Assembly (NCBI RefSeq): GCF_006345805.1
Contig: NW_021832433.1
Span: forward strand, 74,503 to 138,502
Reading direction: 5' to 3'
Length of the DNA stretch: 64,000 bases
Source of the DNA: Octopus sinensis
Taxonomy: Eukaryota
A program made the translations under genes and the position numbers. Under the pieces are notes generated by a model. That model did not search any database, was not told the DNA's origin, and worked only from the letters and a program-made list of their open reading frames with translations. This document shows, in pieces, positions 1-64,000 of the stretch. Position 1 is the first letter of the stretch, and each line of letters begins with the position of its first letter.

Positions 1-244
1 ATGAAAAAGACCAGTTAATTTTATACTTATATAACTAACTGGTCTTTTAAATTTTTCGTGGCTTGGGGATTTGACATCTCTTTTTCATCTTGTAAAGGGA
101 CCACTTAGTGGTTTGCTGGCCACAGGTATGAATTATTATCTATAATAATTTTTACTCTTACATATTTACTTAATATATATATATAATATATATAATATAT
201 ATATATATATATGTGTGTATGTGTCTGTGTGTGTGTGTGTGTGT

Positions 245-520
245 GGAGGCGCAATGGCCCAGTGGTTAGGGCAGCGGACTCGCGGTCGTAGGATCGCGGT
301 TTCGATTCCCAGACCGGGCTTTGTGTGTGTTTATTGACCGAAAACACCTAAAAAGCTCCACGAGGCTCCGGCAGGGGTGGTGGTGATCCCTGCTGTACTC
401 TTTCACCACTCTTTCTCTCACTCTTCTGTTGGCCTGGTCGCTTGGCCAGCGAGGTGGCGTCACTCGAAGGCTAAAACAATGCGAACGCATTGTGACCAGC
501 GATGTGTAGCAACATCTGAT
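245..520 (+). mobile_element. tRNA-derived SINE, family C
   Basis: Head GGAGGCGCAATGGCCCAGTGGTTAGG (A box) ... GGTTTCGATTCCC (B box); same family inverted at 13526-13677. Confidence 0.8.
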
Positions 521-538
521 ATATATATATAATATATA

Positions 539-572
<34 letters not shown>

Positions 573-2672
573 TGAGAGCCGGTGTTTGTTCCTTAGTGAT
601 TCGGCAAATATAATTGATAAAAGAAGAACCAGACTTTACGGGGTTCGATTTGTTTCCTTGAAATCTTTTCAGGGTCGTGTTCCAGCTGCAGTCAAATGAT
701 TGAAGCAATTGAAAGATGTAAAAGCAAGTCCTGTGTCTGCAATATTAGAGCTTCGATTCTTTACCTGGTTTCTACATTTGTTAGAATAATCAAAAAGCAT
801 CAGTGAAATTTAATCTAAATCAGATGAAAGGCCGTGGCTGGGACTGTATTGTCCTATGAAAATCATGTTTTCAAAATATTACTTCGCGGTTTCAAATGCA
901 ACGCCGGATACAGTATAAATGAGAAAATAATGAAAAAATATTTTGTATTATATCATTATCGATTGACGTTTAAACTGCAAGTGTTTTGTCGATAAGTCTA
1001 TCATTATCAAGAGGCAATTATATTTTATACCTAATATATCGATAATTTTACAGTGATTGATATGGCTATCACTTAAAAGACAGCTCTGATCTAGGGTCAT
1101 AATATATCAGAACATTCAGAGTCACGAACATGTGTGTGTGTGTGTGTGTGTGTGTATCTTTTACCTTTTACTTGTTTCAGCCATGTAATTGTGGTCATGC
1201 TGGGGCACCGCGTTTAAGGATCTTAGTCACACGAATCGACTTCGGCATTTTTTGTTTTGAAGCCTCGTACTTATCCTACCGGTCTGTTTTACCAATCGTT
1301 AAGTTAAGGTGACGTAAACAAGCCAACATGGGTCGTCAAGCGATGGTGGGCACACACACACACACACAGACACTCACACACACACACACACACGCACACA
1401 TATCTTTAAAATTTAGGCACAAGAGCAGCAAACTTTTGAGGAGAAGGGTTAGCCGCTTTCATAGACCTTAATAGTTGGCTGGTACTTTATTGTATCGATG
1501 TCGAATGGGGAAATAGTAAAAATTGGCTGCAGCATGGCGATTTTAACTCAGACGCAAATGCACCATCGCAGTCTTCTCGAAGCCATAACTATTCTTCCAG
1601 TCCAAGGTGTCAAACTGGCGGAAACGTTAAGACGCCGGGCGAAATGCTTACCCGTATTTCGTCTGCCGCTTCGTTCTGAGTTCAAATTCCGCCGAGGTTA
1701 ACTTTGCCCTTCATTCTTTCGAAGTCGATAAATTAAGTACCAGTTGCTGTCTAATCGACTGGCCCGCTCCCCCACTCAAATTTCGGGCCTTGGACCTAGA
1801 GTAGAAAAGAACAATCATTTCCAGTCTACCACGGCACACATATATTTATATATAAACACACACATTCGCACGCATATGCGAATCATTACTGGGTACAGTA
1901 TTAAATACACTGTACTTTCGTACATTGTATATATTATACATTCGTAAGGGTGAATAAAAAACACACACATATATAATGTGTGTATGTATGTATACATCGA
2001 TAAATATATATATCAATAGAAGGACAGATAGATGTAATTGTCAACTTTCATTTGTGTGCGAGAGCTTATTTCTTTAATAAGTACGTCTACACACTCACAT
2101 ACAGAACTGAACGCTCGCGTTGATTCAAATACACACACATACACACACACAAACACATTCTGTACATTGATATACACACGCACACACATACTGAGACAGT
2201 AGTCCGTTTGTGACACTCCTTGTTTTACAAAAATCCCTCTCCGTAGCCACAATAGGAATTATCTCCCTTTTGTTATCGATGACAACGCCTCTATTTAAAC
2301 CTTGTCACTCGTTCAAAATTACTCATTACTCAACTTATTGTTATCTCTATTGAAACTAAAGCCATTCGAGAATGAAATGGGCGCCATCTTGTTTCTGCCT
2401 TTAACATCGTCGTTAATTAACCAACAATACCTTTAAATTTGACAATTCAGAAAAGCGGACATTTTAAAGGGGGGAAATAAAAGAAAAGAAAAGAAGAAAC
2501 ACTCCTATAAAATTGTTAAAGGCTTTGTTGTTGTTGTTGTTGAGAAATTGTTTTTGTTATATTTGCTAGACTTGTTATTGTTTTTTTTATTGTTGTTCAA
2601 ATTCTTATTTCGTAGAAGAGTTAACGAATGAATAAAAGCGCAGTTTTATTTACCAAACTCAGTTGCTAAATA

Positions 2673-2723
<51 letters not shown>

Positions 2724-2786
2724 TAATAATAATAACGCCGTTGGCATTTTTGTTATGATTTGCACTTCTTCTTCTTCTTCTTCTTC

Positions 2787-2820
<34 letters not shown>

Positions 2821-2831
2821 CATTATTATTA

Positions 2832-2877
<46 letters not shown>

Positions 2878-3521
2878 TCGCTATCTTTGTGTCAGTTTAT
2901 GAGGAAAGTTCTTGTATGATTTAATGTAATAAAACTGTCAGGTTTTGTGAAGAATATTGAAATTCTTATTCTCATGCACACACCCATGCGCACTCAGATG
3001 AGTCAGCAGCTGGTGATTTATTCATTCGTTACTCTGAGTTTCCCACGTTGCTATTAAGTTCTCTACGCAATTTTCGTTAAGATTAGTTCTCAATGGTCAA
3101 AGAACATGGCCCAGTTGAAATTCTTTCCGGCCTTAAGTCGAACTACAAAGTCGCATGGGAAACAACCAAGCTTTTCGATTTTTGTATCGTTTCAAAAGGG
3201 GAGTTCCAAGAGCTCAGAATATTCCAGGAAATGTGTCCAGTTTAGGCAAAGGTTAACGTTGAGATCTCTAACTGACGCGAATTTCTTCATAAGGACCAAA
3301 GTTTAGAGAGGCAGAAGACAGATTATCACAGATGGACGAAACCCCACTATATTGAATTCAGGAGTCCTTCAGACTACTATTTATTCTAATCCGGGCAACC
3401 AGTTGATAAAACCTGCATTGAAATTCCATTAATCAAATCTAGTCATACTGCTAATAACATCGAAAATATAGTTATATTTGAACCCACTCTGTTTCCAGAG
3501 TATGTCTACAATATATTTGAA

Positions 3522-3751
3522 GGCGGCGAGCTGGCAGAAACGTTAGCACGCCGGGCGAAATGCGTTGCTGTATTTCGTCTGCCGTTACGTTCCGAGTTCA
3601 AATTCCGCCGAGGTCGACTTTGCCTTTCATCCTTCCGGGGTCGATAAATTAAGTACCAGTTACGCACTGGGGTCGATGTAATCGACTTAATCCGTTTGTC
3701 TGTCGTTGTTTGTCTCCTCTGTGTTTAGCCCCTTGTGGGTAATAAAGAAAT
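3522..3751 (+). mobile_element. tRNA-derived SINE, family B, full length with TSD
   Basis: GGCGGCGAGCTGGCAGAAACGTTAG..GAGTTCAAATTCC..GGGGTCGAT. TSD ATATATTTG at 3511-3519 and 3752-3760. Other copies at about 1605, 16150(-), 28440, 33200(-), 39770(-), 40090(-), 41520, 43190, 43420, 45800, 54895, 58560(-), 58800(-). Confidence 0.9.
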
Positions 3752-3890
3752 ATATATTTGGAGTTGTTGAGAATGTCGACCTTGTTATGTGCTACTGATA
3801 GTCTCTTCTGCTTGGAACATGGCTAATAATGATTTATAACACATAACATCTCCGCGCAGTCATCAGTCACAAACTGCATAGTATAACGAA

Positions 3891-3929
<39 letters not shown>

Positions 3930-3954
3930 ATATATATACATATATATGTTTATG

Positions 3955-4015
<61 letters not shown>

Positions 4016-4031
4016 CATATATATGTTTATG

Positions 4032-4066
<35 letters not shown>

Positions 4067-4416
4067 GAAGGTCGTTGAACTCCAGACCGCAACCACGTCA
4101 TTTGGATTCCTGGACGGGGGGTGCGTTGTGTTCTTGTGTAAAACACTTCATTCCACATTACTATTTGATCACTTCGACACTTGATGTGTGGCACAAATTG
4201 CATCTGTTCAGGAAACGTAGATTTGATGGAGGAAGAGAGGTATTGTGCAGCACAATTATTTGATCACAATAAGCAAATGACTTGCGCCGGTTGTTCAGCA
4301 AGGAATGGTAGAGCCCTCTTCTTTGGACTAAGCGCAACTACCATCATATATATATATATAATTATTAATATCGTTATTATTATTATCATTTATTATTATT
4401 ATTATTATTATTATTA

Positions 4417-4453
<37 letters not shown>

Positions 4454-4635
4454 GTATGTATTCGTTAGGTGCAAGAGTCATACTTTACAATTATATCAGA
4501 AAGATTGATATCGTTGTCTGCTTAGGTTTCTTTGATATGGCGATAATGAAATATATTTCAAGGTGTCAAAACATTTTGTTATGCATCTGGTCACAGCCCA
4601 TGTTTCAAGGTAAACACACACACACACACACACCA

Positions 4636-4689
<54 letters not shown>

Positions 4690-6553
4690 AGTATATTTGG
4701 CGACTTTTTAAGGTGTAAATGAGAGATGCGATATCATGAAATATGTAATCGATATTCCTGTCTGGAAGGACGTATTTAAAACGTAAAACTCTCACAGATA
4801 TCACATACGAAAAAAGATAGTTCTTTTGATATGAATGTATTTGATCATAGACGATTTTTACAATATCTATACACAGATTCATATATACATACGAATTTAT
4901 ATAGGCATGAACACACACACACATACACATACGCACACACACACACACGCCATTTGGGAACTTTGAGAAAGCTTGAAAACTTCTTTTGGAATGGTGAATA
5001 ATAGCGCTTAAGAATCCGTTGTATAGAAAATGTTGAAGGTTGCGTGTGGTATGTGTGTGTATAAATATCATTGCTATCATATTAATGTGCAATATGTCCA
5101 AATTTGGCCAAATGCGTTTTTTCTTTTAATATTTAATTTTTCTTGCAACAAGTGTTTCTCGAACAAGTGTTTCTACCTGATACCTTTGTAGCTTCTAAGC
5201 TGAAGTAAAGACAGTACCTTCTTGGTGATTTTAGGTAAAATTATACTAATGTGTCCATCTGTTTTTATTCAATTTAATTCTATGTACTTATGCAACTGAG
5301 GATTGCTGTGCATGGAAAGTGATTTAATGGTTGCATTGTTCAATGAAATGGAATTGCTTGAAACGATTGTACTGCATTACCTCTGGATATCCTGTTGCTT
5401 ATTTTGATTATATATATATATAAATTTGTAGTATAAAATACAGACTCTGAAAATCGTGTGACTCTCAAAGAAAGCTCCTCTTACAGACTCGGCTAACAAT
5501 CCACATAATGATCCAATACAAAGAAATTGAACGTCGAGTGTTCATGCAGGTGAAATCTAGAAGATATGATCGATAAAAATGTTTCATGAAGGCTGTATAA
5601 ACCATAAAATCCGGACTTTATGATTTAAATAAAGCATACCACACACACATACACACACAAGAACGCCTGAATCCTGCCGTCTAACTGGTGTACTGGTGTG
5701 CGAGACGATCATAGTTGATGGTTATGTGAGTATTCACCTCGGAAAATATTTATTTCGCCCCATGTATTGAGTTCTTTCGCTTTTTTTAATTGTTTGTATT
5801 TCTGTACTTATATATTTAGCCTGTAGTATCACTATATTTACTTTCTAACAATGTAAATATTTTTTTAATGTGAGAGTGTATATTTTTATTCGCCTTTTGT
5901 CTTTTGAGGAATATATTTACTAGTCAAGGCGCCGAAGAAATCACACTTCACATTAATAATTCATACCAGCAGTTGCATTTGTATGCATCTCCCACAAGCT
6001 TTTTTATGTTGATATATATATATCCACATATATATGTACGTGCATATATGTGCATGCATATACAGCTGCATGCGAGTGCGGATCAGATCAGATTCACACA
6101 ATTGTATCTAAAGATAGCCCCCAAGCAATATATGGAAAATTTATATGGAATTGCCAAAATATTTGATCCTCCGGAAAGTGTATATGATATTGCAGATTGG
6201 AAACAATACTTTCTCACGTACACACCTGCATGCATGCAATATATATATATATGTTTATGTATCAGCTGTATATATATATATATATGGTGGTGAGGTTCAT
6301 GTAGAATCGTTTTTTCTAATCTTGTCTCTCATTTGTTTATGCTCTTTGCAACGTGAGATCAAATCATGCCATGGGTAACTAATTCGTTCATCCATCCGAG
6401 GTCGATAAATAAAGTACCACCTCATTGTTGGTATATATACTATCTCCTTTCAGCTGTTACATCTTCAATCTTCTTTTAGATAACCTACTCTTTCATTCTT
6501 ATCTCCCACCATAGCACGTTGCAGGACTATGGGGATAGCTTTCGTTTCTCTAC

Positions 6554-6604
<51 letters not shown>

Positions 6605-6975
6605 ATATATAATGCGTGTGTGTACACATGCATTTATATGTAAGTATCTATACGCTTTTATTTTTATACACACACACGCGCGTGCATGCACATGTAGTTC
6701 CGTATTCGCATCCGTGCATATCAAGGATTCTAAAGAATTCATACAAGCAAGATGAGCTGGGCTCTTGTTAAAGCTACGGTTATATGACCAATAAGAGACC
6801 ACCATCACCACCCCCACCAACATCACTACGCCCTACCATTACCCTCAGCATCCATTCTACTGATACCATCGACATGGTATCTTATACCATTTCTATTTTT
6901 CCCAAACGACGCTGCTACCAATGTAACCATCTTAATGCAAAACTTCTGAATATCAATAACCCTCCTTCACGCACA

Positions 6976-7010
<35 letters not shown>

Positions 7011-7189
7011 GAAAGTTAGGAAGACTATGACGTTATTTCTACGAAGAAATCCATGGCAATTGCACAAGTTCCTACACTTCTCACACACTGGTGCAGACGT
7101 GGATGTGTGGTAGGACGTTTTGCTTCTCAATCACATCGTTCCGGGTTCAATCTCACTGCGTGGACCCTTTGAGATAGTGTCTTCTACTA

Positions 7190-7258
7190 TATGTATATGT
7201 ATATACGTATATATATATATATATTATATATATAATATATATATATACATATATATAC

Positions 7259-7310
<52 letters not shown>

Positions 7311-7326
7311 TATATGTATATATATA

Positions 7327-7359
<33 letters not shown>

Positions 7360-7580
7360 CAAAACATATTACAGACTATATATATATACATATATACATT
7401 ATATATATGCATATAAATTTATGTATATATATATATGTATATATATTTATGTATATATATATATATATATGTAATATATATATATATATGCATATATATT
7501 TTTGTATATATATATATATATATGGATATATATTTATGCACACACACACATATATATATGTATATATATATATAGTTAAT
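7190..7580. repeat. Long (TA)n/(TATG)n microsatellite tract, representative of dozens in the window
   Basis: Direct reading; comparable tracts at about 12540, 19270, 19650, 21670, 22830, 27480, 31480, 36310, 47760 and 63500. Confidence 0.95.
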
Positions 7581-8016
7581 CCAAACATGAAGACACAAAG
7601 AAAACACAACAACGTGAGGATGTGGAACAAATATAGTATTAGTGGACGATGCATATATTGAATACGTGTCTGTGCACACGCATGCACGCACATGCACACA
7701 CACATACACATACACACATACAAACACACACACACACACATATATATATATTTATAATGTGTGAAGCATTTGTACATTTTTTACATAAGTTAAACTCATG
7801 TAGTGGAAAATCTGGAGTATATATATTTATGATACTTCTTGAAACGCTACATGTTTCACGCTTCCGATTGATCAAACGATATTCGTGATGGAACAACCGG
7901 AAATGTAACACACATAGCAACGAGTCAGAAAGAATCAACAACTACTACTACTAGTACTACTACTGATGATGATCATGAAGAGGATATTACATACGTATAC
8001 GCGTACACACACACAC

Positions 8017-8047
<31 letters not shown>

Positions 8048-8100
8048 GTACATATTGTGTCTTAGTTTCACAAGAAGTTTCCATGCCCTAGCCACCACCA

Positions 8101-8145
8101 AACTGCCCGACGAAGTCTAGCAGCCCGAAACTTCGAAGTCCTTAT
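8101..8145 (+). mobile_element. Degenerate hammerhead-like motif
   Basis: CCGACGA-AGTCTAGCAGCCC-GAAAC-TTCGAA-GTC with palindromic stem III ACTTCGAAGT. U4 is mutated and there is no stem I. Confidence 0.4.
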
Positions 8146-8254
8146 CACCACTCTTTTTGTAAAAGTAAAACATATATAAACTCCATGGAAAACTATTTTG
8201 GAATCCTTCAGTTGAATGTAAAATTATTTTTATTACTTGACATAAAACAAGCAT

Positions 8255-8295
<41 letters not shown>

Positions 8296-8822
8296 CAGAG
8301 GATGGTATTGGTGCTGGTTTAGCAATTCCTTGCAATCGGTACAGTAACTTAAGATCGATCTGTGCGCGGGTCAAGTGACTGACATTCTTCAGATGTAATA
8401 GATTCCACGCCAAAGTCTGCAGTAAATACTTGAAAATACATAAAAGAACACAAAACAGAAAAAAAAAAAGTAAGAAACGAGAGCAACCCACCACCACCAC
8501 CACCACCCACCGCAAAATAGAATAAAATATAAACAAATATAACAACATGCAAACAAAAAAAAAACGGAAAACAGAGAATTACATGAAAAAAATGCAATAC
8601 GAAACGAAAAGTAAGAACAATAAAACAATGTAAAGAAAAACAAGCAACAAAAACAGAAAGTAAAATAAACAAGTAAACAGTTGTAAAAAGAATAAAAAGA
8701 AAGAGTAAGAACGACCAAATATTGAAATATGTGTGTGTTCTGTTGCGTGCGATGTGTATTGTTCTATCGGAATGGTCTTCTGAAGAATGGCTCTGCTGTG
8801 ATTCTCATGTCTTGTTTATATA

Positions 8823-8869
<47 letters not shown>

Positions 8870-9021
8870 TATGTGTGTCTATGTGTGTGTGTGTGCGTGT
8901 GTGTGTGTGTATGCGCGCGTGTTGTGTGTGTAATGTTGTGTGTGTGTGTGTGTGTTGGTGTGTGTGTGTTTGTGGATGTTTTTGCGTGTTCGTATGTCTG
9001 CATGAATGCACATACAGTATG

Positions 9022-9067
<46 letters not shown>

Positions 9068-9220
9068 TGTGTGTGTGTATATTTTATATATGTATATATG
9101 GGAAAAATGTATATGTTTGTGGTGTATGTGTCTATTTATCCCTATAAATATATATATATATATATACACATAGCCCCTTGACAATTTTTCTCATCCCCTA
9201 TCTCCGTCTCTCTCTCTCTC

Positions 9221-9251
<31 letters not shown>

Positions 9252-9954
9252 CCACACATATTCACTCTCTTTCTCACACACTATATCCATCTTCCTCGAC
9301 GTCTCTACTTACCAATGTACCATTCCATCAATGCCGTGTGTCTACACATAAGTAATTGTAGAATTATACGAATCCGAAATCTCGAAAGGCACAAACACAC
9401 AAAACACATTTCTTTCTTTCTTTTTTGTAGCTTTTTTTTTTGGTTATATTTATTTCTTATTTCCTTATATATTCCATTCTAATAAATGTAAATGTCCGTT
9501 GTTCTTTAGTCCTTTAGTCCTCGTAATTTAAACAACAGTGATTATGGCCATGTTGGAGCAATACTATGGGTATATCTGTGCTTCTGTGCTGTTTCTTCGT
9601 TTTTTTTCTCTTTCTTTGTCCTTCTATTAATAAATATGGTATACACGAGTATTTCCCGCCCAATATTATAAAAAGTCCTTCCACCCTTCCTTCCGCTACT
9701 TCTCACCCTCTTTCTTATCCTCCTCCTCTCCTTATATTTCTTACTTTTCTGCTTCTCCCCGCTTCTGTTGTCGGTAAACCTTGTTTATCAATCAATTGTT
9801 CGATCTATAGATCTTTGATGCAGTCTTAACTATTTATCCAGATACATTTGATCTATATCCCCTTTCGTACACTCTCTCCCTCCATATTTACTGTATGCAT
9901 CCATTATGCTTGTGTGTGCGTGATATTATGCATGTATATGTCTTGTGTGTGTGT

Positions 9955-10000
<46 letters not shown>

Positions 10001-11155
10001 TGCGTGCGTTTAAATAAATCCCGATGTGTGTACCAAAACTGCCAATCTAACACCATTTAAACGGGAATTACCTTAGCCGTTATCGACATCGTCTCCTGAA
10101 GAACGTAATTAGATGTGAAACGATGGGGGCTACGTGAAGACTTCAGAGAAAATAAAAGATTTCTACCACACATTTTAAAATAAAGGAATAATGTTTGTAT
10201 TACAGAGTTTATTTGTTTGCGTTTAGATAAAGAAAAAACATTTCCGCTTGCATGTGTAACCCTAGCTAAAAAAGAAAACGGTGTGCCTTTTAATTTGGAC
10301 TGTCAAAAGTCTTATGTCACCTTGATATAATGGTAATCACATCCTTATGTTTTACAAGAGAAGTAGCATTCACCTCTGTAGGTTATGTTACAGCCTTTTT
10401 GTCTTCTGTATCATATAACATGCTTTTTGAAATAAACATGCTCTGGCTGTCGCACCAGAATTCAAGTTTCAAGGCGCCGTTTGTCAATTCTTTTCTTATT
10501 CCGTAATTAATATGAAACTCGCCCCACCACCACAAAAACAAAAAACTTCTACTCAATTGAATAAGTATGTTGTGTTCTAACAATTCGCTGTGAATATCAT
10601 TTCCCAACGACATGGTTCTAGGTACAGTCCCACGGCGTCTTTCTGTGACTAAGGGCCGACCAAAGACTTGTGAGTGGAATTGGGAGATCGAAATTGAAAG
10701 AAGCCCGTCGTGTGTGTATTTCATCAAGCTGAACCGAGGAACTACTACATCACTGCTGTCTTAGCTACACTATGCTTCATCAGTTGATCGAAACGATATC
10801 TAGGGGGAACGCTTTCGATCCCAGCCCTCACGGATCGCTGTTGGGCCAGAGTTGAACAGTAAATACGACCATAATATTATGTAAAAGTAGTAAAGCGTTG
10901 ACAAGGAATCTCAATGAATTCCACGTTTCATTGAACCACTTCGATTTCCGTTTTTCTTTTATTTCTTTTACGTGTTTCAGTCATCTGACTACGGCCATGC
11001 TGGAGTACCGCCTTTAGTCGAACAACTTCGACCCCAGGACTTATTCTTTGTAAGCCTAGTACTAATTCTATCAGTCTTTTGCCGAACCGCTAAGTTACGG
11101 GGACGCAAACACACCAACTTAAATAGTCAAGCGTACAAACACACACATACACAAA

Positions 11156-11202
<47 letters not shown>

Positions 11203-11393
11203 GACGGGCTTTTTCAGTTTCTGTCTACCAAATCCAATCCCAAGGCTTTGGTCGGCCCAAGGTGCCTCGCAGTGGAACTGAACCCGGAACTATGTGGTTG
11301 TTTAGCAAGCTACTTACCACACAGCCACTCCTGCGCCTATTGAATAATATATTATCGAATGATCTACAAGTTCCACCACTGTAGTAATAATTA

Positions 11394-11436
<43 letters not shown>

Positions 11437-12288
11437 TGTAGTAGTAGTAGTAGATTGATAATGATGATTGTGTTGTTGCTGTTGTTATTGTGGTTGTTGG
11501 TATATTTCTTATCGTCGTGTTTGATGTTCTTATTATTATTATATTGCATGTATTATTGATGTGTTTGTTAATACGGTTTTTTATATTATTGTGTTGTTAC
11601 TTCGCTCTAAATCAGGAGACATACCATCACACAGATTCCATCATTACCATTTCATAATTTCCTCTTCTACTCCTACTCTTTCCTTCTCTTTCTTTTTCGT
11701 CATCTTCTCTTTCCCCAACTTTTCTTTTTCGTAAGTAGTCTTCTTTTTCTTTAACCTTTTCCTTCTATTTTTTCTTTAAAGTTCTTCTAAATTCTTCCTC
11801 TTCTTTGTGTACATTATTTTTCTTCTACAATCTTCTCCTTCTAAATACTTCTATTCTTCATCTCATAAATTCTTCTTCATCTTCTAAATTCTTCTTGACC
11901 TCTAAAATTCTTCACCTCCGAAATTCTTCTTCTAAATTCTTCTTCTACATCACACCATTCTCTACTATATCCAGTTTTAAAGACTAACAGTACGATTCCA
12001 GAGCGATTTGGCTGTTATTTCTTGGCATTTGAGCCAGAAGCTACAGGCTCCTTAGGTGTCCAGCTTCCAATAACATATTGAGGGAAAGAGGGAAACAAAG
12101 TGGGGGACCAATCTTTTCCGAACTTTGTTTTCAGAGGAACCGACATTAACGAAACAATCTCAAATTAAAAAGGAGGAAAACGAGCAATTATATATAAAAA
12201 AGAAAGAAATAAAGGAAACAAAATAAGAAATAGCAGCAACAACAACAACAACATAAATATCGGGGTCAGCAAGGAAATATACCACAAA

Positions 12289-12323
<35 letters not shown>

Positions 12324-12538
12324 AGGTGGAAATAAACTAATAGAAAGAACATAAATATATAAATATATAATATAGACAAGATCAAAGGAATGGAAACATG
12401 ATTAAACGGTTGTCTGTCTGTGTGTATATTGTTAAGTATGTAAGTGAAAAAAGGAACAACAGATGCACACACACACACGTGTGTGTGTGTGTATGAGTAT
12501 ATCGGAAGACACGTATATATATGTATATTTCACATAGA

Positions 12539-12584
<46 letters not shown>

Positions 12585-12632
12585 TTTATATATATATATA
12601 TATCGATATATATCTATCTATCTATATATATA

Positions 12633-12708
<76 letters not shown>

Positions 12709-13525
12709 TTTATTGGCACAACATTCTGCTCGCGTTTACATAACATTTATATATCTTAACACGTTTTCTATCGGTTAGTCTATCGTTTATTTTACAAAAT
12801 AGCCGAATAATATTCTGCAGTGTTTTATACGTTATATGAGTAAATATTGTGTGAGTGTTCTGTGACAGTATGAAGTTTAGTAACACGTATGGACTGGAGA
12901 GTTTAAACGATATCCTACTTGTGTTAACGTATCATTTTATACGCGGAAACAGACCTACGTTATAATTGTATCATTTGTTATACCTAACGCACTATTTGAG
13001 ATTCATACAGATTTTTGTTTTTTTACATTCATAAAGAGATCACCTTTTCATACGAAACACCCTTTTGCATTTGTAAAAACATCACAAAACGTCGCTTCAG
13101 AAGTGTAAACACGTAATTTTTTATACTCTTTTACTCTTTTACTTGTGTCAGTCATTTGTAAGGCTAGTACTTATTCTATCGGTCACTTTTGCCGAACTGC
13201 TAAGTTACGGGGACGTAAACACACCAGCATCGGTTGTCAAGCGATGTTGGGGAGACAAACACAGACACACAAACATATGCACACACATACATATATATAT
13301 ATTTTACTATTTTACTTGTTTCAGTCATTTGACTGTGGCCATGCTGGAGCACCGCCTATACATATATACGACGGGCTTCTTTCAGTTTCCGTCTACCAAA
13401 TCCACTCACAAGGCTTTGGTCGGCCCGAGGCTATGGTAGAAGACACTTGCCAAAGTGGGACTGAACCCGGAACCATGTGGTTCGTAAGCAAGCTACTTAC
13501 CACACAGCCACTCCTACGCCTATTC

Positions 13526-13677
13526 TCTGAACAGCAGGGATCGACACCACCACCTGCCGGAGCCTCGTTGAGCTTTAGGTGTTTTTGCTCAAAAAACACT
13601 CACAACGCCCGGTCTGGAAATCGAAACCGCGATCCTACAGCCGCGAGTCCGCTGCTCTAACCACTGGGCCATTGCGG
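13526..13677 (-). mobile_element. tRNA-derived SINE, family C (5' part)
   Basis: Reverse complement closely matches 250-410. Confidence 0.8.
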
Positions 13678-13689
13678 TAAACACTTCTT

Positions 13690-14330
13690 TTTATATATGC
13701 AAGCACATCTCGTTACATGCGTAAGCGCATTAATTTACAATCAGAAGCATTTTCTTAAACACGTACTCTTAATTTCACATACCGAAACACATCTCGTTGT
13801 ATACGAAAACACATTTTTGTTACATACGCCAAACTGTATCTTTTACATAAGCAAACGCAACATGTTACATACCTAATCACACCTTGTTACATGAAAAGCA
13901 TTTCACTTATGGCAACACATCTTACATGCGTAAACACATTTCGTTGCATACGAAGACACCTTTTGATACATTCGTCAACAAAGCCTTTAACGTAAAGTCA
14001 AACAAGAGTTCTACATACTTAAACACATTTTGTTGCATAAACACACCAGTTTACACACGTGAACACATATTAAAACATTGACCTTAAACATATGAATCAC
14101 TTCGCTGTAATTCATTAACAGAACATTTTACATACACAGACACATCGTTTTACGTAAGCACATTATTTTACGGAGCTTAACCTTCACAGCCATCATTTCA
14201 CAAGGTATTATGTACATAATCCAGTGTTTATATATCCGTTAATACATTGTTTTACGCACAACTTCACATTACATTTTTATACTCTCATACAGTGTTACAC
14301 ATATGTTGACATACATGCTTAACATACGTT
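13690..14330. repeat. Degenerate ~22-nt minisatellite (AAACACAT.TTGTTACATACG-like)
   Basis: Recurrent units such as aaacacatctcgttgtatacg, aaacacatttttgttacatacg and aaacacatttcgttgcatacg; similar units at about 13040-13115. Confidence 0.6.
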
Positions 14331-14568
14331 AACACAATGGTTTACTTATGCATGCGTAACATTTTACTGTTAAACAACCAATGAAAGTTTGGTTTTGTTT
14401 AGGTTTTATTCGTGTTTTAGCTGAACTATAAGTTATACACTTAAGACAAACTTTAAAGACAACCAATGGATTGTAAACGGTATAAGAAAAGAACTGAAGG
14501 GCAACTATAAATACATTCACTGGAAGTTAAAACTCAAAGACGAGATAATGCAATTCCCTAATAATAAT

Positions 14569-14659
<91 letters not shown>

Positions 14660-14687
14660 TAATAATAATAATAATAATAATAATAAT

Positions 14688-15470
14688 GTGGAGATGGACA
14701 AGAAACAATAAATCATATTATCTCTGGCTGCCCAGTCCTGGTTAAGAAGGAATATATTCACAGACATGACAGAGTTGGAACCTACATACACTGGAAGCTA
14801 TGCCAACATTATGGAATAACAACAGAAAAAAGATGGTATAGGCACACACCAGAAAAGGTCACAGAAAACGAGAAAGCAACCATACTCTGGGATATGCCGA
14901 TACACACAGATAGAGAAATTAAGGCCAACAGACCAGATATAGTTGTCAGAGATCATGAAGAAAAAAAATGCTTTCTAATTGATGTATCAATACCAGCAGA
15001 TGACAACGTGTCTCTAAAAGAAATGGAGAAACTTTCAAAATACAAAGACCTGGAAATAGAGGTAACCAGAATGTGGAATCTAAAAACAGAAACAATTCCT
15101 ATCATAGCATTAGGCATAATAAAAAAATATTCAGACAAATACATAACAAAAACACCAGGACTTACAAACACATATAACATACAGAAAATTGCACTACTAG
15201 GCACTGTACACATCCTACGTAGAACACTTTCCATACAATAACCATCAGAGCATCACAACAAATCACAGCACATACCCAAGGCACACAGAGCTGCGTTTAC
15301 TTGATTGCATCGGTAGCATTACTTGATTCTTACATTATCTTATCGCGCCCCCATCAGAGGAATATAACAATATTAATAACAACAACAATACAATAATAAC
15401 AATATCAAACAATGGTTTAAGGTCTCTGGGAGAGACATGGAACAACTTGCATAAAAATAAAGGAATATCA
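14688..15470 (+). mobile_element. R4/Dong-like non-LTR retrotransposon 3' fragment (restriction-like endonuclease)
   Basis: ETINHIISGC..L..KEY..RHDRVG..IHWKLC, then PIHTDREIKANRPDIVVRDHEEKKCFLIDVSIP...KYKDL...QKIALLGTVHILRRTLSIQ*. PD..D endonuclease and knuckle remnant; flanked by (AAT)n. Confidence 0.85.
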
Positions 15471-15508
<38 letters not shown>

Positions 15509-15669
15509 TAATAATAATAATAATAATAACAATAATAACAATAATAATAATAATAATTATAGAAAGAAGAAAAAGAAATGAATAAAAGAAAAATAAGGGT
15601 TAATAATACACCCCCGATTTTAAAAAAAACATGCTATAGATTTTCGTTGTAAAATGGTTTTGTACTTAC

Positions 15670-15784
15670 CTCCATTTGACTTCCACAACTTCAGGATTTC
15701 ACCAAGTTGGGTGACAACCTCAAAAGAATTGGTGATGTTTACCGAACTGATTTCTTGACCAATCGCTAGATGGCCCTGCAAGGC
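15670..15784 (-). CDS. FAS1-domain protein, exon E (phase 0 to 1)
   Basis: Acceptor ctcttccctctactgcAG|GCC, donor GGAG|GTAAGT. 115 nt encoding ALQGHLAIGQEISSVNITNSFEVVTQLGEILKLWKSNG; paralogous to exon B and in frame with exon D. Confidence 0.88.
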
Positions 15785-16109
15785 CTGCAGTAGAGGGAGA
15801 AGAGAATACGTTGATACAATGGCAATGATATAAAATGACATGGGTTAATCAAATTAATCATCTAATGAGTTGACATCATCATAGTAATCGACATCATTAT
15901 CACTAACATCATCACGATCATCGTGATCACTATCATCGGCATTATGATCCATATATTCATCACCAACGCCGCCACAATCATCACCAACGCCGCCACAATA
16001 GTCGTCAAACTGATCATCCCCACCGCCACAGGTTGTAAAACAATATCAGACAAATGCGTGGTTCGATCTAAAATGCTTTTTATTCGATGACCACGAAATA
16101 ACAGCAATG

Positions 16110-16141
<32 letters not shown>

Positions 16142-16306
16142 TTCTTCTATAGGCGCAAAGCTTGAAATTTTGGGAGATGGCGCTAGTCGATTAGATCGAC
16201 TCCATTACGCAACTGGTAGTTAACTCATCGACCCCGAACGGATGAAAGGCAAAGTCAACCTCGGCGGAATTTGAACTCAGTACGTAAAGACAGACAAAAA
16301 ACCGCT

Positions 16307-16900
16307 AAGATACTTTTGACTGAGTGCAGTGTAATAGCACCAAAAGTGTATAAACGCAGACATGACTCTGTAGGCAAAAGAATGCATTGGGATGTTAGCC
16401 GAGTGTGTGGTTTCAAAGCAACAGGAGAGTTGTATGAACCAGAGGCTGTGATAGAAAATGAGAATTACAAGATCTTGTGGAACTTCGTCATAAAAACTGA
16501 CCGTGTTATTGAGGCAAGAAAACCAGACATGTTTATAGAACACAAAATAAAGAAAACAATGCTAAGATGAGAGGTTTTGTTATTCCCTGAGATAACAGAT
16601 TCGATAACAAGGAATTTGGAAACAATTGAGAAATATCAGGATCTAGGCAGAGAAGCGAGGAGTCTGTGGAGGACCAAGGCAACAATTCTTCCAGTAGTAA
16701 TTGGTGAACTTGGCACAACACCCTAAAAATGCTACCTAAAAGACTGGGATAGATTGGAATTGAAACTCGCGTTGTCGACTTGAAGAAAATTACCATTCTA
16801 TATTTTGCAAGAATTCTAAGCAAGATTCTTGAGATTTGAGGAGACTTGTTGTCACAAAACCCCAGGATAAAATATCTCCAAACTAAATTAGAATGCACTA
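16307..16900 (+). mobile_element. R4/Dong-like LINE 3' fragment, degenerate
   Basis: YKRRHDSVGKRMHW..ENENYKILWNFVIKTDRVIEARKPD; followed by (AAT)n at about 16905-17003. Confidence 0.8.
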
Positions 16901-16903
16901 GCC

Positions 16904-16939
<36 letters not shown>

Positions 16940-16941
16940 TG

Positions 16942-17005
<64 letters not shown>

Positions 17006-17977
17006 GCTAATACCAGCAGAATATCAAACACTTAAGGATCAAAATTCAGTCGTTTACACTGGCCCCAGTTTATAACTAGTAATTAATTTTATCAACGTCG
17101 AAGGCATAATATGCGAAGCTGACCTCATGGGATTTTAATGTTTCTTGCCATACGTACAAAGTGTTAGAAATTTGGAGGAGGTGTAAGTCAATACTATCGA
17201 CGCCATTACTTCACTGATAATTTAATTTCTCGACAATGAAATGATGAAGGGCAAAATTGACTTGGACATGAATTGAACTCAGGAAGAAAGAGCCCAAGGC
17301 AGTTTGTTCGACGCTCTAAAGATCCTTCCACGGAGTGTCAATGAACGTTTAACACGATCACCCAAGAATAGTGAACATAAAAAGAGTTTGTTGTCCTCCT
17401 TAGACTAGTGGCCTGATGTGAAATGATGCAATTATATGAACTCTCAATGAAGAATCCACGAAACAAATGATGGAGTTAAAAGGGAGTAAAAGATGAATTT
17501 TACATGTGAAAAACTTGAAACAGAGGTTCCGCCAATCAGCTTTCTCGCAGGCCTCAACTAGAACAACTTCATTCACACGATATTGGCGTCTGCGAAGGAG
17601 TTGCGTACAAAAACCTACCCAAGTGAGAGGCGAACACAGATCTAGCGATGGCGAAGCTAACATTGATTAATACCACACCAAGTCAGAACCTCGATCCAAA
17701 TTAAGAGTGTGGCCTTGTGCCAGACTGAGAAATTACTGTGGTTGCAAACACTGACTATGATATTGTAGAAGACGCCATTATTGATGTCAAATGTTTGTAG
17801 CAAAATTTACGGTGTTTATGTCCGCCATTAATTATACTGTGTGTTCCAAAGACATATGCATGATTAAAGCAAGTCTTAATAATTCAAGAGGCGGTCAGTT
17901 TATTTATTCTGTAACGTTGTGGTTACATGTGTGTTTGTTTTTGATGATGAATGCATTGTATATAATTATATTTATAT

Positions 17978-18034
<57 letters not shown>

Positions 18035-18194
18035 ATACATGTGTACATATATATGATACATATATGCAACTCTGTGTGTGTATGTAGCTATCTATAGTAA
18101 TTGTATCTTCTTTCTTTCTCTCTCCCTCACACACACACACACACACACACTCTCATTCAAATATGTAAAACATCTTGGCAGACCATTGGATCTG

Positions 18195-18345
18195 TATCCA
18201 TGACAAAGTTCTTACAAATAAAAGGATTCAACAACTTCTGTGAGTTGTGGCTGGCTAGTATGGTTCCATCAACAATGTAATTGCCTCACATGAAGCTACT
18301 TACAAGACAATCTCGTTGGGAAATGAGATCAACCCACAATTAGGA
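18195..18345 (+). mobile_element. Mariner transposase remnant
   Basis: IHDKVLTNKRIQQLL*VVAG*YGSINNVI resembles the mariner second HTH (IHD.V..DRR.......GISYGS...II). Confidence 0.45.
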
Positions 18346-19320
18346 CGATTCACTCGTCGTTATTGAACAAATTCCTCTTACCAAAATTCCGAGGAATCAG
18401 CTTATAAATTTGTCTTTGATATTTTAAGCAATATCACAGTATTGCAGTATAATTCAGTGCATAGTATCACAGTATTGCAGTGCGCAAAATGTGAACGTTT
18501 GACTGTGCTAGTAAGTTTTCAAAATTATGTGTTGTATTCACGTTACGTTACAAGCATTTTGTAGAAAATTCTATCGATTTCCATGAAGGCTAACAATTTC
18601 TAAATCTGTTTGAAAAGTGATTTGGCACGAAACTCTAAAATTCTGAGACACTAAAATAGCTATGCCAGTTAATAATATTTCAATAGCAGTTGCAAGCTGT
18701 ACTGAATATCTCACTGTGAAATAAATTCGATTTAACATAGACTGCATTCACTGTCTTGAGAGAGAGAGAGAGAAGAGAGAGAGGAATTTCAATCAGATGC
18801 CGGTGAGGAGGGTTGTATCTCAATGTGAGTTTGTGACTAAATTCATATGTGTATACATTAAGTCTGACAAACAGCTAGCTACTTGAATCTTATACTGCTT
18901 CCGCTGTATATAAGGGATTTTCAAACAACCGGGCGGCAACTTGCATCGTCAGTGATTGTTGATCCACTGTTTCTTAAATATCTAAAGGCATGAGGTGGAA
19001 TTTAAGTGGGATTTAAATATCTAAAGGCATGAAATGGTATTTAAGTACAGGCTATTGATAGAATCCAACGAGCAAGAAATACATACAGTTTTCTCAGCAC
19101 CAGTGGCGGAGACGATTTTCGCCTCCCACTAATATATATTTTGTTTTTAAACACTGCACGTCCATAAGAAATATTATCGTTAGAAGAATACCGAAGTAAA
19201 TTTGCCTTTTATCATGTATTTACATAACGTATGACACACAGACTTCTATCTTAATCTAACCACTTCTGTGACATATACATACATACATACATATACATAT
19301 ATATATATATATATATTTAC

Positions 19321-19378
<58 letters not shown>

Positions 19379-19665
19379 CAGAGAGAGAGAGAGATAAAGA
19401 AAGATAGTATTACATATTACAAACATGTGTGTGTAACAGACATTACTACTGCGTAACTATGGAAGTATAAACATTAATGAGGCTAATTAAGTTAGTGTTA
19501 GTTGCATAAACTACTTCCAAATTAGTGTTTGTTGCATCAGACACTCGCGCTCCCCCCTCTCATAAACAACTGAGAAATAATCTTTTGAACTTTTCTCAGC
19601 TGAAATTTTAGTTAATTTTACAGACATTCCATGTTTTATTGCCTTCACATCAGATATATATATAT

Positions 19666-19791
<126 letters not shown>

Positions 19792-21005
19792 GTGGATATA
19801 GAGTAATACAATTATCTAAAAGGTGCACATAACAACACGTATTTTCACATACAAGATGACATGCACTATATAACTACGAGCGCTCTCTACCCGTCTTTTT
19901 TCTCAGCCTATCAGTGTGTGTGTGTGTATACAGATATGTATGTGTGCGTGTGTATATAAGTGTGTGTGTGCATGTGTGTATATATATATATATATGTATG
20001 TTTGTGCATGTAACCTATATATATATGAGGATATAATATATATATTATATATCTGCTTTTAATGCGCTATAAACACATAGGTGTCCACATATAAATATAT
20101 GCGTGTATACATAGAAACATGCGCATGCGAAAAGGTTTACGCATTCTGTCGTTTAGCAACTGTCGAACTCTAAGGAAGTATGCCTGTGGTAAAAGGTATT
20201 CCAGTAACGACCACTACGCCTTTATAGAAGAATTTCTTTGTCTGCATTTATCTAGTGTTTCATTCCAATTTCTAAAGTGTTCGGACAAAATTTCTTCCAT
20301 AAAGTTTGGAGGAGAAATTGTTGTGTCTCAAAACAGAGGAGGTTTAGATCTTTTAAACTTGTCCAAAATAAAGAAACTGGAATTAGAATGAGCCAATTTG
20401 TTTTCGCCTTAGTCAGAAGCGATTCTGATTGGTCCGTCCCTGGCTTCAACTCTGCAACCTTTGTTACATAGAATTCTCATTTTCATCGTTATTACCACAG
20501 GAAATTACTCTGATGAACTTTCTCTCATAGTTTCATTCCCTTTGTGCCATCTGACCAGACTCGCAGCATCTTCATACAAATGCTGATGTGCTTCCACAAA
20601 CCAGCAAGTCTTTCTAAAATAGTCACTTCTTCTCTCGGAATGCCAGATTTTGGAACTCTCTTCCATCTCATTATCTTCCTCCTACTTATGACCATTTCAA
20701 GTCAAAAGTAAATTTATTCAATTCATTTTGAGTTCTCCTTTTTCAAAGTCCCTTACACGAACTGGCTTTTGCCTTGTTTGGCAATTTCTTACGACGAAAA
20801 ACGAAAAGTAAAAAAAATTAGGAGAGTGGGAAAAAATATTTCAGTTTTCTTTTCTTCAATTTGGATGATCCCCGAGTTTGTCATTGTGAGAACCAGTTGC
20901 CGAGTGAGGTGCAGGTGGCGAGTGTGATCATATCTATGCGCATATTACGAATTGCTGCGCATAACCAAAACAAAAGTTTAAAAAGGACACTGTGTGGCTC
21001 AGTAA

Positions 21006-21221
21006 CCCTTTAGCATTCAGAATGCTCTGCCAAATGTAATACTTATTCGCTCACATTGTTTTGAAATAATCATGCATTATCTCATGGTTTCGAGATTCTG
21101 ATGATGTGCTTGTTCATTTTTAGTATGACATTGTAGGATAGGCGCCAGAGGCTGGAGCTGGCCGGTTTTAATATAAACCAGAATATTTGGGATTCAAATG
21201 ACCAGTTTAAATACAAAAGGG
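21006..21221. mobile_element. piggyBac-like MITE
   Basis: Starts (g)taa-CCCTTTAGCATT and ends ATACAAAAGGG-aaaa: decayed CCCTTTAGCATT TIR with decayed TTAA flanks. Confidence 0.55.
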
Positions 21222-21495
21222 AAAAAAGCTATGTCTTGTTGGCTGCTGCTGCTGCTGGTCGGCCTACTGGCCACGATATTGCGAAGGTAGGACTGGTCGG
21301 TGGTCATCTGTTTTTCTTCATCTATAAAATCGTTCTATCTTCTTAGTGGTCTGCAGCTAATGAGGTTGTCGATGTCGTTGTTACACCTTTAGCGCATGCG
21401 CATCAGCTTGCATGTGTAGGTGGATATAGATCAATATACATTGTACAGTTTGGGATTGATATATCTGGTAGAGAGAATGTTACAATCTCACTCTT

Positions 21496-21578
<83 letters not shown>

Positions 21579-21698
21579 GTGTTGTTGTTGTGTTTTGTGT
21601 TTGTGTGTATGTATATAACCACGCTCACTGAAGTGTAGTGCAATATGAATATGTGTATCTATTTATCTAGCTCTCTCTCTATATATATAAGTATATAT

Positions 21699-21748
<50 letters not shown>

Positions 21749-21819
21749 ATATATATACATATGTATATATATATTTATGCATATATAGATATACATATCT
21801 ATTATTACGTATATATAAA

Positions 21820-21891
<72 letters not shown>

Positions 21892-22828
21892 AGCTCCATA
21901 CGCGTGTTTAATCACTGAGGGAAAGCTCCATATACATATACACACATGTATATGCAAATATATATACATACGTATATATATACACACTCACTGATACGCC
22001 TTTGGAGCAGGACGGAAGTGGAAAGATACTAAAATAACGGTGTTACGTAACTTTAATGCATTTCCTGATAAGAAGGTATCATCTAATGTAATAACGCAAT
22101 GCGTCAAGACTAGAAGGAGTCAGCGCCATAGGTCACGTGATATTCTTCCATTATAATAATGCTTCTTTCCTAAACCTTTAAACCTTCGCTAAACATTAGA
22201 GAGAATGCTGTACAGGTCTTTGAAACGATGAACTTGTCATTTGCGTCAGTGTTTTTCCTGGTGTGAACTGAGAACTTTCAAGATATCCAGTTGGCCCGCT
22301 TAACAGCTTTTACGTTTCCACATATGAGCGCGCGCGTGTGTGTGTGTGTGTTGTGTGTGTGTGTGTGTGTGTGCTTGTGTGTGTGTGCATGCGTGTATAA
22401 AATAATATATATATATATATATATATACATACATAGGTATGTGTGTGTATATATACATATATATATATGTATGTATATATATATAGATATATATATAATA
22501 TATATATATATTATATGGGTGCGAGTATATGTATATATGTATGTATATATTTTATCATTAATTAAAATCTAGGGTAGCAAGAATATTCATCGAAAAATTC
22601 TTAGTTACCAGTGGTCAGCGAGAAAGAAAAATTAGTCAATAGACTATACATTATTCAGGGAAGAAATTAGTGTACGTTCACTTTCGGAATTACAACAATT
22701 GATGGCTCGGAGTTTTAACTGCTCTTTCTAGCGAGTCAGATATCCTATTCTTCGGGTACCTCTTTTGTGTATGTATGTATATAAGTACATCTCTATGTAT
22801 ATCTGTGTGTATGTATGCGCATATATAC

Positions 22829-22874
<46 letters not shown>

Positions 22875-22881
22875 GTATCTA

Positions 22882-22939
<58 letters not shown>

Positions 22940-22972
22940 CCGATCTATATCCTATCTCCTCTCTCTATCTAT

Positions 22973-23071
<99 letters not shown>

Positions 23072-23084
23072 TCTTTTACTCTTA

Positions 23085-23286
23085 CTCTTTACTCTTTTAC
23101 TTGTTTCACTCATTTGACTGTGGCCATGCTGGAGCACCGCCTTTAATCGACCAAATCGACCCCGGGACTATTCATTGTAAGACCAGTACTTATTCTATCG
23201 GTCTCTTTTTGCCGAACCGCTAAGTGACGGGGACGTAAACACTCCAACATCGGTTGTCAAGCAATGCTAGGGGGACAAACACAGAT

Positions 23287-23347
<61 letters not shown>

Positions 23348-23520
23348 CATATATACGACGGGTTTCTTTCAGTTTCCGTCTACCGAATCCACTCACAAGG
23401 CATTGGTCGGCCCGGGGCTATAGCAGAAGACATTTGCCCAAGATGCCACGCAGTGGGACTGAACCCGGAACCATGTGGTTGGTTAGCAAGCTACTTACCA
23501 CACAGCCACTCCTGCGCCTA
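23085..23520 (-). mobile_element. SINE family A, full length with internal (TA)n
   Basis: Head GGCGCAGGAGTGGCTGTGTGGTAAG..GGGTTCAGTCCC, internal microsatellite, tail ..GACTGAAACAAGTAAAAGAGTAAAAGAG. Confidence 0.9.
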
Positions 23521-23672
23521 TATATATATATATAAGTTATCTATATGTGTATATATATATATATATATATGTTTTGCTTTTATGTTCAGTTATAATAAAA
23601 ACAATTTTATATCAATCTGTGGGTTTACTCTGTACCTTTCTGGAGTAAGTTGTTATTATTCTTTAACAGGAA

Positions 23673-24030
23673 TAGTACTGACAGTGACATCGAAGTTTCG
23701 ACCTGCTAAGCGATCATTTATAAATATAGACATATTTATATGAATATATGCATATCTACATAGTATATTTATGCAAATGCAAATATATATCTGTATATGC
23801 ATACGTCTCACACTCATATGTAAACGTAGATGTATAGAAATTTAATGATGTATATGTATATGCTTGTATATGCCTATTCTACACACACACACACACACAC
23901 ATACTGACATATATAACTGAACAAAAATAGTGCTGAAAGGGACTTCGATGTTTTGACCCACTAAGTCATCATCGGACACTTCAATGGTGGTTTATATGGT
24001 TGAAACTTCGAAGTCACTGTCAGTGCTATT
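23673..24030. mobile_element. Cluster of three degenerate hammerhead-like motifs (probable Penelope-like terminal-repeat relic)
   Basis: Shared GAAACTTCGAAGTC-ACTGTCAG-type motif at 23673-23720 (-), 23928-23983 (-, CCGATGATGAC..GTCAAAACATCGAAGTC) and 23981-24030 (+). Direct and inverted arrangement, lying between TA/CA runs. Confidence 0.5.
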
Positions 24031-24171
24031 TCAGTTAAAAAATAAACATCTGTTTCATATCAACGAAAAATTATATTATATTTGAAAACAAATACAAACA
24101 ATAATGTGAAGAAATAAAACAAAGGCAGAGACGACTACGGTAAAATAACTCAATATAAGATTAGTGGAATG

Positions 24172-24275
<104 letters not shown>

Positions 24276-25944
24276 GAGAGAGAGAAAGTATGAAAATGTT
24301 ATGACAAGCCAGGTTAAATTCAGAGAACCTCCTTTGTCAGGCACCCCATGTCCCATCTAGAGGTGATAACCTCAAACTCAATGTGAAGAAAATGGAGAAA
24401 TACGTTCTTATATAGAATTAATTAGTTCATATATTAATCAATGATGCGTTAAGTAATTTTCTACTTGTACTAATTGCCAAATATACATTACCAGACAATT
24501 TATTCCGGATATGTCTTGATATAAATATCCTATTTTTGTCTGTGAAATCCACTTGTTCTATGTGGAGAGTGGCGTTAGAGATTTGAAGGGCAAGAGAAAA
24601 TCAACTTTTATGGTCTAAGATGTGTTACGAGATGGGAAATATCTCTGAGTGGCCAGTAGCGTTTATAGGAATAACCAAGACAAATACAGGTCTGTCAATT
24701 ACCATACAACATAAATTATAGATTTATTAAAACTGCCTCTAACTCTCGAGGCTATAAGTTGTACTCCATGGTGTTTGATATACCTGTAATACACAGACGC
24801 ATGCGCGCGTGTGTGCGAAGGCCCGTGGCCTTGTGGTTAGATTGTTGAACTCACGATCGCAGTATCCTGGTCTCGATTCCTGCAGCGGCGACGCTTTTTG
24901 TTCTTGAGCAAAACATTTAATTTTACGTCATTCCAGTCCACTAAGCTGTAAATGGCTCAACCTGCGACGAACTGACCTTGCGATCAGGCTTGCCGTCTTG
25001 CTAGCCGCGTGGCATAATTCGAAAGTAAAAATAAAGCGAGGACATGCACTGTGACCAGTGGTGTGTGGCAATTTCAATCGATTGAGTATAATAACGTAAT
25101 ATACACATACATGCATAGATACATATACTCACACCCATAAATATATATGAATATTGAAAGCTCCGAATAAACCGTCCTTGTTTTTTTCCTATCCTTTTTT
25201 GTATCGTCTAACTGTCCGAATGATTTCTTGTCGCCTGTTATGTTCTTGTTCCAATTTTTCTTTTGATTTTTTTTACATACCTATAGCGGCGTACGTACAC
25301 TTTCGGTCTCCTGTATCTAAGTACATATTAAATATATATATAAATTCTGTACGACTCTTTTACTCTTTCCTTTAGCCCCCTCACACTTTCTTCGTTGCTT
25401 CCACTTTTCTTTTTCTCGCTTCCATCCTCTCTCACATTCCTTGACCTTTCCTTCTTTCTCATCACTTCCTCCTCCTTTATTTCACTCTATCCCTACCTTT
25501 TTTCTCTCTCGTCCCTCCATAATCCTTCAATCCCTGTACTCCCTACCTCTCTCCTCTCCTTCCAAGTGACCGGTGTTCGGCCAATCCTGACCTTTCTTGC
25601 TTGGTTCGACTACCATCCATGCAGCATCTCTTATATTCCTTCCCCTGATTTTCATCCTCGTTGATGCTGTTCAAGGTTTGGTATATCCAATTCTCCATAA
25701 TCCTCGTACGTATGACTCTTTTCGATTTTTGCAACCCACATAATTGGAGATTGTATAAATATTAAATATTGTTGTGGTCGTTGTGTTTAGCCCTAGGATC
25801 AGCCTAACCGAATACAATTATGATCAGAGGCAAACCGTCGAAAGCCAACCCGTTTTCAATAACTTAATTACTCAAACTATCCTTGCGTTTATAGAGAAAA
25901 GAGCGAGTGATTTGAGGGATGTTGTGCTCTTATTTTTAGCATAT

Positions 25945-26345
25945 ATAGGCGCAGGAGTGGCTGCGTGGTAAGTAGCTTGCTTACCATCCACATGGTTCTG
26001 GGTTCAGTCCTACTGCCTGGCACTGTGGGCAAAGTATCTTCTACTATAGCCTCGGGCCGATCAAAGCCTTGTAAGTGGATTTGGTAGACGGAAACTGAAA
26101 GAAGCCCGTCGTATATATATATATGTGTGTATGTGTATTTGTGTGTGTTTGTGTGTGTCCCCACAACATCGCTTGACAATCGATGCTGGTGTGTTTTTAT
26201 CCTCGTAACTTAGCGGTTCGGCAAAAGATACCGATAGAATAAGTACTAGGCTTACAAAAAATATGTCATGGAATCGATTTGTTCGACTAAAGGCGGTGCT
26301 CCAGCATGGCCTCAGTCAAACGACTGAAACAAGTAAAAGAATATC
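25945..26345 (+). mobile_element. SINE family A, full length
   Basis: Head, internal TA/TG run and 3' tail all present. Confidence 0.85.
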
Positions 26346-26925
26346 GAGTGACCGACAGCTTCTTCACCATATTTGTTTCACGCAAACATACATATATATG
26401 TATATGCACCTGTGTATAATAAGCTCCCATACACAAATAAGTGTGTGCGCGTCTGTATCTACACACGTACACATGCATAGATATATATTTACGCGTATAT
26501 TTATAAATGTATATATACAAATGGATATACGAGTGTGTTTGTATTAAATGGTAGAGAGGTGGGGGTGTACACTGGGGTTGAATGCTGTGGCAGCCTTTCC
26601 TTCAGTGTCAGTGCATTAGCGGTGACGTGTGTGAGAGTGAAATGATTAGAGTCCGGAGATTGAGACAGCGCCGCAGTTACGGTTTTACCGGAAGCTCACC
26701 TCCAGCTCTAAACGTCACTAACCAAACCATGCAGTCCCCACTCCTCCCCTACGCCCATTTTCTTCGATTCTTCGCCTCCACCACCATTTTGACTTGCATT
26801 ACCCCCCCCCCACACACACACACATACCGTACATCACTACACGCCAATTCACCTCACCACAATTCGCTACACATCGCCGACAGTTGACGACGAAGCACAA
26901 GAAATAATAATAATAATAATAATAA

Positions 26926-27034
<109 letters not shown>

Positions 27035-27624
27035 TAATAATAATAATAATAATCGTAACAACAACAACAACACTGCCATAAAGATGGCCGCTTTCCTTGG
27101 AGTGCTTCCTCGTTTATCGACCGAAAATGGTGTTGTGTTAAGCACTCCCAGCAGGCTTTGGAATAATTTCCGGTCTGAAAATCTCCGTGAAGTAGTCATC
27201 TCAGCAGGAATTTGATGAGAACATGATGCCAACCGATTTAAAAACGTCCAATATAGTAGATTCCCTTAATCTGTTCGTTAAAGCGTTCCTATTTCTATGG
27301 TTCACTTTTTAAATTTGAAGCTGAAATTAAAGCTATTATCAACGAACGCTGTTTCTTTATAATGTACTTATTTATTTATACATTCTGTATATGCAATATT
27401 TCTGGTGCATTCTCACATCTATCAATCTCTCTCTTTAAATACATATACACATCTATATCTGCACATAGACACACACATATGCACACACACAGAATATATA
27501 TATATATACATACACATACACACAATATATATATCTATAGATACATACATACATGCAATATATATATTATATATACACACAATATATATAATATATATAC
27601 ATACACACTATATATATAAATATA

Positions 27625-27657
<33 letters not shown>

Positions 27658-28439
27658 GATACACATACATACACTCCTTATATATACAATATATATATAT
27701 ATACTATATATATATATAAACATACATACATTCACTCAATATAGATACAATATATATATATACATACATACATAAATGCATACACTCAATATATATACAA
27801 TGTATATACATACATATGCATATACATACATACATACATACATACATACATACATACATACATACATACATACATACATACATACACAAAGATATGCAGA
27901 AACAATTTTTCCATCACTTTAACAGTATCATAGACAGTAATTTTCTGTTAATCTCTCTCTCTCCTTCTCTCCTTCTCACGCACTATGCTTTCTACATATG
28001 TGTGTGTGTGTGTTCATGCCTGTAATAGTAGACGTGTAAATCTAGTGCCGCAGGAAACCCGACCTGTAATACATCGACCTCTGTCACTTATGTCAGTATT
28101 GTAATATTGACAAACCTATTAAAACACAACATCTATATTAGTCTACGTGGCGACAGTTTTATTATAACGATAGCAATAATAGTGCTTTCAAATTCTGGCT
28201 CAAGGCCAGCAACACTAGGTGGTGTCGGTGGGGTGGGGGTGTTGAATTGATTACACTGACCCCCAGTGCTTAACTGGTTCTTATTTTATCGATCTCATAA
28301 AGATGAAAGGGAAAGTCAACCTTGACGGAACTTGGCGAAATAGCGTTAAGCGGTTTGACCGGCGTGTTATCAATTGTGTCACCACGCCGCCCTAACAACA
28401 ATGCATGTGCACGTGTGTGCGTTATATATATATATATAA

Positions 28440-28616
28440 GGCGAGCTGGCAGAAACGTTAGCGCGCCAGGCGAAATGCTTAGCGGTATTTCTTCTGCCGT
28501 TACCTTCTGAGTTCAAATTCCGCCGAGGTCGACTTTGCCTTTCATCCTTTCGGGGTCGATAAATAAAGTACCAGTTATGCATCTCTCCTCTATGTTTTGC
28601 CCCTTGTGGGCAATAA

Positions 28617-28620
<4 letters not shown>
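28440..28620 (+). mobile_element. SINE family B copy
   Basis: Same head and body as 3522-3751, with an internal deletion. Confidence 0.85.
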
Positions 28621-28653
<33 letters not shown>

Positions 28654-30066
28654 TATACAAATAAAGGTTACAAACCTCATTGAGAGATAGCAAAAACCTA
28701 TGAAAGTACCTATACAAAAAATGTTGAACATTGCAGTTAATACTCAACTGCAAGGCAACAATATAAACCGTGGTTTACAACTCCAGTATACACAACCTTC
28801 CTCCCCTTTCTAAGGTCTCTAACATTTTTTATACTATGTTCTTTATGCATAAATTTTATCAGTTAACAGTTTGCAGCCGTTTACTCAACATCCAGGAATT
28901 GAACAACTGTTTTGTATATCTTAAACTACCTGTGACGTGATTCGACTTACAAATGATTTTAAAATTTATTAATTAATTTTTCTGAGGCTCTTCACTTGAA
29001 ACAGCTGTAAGGGGTGTATATCAATTTTTTTTAATTAATAAATAATAATTTTTTAAATATCTCTCTATTTTCTTATCTTATGTTATATATACGTATGTAT
29101 GTATATATGTAATTGTTTTATGTGTGTATGTGTGAAAATATGTGTTTGAACTTTCCTATACGTAACTTTTCGGAAGAGGTGGTCACACTGGATAATGAGT
29201 CAAGTCAAACGTTCATAGAAACATTTATGTGTGTAACAGCGAACATGCGAAACATGCGAATAATATCCAATATTATTTCATATCTCAAGCATGTTTTCCG
29301 TTCTACCTCCCGTATTTGAGTCCAATTCAATGTTTTGTACAGCAATTACAATATGTATATATAATGCATTTAATACATTTAAAACCACATTATATATACG
29401 TAGACACACACACACACGTATAGAAGTGTATATAGAAACAACTCGTGGTGTCGTTCAACATAGCAGTGACAACGATAGGGTCTTTGTTAAATGGCGGGAT
29501 GGAGTCAGAGGCTTAAGGTCAGTTTAGACGTCGTTTGAGTGAATCATCGCATCCCACAGACAACATCTACTGCACAGTAAAGAAAGGGGTATATATGCAC
29601 ACACACACACACACACACCTGTATGTTTCCGGGTTCAGTCCTACTCCGTAGTACCTTGAGCAAGTGTCTTCTGCTGTAGCACTCGAGCCGACCAGAGCCT
29701 TGTGAGTGGATTTGGAAGACGGAAACTGAAAGAATCCCGTTACGTGTGTATGTCTGGCAGTGTGTCTGTGCTACGCTGCAGCTTGATAACCAGTGTTGCT
29801 GTGCATACGGTTGGGCAAGAGTAACTGATTCTTGTAACGGTGTTGATGTGTAGCGGTTGGGTAAGGTAAGCGATTGAACAAGTACAATGCTCGAATCAAT
29901 TCGTAAGACTAAAAAAAAATACTTCATGGCGGTGCCCCAGCATGGTCGCTGTCTAATGATTGAAACGAGGAAAAGAGTAAAAGACGTAGGCCACCGTGTA
30001 TCGTTGCAGTTCCTTGGTTTAGTGTCACGATGAAGTCTAAAACGATATTGTAGAAATATATCTCAC

Positions 30067-30229
30067 CTGGTTTAAAAATGTTTGGTTTAAAGCAAATTTT
30101 TGTTTTGTTCTTGAAGGAATTGTTGAAAGAGAATCATCATTTGGCAGGAATATGGTAAGTGGGGTGGAACCTGCTCTTGATAGTAAAGACCGAATCTCCG
30201 GGTATCTGCTAATATAACCAGCCGCGTGG
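30067..30229 (-). CDS. FAS1-domain protein, exon D (phase 2 to 0; next FAS1 repeat)
   Basis: Acceptor tatattttcAG|C, donor CAG|GTGAGA. 163 nt encoding (S)HAAGYISRYPEIRSLLSRAGSTPLTIFLPNDDSLSTIPSRTKQKFALNQTFLNQ; LTIFLPNDDS is the H1 motif. Same length and phases as exon A. Confidence 0.94.
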
Positions 30230-30325
30230 CTGAAAATATAAAAAGAAGAAATGCTTCTAAATATACATGCATAGATAAACTCAGTTACATATACAATTAC
30301 ACACACACACACACACACATTTGTA

Positions 30326-30734
30326 CAAGAGGGTGCTGAAGGTCCTGGCTTTAAGGGAAAGGCCTATTTGGACGCTTAACTTACCGAGTTCTTTTGCAGG
30401 GTTTAGAAAAATTGAAGGACCGATGTGAATCTGAGAGGGGAAAATGTTCAATAAAATCATAATTAACTGATTCTCCATTCAGCATCCCCTCGTGTATGTG
30501 TGTGCGTGTTTATATACACTAGGGGATACTTAAAAGTTCCTGGCATTGAGGGTATCACGAAAGGCCTAGTTGGAGGCCCAACCTTCCGAGTTTTTTTATA
30601 GGGATTAGAAAAACTTAAGGATCGTTGCCCCGAATGTGTGAATCTGAGAGGGGAATATGTTGCATAAAATCATAATTAACTGATTCTCCTGTATTTTATT
30701 TTACCCGAAGTCAAGAACTTTTCAGCCCGTATCG
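30326..30734 (+). mobile_element. Two tandem mariner-derived MITEs (30326-30492 and 30517-30734)
   Basis: Termini of the ta-C.AGGG..CTGAAAAGTTC ... GAACTTTTCAGC.C..CG-ta type. The interior encodes the transposase tail LEKLKDRC...NLRGEYV. TA flanks on the second copy. Confidence 0.75.
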
Positions 30735-31520
30735 TAAATACATTAATGATAGTTATACAAGAGATAGTGCACAGATACGCATCATTAACTTTCGTGTAGA
30801 CGTATTCCTTCTCGAGTCAGAAGGACCCTATTTGTACATAGCCGAAAGGCTCCTGCAGGAAACTTAAGTAACCGACTCTGAAGCCTGACCACTATGTAAA
30901 CATCAGTGTAACATATTTACTAAGATATTAATTCTTCATGCTTTTTGAAAGTTAGTTAGCTCTCTCTCTCTCTCTTTCCCTGATAGAAATTTTCGGTTGG
31001 TGTCTGGCGTGCTGGAAGAGCACTGGGAGTGATGCACCCCTTATCTTTTGTTAAGGCATCTCTCTAGTAGACGGTTACTCTGATATAAAACCAGATATGC
31101 AGAGAATGTCATTGGACTATTTAGGGATGATTTGCTTCTACTTGAAATCATGATTTTCCAACATTCCTGAAGTTGCGATTCATACTGGTACTGAATATCT
31201 TGACGCTGCTTGTCTCTGGATAGTGTCAGCAGCGTTGTGAGGGCCTATGAGGTGCAAGCCTTAAGGAGCCTAAACTTTTAGATTATTTAATCGCCAGAAA
31301 GACAACTATTTGATGCCCAGTCGAGCAGGAGGGCACCGCAGGAAACTTGGAGGCTACGTGAACACACTCAGGTGAACTCGACTCCTCATACACGGATGTT
31401 GCTGACATTTTGTATGGGAAATGGGCATTAATAACCCTCCTATGTCAAGAGTAGACAACTGTCATATACGTACACACCACACATATATATATATATGTAT
31501 ATATGTATAAATATATATAT

Positions 31521-31572
<52 letters not shown>

Positions 31573-31669
31573 ATTATATATATATATATGTATATATATA
31601 TATGTATATATGTATATATATATATATGTATGTGTATATATATATATATATATATGCATATGTATATGC

Positions 31670-31750
<81 letters not shown>

Positions 31751-32089
31751 CGATTGTAGACTGCTTAATTACAACGAAGTTTTTTAGTTCTGGACTTAAT
31801 TTGACATTGGTCAATCGTATTAAAATAGCCATGTATATTGTTATACATAATTATATTGTTAACATTGGTTATATGTTATTTCTTCGCACTACAAATTTCT
31901 GTGTATATACATGCGTATGTGTGTGTGTGTGTGTATGCACATATAATCGTTGACTGTTTGCATGCCATTGCTATTATCTAGTCTTTTAATCAGTGTCTCC
32001 ATGCTTTAGCTAATATTTGTATCCATATATACGCATAAAATTATACACACACAGAGGACTTAGATGCACCGTCGATGGAAGGAACTTAC

Positions 32090-32237
32090 CTTAGTTTTGG
32101 CATGTCTCTTATAGCTTCCCATAACGTAAAGTTCTTATAGAACATGAAATTGGTTATCAAATGAATCACACCGTTTATACAACCTACATCTGACTGGACG
32201 ATTTTCACCCAAGTCGCGCCACCTTCAACGTAAGTAT
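32090..32237 (-). CDS. FAS1-domain protein, exon C (phase 1 to 2)
   Basis: Acceptor ttttttcAG|AT, donor CTAAG|GTAAGT. 148 nt encoding (D)TYVEGGATWVKIVQSDVGCINGVIHLITNFMFYKNFTLWEAIRDMPKL; DVGCINGVIHLI is the FAS1 H2 motif. VEGG...D....NGVIH recalls insect fasciclin-1 (from memory). Confidence 0.95.
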
Positions 32238-32244
32238 CTGAAAA

Positions 32245-32443
<199 letters not shown>

Positions 32444-32865
32444 ATGACAACATAGCAAGGATTATTAGACACATTGCAACAAGTATGGACTTGAGAGAGC
32501 AAAAAATTGGTACGAGCATAAAACCGAAGGCATCATCGACAATGATAATGCAAAGATGTATGTATGTATCTATATATGGGATTTTACGATTCAGTGCGAC
32601 CATGAGATAGAGAATAGGAAACCAGACATTGTGTTAATCGAGAAAGAAAGTAAACGATGCTGGGTCATAGATATAGCATGCTCGGCTGACAAAGTATGTG
32701 ATAAGGAAGAAAGAAAAGTCGATAGATATGACAGGTTAGCTTGGGAAGTTAAGTAGTTGTAGTCGATGAGAAAGATGGTAGTAGCACCAATAATTGTCGG
32801 AGCCCTGAGAACAGTGAGTAAAAATCTTGAGAATTACATGGAACAAATAGGGATTGCAATAAGGG
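32444..32865 (+). mobile_element. R4/Dong-like LINE 3' fragment
   Basis: HDNIAR...WYEHKPEGIIDN..WDFTIQCDHEIENRKPDIVLIEKESKRCWVIDIAC; starts directly at (AAT)n 32247-32443. Confidence 0.85.
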
Positions 32866-33078
32866 TGGAGGGGGCTTTCTCCGTCCGGGTTGCGGATCCG
32901 TGGAATAAGCTGCCGGACGAGATAGTGAAGATGCCGACGACCGCTCGGTTCGAAGTCTCTCTTGACCATAAATGGCCTGAACTCTTTGCATGAACACCCT
33001 CCCTGTACATAACTCCATGCCCCCCCTCCTACATGGCCTTGCTTTTTGCTTTTTGAGCCCAAAAATTAACTTAACTTT
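32866..33078 (+). mobile_element. CR1-like LINE 3' end, abutting or inserted into the R4 fragment
   Basis: GAFSVRVADPWNKLPDEIVKM...F.VSLDHKWPELFA* matches the CR1 RT C-terminal FS.RV...WN.LP motif, followed by 3' UTR. Confidence 0.75.
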
Positions 33079-33112
33079 AATAATAATAGTAATAATAATG
33101 ATGATGATGATA

Positions 33113-33159
<47 letters not shown>

Positions 33160-34382
33160 AATAATTTTGGTACAGAGACGGCAGTTTTTGAAGGGAGGGG
33201 TAGTCAGCCACATCGATCCGAGTCCTCGATTGGTACTTATTTTATCAACTTCAATAGGATAAGAAGCATAGTCGAACTCGGCGGAATATGAACTTAGATG
33301 GTAGCGACGGACGAAATGTTGCTAAGCATTTTCTCCGGCGAGCTAACGATTCTATCTACTCGCTGCTTTAAAACACTAACTTTTTCAAATTTTGGCACTA
33401 GGCCAGCAATTTGAAGAGGAGCGGATTCTTCAATTTCATGGACTCAAAGAATTTACTGCAAGTTTATTTCAACTTCGAAAAGGTGAAAGGCAAAACTGAT
33501 CTCTGCGAAATCTGAGCTAAGAAAGTAGAGAGCCGGAGGAAACGGCGACAATTATTTTATCCGATGCAGCTAGGATTCGGCCAGGTCAACAATAAGTACT
33601 TCAATTCGGCACAGAACGTTTTATGATACTAAAAGTACAAAAGATACGAGCTGTGTTTTATGTGTCAATCACTTTCGTTCGGTTATTGGATTGAAGAGCG
33701 AAATGCCAGCGACGAAATAATTAGCATAAACACAAAAGTTGTGCAGGTAATAACTGCAGATTACGTAAAATGGTCTGGAAATTACGAGGATGGAGGGTCA
33801 TTGCCGTTCCTAAATGGCTCCGCTGAGAGAATCATTTCGGCTTCTTAGTGAGTCGATGGTAAATGTCGATATTGCTATCGTGATCCTTAAAACAATGGGA
33901 CAGAATCCTATCGAAGAATATCCTGACCCAGACCTCGTAAAGTACATTGCGATGTGTATAGAGAAACACAAAGCAGTGTGTGTGTGTTACATACACAATT
34001 ATATGCACACACAAGCACACACACACATATATATGTATATATATATATACATACATATAAACACTCGTATATACATATGAACAAACATATAAACACATCC
34101 ATATATATATATATATGTATATGAATGCATGCAGACACACACACGCACACACACATATATATATACATACACACATAGATGTATACAATTGTTCATACAT
34201 GCAAGCATGTGATTATATGAATATTAGCTGGATTATTTTCATTAAAAGAAGTAACAACCACTGTAAAACTGCAGCGACACTGGTGGCAACAATGGCGGTA
34301 CTGGTAGTGGTGGTAGGAGTGGTATTAGTAGAAAAATATAATGCCGAGCAGGATGAGGTGATCAAAACCGGCCATTTTCTAT

Positions 34383-34692
<310 letters not shown>

Positions 34693-34845
34693 ACATCATA
34701 GCGGTTGTGTTTTCAAGAATGTGTTAAGAGATGTTGGAGGGCCATTGTCTGTCTATTTGTCTGTCCGTCTGTCTATAAATCAAGTGTTGTAAATAGGTTT
34801 CTGGTTCACTTTGAACTCTGCACACAGCCTGCTAAGCTCTCTCTC

Positions 34846-34883
<38 letters not shown>

Positions 34884-35929
34884 GCACACACACAATTGCA
34901 GGTCGCCTCTTATGTTACTATGGCATCAACAGCCATGAAAATATTGTCTTACAAAGATGAACAGCCCACTCCGTTCCCATTCCTGCACCTCCTCCTCCTC
35001 ATCATCGCTATCATCTGTAACAGTCACGTGACTAAGCATATTCCAGGCGTCCAGATAATGCAACATGTTATGCTGCAATGTAGCAGCTACATTATTCCTC
35101 AATTTTTTTTTTTTTTTTTTGGAGGCGTATAAAAGTAAAGCTGAAGATTTGTGAGTTAACCAAATATACGTAGCACATTGGCAGGGCCAGATCTATTTCG
35201 GATCTCTGGGCTCTGAGTTCAAATCTGACCGAAATCAACTCTGCATTACATCGTTTCAGAGTCCTTTCCTTTAATTCATTTATTTGATTAGTCTGAGGGA
35301 GGGGCAGCGCCCATGACCTTTATAGTCTCTCAGGCGTTAGTGAACTTGATGCTGTTCTATATAAATTGTAGTTCTATATAAATTGTAGCGAGTGGGCAAT
35401 ATGGTAAAAAGTTTCTTCCCAACCATGTGGCTCCAGGTTCAGTCCCACAGCGTGGCACCTTGGACAAATGTCTTCTACTATAGCCTTGGGTCAACCAAAG
35501 CTATGTGAGTGGATTTGGTTGGTGAAACTGATAATATATGCGTGTGTTTGTTCTCACCACCACTGCTTCATAACAGGTGTTGGTGTGTTTATATCCTTGT
35601 TACTTAGCGGTTCAGAAGCCGTTAGAGTAAGTGCCAGGCTTAAAATTAAAAAAAAGGACAGAGGTAGATTAATTTGATTAATATTCTTCGAGACGGTGCC
35701 CCAGCATGGCCGAAGTCGAATGACTGAAACGAGCAAAGCAAACCATAACAGATATAACGCTTATAGTAAGCTCTTGATCAGGAGTAAAAACTCCAGCGAC
35801 GTTGATATCCGAAGGAAGAAAAAGAGTCTATCGTCATTTCAGACAAATCTATGGTGGTGAGCGAACGTGCATATGTGGTGGAGACTTACTTCTGTGGGAC
35901 GTAGAGTTACGAGACTAGGCAGCTCTGAG

Positions 35930-36275
35930 GAGCCGGGGCTATTGTAGTAGTGTTTCACAAATAAAATAGAAAGAAAAGACAGCTCGGAGATGGATTATAA
36001 CAGCTACTAACAATGCGTTTTAGACAAGTGGACGTTTTACGGCCCAGGATATCTGCTTTCGTTGTAGCGGCACCGTTCCAGATATAGGGACTGCATACCA
36101 TTATGGATGTCACTTGGTCCTTGTACAATGCCAACACCTGTGGTGTAGGGCATATGTATCTTCAGGTTCTGAAGAGTAGGGTCAGTCACTGCGATGGAGG
36201 TCCTCGCTTTTCTAACGGTGTATTTTCTCCAGGAGAGATCTTCGGTGAGAGTGTGATTTAGCAGTTGGAACGGTA
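35930..36275 (-). mobile_element. CR1/L2-like LINE RT C-terminal remnant
   Basis: LTEDLSWRKY...; TPQVLALYK.QV..IM.CS.IWNGAATT...IL resembles the LYK..VRP.MEYCS.IW motif; frameshifted. Confidence 0.6.
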
Positions 36276-36304
36276 AATAAACCAGCAGTCAAGAACTCGT
36301 GCCT

Positions 36305-36384
<80 letters not shown>

Positions 36385-36540
36385 ATAATATATATATGTA
36401 TGTATGTATATATATATGTATATATATATATATTATGTCAGGTCACTTTCGAGTGCTACTGGTAACATGTAACCCAGTACAACCTGTTGCATGGTCGGGT
36501 CGTCGGCGACTAAAGCGGCAATTAATTAATTATATATATA

Positions 36541-36953
36541 TAGGCGCAGGAGTGGCTGTGTGGTAAGTAGCTTGTTTACCAACCACATGGTACCGGGTTC
36601 AGTCCCACTGCGTGGCACCTTGGGCGAGTGTCTTCTACTATAGCCTCGGGCCGACCAAAGCCTTGTGAGTGGATTTGGTACACGGAAACTGAAAAGAAGC
36701 CCGTCGTATGTATGTATATATACATATCTATGCATGTGTGTGTTTGTGTGTCTGTGTTTGTCCCCCTCGCATTGCTTGACAACCGATGCTGGTGTGTTTA
36801 TGTCCCCGTTACTTAGCGGTTCGGCAAAAGAGACCGATAGAATAAGTACTGGGCTTACAAAAGAATAAGTCTCGGGGTAGAGTTGCTCGATTAAAGGCAG
36901 TGCTCCAGCATGGCCGCAGTTAAATGACTGAAACAAGTAAAAGAGTAAAAGAG
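36541..36953 (+). mobile_element. SINE family A, full length
   Basis: Same sequence as 23085-23520. Other copies at about 1150(-), 10960-11340(-), 13140-13522(-), 25945-26345(+), 29600-29985(+), 35390-35735(+), 55420-55770(+), 61680-61975(-). Confidence 0.9.
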
Positions 36954-37077
<124 letters not shown>

Positions 37078-37868
37078 TTTTCTCGCTTGCTCTCATTCTT
37101 TTCTTCCGAAGATTATTACCCATTCTGCATAATAGACTGTGCGTAGAGGGCCTTTGTCCGTGTCAGTAATATTAGAAAGTAGGGGAGTCCTTACTGGCAT
37201 AATTAAACAACTCAGTGTCAAAATCCGAAAAGCTGTCAACCCACATCCCAAGAATTGGTGGCTGCACGAGAGGATTCTATTAAAAGTCAATGAAGGAGAG
37301 AAAGAAATATAAGAAGGAACTGAATGGAATAAACTGGAAAGAGTGGAATTGGTCTGAAAGACGGGGTTCGCCAGGTATTTCGTTGGTCGGCAGAGTTTTT
37401 ATGAACCCATATTTCATCCACTAATTCTTCCTAAGATAGGCATCAGATCTGAAACTAATTAGTTGATATGACAATGGTCAGTTGATTCCATCCCAATGCA
37501 TGACTGGTTCTTTAATTATCTACCCCGAAAAGATGTCAGGTAAAGTTGATCTCCTTCAGAAGAGAAACACAGAACCTAAACAGCCAGGAAAAAGAATGCA
37601 AGACATTTATTTCGACGCGATAACTATTCAAACAGTCCTTTTGTTTTTAAATTGGTTTTAAAATAGGTAGAAAGCTAACAATTTTGGAAGGGGTGGTTAT
37701 TCAATAGCATTTACCACAGTAATAGCGCTGGACATTATCTAATCGGCCCAGGAGGATTGAAAAAGCAAAGGTAACTTCAGTGTCATCAGCACCCACAGCG
37801 CAAAGTGTAGCAAGAAATACCGCAACAGAATTCCGCAGATGCTCAAAATATTCCTGCCAGTAATAATT

Positions 37869-37907
<39 letters not shown>

Positions 37908-37908
37908 A

Positions 37909-37942
<34 letters not shown>

Positions 37943-38173
37943 GATAATAATCGTTAGTGTTCCTTTGGTTGCCAAAATGAACATGTATGAGGAAGGCGGA
38001 AAGCATAATAAATAAGTTCATAAAATGATTTTCAAAAAATAAAATAAACGATGAAACTGATAACAGTAAGCGGTGTCTGACTAAAGTCTAGAGATTTGAT
38101 GGTGAGATTAACATTGAACTTCATCCACACTGGGATGTGTGCCTCTGTGCACAGCCACACCATGAATATATAC

Positions 38174-38225
<52 letters not shown>

Positions 38226-38346
38226 TTACACGCACAAACAGCATATGTATATATATGGATATCTACACATGTAGATATACACAGATATATAAAAACACAC
38301 ATTTTCTACATGTGTACATATACATTTATAGATATACACTCGTCTT

Positions 38347-38446
<100 letters not shown>

Positions 38447-38607
38447 TGGATATATACATGGAAACAGACGAACAGTGATGTTGGTATAAACGATCTAAAT
38501 CAGTGTGTTCTAAAGCTGATGATTTTAAGGTCGATATATTTACTGTTGCTTCTACTACTATAACTATTACTACAATTGAATTTAGTAATAACATCATCAT
38601 TATAATA

Positions 38608-38719
<112 letters not shown>

Positions 38720-39965
38720 GGCGGCAAGACAGGTAATTGTAGCCTGAGAAGATAGGGTGGGTTTGCGAACAATAAAATAACAATTGTGTTGTAAGTATGA
38801 ATTAACGTATTGTAGAAATTTAGTTAAGTTTCATCAATAACGATGTATTGATACGTACAATATGCGTTGGAGTTGGGGGTTTAGATTATGGGATGATATA
38901 AACAGATGCACACATACACACGCGCGCCTCGCTTATACGTAGACAAGATTACGTGTGTGAGTGTTTGTCTGCGATGGCCTTTGGTAAGCAACGTCGATTG
39001 TTACAATTTTGTATCAATAATAACAATAATGATATTTTATAAGTGTAAAGCTTATAAGCGATCACCGTGCAATGATCATATATATATATATATATATATA
39101 TATGTACTAGCGTAGATTTTAATGTATGTTATTTCGCGTGTATCTCCATACACGTATACATCTGTATGCAATATACGTAGACTTAAATCGTTATTCGCCA
39201 GGGTCCGTGTGTGTATATAAAGAAATACTATATATTAATGTGTATATTAATATATATGTGTGTGTGTGAGTGTGTATCATTTATGATGATATTTGAAAAT
39301 AGGTTTGTGTTAATGTGTGTGTTTTTGTATATGCATAAATCAATGACATTGTGACCGAGCCCTATTTCAGTCTCCCAAATTTGCACAACGGTATCAGTGG
39401 CTGTTGTAGATGTGTGCGAGCCCTAGCAAATCAGACGAAGCTATGAAACAGCTGATTCGAAGGTACAGTAACTCAATACAGATTGTATCCAGCTGAATTG
39501 GAGAGTTAACTTGGGTTTCCCCGCTCAACCAGCGTCTTGGCCTCATATATAATTTATAACATTATAACAAGATAGTTCTCAATCGGGCCGAATCCATGTG
39601 ACTAGAGGCTGCTAAAAATCTCTGGTAGCCATCGGTCACCAAGTTGTCGGATGACAAATCTTAACATTGATGTATAAACCTACGTCAGCTACGACTAGGT
39701 TATCTTCAATGGCAACAACACCAACAATCATGGTTTCGAATTTGGCGCAGTCTACCAGTTTTAGCTTAAGGTGGGCGGGGTTAGAGGATTACATCGACCC
39801 CAATATTTGACTGGTACTTACTTAATTCATCGACCCCAAAAGGATGAATGGCAGAGTCGACCTCGGCAGAATTTGAACTCAGAACGTAGCAGCAGACGAA
39901 ATACCATTAAGCATTTCGTCCGGCATGCTATCGATTCTGCCAGTTCACCGCCTTAATAATAATAA

Positions 39966-40035
<70 letters not shown>

Positions 40036-40744
40036 GTGAGAATGAAAAAAATTGTTCCGAATTTGGCACAAGGCCTGCGGTTTTTGAGGGGAGGAGTAAG
40101 TCAATTACATCGGCACCCCGGTACTTGACCGGTATTTTATTTCGTCAACCCCGAAATGTAGAAAAGCAAAGTCGACCTCGACGAACCTTGGACTCAGGGC
40201 CTGAAGACGGACGAAATGCAGCTGGTTGCCTTTAATAGTAATAATAATTGGTGGCGAGACAAGGAACTGCAGCTCGAAAACGTACACAAGGTTGTCAAAC
40301 AAGAAAATAATTATTTTATTGTTATGCATACGTACATGCATGCATACATACTATATTATATAAAAAAAAACTCAGAGATAATCTAGACTCTATTATATAG
40401 CAATATCACCACGTGCTGTATCTCTAGTATCATCTTACCAATATACACACAATATTGGCGAGATATATATCAGCAATATATATATATCACTACAATCTGT
40501 TTACAATCTATATCTGTCTCTATCTGCTGGAATCATTGTTTTTATTATATGTTCTCTCTGTGTATAAATTAATATAAACATACAATCAATTTAGATACAT
40601 GTACATGTCCGTGTGTATACTGTGTGTATATTAATGGTGTAGTATTCGAGGCGTTTATAGGAAAGAAGCAATTTTTTAAACATAGTTTGTTAGGCACTTT
40701 GCGTTTTTTTACCAGCTGCTGCTGTGTAGACATATATATATATG

Positions 40745-40776
<32 letters not shown>

Positions 40777-40929
40777 TGTATGTATGTATGTATGTATGTA
40801 CGTATCAGGTTGAGTAAGAGTTTTGAATTAAAAATTCTTTTTTGCTTTTTTGAAATTGTCTGATAATACAGACACAGACTTTCCCAAATGCATCAATAAA
40901 ATAACATTGATTTTTGTTTTCACTATTGT

Positions 40930-41270
40930 TACAATCATCTGAAATGGAACTGTAAAAGTGCGATATTCAAAAATGGACGTGAAGCTGACGAAACTGCTCG
41001 CGATATCAACGAAGCGTTTGGTAAAAAATGACCAGTGAGTGTTTAAACGATTTCGCAGTGGAGGCTTGAGCCTTGAAGATCGTGAAAGTAGTGGACACCC
41101 AACAGTCACGATCTGAATGAAAATCAGAAAATGTGCAGATATGGAATTTGCTCGTCGCTTCTTCTTTGTAACCAGACCGATCCATTTCCCGACCGTATCC
41201 AAAGATGGATTCTGTACAATAATAATAAAAAACGTTCTTTGCAGTGGTGGGGCCAAAATGAAGCACCGAC
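40930..41270 (+). mobile_element. Mariner transposase remnant (HTH plus start of catalytic domain)
   Basis: KNGREADETARDINEAFG..FKRFRSGGLSLEDRESSGHP; ICSSLL..NQTDPF.DRI..WILYNN.KR..QW....EAP. Confidence 0.8.
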
Positions 41271-41726
41271 TGGCTATAATATTTACGTACGCATGAGACA
41301 GGAATCGTTAGTGCGTCGAACAAAGTGCTTTGCACGATTTCTTCCGGCTCAATACACTTTGAGTTCACATGCTACCGAGACAAACATTCCTTTCATCCAT
41401 TCAGGGTTGATAAAATACGTACCAGTTGGACACTGGAGTCGATTTAATCGACTTAATCCTTCCTCCAAATCTGCTGACCTTTGGCCGAAATATAAACTAT
41501 CATTATTGTTTTTGTCAAGATAGCGAGCTGGCAAAATCGTTAGCATGTTGGGCGACATGCTTAGCAGTATTTTATCTGTCCGTACATTCTGGGTTCAAAT
41601 TCCGCCGAGGTCGCCTTTGCCTTTCATCTTTTCGGGGGTAAATTAAGTACCATTGGAACACAGGGGTCGATATAATCGATTCATCCCCTCTTCCAAAATG
41701 GCTTCCCCTGTGACAATATTTGAAAC

Positions 41727-41763
<37 letters not shown>

Positions 41764-41769
41764 TGCTTC

Positions 41770-43135
41770 TAACGCTGGAGATGTACTATGGTACCAGCTG
41801 TTCACTGCCAGTGAACTAACGTAACACCTCTTATTTTTCGAGCACTATCCGGAGTATTCGAGCGGTTCCAAGCAGTGCTGTTTTCTGCAAGTAGCCCCTA
41901 TTTGTTACATGTACTTTTCAAGATATTTACTTACTGTTCCCAGGGCTCCGACAATTATTGGTATTACTACCACTTTTTTCATCGCCCAAAATTGTTTAAC
42001 TTCCCAAGCTAACCTGTCATATCTATTGACTTTTCTTTCTTTTTTATCGCATACCTTGTTGTCAGCTGGATATGCTATATCTATGATCCAGCATCGTTTG
42101 TTTTCTTTCTCAATTAAGACTATGTCTGGTTACCTATTCTCTTCCTCATGGTCGCACTGAATCATTAAAATCCCATAGGATCTTTGTATTATCTTTTTCG
42201 ATGATACATTCAGATTTATGTTCGTACAACTTTTTGCTCTGTCAAGTCCATAGTTGTTGCAATGTGTCCATTGGAAAATCCTTGCTATATTGTCATGACG
42301 TGTCTTATATTCTTTCTGGGCTAGTGGCATACAATGACTGGTAATATACCATACAGTTTCACTATTCTGTCCACAAATTCTGCACTTATCACTTTCTGAT
42401 GTGCTGATTATTCTATATTTGATGTAATTGGCTCTTAATGCTTGCACTTGGGTGGCACAGATTAGAGTCTCTGTTGCCATCCATACTACCTTTTTTCTCT
42501 GTCTGTCATATGTTCGACATCCCTATGAAATTGTCCATTTTTTCTTTATCCACCTATATTCAGTTGCATTCATTCTCAAGCACTTGTACACTGCCTTATC
42601 TTTGCAATTTTCCACCCTACACAGACCTGATCCTCTTACTTCCAACTATAGTGGTTTTGTAGCATGTTTTCACACCATGCTATGTTGTTTTCTTGTGCTC
42701 TAATGCTGTTTTCGCATCCAATCAGTCCTCTTCCCCATCTTTTTTTTTTTGGTACATACTGTCTGTCTGTGTCACCTTTTGGGTGGTCTATTCCATATCT
42801 AGTCAGCAACTTTCTTGTCTTTCTGTGTAAGCTGTTTAGTCTACTGTCCATGCGATTACCCATACTCCATATCTAAGTAGTAAAAATGCCCAGGTGTTGA
42901 TAGCTTGAATCTTATTCCGTCCGTTTAATTTCGACTTAAGGATCAGTCTCAGTTTGCGCAAGTACTCCACCTTAAATATTTCTGTCTTTCTTTCTCCAAT
43001 GTCTCCATTTCCAATATCCCTAAGCACTTATAGTCCGTCTCTTCCATCTGCTTCATAAAAAAAAACTCCGACGTTATCGCTAGCCCGTCAATACATTTGA
43101 TTTTGCCTCTCTTCAAGACTAACACACCAAATTAT
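41770..43135 (-). mobile_element. R4/Dong-like LINE, longer 3' fragment (RT C-terminus, zinc knuckle, endonuclease), frameshifted
   Basis: KLRLILKSKLNGRNKIQAINTW; RKTRKLLT..GIDHPKGDTDR; ETLICATQVQALRANYIKYRI..DKCRICGQ..ETVWYITSHC..KEYKTRHDN; QKTALLGTARILR. Bounded by (TTA)n at both ends. Confidence 0.88.
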
Positions 43136-43155
43136 CATCATCATCATTATTATTA

Positions 43156-43188
<33 letters not shown>

Positions 43189-43739
43189 AGCGGCGAGCTA
43201 GCAGAATCGTTAGCACCCTGGACGAAATGCTTAGCGGTATTTCGTCTGTCTTAACGTTCTGAGTTCAAATTCCGCCGACGTTGACTTTACCTTTCATACT
43301 TTCGGGGTCGAGAAATAAAGTACCAGTTGTGTACTGGAGTCGATGTAATCGACTGGCCCCCTCCACCAAAATTTCATGCCTTGTGACTATAATAGAAAGG
43401 ATTATTATTGTTATTTAGAAGGCGGCGAGCTGACAGAATTGTTAGCACACCGGCCAAAATGCTTAGCGGTATTTCGCCCATTGCTACCTTGTTTGTTAAA
43501 ATTCCGCTGAGGTCGACCTTGCCTTTCATTAGTTCGGGGTCGATAAATTAAGCACCAATGAAGCATAGGGCTCTCTGCTGCCCTTGTGACAATATTTGAA
43601 ATTATTATTATTATTATTATTATTGACGCTGTAGTTGATATATATATATATATATATGGTAAGATTTGTTATCTTCTAAAACGGTGACCCACGTAGTATT
43701 GAGATTCTCGTCTTCTAGTCACATCCTCATGCTTTAGGT

Positions 43740-43995
43740 GGTTGCTTACTCCTTGCAGAGGACGACCCCCACCTCCTTGTATCTATAATTGCTCTTTCCC
43801 AGCGTGATACCTTCAATGACTTTTGTGCACTGAAAGATGTTCTAAGAATTGATCCCACATCCTGCAGAAACATCTCATTCCAGCTTTGGTTCCATTTTCC
43901 GCTGATTTATTATGAATGGTGCACTGAAGTGCCGCTTCAATCCACCATATGACTTGCAGGTTCTTTTACAGACATTGCATCAAAACAGGTCATCC
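43740..43995 (-). mobile_element. RTE-like LINE 3' remnant (C2H2-type finger)
   Basis: CNVCKRTCKSYGGLKRH followed by a decayed second finger and a short 3' UTR. Confidence 0.45.
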
Positions 43996-44426
43996 GGAAC
44001 GAGATTCCAATAGCTCATGTACGCTAACAGACATCAGCACGCAATTTCGTACCACAGCGTGCGATAGAACACTTGAATGGATAAAGAACATTGAAATAAT
44101 GAATGAGAAACTGTTCCATCAAAATTGATGTTTAATCTCATTTTTACGCAATGCACCTGTGTGTGTGTGAGTGTGTGTGTGTGCGTGTGTGTGTGTCTGT
44201 GTGTGTGTGTGTGTGTGTGTATATTCTTATATTTGTTTCAGTCATTTGACTGCGGGCATGCTCAAGTATCGCCTTTAGTCGAACAAATCGACCCCAGGAC
44301 TTATCTTTTTGTAAGCCTAGTACTTATTCTATCGCTCTTTTTTGCCGAACCGCTAAGTTACGGGAACGTAAACACCCCAACATCGGTTGTCAAGCGATGT
44401 TGAGGGGACAAAAACATACACACTAA

Positions 44427-44490
<64 letters not shown>

Positions 44491-44697
44491 ATATGTATAT
44501 ATATATTTAAGTAGGTGAATGAATTATACTTGTATGGAAAATTCGGTTAACCGATACCTGGGTACCAAATTCACGTCAGAAATCACGGTGGAAGCTACAT
44601 ATCAAGGGTAGAAACACCGTGTTCTTGTGTGTAAAGTTGTGTGTATTTTTTATATGAATAAATGAAAGAATGGAGTCGAAGGAATTTTTTAACAAAA

Positions 44698-44796
44698 TTC
44701 CTTTACTCTCGACACATGTTTCGAAGACTCCATACTCTTAATTCCGAAGGAATAAATAGTGCATTATGCCGTCTTCTCTTCAGGAAAGACAAGGAA
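44698..44796 (-). ncRNA. Type I hammerhead ribozyme with intact core, Penelope-like-element/retrozyme style
   Basis: Minus strand: UUCCUUGUCUUUC-CUGAAGA-GAAGAC[42-nt loop]GUCUUC-GAAAC-AUGU-GUC|GAGAGUAAAGGAA. All core nucleotides present; stem II 6 bp; stem I 11 of 13 pairs with a 2x2 internal loop; stem III minimal with palindrome ACAUGU. Predicted cleavage between 44711 and 44710. Confidence 0.8.
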
Positions 44797-44989
44797 CCTC
44801 TATCAGTCTCAAGACGAACAAAAACTTTTTGATGACTGCCTACATTGATAAGTCCTGGGGTCGATTTGTTCGACTAAAGGCGATACTTGAGCATGCTCGC
44901 AGTCAAATGACTGAAACAAATATAAGAATACACACACACAATGTAGGCAGTCATCAAAAAGTTTCTGTTCGTCTTGAGACTGATAGAGG

Positions 44990-45087
44990 TTCCTTGTCTT
45001 TCCTGAAGAGAAGACGGCATAATGCACCCTTTATTCCTTCGGAATTAAGAGTATGCAGTCTTCGAACATGTGTCGAGAGTAAAGGAA
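44990..45087 (+). ncRNA. Second hammerhead copy (inverted), core GAAAC read as GAAC, predicted inactive
   Basis: Near-identical inverted copy of 44698-44796, lacking one A of GAAAC (45064-45067). This could be a real deletion or an assembly indel. Confidence 0.6.
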
Positions 45088-45121
45088 TTTTGTTAAAATA
45101 TTCGTTCGACTCCATTCTTTC

Positions 45122-45171
<50 letters not shown>

Positions 45172-46104
45172 TACACATACATATATATGACAGTCTCCAT
45201 TTACCAGATCCACTCACAAGGCTTCGGTCAGCCCGAGTTTATAGTAGAAGACACCTGCCCAAGGTGTCACGCAGTTGGACTGAACCCGGAGCCATGTGGT
45301 TGGGAAGCAAGCTACTTAACACACAGAGACGCCTATATATACATGCACTCATGGCTGACTGGCGCGGTACCTTGTGTGTATGAAAATCAGTGTATATAAA
45401 ATATGAAGATGAAAAATCGCATGAGGTTCAACGAGAGTAGAGTAGGTTGAGGCCGGCAGAGGCTGGACGTCAGACGCTTTTCGCTTCGTTCACAATGTGC
45501 TTTTTTTTTCAGTAAGAAAACACGATAGCATTGGTAAAGAAATTGGAATGGAATTGGCAAAATCTATCATCGTGATTGTAGCAGAGGAATTTGGTAAAAC
45601 GAACCAATCCTTAGAACAAGAAACATTTCCCCAGATGCAGGAAAAGATATTTATGAGAGTATAGATGGTGTGGTTGCTCATTTGGTGAGATGTCTATATG
45701 AATAACAGATGGAAATAATATATTAACATATTGTGCATCGATTGCCTTAACATACATCGAACGTACTTCAATAAAGCGGAAATCGTAAGGCGGCGAGCTG
45801 GGAGAAACGTTAGCACGCTGGGCGAAATGCTTAGCAGTGTTTCGTCTGTTTTTATGTTCTGAGTTCAAATTCTGCCGAGGTCAACTTTGCCTTTTATCTC
45901 TAATTGAATGCCCCCCCCACACCTCTTCAAAAATTTCAGGCCTTGTGCCTAGAGTAGAAAATAATAAACCGGAAATTACCTTAAAAGGACCAAAGCCATT
46001 TTTTTTTCAAAGCGCAGTTCAAGTCGAATGAGGTCGAAATTATGATGTCTAGTTGACATGTTCATAAAACGAATATACTGAAGTGGAAATTTATATGAAA
46101 TATA

Positions 46105-46510
46105 TGTAAGGCGCACTCCAGAAGTTTTCAGACCTTCTCAAACGTCTGTAGAGAATTTTATTAATTTCAAGGAAGTACCAAAATAGGATCCTCTCAATTC
46201 AATGCAACTGTTGTAGTGTTGCAGTCACTTCGTGGAGGTCCTGTAGAAGTCCGTCCAACGTGAAGATGTACAAGAACTTTGTCACAGCCTCCTTCATCTT
46301 TCCTTTCAGCCTGGGGAACAACATAAGTGAGAGGGAGCAAAATCTGGACTGTGTGGAACTAAGGAATAGTTTTGATTCCCGTCTCCGTTAATTAGTTTGG
46401 TTACCAGGATGGAACCACAGAATGGTACATTGTCCTGGTGCACGAGCTTTGGACTTTGCGACAAAATCTCTTCTTGAAGTCCCTGAAAACCTCCACGAAG
46501 AACACTTTCT
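46105..46510 (-). mobile_element. Mariner transposase C-terminal remnant
   Basis: Frameshifted remains of the HQDNA, GIKT.P.P.YSPDLAP and EAVTKV motifs, then a terminal repeat. Confidence 0.65.
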
Positions 46511-46870
46511 TAACTGACTGACCAGACAGAACCTAGTGAATGTAGATTATATCCTTGCTATGAAAAAGGGTGGATGATCATGAGCTTCCGGGGGGGGGGG
46601 GACTTGCTTCGCCTGGCCCCATGTGTCAGCAAAAAAGAAGCACAACTCATGAATAACGAAAGGTGGCAGGTCAGCTTATTAAATGTATAGTAATGATAAA
46701 CAAAAATTACAATGATATAGGTCAGTTATAATTGCCTGTCGCCCCAAAGTCTCACATCTTATGAGGTACTTTGTCTGTATGTCTCTCTGCTTGTCAGTCT
46801 ATCAATCTGTCTCCCCGTCTGTCTATCTATCTGTCTATCATACTTACCTCTTTGTCTATCTACTCTACCC

Positions 46871-46903
<33 letters not shown>

Positions 46904-47756
46904 ACGGTTACGTATGTCATGTGTGGGGGTGTGTATTTTAGTAATCACCTCCAAATAGTCACCCAAATAAGTTTCATGGCGAAAGGCAGTCAGCTCTGTC
47001 ATTCCAGTTTTTTTAGACATCGTGTCCCTAACACTACACTACCGACTGGGTCGTTTTCCTTGGACAGCATTGTGACCTGAAAAAGGGTTACTATCTGTGA
47101 TTGCAAGATGGAACACTCAGTGTCATACATACCCACGATGCCAATGTGCCGTGTATTTGAATGTATTTTGGTTAGTATCCATTTGTAGTTATGTTTTGTT
47201 AATTCATTTTAACGACAATTTATTTCCATCACTAAGCAGACTACACATAACTGATGAGTTCACAAAAGAGGCGAACGCCTCCGCGCCTTCCTATTTAATG
47301 TTAACAAAAACAAGATTTTCACAATGAAAGTGGAAATTGCTTTTACTTGAAGTTGCTTCATAATTTCTTAAAGTTATCGCAGCCTTACTTGGTGATTGGC
47401 TATCGATTCTACTTAGCTTTCTCTTTTATTTTTCTGACTAAAGGGCGAATTTTACAGAAAAATGTCTTTGTTTCTTGGAATACGTCATTCAGTGCAACAG
47501 CTTCTCAATGAACTGCATTCAAGTATAACCTTGGGGCGAACAAACCCGTCTGAGAAAAATCAGGTAGGTTGAAAATATGCGATAGCTTATCGGGGACACC
47601 CCCCCCCCCCAACACATCGTTAAATCCGTGTATGTACACACACATACAGACATGTGAATATATGTGTGTGTGTGTATGCATATATATATACACAAATACA
47701 CACATATGCATGTGTGTGTCTTTGTATACATGTATACATACATACATACATACATG

Positions 47757-47825
<69 letters not shown>

Positions 47826-48167
47826 CAGATGTGTTCTATAACTTGACTGAAACGAGTTCACACGAATTTTTTTTTGACAACTGCCATGGATACAGGAAAA
47901 ACACAACCACATAATGACATTAGCATATATGAGAATTGCATATACTTATCAATTTATGTTTGCACACATACGCACACACACGTGTATGTATGTATGTATA
48001 TACGCGTGTGTAATTAATAAACACACAAGCAGGCATGTATATATATTCCCACGTATATCTGGAGATTCATGTATCTATGATATGAATACACGAATATAGA
48101 TGTTCATATATGTACACACGCAGACACACACACACACATGGAATATATACTTGTGTACATATGCATT

Positions 48168-48213
<46 letters not shown>

Positions 48214-49779
48214 CATAAATACACGTGTGTTTATGCAGTGATGTATATATTCAGATGTATGCACACTCATACAACACACATACATGGTCTTCGGTTCTAG
48301 ATTTCATCTCACTGCACGATTTTAGGATAGGTTGGCATTTGTAAATTGTGTGAAAAGATTTTAATGAGAAAAACCTGATAAGAGTTGATAATAATATAAG
48401 CAGAATATGGCTGGCGCATGGGTCGAGCTAATAGGAAACAAGGCTATTGGGTTGCATAACGAGAACGAGACAAATAGGAAGCGGAAGTGAGTGAGCTATC
48501 GCTTCAGAGATTAGCAGTATGATACTGTTCATGAAATGCTCGTATCCGTTACCGTCGTTCAGAGGCACACGAAATCGTTAACGCAATTGCACAGACATGT
48601 ACAGAGACATCGTGTGTGTCTACATATATATCAAATACACAAACTAAGATTATATATAAATATATTTATACACGCATGTATATATACATATGTGTGTGTG
48701 TCATTCACAGACATATATTCACCGGATTTTGAGACGAGTTGAAATCAAAGGAGAACTCAGTACGTGACGTTAAAGTGCAATATATATAGTTGATTCTTAA
48801 CGGAATTGTAATGTGACAATTAATCATCAGCTTAAAAAAGATAGACTGTTTTTAGTGTTCTTACGTATAAATACATACATACATACATGCATACATACAG
48901 AAAGGGGTGACACAGACATATGTATGTGTATGTCATATATCGAGTGTTAAACTAATACATTTCTTTGTTGTTCATACATCTACCTTCGTTTTTTGTTTTT
49001 CTATAGATTTCAACTATTTATATATATGTGTATTTGTTTGTGTGTGAGTGTGTGCGTGTATATGGTATATACTGAAATGTTCACCTGTTTATTTCCTATG
49101 TCAGATCAGCAATTCCTGGAGAACCCCGCCCCGCTCGTGGGATAGAAGCAGCTGTACATTTGTAGCATTTGGCATTGTAACTAAATTATATAAGTCACAT
49201 CAGTGATTAATTAGTCAGCTTTGTGTACTTTTCATATTGTCTCGTCCCCTCGTTGAACAAGTGTGAACACAAACAGCCTACGTACATTTTTATCAGCACA
49301 ACGAATACTGGCGGAACATTCCCATCAGAATTTCTACGAATTAATATATAACATACCTGACGTACATATGTGGGAGCGAAAGGCAAACTCATTTAGATCT
49401 AAACGTTACTTGCCCGGCAGAAATGAAATTCTTTAAAAATCAACAAGCAGAAAAATGTTTACGGATACCCGCTTCGAAAATTACAGCAATTCTACCCTGA
49501 TATGAATTTACTTTTACACGAAAAGTTAGTTGTGGTTATGTTAGTAAATCTTTAAATGACAATCTGGAGAAGCTACAACTCACACGCGCTTTACAGATAT
49601 AGTCTGTAAGTGGAACAATAAAAATGTGCAAGACTTTATTGAAATGCGCTGCTATCCAAATCCCAGGATTAAAGCTTTTGGTTATTCTGTTACAAACTAG
49701 CTTTCTCGTCATTCGAATAGATCTAAGAAATAAAAACAAGGCATACATACATATATATATATATGTATATATATCATAT

Positions 49780-50005
49780 CTATATGATTCAAAATGTGAC
49801 CGCTTGTGTACCGTTGGCGATTTTTTTCCTCCGTCTTACTTCCTCGGATCTTTCCTTTTCCTATGTTTCTGATGAAGAGCTCCGCTCGAAACATTAAGTC
49901 CTCCTTCTTTCTTTCCTTTGCTGAGCGTCCAATAACACTATACTTGTTCCATGTCCTCGCGTTGTTGTGTTTTCTCTTTGTCTTTTCATATTTGGATTAA
50001 CTATA
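49780..50005 (+). mobile_element. Repeat end with minimal hammerhead core (probable Penelope-like terminus)
   Basis: CTGATGA-A-GAGC-TCC-GCTC-GAAAC at 49869-49892; stem I not recoverable. The 3' part (49940-50003) recurs inverted at about 7572-7640. Both abut (TA)n. Confidence 0.5.
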
Positions 50006-51159
50006 TATATATATATATATATATACAAACACACACACATACATAATCATGTGAGTCGTTTTATATTGTAATTTTGTGTAAACAGACCAGCACGGGTTGC
50101 CAATCGGTGGTGAGCGATAGACAGACGTACGAAGGGATTCTTTTGTCAGCCTGCGAGATTATATTAGAAGCGAGATTGAACGTAAGCCTCCATGGTTGGA
50201 AAACTAGCTCTTTAACAACATGGCCACACCTTACACATTTTCAACCTTTTTAGCTGCTCATTTGACGCATGAGAAATGTTTGGTTCGCGTACATTGGATC
50301 GATTCTGGTTTAAAAAACAAAAACATTTTTTAGCAATACCTTAGAAGGAGTACCCCAGACGATTTAATATGAGAGCATTTTGAATTCTTATCTACAAATA
50401 TCCAGTGTTTTTCATGTTTTTTCTGCTGCCAACTGCTTGCATATGTTTGCCATTTTGGTAATATGGCTATCAAATTAATTCGCAGATTATGCACTGAATG
50501 TGTCTGGAATCGACATCGTTCAAAAGACCGAGAGAGAAGTGTTTGAAGACTAGAAGCTGTCCTGCATTGAATTTCAGCTTATTTTTCATTAACCCATTTG
50601 TATTTGTAATCGTATATGCGATTGTGCTCCCTCTGAACGATTTTGACACCATCGGTACTTTTGAAAAACATACAGGCATAAGTGTGTGTGTGTGTGTTTC
50701 AATTAATTCGCTGCAATAAAAAGTTGCTAAAATAATTACAAGGATATTATTTCAGCACAAAATGAAAAGAAAAATTCCAAATCCTTAATTATTTTCCGAA
50801 GTAATTATTTTGATGTGATGTTTTAGATATTAACGCTACGTGCCGTATGGTTAAGAAATTCGCTCCACAACAATGCGATTTCGGGTTCGGTTACCATGCA
50901 TGGAATCTTCGGAAATATCATTTTTTTTTTATCTATATCCTTTGGGAGATAATGGGTGGACGAAAACAGTACAGAATCCGTCAGTTGGATTCTGTTTGCA
51001 ATTTAAAAGGTACAACCTTATTGCAGTCACTGCGACACGCCGATTCATTTCTACTCTAGGCACAAGGACCACAACTCGTACTTAATTTATCGACACCGAA
51101 AGGATGAAAGGTAAAGTCGATATCGGCGGAATTTGAACTCAGAACATAAGAAAGACGAA

Positions 51160-51385
51160 ATACCTATTTCTTTATTATCCACAATGGGCTAAACATAGAG
51201 GGGACAAACAAGGACAGACAAACGGATTAAGTCGATTATATCGACCCTAGTGCGTAACTGGTACTTATTTAATCGACCCCGAAAGGATGAAAGGCAAAGT
51301 CGACCTCGGCAGAATTTGAACTCAGAACGTAGCGGCAGACGAAATACCGCAAAGCATTTCGCCCGGCGTACTAACGTTTCGCCGA
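51160..51385 (-). mobile_element. SINE family B, near-intact copy
   Basis: Reverse complement closely matches 3522-3751; a partial second copy lies at about 51075-51160. Confidence 0.85.
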
Positions 51386-51977
51386 TTCTCTCAGAAAATT
51401 ACATTAAGCGTACCCATATTTGTGGCATATTTTTACGTGAATTCAAGGGCAGATAATTCAATTGATCGATCAACCGAATCCTCGTCCTCTAGGACGGATA
51501 TCCACAACCATCACCAAATATATAATGAACATGTTCTACAATGTGAGCCCAGATAACCAAAGACTAACGATTGTGCACTTTGAAGATCTTTTAACATAGG
51601 CTAGCTTAGAGATAATGAAGGGCAGTGGTTATCAGTTGGGGGTACTTGTGAACTTTAGCGGTCCATATGATTCTCCTTGTGGGTCCATAAAAGATTTTGC
51701 TGCTAAAATTTATAATTTTATTTACTAAATTTTATTACTTATACATGCTTCTAGAAAATACAAAATATTTTAACATTTTTTTATGAGTTTCCTAATAATA
51801 TTTAATTATAAAAATATGATTCCTTTAAACATCGAATGGCAACGAGTAAAACAGGAATTAAAGATGTCCATTGGTTAAAGATTGTTGAGAGCAAGTGATC
51901 TTCAGTCATGGCCGAAACTTTGGATTATCGGTCTAAAAAATGAGAATTTGCGTATTAAATAGCCCCGAATATATTGT

Positions 51978-52508
51978 TGGCATCCTTTTTGTCTCGGGAG
52001 ACAATGGAGTTGCATAAAATAATCTAGTCCGGCCTTTACATTTCATGTCCTAATACATCTCCTGCTGTGGCTGTGTAGTCCTATCATGGACAAACACTCA
52101 CCCTGGCAGGTGCCGCAAGTGTAGCAAAGACTGTTCCTGGCTGGTTGTAATGTCATAGTTTCTTGTTGACGTCTTTTGTCTTTCCATTTCTCCTCTCTCC
52201 CTCTGTCACTCCATTGTGTTCCCTCTTTTACGGTACGTCGCCAATCTCCACGGTTGCTGGCGACTGCTTCCCAGTCGCTAATATTGATGTTGCAGGCCTT
52301 CATGTCCCTTTTGCAAACATCCGTGTATCGTAAGAACGGTCTTTCCCACAGACCTAGTGCCCCTAGCAAGCTCTCCGTTGAGTATGTCCTTGGGATACTA
52401 CAATCTTTCATATGGCTATCATGTCCAAGCCATCTCATCTTTGGCATCAAATGGTAGAATCATGTCCCCAACAAAGATGTCCTCAAGCAAGCAGGAAACC
52501 AAGCACGT
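51978..52508 (-). mobile_element. 5'-truncated RTE-like LINE with target-site duplication
   Basis: RWLGH.SHMKDCSIP....RPFLRYTDVCKRDMKACNINISDWEAVASNRGDWRRTVKEG...CGTCQGECLSMIGLHSHSRRC*. Direct repeat TAGCCCCGAATATAT at 51960 and 52509. Confidence 0.85.
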
Positions 52509-53350
52509 TAGCCCCGAATATATATTGTATACACATGGATTGGATTGTGCTTGAACATAACAATTCCATGTTTTTGTTTTAATGTTTTAAACTTTTGGCC
52601 ACGACTGAAGGGCGCAAATTCATGTGCGTGTGAGAGGCAATGTATGTTTGGATATGTGCTTTTGTGAAAGTGCATATGTGAGGATCAACAGGTGTATATC
52701 TGAGCGCACACATGTGTGAAAAACAGATATAGTGTGTGTGCGTGTGTGTGTGATGGTCACTGGGTGTATGCGTTTGTGTGCGTGAGTGAATGAATATATG
52801 TGCGAATGTGATTATATTATGTTTGTGTGAGAATTTGGTGCCGAGGAGACGGGTCTGGGGATCAATCCCCACCCGGAGACTCGGCCCAAATAATCCAAGG
52901 GTGCCTGGTGATAATGTAAACGCAACGGGAGATTAGGTCCCAGCAACCGAATAAACAATGGCGGGATTTGAACGCAGAACATTCCAAGAAAATACTGGAT
53001 TGGAACTTGATATATTTTTTTTTTATCGACCCCTGAAAGGTTGAAATACGAAGTAGACATCGGCAGAATTTGAAGTTGAGTGCAAGAGAGTTGGAACTGA
53101 CGCCACAAGGGATTCACCCCGACCTTCTAACGACTCCACCACTTTGCCGCCGAAACAATGAGGTTTGTGAATTTGTATGTGTGTGTGCGTGTGTGGTTGA
53201 GTGTGCATGTATGCACGTGATTGTGTTTCCATGAATGGGTATCTGGGTGTTCGGGTGAGAGAGAGAAAGAGGGTGTGTGTGTGTGCGTGTGTCTTTGTAC
53301 TCTGATGTGAGAAGTCTTGTGTTTGAGTGCCCAGGTGGCTTTGAACACTG

Positions 53351-53411
<61 letters not shown>

Positions 53412-53546
53412 TGTGTGTGTGTCTGTGCATGTGTGTCTGTTGATGAAAGGTATATATGCAAACGAGAAATGTATAGTTGTGTTCTGTAAGTTTGTGCATG
53501 CTTGATTTTCTGCTTGGTGAGTGTCAGGGCATTGTGTGTATGTATG

Positions 53547-53595
<49 letters not shown>

Positions 53596-53785
53596 TATGT
53601 GTGTGTCTAAGAGAGCGTGCATGTGATTGCATGTGGATGTGTAATTGCGTGAAGTGTATGATGGTAGACGAACGTTAAGTAATATAGTATTTGGGTGTGA
53701 ACGAGTGCAAGTTGTGTCTTTGAATGAGTTAGAGAATGAATGTATAGAATAGTCATGTGCGTATACACACACACATACACACACA

Positions 53786-54033
53786 CAGGGTGTTCAAAAA
53801 GTCTCTCCGCAGTAAGTATTTTATTGAAAAATAAATATTTATAAGATGGTATAAGACTACAAAAAGAATATATTAGACTTTACGAGACTTTAGAAAACTT
53901 TATAAGAGGCGCAGAAAGTTTCGTCCTTCATTATCAATATAGAAGTTGAATCTTCTACACATGTTTTGAAATATATATCTTGGAGAGTTAGAATGAAAAG
54001 AATTCACTGCGGAGAAACTTTTTGAACAGCCTG
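53786..54033. mobile_element. Tc1/mariner-type MITE
   Basis: TIRs CAGGGTGTTCAAAAAGTCTCTCCGCAGT and ACTGCGGAGAAACTTTTTGAACAGCCTG; TA on the right side. Confidence 0.8.
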
Positions 54034-54828
54034 TAAGTTAGTGAGCACGTGTGTGTTGGCGTGTGTGTGAGGTTCGTGTGAGTATCATGTGTGCGTGCGT
54101 ATTGGCGTGCATGTGTTCGTCTCTATGCACGTCTGTGTTATATACGTACGTGTTTCTGTGTGAGAACAGCAGCTACTTAGCCAAGTACTTGTTAATAATT
54201 AAATAGCGGCTCATTATTTATAGATCGCTAATTTAACGAGCCGCCATTTTAACAGAAGTAGAAAAGTGGTGACGATTCAAAAACTTATAATTAGATTAGT
54301 TAATATTGTTTTGGGTCGGATATATGACCTTAATTAACGTTGCAGATGGTCGGTTCGTTGGAGCGAACGACAAGAAGAGGAGAAAAACCAGAAGCGTGTG
54401 TTGATGCGAAACACATACATACGCACTCAAACATACGCACACCACACACACGTAAACATTCGTGACAAACATCCAAAAATGACCATTTGCTTGATTAACA
54501 AACTCTCTTCATTCACCAACACGCTATATCTGTTTGTTCTCTCGGTGACTTGCCAAGTACAGGGCAGTCCCTATCTACGTGTTCTCTGTCTGAGCTACTA
54601 GAGAAATAATAGCTTCTTCTCGCTCTCTCTCTCTTTTCACTGTTGTGTTTTTTTTATAAAAATGAAAAGATGCGTTGCTTAATTAAATCCTGAACACAAA
54701 GCTGCAAGATCGATTTCAAGCAAAAGAAAAAAAAATAGCGGAAAGTTTTCAAACACGAGCGGACTGCATTAGAAAACGGAAAATATGAGAACTATACGAG
54801 TAAATTTAAACGTACACATGTGTGCGTA

Positions 54829-54862
<34 letters not shown>

Positions 54863-55315
54863 TGTGTAAATGTTAAACAAAATCCGAAAACAACTTGAAG
54901 GCGATGAGCTGTAAGAATCATTATCACGCAAGATAAATTGATTAGAAGTATTTCCTCCGATTCCTAACGTTCCGGGATCAAATAGCGACGTGGTCAACTT
55001 TGCTTTTATTTCATCCTTTCACGCTCGATAAAATAAAGTACCAGTGAAGTACTGCAGTCACCGAAATCGATTCACCCGTGACTGCCCACTGCTAAATTGC
55101 TTGCTTTCGGACAGAATTTAACAATTATTTTTTAAAGCAAATTTAAGAATAACAACGGAACATTTACTTAATGAGGAGAACTCAATACTCAAGAGTATGG
55201 GTAGAAAAATTCGAGCTGATTGGGACTTCATAACACACGCATGCATATGTATGTGTACGTATATACATATATACGTATGTATGTGTGTATGTCTGTATGT
55301 ATGTATGTATGTATG

Positions 55316-55347
<32 letters not shown>

Positions 55348-55889
55348 GTATGTATGTATGTATTTATATATATATATATATACACGTGTTTGTGTGTGTG
55401 TGTAAAATGCGCGCGCAGGTGTAGGTATGTGGTGATAATTTTGCTTTCCAGCCACATGGCTCTGTGTTCAGTCCTACTCTGTAGCACCTTAGACAGGTGT
55501 CTTCTGCTACAGCTTCGGACCGACCAAAGCGTTGTGAGCTGATCTGGTACACGGAAGCTGGAAAAAGCCCGTCGTACACATGTATATGTGTGTGTGCGCG
55601 CGCACATTTCGAATAGTGGGCGAGGGTGGGGCAAACGCAAACGCGTATCCCTTTAGCGGTTCGGGAAAAGGGCTGATAGAATAAATTTAAGACTCAAAAA
55701 GGAAGTCCTGGGACCGATTTGCTCGACAGAGCCCATGGAGGAAGTGATCCAGCATGGCTGCAGTCTAAGTAAAAGACGAAATATAATATGTAGATGTGTA
55801 TTGCTGTTTTTTCGAATAGTTACGAATTTCGCTTCGTCCACATGAATTCTGGTTTCGCGGGACATCTTGGGCAAATGTTATTTTCTATA

Positions 55890-56480
55890 GTCATTGACGC
55901 TCGAACTATCTTTTGGGAGTAAAACTGAGTAGAAGTCTGTAGTGAGGATTGTACTTACAGTTCGAAAGCTACAACCTTGTCACACACTTTGTCTCATTGA
56001 TTCTGCCTGAGAATAATTCCTGCAAGGGCACCTCTTTCTGTGGAATACTTATGATGAGATTCCTTACTGTTTCTGTCTTTCAAATTCACGTGGCGGCTAT
56101 CCAAAGTACCGCACATCAGGTCTGAGTCTGAAACTTATGTCATTGCGAAAGGGTCTCCTAAAGACAAAGGCACATCTGCGCCTGTTATATATGTATTCTC
56201 AATCAGGGTCACCATGCATAGACTCAATGCTATTTCTCCTACAACAATTCGATCTCCTCCCCTAACTGATGCACTGCTTTAGATCTTGATGGAGTCGTGC
56301 AGTACCACATCACCACTGCCTACAATATCACTTAGTTATTATATACAGCACCAAGTAAACATCGCTCACATTTAGCGGTGTCTACTCCTTTGTAATAAAT
56401 CGACCAAACCTCAAGTCCAAAGGTTACTCTTCCACAGTTTAACATCGATCACAGAGCTTCCAAAAACGGGAGAAAGGTTG
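55890..56480 (-). mobile_element. Highly decayed LINE-like remnant (possibly Tx1)
   Basis: Non-repetitive, coding-like composition with many stops; only weak resemblance to Tx1 ORF2. Confidence 0.25.
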
Positions 56481-56583
56481 TTCTAGAGTTAGCCTTCACT
56501 CTTCAGAGCGTGGATTTGGAGTGAAATGTGACAGCACGATACATGATGATAATGAGAAAAAATATGGAAAATATTGTAGGTAC

Positions 56584-56704
56584 CTTCGCCATTTTTAAAC
56601 CCCAGAGCTCTTATAGTTGAATTTTTTAAATTGTAATGTACTCTTTCACCTCGCAGGTTTTCTGGGCTCCATTCAACGTCCGGAATGATATGACGAGATA
56701 ATAT
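56584..56704 (-). CDS. FAS1-domain protein, exon B (phase 0 to 1)
   Basis: Acceptor tatttccAG|ATA, donor GAAG|GTACCT (weak). 121 nt encoding ILSRHIIPDVEWSPENLRGERVHYNLKNSTIRALGFKNGE, with the FAS1 central H-I/V-I/V motif. In frame with exons A and C. Confidence 0.9.
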
Positions 56705-56991
56705 CTGGAAATAATTTAACAGAGAATTATAGAGTATTAACAAGTGTTTTAATTACGGGTATATATGTCATTGTATATGCATACAATGAAAATGAAATCG
56801 TCAAATGAAAGGAATAGATGACTTAACATTTCGGAGAGTTTTCGCAGAGAAGTTAAAGCAATAAGAGAAGCAAGATAAAAAGAAATAGGAAATAATTTTG
56901 ATTTCATGACATCTGTTTACATTGCTAACTTGGTATGTATATATACGCGCACGTGCACGTGACCGTGTGTGTGTGTGTAATAATTCATTAC

Positions 56992-57154
56992 CTCTGTCAG
57001 CAGTGTCCAATTGTTTTTAAGCATACTTTGTTGTTTCAGCGGCAATCGGGAAAGTGCTTCGTCAGTGGGAACAAAAACTGTCATCGTACGTTTTGGATTC
57101 CTTAACATACTGCGGTAAGGTTTCAGCATGTGATTAAATAGTTGAGCCACTGAC
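56992..57154 (-). CDS. Fasciclin (FAS1)-domain cell-adhesion protein, internal exon A (phase 2 to 0)
   Basis: Acceptor ttttctcAG|G at 57156-57155, donor GAG|GTAATG at 56991. 163 nt encoding SVAQLFNHMLKPYRSMLRNPKRTMTVFVPTDEALSRLPLKQQSMLKNNWTLLTE; TMTVFVPTDEA is the FAS1 H1 motif. Confidence 0.93.
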
Positions 57155-57195
57155 CTGAGAAAATATAAAATGAAATAATCAGAATGATAATAATA

Positions 57196-57287
<92 letters not shown>

Positions 57288-57291
57288 TTCA

Positions 57292-57725
57292 TTTATTTTC
57301 CACGAGGGCGAAAGATGAGGGGGACAATACAGAGACAGACAAAAAGTGTGGGGATTTACATATAATAATGAAATGATAAAAAAAAGTATACACGGTATAT
57401 ACTGGGAAAGATGGGACGTATAAAGAAAAAAATGGGGGGGGGTGATAGAGATGTGACCCTCCTGATACAGGAACACCTCTACTAATAATCGAGTAACCCC
57501 AGCATCCGAGATTTCCTCGAAACCCCACGAGCAAGTGCTCTCTCCAATTCTTTCCTCCTATGTACACGTCGAGAGGTACCATCCAATCTTGCTATTTTCG
57601 CAACTTTCACCCACCTTTCTATAAATTCACTCGAGGATAGCACTTCCCTCTCCACTCTCAATTTCCTTTTCAAGCGAAACCTGAAAAAGCCAATGAGAGT
57701 TCTACGAAAGAGGAATGTATCTGTT
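57292..57725 (-). mobile_element. Tx1-like LINE 3' end
   Basis: LIGFFRFRLKRKLRVEREVLSSSEFIERWVKVAKIARLDGTS resembles Tx1/L1-clade ORF2 C-termini (from memory); the 3' UTR runs into (TTA)n. Confidence 0.55.
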
Positions 57726-57744
57726 CTTGCCTTTAAGAGTATCG

Positions 57745-58520
57745 CAAAATGCATGATAGAGCAGCACAGTATATTCATTGGGTAATTTGCAAAGGCTTGG
57801 ACCTGCCCCACGACAAAAACTGGTGGGAATACAAACCACCTCCAGTGCTTGAAAACGACCACATCTCACTCCTTGAAACTTCACCGTTCAAACTGACAGA
57901 AAGAGAAATGCCAGACATTATATAGAAGGATTTCAGAAAAATATCATGCCTCCTCATCGATATGACTGTTATAATCGATATAAATGTATCTGTCAAGATC
58001 TACCAAAAACTGGGCAAGTATAAAGAACTTGAAATAGAAATTGGCAAAAAGAGAAACCTCAAGACTAAAACAAAACCTATTATCATAGTTGCCATAGGAT
58101 TGATAGCAAAATGGCTGATTGCTCAGATATCAAGAAATCAAAAAATGGAAGAAATTCGAAAAATAGTGCTCATGGGAACTGCTTATATCCCAGGTAAAAT
58201 ACTGTCTATGTAATCCACGAAACATTTTAATCTGTAAACTGTGTTAAAAGTACTTTTAAATTTACATAATAGCAAACACCTTTCACTGTCATCTTAACAT
58301 CACACTGCCATCTCATAATCAATTTTTTTTTTTTATAACAAACGTTTAGTTTACTTATGTTTTGAAACACATTCACCGGAACAATACTCTTTGCAAAAGC
58401 AAATATATGGCACCCTAGGCATAACACTGACTTGAACTTCTAACTTGTCTCTTGATGTCTCTGGGTGAAACTCAGAGTTAACTTGTAGAAACACAAAGCA
58501 AAAGCCAAACATATAGTAAT
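57745..58520 (+). mobile_element. R4/Dong-like LINE 3' fragment with 3' UTR
   Basis: HDRAAQYIHWVICK..WWEYKPPPVLEND; LLIDMTV..DINVSVKIYQKLGKYKELEIEI..KIVLMGTAYI..KILSM*. Confidence 0.8.
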
Positions 58521-58740
58521 ATAATAATGGTTTCAAATTTTTCCATAAGGGCAGCAGTTTTGGGGGTGGGGATGAGTTGATTACATCGATCACAATTTAC
58601 CACTGGTATTTATTTTATCGATCCCAAAAGGATAAAAGGCAAAGTCGACCTCGACACAATATGAACTCACAAGGTGAAGACGGTCGAAATGCCACTAAAA
58701 ATTTTGCCCAGCGTGCTAACGATTCTGCCTGCTCACTGCC

Positions 58741-58796
<56 letters not shown>

Positions 58797-59318
58797 CGAC
58801 CCCAGTGTGTAACTGGTACTTATTTCATCGATCTCTAATGGATGGACAGTAATGTCGACCTCGGAGGAATTTGAGCTTAGAACTTAAAGACAGACGAAAT
58901 GCCCATAAGCATTTCGACCAGCGCACTAACGGTTCTGCTGATGATAAAGTATGCACCCGTGATACATGCATACAAACTGTGTATAAAGCATGCATATATA
59001 CAAGAAAACACTTGCGCATAAAATGCAGTGAAACATATGTTGTATGCTAATGTGACATGTTAAACCACTGCAGAAGCGTACATCGCTTCGCTCAAATAAC
59101 GACAACAACATATACGCACACCACGGCATGTAGATATCTTCTAATGGCGTCGTTTCGCTCGTTGTCCAAACTTTTTGATAAAACAATGATATGAAATTCA
59201 TTTCTAGTATTATCTATTGAGTACTATATATGGATGAAATACACTTCGATTGTATCAAATTCAGCGGAAACAATTCAAGATACACAAATAGATGTGTGTG
59301 CATATATATGTATATATA

Positions 59319-60961
59319 TCTCTTATTATAAAAGGCAGATTTTATCTGCTTCCCTTTGTCACTTAAAGAATCTACAAATAGGATTTCTTCAATTACAATT
59401 TACCTAGCATTTTTAAGAGTAGAATGCATCGGGTCATGCCAAGTCCAGTTTTTAAATTTTCAACCCCAATTAAGCAAAATTTAGAGAAAACTCACATTGT
59501 GGTGTATGAGTCAAATGCTTCTCTTAATGTGGGCTACAGCACTCGCACACACACACACACAAAAAGGGAGCGATCTCATTCACTCACGCTATCACTCATT
59601 TCTACGACATTCTCTTTGCAAGTTTGCAGCGATTAAAGTGAAACTAATTCGATAAAACGAGAGAAGTGTACCTTAAACCACTACTAAAAAACAGCAAACA
59701 GAAACAAATAAATACATAACGATTTACTCCTCACACAATTTCTTCAATTAGAGTGTACCCATGATTTTTCAGAGTACTTCCAGTGGGTGATGCCATAAAA
59801 AATTTCTTTCAATTTTACCACCAATTAAGACAAAATTCGAGAAAACTCAATATTTTAACATTTCACTCCGAAAGCATTGATGTACATGTGTGCGTGCGTG
59901 AGTGTGTGTGTCATTCCTCACACACACTCATACACATACATAATGAGAGTGGCAACACAAACGTTTCAAACAACTACATACAAACACGTGTGTGTTTGTT
60001 ATTAGTAAAAAAGGTGCCAAAACACAACTCACTTATCATTCCAACACATTGCAAAGACACACGGACGGTCGAATTGCTATAACAATACAGAAAAGGTAAA
60101 TTGGTTTTTATTTTACTCTGTATATATTTTATTATATAATATTATATATAGATTATGTATATATAATTGCAGTATGAAGCAGTGTTTATGTATAAACAGA
60201 CGACACTTATATATATGTATTAATAAATGTATGCATCCGTTTAAAAAACCCTTTCGTTACCAACCCGCCCGAATTTACCTATTCATATTTAAATGAGAAT
60301 ATCAGAGTAAATCTCTTTAGTACATTCGTGAAAACACGTATATACTTCGTAAACACTTCAAATACCGTTTTGTACAAAAATCGAAGAGTAATTTTATTTC
60401 CGTGAATTATGGGAGATTTTTTTCCGAAATTTATTCCTATTGTGTTTTCAAAATTTGTAATTCTGACAAAAAATGGATACGAATTTCATTATATCAAGCA
60501 GCGAGTCAGAATTCGAAGGATTTTCTACTGAAGACCTTCATAAATCTAACTCTATGACTGAAAAAAAAAAGCATTTTTATATAAGAGTGAAGTTGTGTGT
60601 CTGTCTCCTACGATTTAGATTCGTAACTACTCCCACATTTTGCGGTGCAGTTTATCCAAAACCGGGTATCTTATAGTCGTGATTCATATCGGGCCCTTCT
60701 GGGTATTAGCGCGCGTCTACGATGAGTCTACGATTAAAAAATAAATTACCATCATATTTTTCCATTTTAATGCATTTTTTTCGCTTTTATATAAGGGAAG
60801 TAACTCTCTAAAATATCTACGTTGTGTCAACGATTTAAAAAAAAAATTACCTTAATTTCTTTTCAATTTATGCATTTTTTGCTATTTTTGGCTATAACTC
60901 TCTAAAAATGCTTATATAGTTATTTCCCTTACAACCCGAGCAACGCCGGGCGATATGCTAG
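59319..60961 (+). mobile_element. Non-autonomous Helitron
   Basis: A|TC start (TCTCTTATTATAAAAGG); 3' hairpin CCCGAGCAACGCCGGG (60935-60950) then CTAG|T (60958-60962). The 5' boundary is less certain; a shorter element may start near 60570. Confidence 0.7.
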
Positions 60962-61336
60962 TATATATATAAACGGCAAAATGTCTGTGTGCGTGTTTAT
61001 ACAAATCCACAATTTTTCAGTAAGAGGGCTCGCACTTTCTATGGTTATTGAAAACCGTCCAAGGGTGGTCGTGCACATCTTTACATTTCCCCAGTCACCC
61101 TGCAAAGCCATTAAAAATCAATATAAGTGAATTTTTTGTGAATTTTCTATCCAAAACCCAATCAAAATGCCCGAAACTTGATACGTCAATTGAATGCCAG
61201 ATAGGTGTATGTGATGGTCGGAGATTTGGACAGTATATGCATGCACTAGCATGCAGCTGTATATGCATGCACTAGCATGCAGCTGTATATGCATGCACTA
61301 GCACTATGACCCGGCGTTGCCGGGTCATAGTGCTAG
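60962..61336 (+). mobile_element. Second non-autonomous Helitron abutting the first
   Basis: TATATATATAAACGGC-type start; ends GACCCGGCGTTGCCGGGTC..CTAG|T with an extended 19-bp hairpin. Confidence 0.7.
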
Positions 61337-61403
61337 TATATATTGTTTTTTTATTTGGATTGCAAGATTCTTTATGCGAATTCGTGTGTTGAAGCATATT
61401 TTA

Positions 61404-61656
61404 TTGTGTCTGGGGAGAATCATTCTCTTTTAGTGCCTTATTATTTAGCACACTCGCCGGAAAAGTTTCCACTCATTTACTTATTTATTTTTCTTAAAAT
61501 TTTCATTGCGTCTTGCAACAATTTCAATAGTTTGAAAAGGTTGCAAGACGCAACGAAAATTTTAGCAGCAAACGAATAAGTAAATGAGTTGAAACATTAC
61601 CGGCGCGTGTGTTAAATTATGAGGCACTAAAAGGGAATGACTCTCCCCAGATACAA
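61404..61656. mobile_element. Foldback MITE (arms of about 115 bp, 20-nt loop)
   Basis: TTGTGTCTGGGGAGAATCATTCTCTTTTAGTGCC...TTGCGTCTTGCAAC pairs with TTGCAAGACGCAA...GGCACTAAAAGGGAATGACTCTCCCCAGATACAA. Confidence 0.8.
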
Positions 61657-61784
61657 CACAATACACACACACGTGTTACTTAACAAACCAACATCGGCTG
61701 TCAAGCGATGCTGGCTAGACTAACGCAGACACACATATACATACATAATACATACATACATAACATACATACATACATACTACA

Positions 61785-61840
<56 letters not shown>

Positions 61841-63050
61841 CACACACGACCGGCAGCTTTGGATTTCGTCTGAGCTTTAGTAGAAGACATCTGCCCAAGG
61901 TGCCACGCAGTGGGACTGAACCCAGAACCATGCGTTTGGGAAGCAAGCTTCTTCCCACACAGCCACTCCTGCTGTATATCTCTTATTATAATGTAAATCT
62001 TTCTGTTTTATCTTTGTTTGTAACCGCCTCTAGCTCTATCTGCCGATTATTTTGATCCATCTCTACGTCGATGTGTGCATAGGTATGTCTGTAACTCTTC
62101 ATACATTTCTCATTCAGGACATAAGTGTACATATGTGTTTGTGCGTGTGTGTCGGGATACCTGTGTGCGTGTACCTATCAATCACTCTGTCTCATTACCT
62201 ATCAATCAATTGCTCTATCGAAACTTCTCTGCATCTGCACGTGTCTGGGGAAACGTGCATAGATTCACGGATGTACATATCGATGATACACTTTTCTTAC
62301 TGGTGTATAATACAAGCAACAGCGTGTATATAGATGCATACACACACACACTCACATACACACCCACACACATAGACACTCGCAGTACTGTTTGATTTCC
62401 AACGTTGACGCCATCTTACGGGAGATTTAGGAAGCAAAAAAAAAAAAAAGAAACGGTCTAGTTTTCGTTCTTTTATGTTTTATTTATTTAGATAATTTCC
62501 ATCTCTTTATTTAAATTCTTTAGTTATTTATAGCATTTAGTATTCTACCCTGTCTTCCGGCTAATTTCCAAATCGTTTTTCACTGTCTTTATATATTTTT
62601 TTTAATGGTGATATATAGACTCAGGTCACTTTCTATGCATGGAAGTTATTTCATTGTCCATAGCGGTAAGCCCTATCAAACACCATAGATTGACAGGTAC
62701 GTCACTTATACACACACAATATATATATATTATATATATGTATGGACTGACACACATATACATGCACATGTATTTTTATATCCGTTGTTTATATACCATG
62801 TTTTTAATTCATGTATTGTTTTAAAGTCATAAAAATATGCATGCGTGTATGAGATTATGTGTGCTGTGTGCGAAGACCCAGCTCTTTGTCTCTGGTGACT
62901 ATAAAGTAGCGACATACAATAATTGCGTGAAATATCAACCGAAACTTAGTTTGCGATCGAAACATTTATGGATGTGTGTCTATTTTTACACATGCATTTG
63001 TATGACTATAAATTTGAACATATATTTATGTAGGTATATATATATATATA

Positions 63051-63096
<46 letters not shown>

Positions 63097-63711
63097 GGGG
63101 TATTTAGATGCACATAATATATTCGCAGAGAGAGAGGGAGAGAGAAATATATATGCACATGCGCAGTGAGAGTTGTAGACACAAATGGACATTATATTCT
63201 TGGAAATCTTGATTTTTCAAGTTGCCGATAAGGATTAATGCATATTAAGATGGTGCCTGGTGCTGGGGGTCGGGATGATGGTGATGACGGTACCTTATGT
63301 GGATGATGATGATGATGATGATGATGATTGTGCTGACATTATCTCAGTGGCTGTTTATCTCCGTTGGTTTGTTTCTACATATTTAAGTTTTTGTTCTCTA
63401 TTTTCTACAACAGTGACTACCATCTTGCCCTTGAATCATTTACATACACACTCACCAATACACACACACACATACACACTCTCATACACACATACATATA
63501 TATATATATGTGTGCGTATATATATATACATATATATATGTATATATATGTGTATATATATATGTATACATATATATGTATACATATATATGTATATATA
63601 TATGCATATATGTATACATGTATATGTACACATGTGTGTGTATATGTATATGTCAATGTGTAAATATATATACATATAAACATATAAATAACAGTGCGTA
63701 ACTATACACAC

Positions 63712-63776
<65 letters not shown>

Positions 63777-64000
63777 TATAGACACGCATTGTTTATGTGA
63801 TTTGTGGATTCTCTGTCCTCTGATCAATATATATGTGTGTGTGTGTGCGTGTATAATTATTGAATGTAGTGTGATCGTGTGTAATCATTCGACAGTAAAA
63901 AAACAAACGAAAATAAACGGAAAATAACAGGATAAAAAAACCAACGAAAGAGTGTAACACTAAAATAAAATATCACCAATAATAAATAAATGAATAGAGA

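What the first reader, a model, noticed from the sequence alone, without database searches (positions are those of the whole stretch)
44698..44796. Apparently intact hammerhead ribozyme in the 24-kb intron, sense to the host pre-mRNA
Seen in sequence: the minus strand gives the complete core (CUGAAGA, G10.1-C11.1, GAAAC, GUC cleavage triplet), a 6-bp stem II with a long loop, an 11/13-bp stem I with an internal loop, and a 2-bp stem III with palindrome ACAUGU. Established: type I hammerheads with minimal palindromic stem III occur in Penelope-like elements and retrozymes and often cleave as dimers. Inference: it could cut the fasciclin pre-mRNA mid-intron, or act as a retrozyme-like RNA.
Basis: partly seen in the sequence, partly recalled or inferred. 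Interest (0 to 1): 0.78.

Follow-up and report, generated by a model that had tools for sequence, protein, structure and literature searches.

The report
Masked hammerhead ribozyme relic in intron
A complete-looking self-cutting RNA motif (type I hammerhead) does sit mid-intron in the sense strand of a fasciclin-domain gene, but it belongs to a short inserted repeat that is present as two inverted copies, so in the gene's transcript it should be locked into a long double-stranded hairpin and is most likely an inert leftover of a mobile element.

Summary
The minus strand of 44796-44698 carries a full type I hammerhead: CUGAAGA, G10.1-C11.1, GAAA, a 2-bp helix III with a tetraloop, GUC with cleavage at 44711/44710, a 6-bp helix II and an 11/13 helix I. 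It is the only such motif in the window. Chance expectation is about 0.01 per window for a loose descriptor. Rfam's type I model aligns end to end but scores below its threshold (19.1 vs 34 bits) because of a 50-nt insertion in helix II.

The gene context also holds. Three minus-strand exons splice into a Fasciclin domain, and the motif lies mid-way in a 24,346-nt intron, in sense.

The motif lies in a 197-nt unit with an inverted twin 91 nt away (95% identical). The twin's core has lost one A (GAAC). The 611-bp block sits inside the (TA)n of a SINE-like repeat.

In the host transcript the antisense twin is made first. The predicted fold is a ~195-bp duplex (-341 kcal/mol), and the hammerhead fold is ~130 kcal/mol worse.

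No tandem copy, reverse-transcriptase reading frame or further copy was found. The most likely reading is a decaying solo copy of a hammerhead-bearing retroelement, not a regulator of the gene.

The parts
44698..44796 (-). Intact type I hammerhead motif. Helix I strands 44796-44784 and 44710-44698; CUGAAGA 44783-44777; helix II 44776-44771 and 44728-44723, with a 42-nt imperfect hairpin extension at 44770-44729; GAAA 44722-44719; helix III hairpin 44719-44712; C17 at 44711; predicted scissile bond 44711/44710.
   Evidence: Sequence; descriptor scan; Rfam RF00163 alignment at 19.1 bits; folds.
44651..44847 (-). Unit X, left copy (197 nt, GC 0.36), which carries the intact hammerhead. The 60 nt downstream of the cleavage site contain a 10-bp hairpin (AAGGAAUUUU/AAAAUUCCUU) and the stretch GACUCCAU. 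These compete with helices I and II.
   Evidence: Inverted-repeat detection; alignment of the two copies; folding.
44848..44938 (+). Spacer between the two arms. It is an inverted, 98% identical copy of the terminal segment (44212-44305) of the surrounding SINE-like repeat, including part of its (TG)n end.
   Evidence: It is 98% identical to the local copy, against 84-86% to the other copies of that repeat in the window.
44939..45134 (+). Unit X, right copy (196 nt), inverted relative to the left copy, with 9 differences in 197. Its hammerhead copy (44990-45087, + strand) reads GAAC at 45064-45067 instead of GAAAC, so the core is broken.
44511..44650 (.). 140 nt of single-copy sequence between the (TA)n and the 3' end of the left unit. 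It is part of the 611-bp block that is absent from other copies of the SINE-like repeat. Its origin is unknown.
   Evidence: BLAST and nhmmer found no other copy in the window.
44212..44510 (+). One half of the SINE-like repeat that hosts the insertion (44212-44428), followed by its central (TA)n (44429-44510).
   Evidence: Matches 23090-23355, 26344-26112, 36944-36707 and 10960-11201.
45122..45335 (+). (TA)n (45122-45189) and the other half of the same SINE-like repeat copy (45190-45335).
   Evidence: Matches 23370-23513, 36691-36548 and 26097-25953. In those copies the two halves are separated only by the microsatellite.
56584..57154 (-). Upstream exons of the host gene: 57154-56992 and 56704-56584. 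The donor of the 24.3-kb intron is at 56583.
32090..32237 (-). Downstream exon of the host gene. The acceptor of the 24.3-kb intron is at 32238.

Best explanation
The motif is a genuine descendant of a type I hammerhead ribozyme. It is carried by a ~197-nt, AT-rich, non-coding unit (X). X arrived as part of a 611-bp insertion in the (TA)n microsatellite of a SINE-like repeat, inside a 24.3-kb intron of a fasciclin-domain gene.

The insertion holds two head-to-head inverted copies of X, separated by a 91-nt inverted duplicate of the neighbouring repeat's own end. This is the kind of arrangement left by Penelope-like or retrozyme-type retroelements. The two copies have since drifted apart by about 4.6%. 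One lost an A of the GAAA core. The other, the one reported, still has every core base.

How it works now (inferred). Transcribed on its own as a ~100-150-nt RNA, the intact copy should fold as a hammerhead and could self-cleave after C17 (44711). In the host pre-mRNA, the complementary arm is transcribed about 290 nt earlier. The two arms should therefore zip into a ~195-bp duplex as the second arm emerges, so the ribozyme rarely or never forms. The realistic consequence of the locus for the host RNA is a long intronic dsRNA hairpin, a plausible substrate for RNA editing or RNAi, and not a ribozyme cut.

Shown: the motif, its rarity by chance, the twin and its core deletion, the nesting, the gene model and strand, and the thermodynamic predictions. 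Inferred: the retroelement origin, the masking in vivo and the absence of function.
For: - Motif and statistics.
- Inverted twin at 95.4% identity with GAAC in place of GAAAC.
- Differences are spread evenly (4 inside the 99-nt hammerhead, 5 in the other 98 nt) and are not compensatory, as expected for neutral drift.
- The 611-bp block is an insertion relative to other copies of the SINE-like repeat, whose halves are separated only by (TA)n.
- The spacer is a local duplicate (98% to the adjacent copy, 84-86% to others).
- Penelope-like elements are described as inserting preferentially into microsatellites such as (TA)n. They form inverted structures with 5'-truncated copies and carry hammerheads near their ends (PMC8557442).
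- The canonical metazoan type I hammerhead has a helix III of 1-2 bp capped by a 2-4-nt loop (PMC4209133).
- A 2-bp helix III plus tetraloop is called typical of invertebrate hammerheads, and retrozyme units are 170-400 nt with low GC (PMC7229834). X is 197 nt with GC 0.36.
- Monomeric, dispersed, frequently intronic copies are common where such elements exist (bioRxiv 10.64898/2026.07.22.740005).
- Masking: the 501-nt sense transcript folds into the long hairpin at -341.5 kcal/mol, z = -38.6. The hammerhead-enforced fold is 127-134 kcal/mol worse at all transcript lengths.
- Within X alone the hammerhead fold is 10.2 kcal/mol worse than the minimum-energy fold, and the pair probabilities of helices I and II are about 0.
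Against: - No other copy of X was found anywhere, so membership of a repeat family is not demonstrated. Nothing turned up in the other 63 kb of the window, in viral, metagenome or prokaryote-genome DNA scans, in protein space, or in paper texts. None of the collections on hand appears to hold this organism; even the fasciclin exons found nothing.
- No reverse-transcriptase or GIY-YIG reading frame is visible near the element. Only a few ORFs were run against Pfam.
- The 42-nt extension of helix II is unusual, and the Rfam score is below threshold.
- The folding arguments are equilibrium thermodynamics. Helicases, RNA-binding proteins or editing could change the outcome in vivo.
- The origin of the spacer and of the 140-nt segment 44511-44650 is unexplained.
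- The core difference between the copies is a homopolymer-length difference (AAA vs AA), which could be a sequencing error in one copy.
Confidence: 0.6

Rival explanations
1. One reading: an active intronic ribozyme. It cleaves the fasciclin pre-mRNA co-transcriptionally and so tunes splicing or elongation, as proposed for other intronic self-cleaving ribozymes.
For: The core is intact, helices I and II are good, and the motif is sense to the gene and mid-intron. The isolated 99-nt RNA and a transcript starting at the 5' end of X keep the hammerhead in the minimum-energy fold until about 28 nt past its 3' end. There is a precedent that an intronic ribozyme can affect its host gene: the Cpeb3 ribozyme (PMC10919898 abstract).
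Against: The complementary arm is transcribed first, and the duplex is favoured by about 130 kcal/mol at every length. An alternative fold inside X wins by about 10 kcal/mol. The motif sits in a young insertion inside a repeat inside a microsatellite, and its twin is already broken with evenly spread differences, so there is no sign of selection. No conservation data are available.
Confidence: 0.07
2. It is a unit of an active non-LTR retrozyme. The RNA between two hammerheads would be excised, circularised and reverse-transcribed.
For: It is a type I hammerhead with a 2-bp helix III plus tetraloop, in a 197-nt, low-GC unit (PMC7229834).
Against: There is no tandem direct repeat. The only second copy is inverted and lacks a core base, so one transcript carries at most one working site and no monomer can be released. 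The 8-nt helix III register would allow dimers, but only between two separate RNA molecules.
Confidence: 0.04
3. The motif is a chance hammerhead look-alike inside unrelated inserted DNA. For example, the arms could be the long terminal inverted repeats of a foldback or MITE-like DNA transposon that landed in a TA-rich target.
For: The structure is a 484-bp palindrome with 197-bp arms flanked by TA repeats. No family membership or covariation could be shown. The Rfam score is below threshold and, rescaled to a Gb-sized genome, would not be significant on its own. The thermodynamic z-score is unremarkable.
Against: A motif with all the canonical features seen here is expected about 3e-7 times per window and about 0.005 times per Gb (analytic estimate, backed). 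The central spacer is a local duplicate of the neighbouring repeat, which a transposon arriving from elsewhere would not carry. No other copy of the supposed transposon exists in 64 kb that is rich in other repeats.
Confidence: 0.12
4. The inverted duplication is an assembly artefact (a fold-back chimera). The real locus would hold one copy of X, so the hammerhead is not masked by a twin.
For: Palindromic junctions and homopolymer-length differences (AAA vs AA) are typical long-read artefacts. The spacer is a near-exact inverted copy of sequence only 540 bp away.
Against: The arms differ by 8 substitutions as well as the indel. That is not expected for a chimera built from the same molecule. 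Even as a single copy, X prefers a non-hammerhead fold by about 10 kcal/mol.
Confidence: 0.1

Closest known systems
Canonical metazoan type I hammerheads of non-LTR retrozymes (Cervera & de la Pena, NAR 2020, PMC7229834)
   Same: Type I topology, a full conserved core and the GUC site. Helix III is 2 bp capped by a tetraloop. Helix I has an internal loop about 5 bp from the core. The carrier unit is AT-rich and about 200 nt, within the 170-400-nt range.
   Different: There is no tandem array; the only other copy is inverted and broken. Helix II is 6 bp plus a 42-nt imperfect hairpin, where the usual form is about 4 bp plus a small loop. The loop-loop contacts cannot be recognised. No copies elsewhere and no circular RNA have been shown.
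Hammerheads in the pseudo-LTRs of Penelope-like elements (Cervera & de la Pena 2014, PMC4209133; Craig et al. 2021, PMC8557442)
   Same: Insertion into a (TA)n microsatellite. A head-to-head inverted arrangement of copies, as described for 5'-truncated PLE insertions. The hammerhead lies near the 3' end of the unit, and helix III is short.
   Different: No RT/GIY-YIG reading frame and no direct pseudo-LTR pair at this locus. The motif is not the 'min-HHR' type: it has no bulged base at the 5' side of helix II, helix I is longer, and a real helix III is present.
Conserved intronic hammerheads of amniotes, Rfam HH9 (RF02275) and HH10 (RF02277). The original description by de la Pena & Garcia-Robles 2010 is cited from my own knowledge.
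   Same: A type I hammerhead lying in sense within a long intron of a protein-coding gene.
   Different: There was no Rfam match to those families. The motif sits inside a recent repeat insertion with a decaying twin, not a conserved single-copy element. Conservation could not be tested.
CPEB3 intronic HDV-like ribozyme (PMC10919898)
   Same: An intronic self-cleaving ribozyme, sense to its host gene, whose cleavage competes with splicing.
   Different: It belongs to a different ribozyme class and is conserved and experimentally active. Here no activity or conservation is shown, and an upstream complementary arm is predicted to prevent folding.

Membership tests
Hammerhead ribozyme, type I (Rfam RF00163) | Conserved catalytic core: C3 U4 G5 A6 N7 G8 A9, G12 A13 A14, the A15.1-U16.1 pair, and H17 not G | tested here: met
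   CUGAAGA, GAAA, A15.1-U16.1 and C17 read from the sequence. All core columns match in the Rfam alignment.
Hammerhead ribozyme, type I (Rfam RF00163) | Three helices around the core, with helix I open (both RNA ends in helix I) | tested here: met
   Descriptor hit with helices I/II/III of 5(+6)/6/2 bp. The minimum-energy and centroid folds of the 99-nt RNA contain helices I and II.
Hammerhead ribozyme, type I (Rfam RF00163) | Score at or above the family's curated gathering threshold (34 bits) | tested here: not met
   19.1 bits and E 0.017 in a 116-nt search, with a 50-nt insertion in helix II. No hit in the whole-window gathering search.
Hammerhead ribozyme, type I (Rfam RF00163) | Canonical metazoan helix sizes: helix I about 6 bp with loop 1, helix II about 4 bp with loop 2, helix III 1-2 bp with a 2-4-nt loop (PMC4209133) | tested here: inconclusive
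   Helix III fits (2 bp + 4 nt). Helix I fits roughly (5 bp, internal loop, 6 bp). Helix II does not fit (6 bp + a 42-nt extension).
Hammerhead ribozyme, type I (Rfam RF00163) | Tertiary contacts between loop 1 and loop 2, and self-cleavage | not testable with these tools
   This needs 3D modelling or an in vitro cleavage assay.
Metazoan non-LTR retrozyme | Short (170-400 nt), low-GC unit carrying a type I hammerhead | tested here: met
   X is 197 nt with GC 0.36 (PMC7229834).
Metazoan non-LTR retrozyme | Tandem direct repeats, so that two hammerheads flank a monomer | tested here: not met
   Only an inverted copy exists. BLAST, the repeat finder and nhmmer find no direct copy in the window.
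Metazoan non-LTR retrozyme | Multi-copy family in the genome, expressed as circular RNA | not testable with these tools
   The source genome and transcriptome are not available. All external searches returned nothing.
Penelope-like element (pseudo-LTR hammerhead) | Hammerhead inside direct pseudo-LTRs that flank an RT plus GIY-YIG reading frame | tested here: not met
   The insertion is 611 bp with no long ORF. No RT-like ORF lies nearby in the six-frame lists. The few ORFs scanned with Pfam gave no RT.
Penelope-like element (pseudo-LTR hammerhead) | 'min-HHR' architecture: helix II 7-8 bp with a bulged 5' base, helix I 4-5 bp, and no or vestigial helix III (PMC4209133) | tested here: not met
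   No bulge, helix I 11/13, and a helix III of 2 bp + tetraloop.
Penelope-like element (pseudo-LTR hammerhead) | Insertion into a microsatellite, with an adjacent inverted 5'-truncated copy (PMC8557442) | tested here: met
   The block is flanked by (TA)n on both sides, and the two X copies are joined head-to-head. This is a resemblance, not proof of the mechanism.
Conserved intronic hammerheads HH9/HH10 (RF02275, RF02277) | Match to the family model, and conservation at the orthologous intron | tested here: not met
   No match to either model at any threshold used. Orthologous loci could not be obtained.

The most novel reading that the evidence does not exclude
X is the first sighted member of an undescribed family of hammerhead-bearing short retroelements in this invertebrate genome. 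The genome may be a cephalopod's, but that is only a recollection of mine about the SINE-like repeat and was not tested. The family's ribozyme would have an unusually expanded helix II (6 bp plus a 42-nt imperfect hairpin), which makes it invisible to Rfam at curated thresholds. A bolder version is that the intact copy is conditionally active, being released when the inverted-repeat duplex is unwound or edited.
Probability: 0.25. Interest if true: 0.4.

Novelty: new member of a known kind. Interest (0 to 1): 0.25.

Why it matters
Hammerheads tied to retroelements are already known by the thousand in invertebrate genomes, including many in introns, so one more relic changes little.

Two points have modest value. 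First, the motif shows that a type I hammerhead with a long helix II insertion escapes Rfam's curated threshold, so such variants are probably under-counted. Second, it is a clear example of why an intact-looking ribozyme cannot be read as active without its transcript context. Here an inverted twin turns the locus into a long intronic dsRNA, which is more likely to matter to the host (through editing or RNAi) than any cleavage.

Tried and rejected
- **Rfam, whole window and 900-nt region:** nothing for any hammerhead family. Only a 116-nt search showed the sub-threshold type I match.
- **Searches for other copies of X:**
  - A concatenated six-frame peptide query across the arm, against the 5.8-billion-protein collection: 0 hits.
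  - Exact and gapped DNA patterns against viral contigs, metagenome contigs and prokaryote genomes: 0 hits.
  - Sequence strings in paper full texts and one supplement: 0 hits.
  - BLAST with word size 7 and nhmmer --max within the window: only the twin.
- **Identifying the organism or orthologous loci through the fasciclin exons:** 0 hits, so the orthologous-intron route was closed.
- **Is X a diverged body of the SINE-like repeat?** Rejected. The alignment shows homology only over the 94-nt terminal segment.
- **A candidate middle exon at 36288-36040:** rejected, because it has no acceptor in phase. The real one is 56704-56584.
- **ARAGORN:** no tRNA-like part in the repeats, so I leave the orientation of the SINE-like repeat open.
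- **Hits at 47248-47370 with the loosest descriptor (3/3/2):** at the chance level of 0.08 per window, so dismissed.
- **A covariance model built from the two copies:** considered and not done. Two near-identical sequences add nothing beyond BLAST and nhmmer.

Full report
**Observation**

On the minus strand, 44796-44698 reads UUCCUUGUCUUUC-CUGAAGA-GAAGAC-(42 nt)-GUCUUC-GAAA-C-AUGU-G-U-C/GAGAGUAAAGGAA. Every invariant hammerhead position is present: C3-A9, G10.1-C11.1, G12-A14, A15.1-U16.1 and C17.
- Helix II is 6 bp.
- Helix III is 2 bp closed by a tetraloop.
- Helix I is 5 bp, a 2x2 internal loop, then 6 bp, which gives 11/13.
- The scissile bond would be 44711/44710.

One refinement concerns dimers. 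The register a dimeric hammerhead needs is the 8-nt ACAUGUGU, which pairs with itself through two central U-G wobbles, rather than the hexamer palindrome ACAUGU.

**More than chance?**

- A descriptor I wrote (helix I >=4, II >=4, III >=2 contiguous pairs, loops up to 60 and 40 nt) finds this site and no other on either strand.
- It hits 0.007 times per dinucleotide-shuffled window across 300 shuffles, and never at 5/5/2.
- In 55.7 Mb of Markov sequence the rate was 0.0115 per 64 kb at 4/4/2, 0.0011 at 5/5, and 0 at 5/6.
- An analytic estimate from base composition requires the further canonical features that are present (G-C at 10.1/11.1, 6-bp helix II, short helix III loop, 11/13 helix I). 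It gives about 3e-7 per window, or about 0.005 per Gb. This is my calculation and assumes independent positions.
- Rfam did not report any hammerhead at gathering thresholds, nor at E<=10 in a 900-nt search.
- In a 116-nt search, the type I model RF00163 aligned over its full length. It scored 19.1 bits against a gathering score of 34, with E = 0.017; the deficit comes from a 50-nt insertion in helix II. Rescaled to a Gb-sized genome, that score alone would not be significant.
- The 99-nt RNA folds into helices I and II (-23.8 kcal/mol), but no better than shuffles (z = -1.1).

**Gene context**

Minus-strand exons lie at 57154-56992, 56704-56584 and 32237-32090. All have AG/GT boundaries and compatible phases. 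Spliced together they encode an almost complete Pfam Fasciclin domain: 64.9 bits, E 1e-17, profile positions 16-119 of 123. The first exon alone scores 32.9 bits.

The intron between 56583 and 32238 is 24,346 nt. The hammerhead lies in sense, 11.9 kb from the donor and 12.5 kb from the acceptor.

The motif lies in a 197-nt unit, X (44847-44651, minus strand). X has an inverted twin at 44939-45134 on the plus strand, 95.4% identical, with only 91 nt between the arms.
- The twin's hammerhead (44990-45087) reads GAAC where the reported copy reads GAAAC. It therefore lacks one A of the G12-A15.1 run and cannot form the core.
- The nine differences between the copies are spread evenly: four in the 99-nt motif and five in the other 98 nt. 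None is compensatory. This is the pattern of neutral drift after duplication.

The 91-nt spacer (44848-44938) is an inverted copy of 44212-44305, the terminal segment of the SINE-like repeat in which the whole structure is nested.
- It is 98% identical to that neighbouring copy, including part of its (TG)n end.
- Other copies of the repeat in the window are only 84-86% identical.
- It is therefore a local duplicate.

That SINE-like repeat occurs at least eight times in the window. In the other copies its two halves are separated only by a (TA)n tract; for example, 23090-23505 is contiguous. Here the halves (44212-44428 and 45190-45335) are separated by (TA)n, a 611-bp block (44511-45121), and (TA)n again. 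The block consists of 140 nt of single-copy sequence, X inverted, the spacer, and X.

No other copy of X or of the 140-nt segment exists in the window.

**Behaviour in RNA (predictions only)**

In the host pre-mRNA the order of synthesis is antisense twin, then spacer, then the intact hammerhead.
- The 501-nt sense transcript folds into a near-perfect ~195-bp hairpin: -341.5 kcal/mol, z = -38.6.
- For transcripts ending anywhere from the 3' end of the hammerhead onwards, the best fold that contains the hammerhead is 127-134 kcal/mol worse than the minimum-energy fold. The minimum-energy fold contains none of the helix I or helix II pairs.
- The competing arm is upstream and adjacent to the loop, so it can zip up as the second arm emerges. 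No kinetic window is apparent.
- Without the twin, a transcript starting at the 5' end of X keeps the hammerhead in the minimum-energy fold only until about 28 nt past its 3' end. After that, a 10-bp hairpin (AAGGAAUUUU/AAAAUUCCUU) and the pairing AUGGAGUC/GACUCCAU take over by 9-10 kcal/mol. The pair probabilities of helices I and II fall to about 0.

**What it is**

The literature describes canonical metazoan type I hammerheads with a helix I of ~6 bp, a helix II of ~4 bp, and a helix III of 1-2 bp capped by a 2-4-nt loop (PMC4209133).
- A 2-bp helix III plus tetraloop is called typical of invertebrate motifs.
- Their carriers are 170-400-nt, low-GC tandem units called retrozymes (PMC7229834).
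- A 2026 preprint derives animal retrozymes from the pseudo-LTRs of Penelope-like elements. It reports that monomeric copies are dispersed and that about 43% of copies overlap introns in Xenopus.
- Penelope-like elements insert preferentially into microsatellites, including (TA)n. They often leave an inverted 5'-truncated copy head-to-head with the main copy, and they carry the hammerhead near their ends (PMC8557442).

The locus fits that picture in unit size, composition (GC 0.36), helix III, target site and head-to-head arrangement. It fails the membership tests:
- There is no tandem direct repeat, so it is not a retrozyme array.
- There is no RT/GIY-YIG reading frame or pseudo-LTR pair, so it is not a Penelope-like element proper.
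- It does not have the 'min-HHR' architecture.
- It has no match to the HH9/HH10 intronic families.

I therefore file it as a solo, rearranged, decaying copy of a hammerhead-bearing retroelement. Its family could not be identified because none of the collections on hand holds this organism. The arm peptides, the fasciclin exons and the DNA patterns all returned nothing.

**Rivals**

- An active regulator of the host pre-mRNA is not excluded, but it is disfavoured by the masking, by the alternative fold, and by the lack of any sign of selection.
- A chance motif in a foldback-type DNA element is made unlikely by the chance estimate and by the locally derived spacer.
- An assembly artefact for the palindrome is possible. 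It is weakened by the eight substitutions between the arms.

**Verdict**

The functional interpretation is not supported for this locus. This is an ordinary kind of object, a retroelement-type hammerhead relic, with two instructive twists: a long helix II insertion that defeats Rfam's threshold, and an inverted twin that should silence it. No step had to be referred.

Noticed in passing
window 49869-49905 (+): A second hammerhead-like core: CUGAUGA-A-GAGC-UCC-GCUC-GAAAC-AUUAA-GUC. It has a 4-bp helix II, an unpaired A at the 5' side of helix II (a trait described for Penelope-type minimal hammerheads), and a 2-bp helix III plus GUC. The flanks are both pyrimidine-rich and form no helix I, and it is not part of a repeat in the window. 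It is either a decayed motif or chance.
   Followed up: partly
window 44212-44428 + 45190-45335; also 23090-23505, 25953-26344, 36548-36947, 10960-11332, 13155-13516, 55417-55786, 61682-61970, 1147-1367: An abundant SINE-like interspersed repeat of about 400 bp with a central (TA)n or mixed microsatellite. There are at least eight copies in 64 kb, 67-89% identical to each other. From memory it resembles a repeat of octopus genomes; that is a lead only and was not tested. ARAGORN finds no tRNA-like part.
   Followed up: partly
window 28382-28774 (-), 45614-45880 (-), 51199-51453 (+), 16220-16567 (+), 58520-58741 (+), 41572-41805 (-): Another dispersed repeat family, recognisable because its translations share the string RPRKDERQSRPRRNLNSE...RRNTAKHFA.RANVS. 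One copy lies only about 300 bp from the hammerhead-bearing SINE copy.
   Followed up: no
window 14687-15238 (+), 16220-16567 (+), 42130-42480 (-), 57737-58210 (+), 52046-52459 (-): Open reading frames that look like C-terminal fragments of non-LTR retrotransposon proteins, with shared motifs such as C..CG....T..H....C and KPD(I/M). Pfam gave no match at E<=0.01 for those tested.
   Followed up: partly
window 56584-56704 (-): A 121-nt exon just 287 nt downstream of the first fasciclin exon. Without it the two obvious exons are out of frame. With it the three exons give a near-complete Fasciclin domain. A further Fasciclin-like exon lies at about 30037-30318 (-).
   Followed up: yes
window 32240-32500 (-) and many other sites: Very long trinucleotide (ATT/TAA)n and dinucleotide (TA)n, (TG)n tracts. 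One runs right up to the acceptor of the 24-kb intron, where it supplies the polypyrimidine tract. Microsatellites make up a large share of the window.
   Followed up: no
window 44511-44650: 140 nt of single-copy sequence inside the inserted block, containing the small palindromes CGGTTAACCG and GGTACC. It matches nothing in the window and its origin is unexplained.
   Followed up: partly
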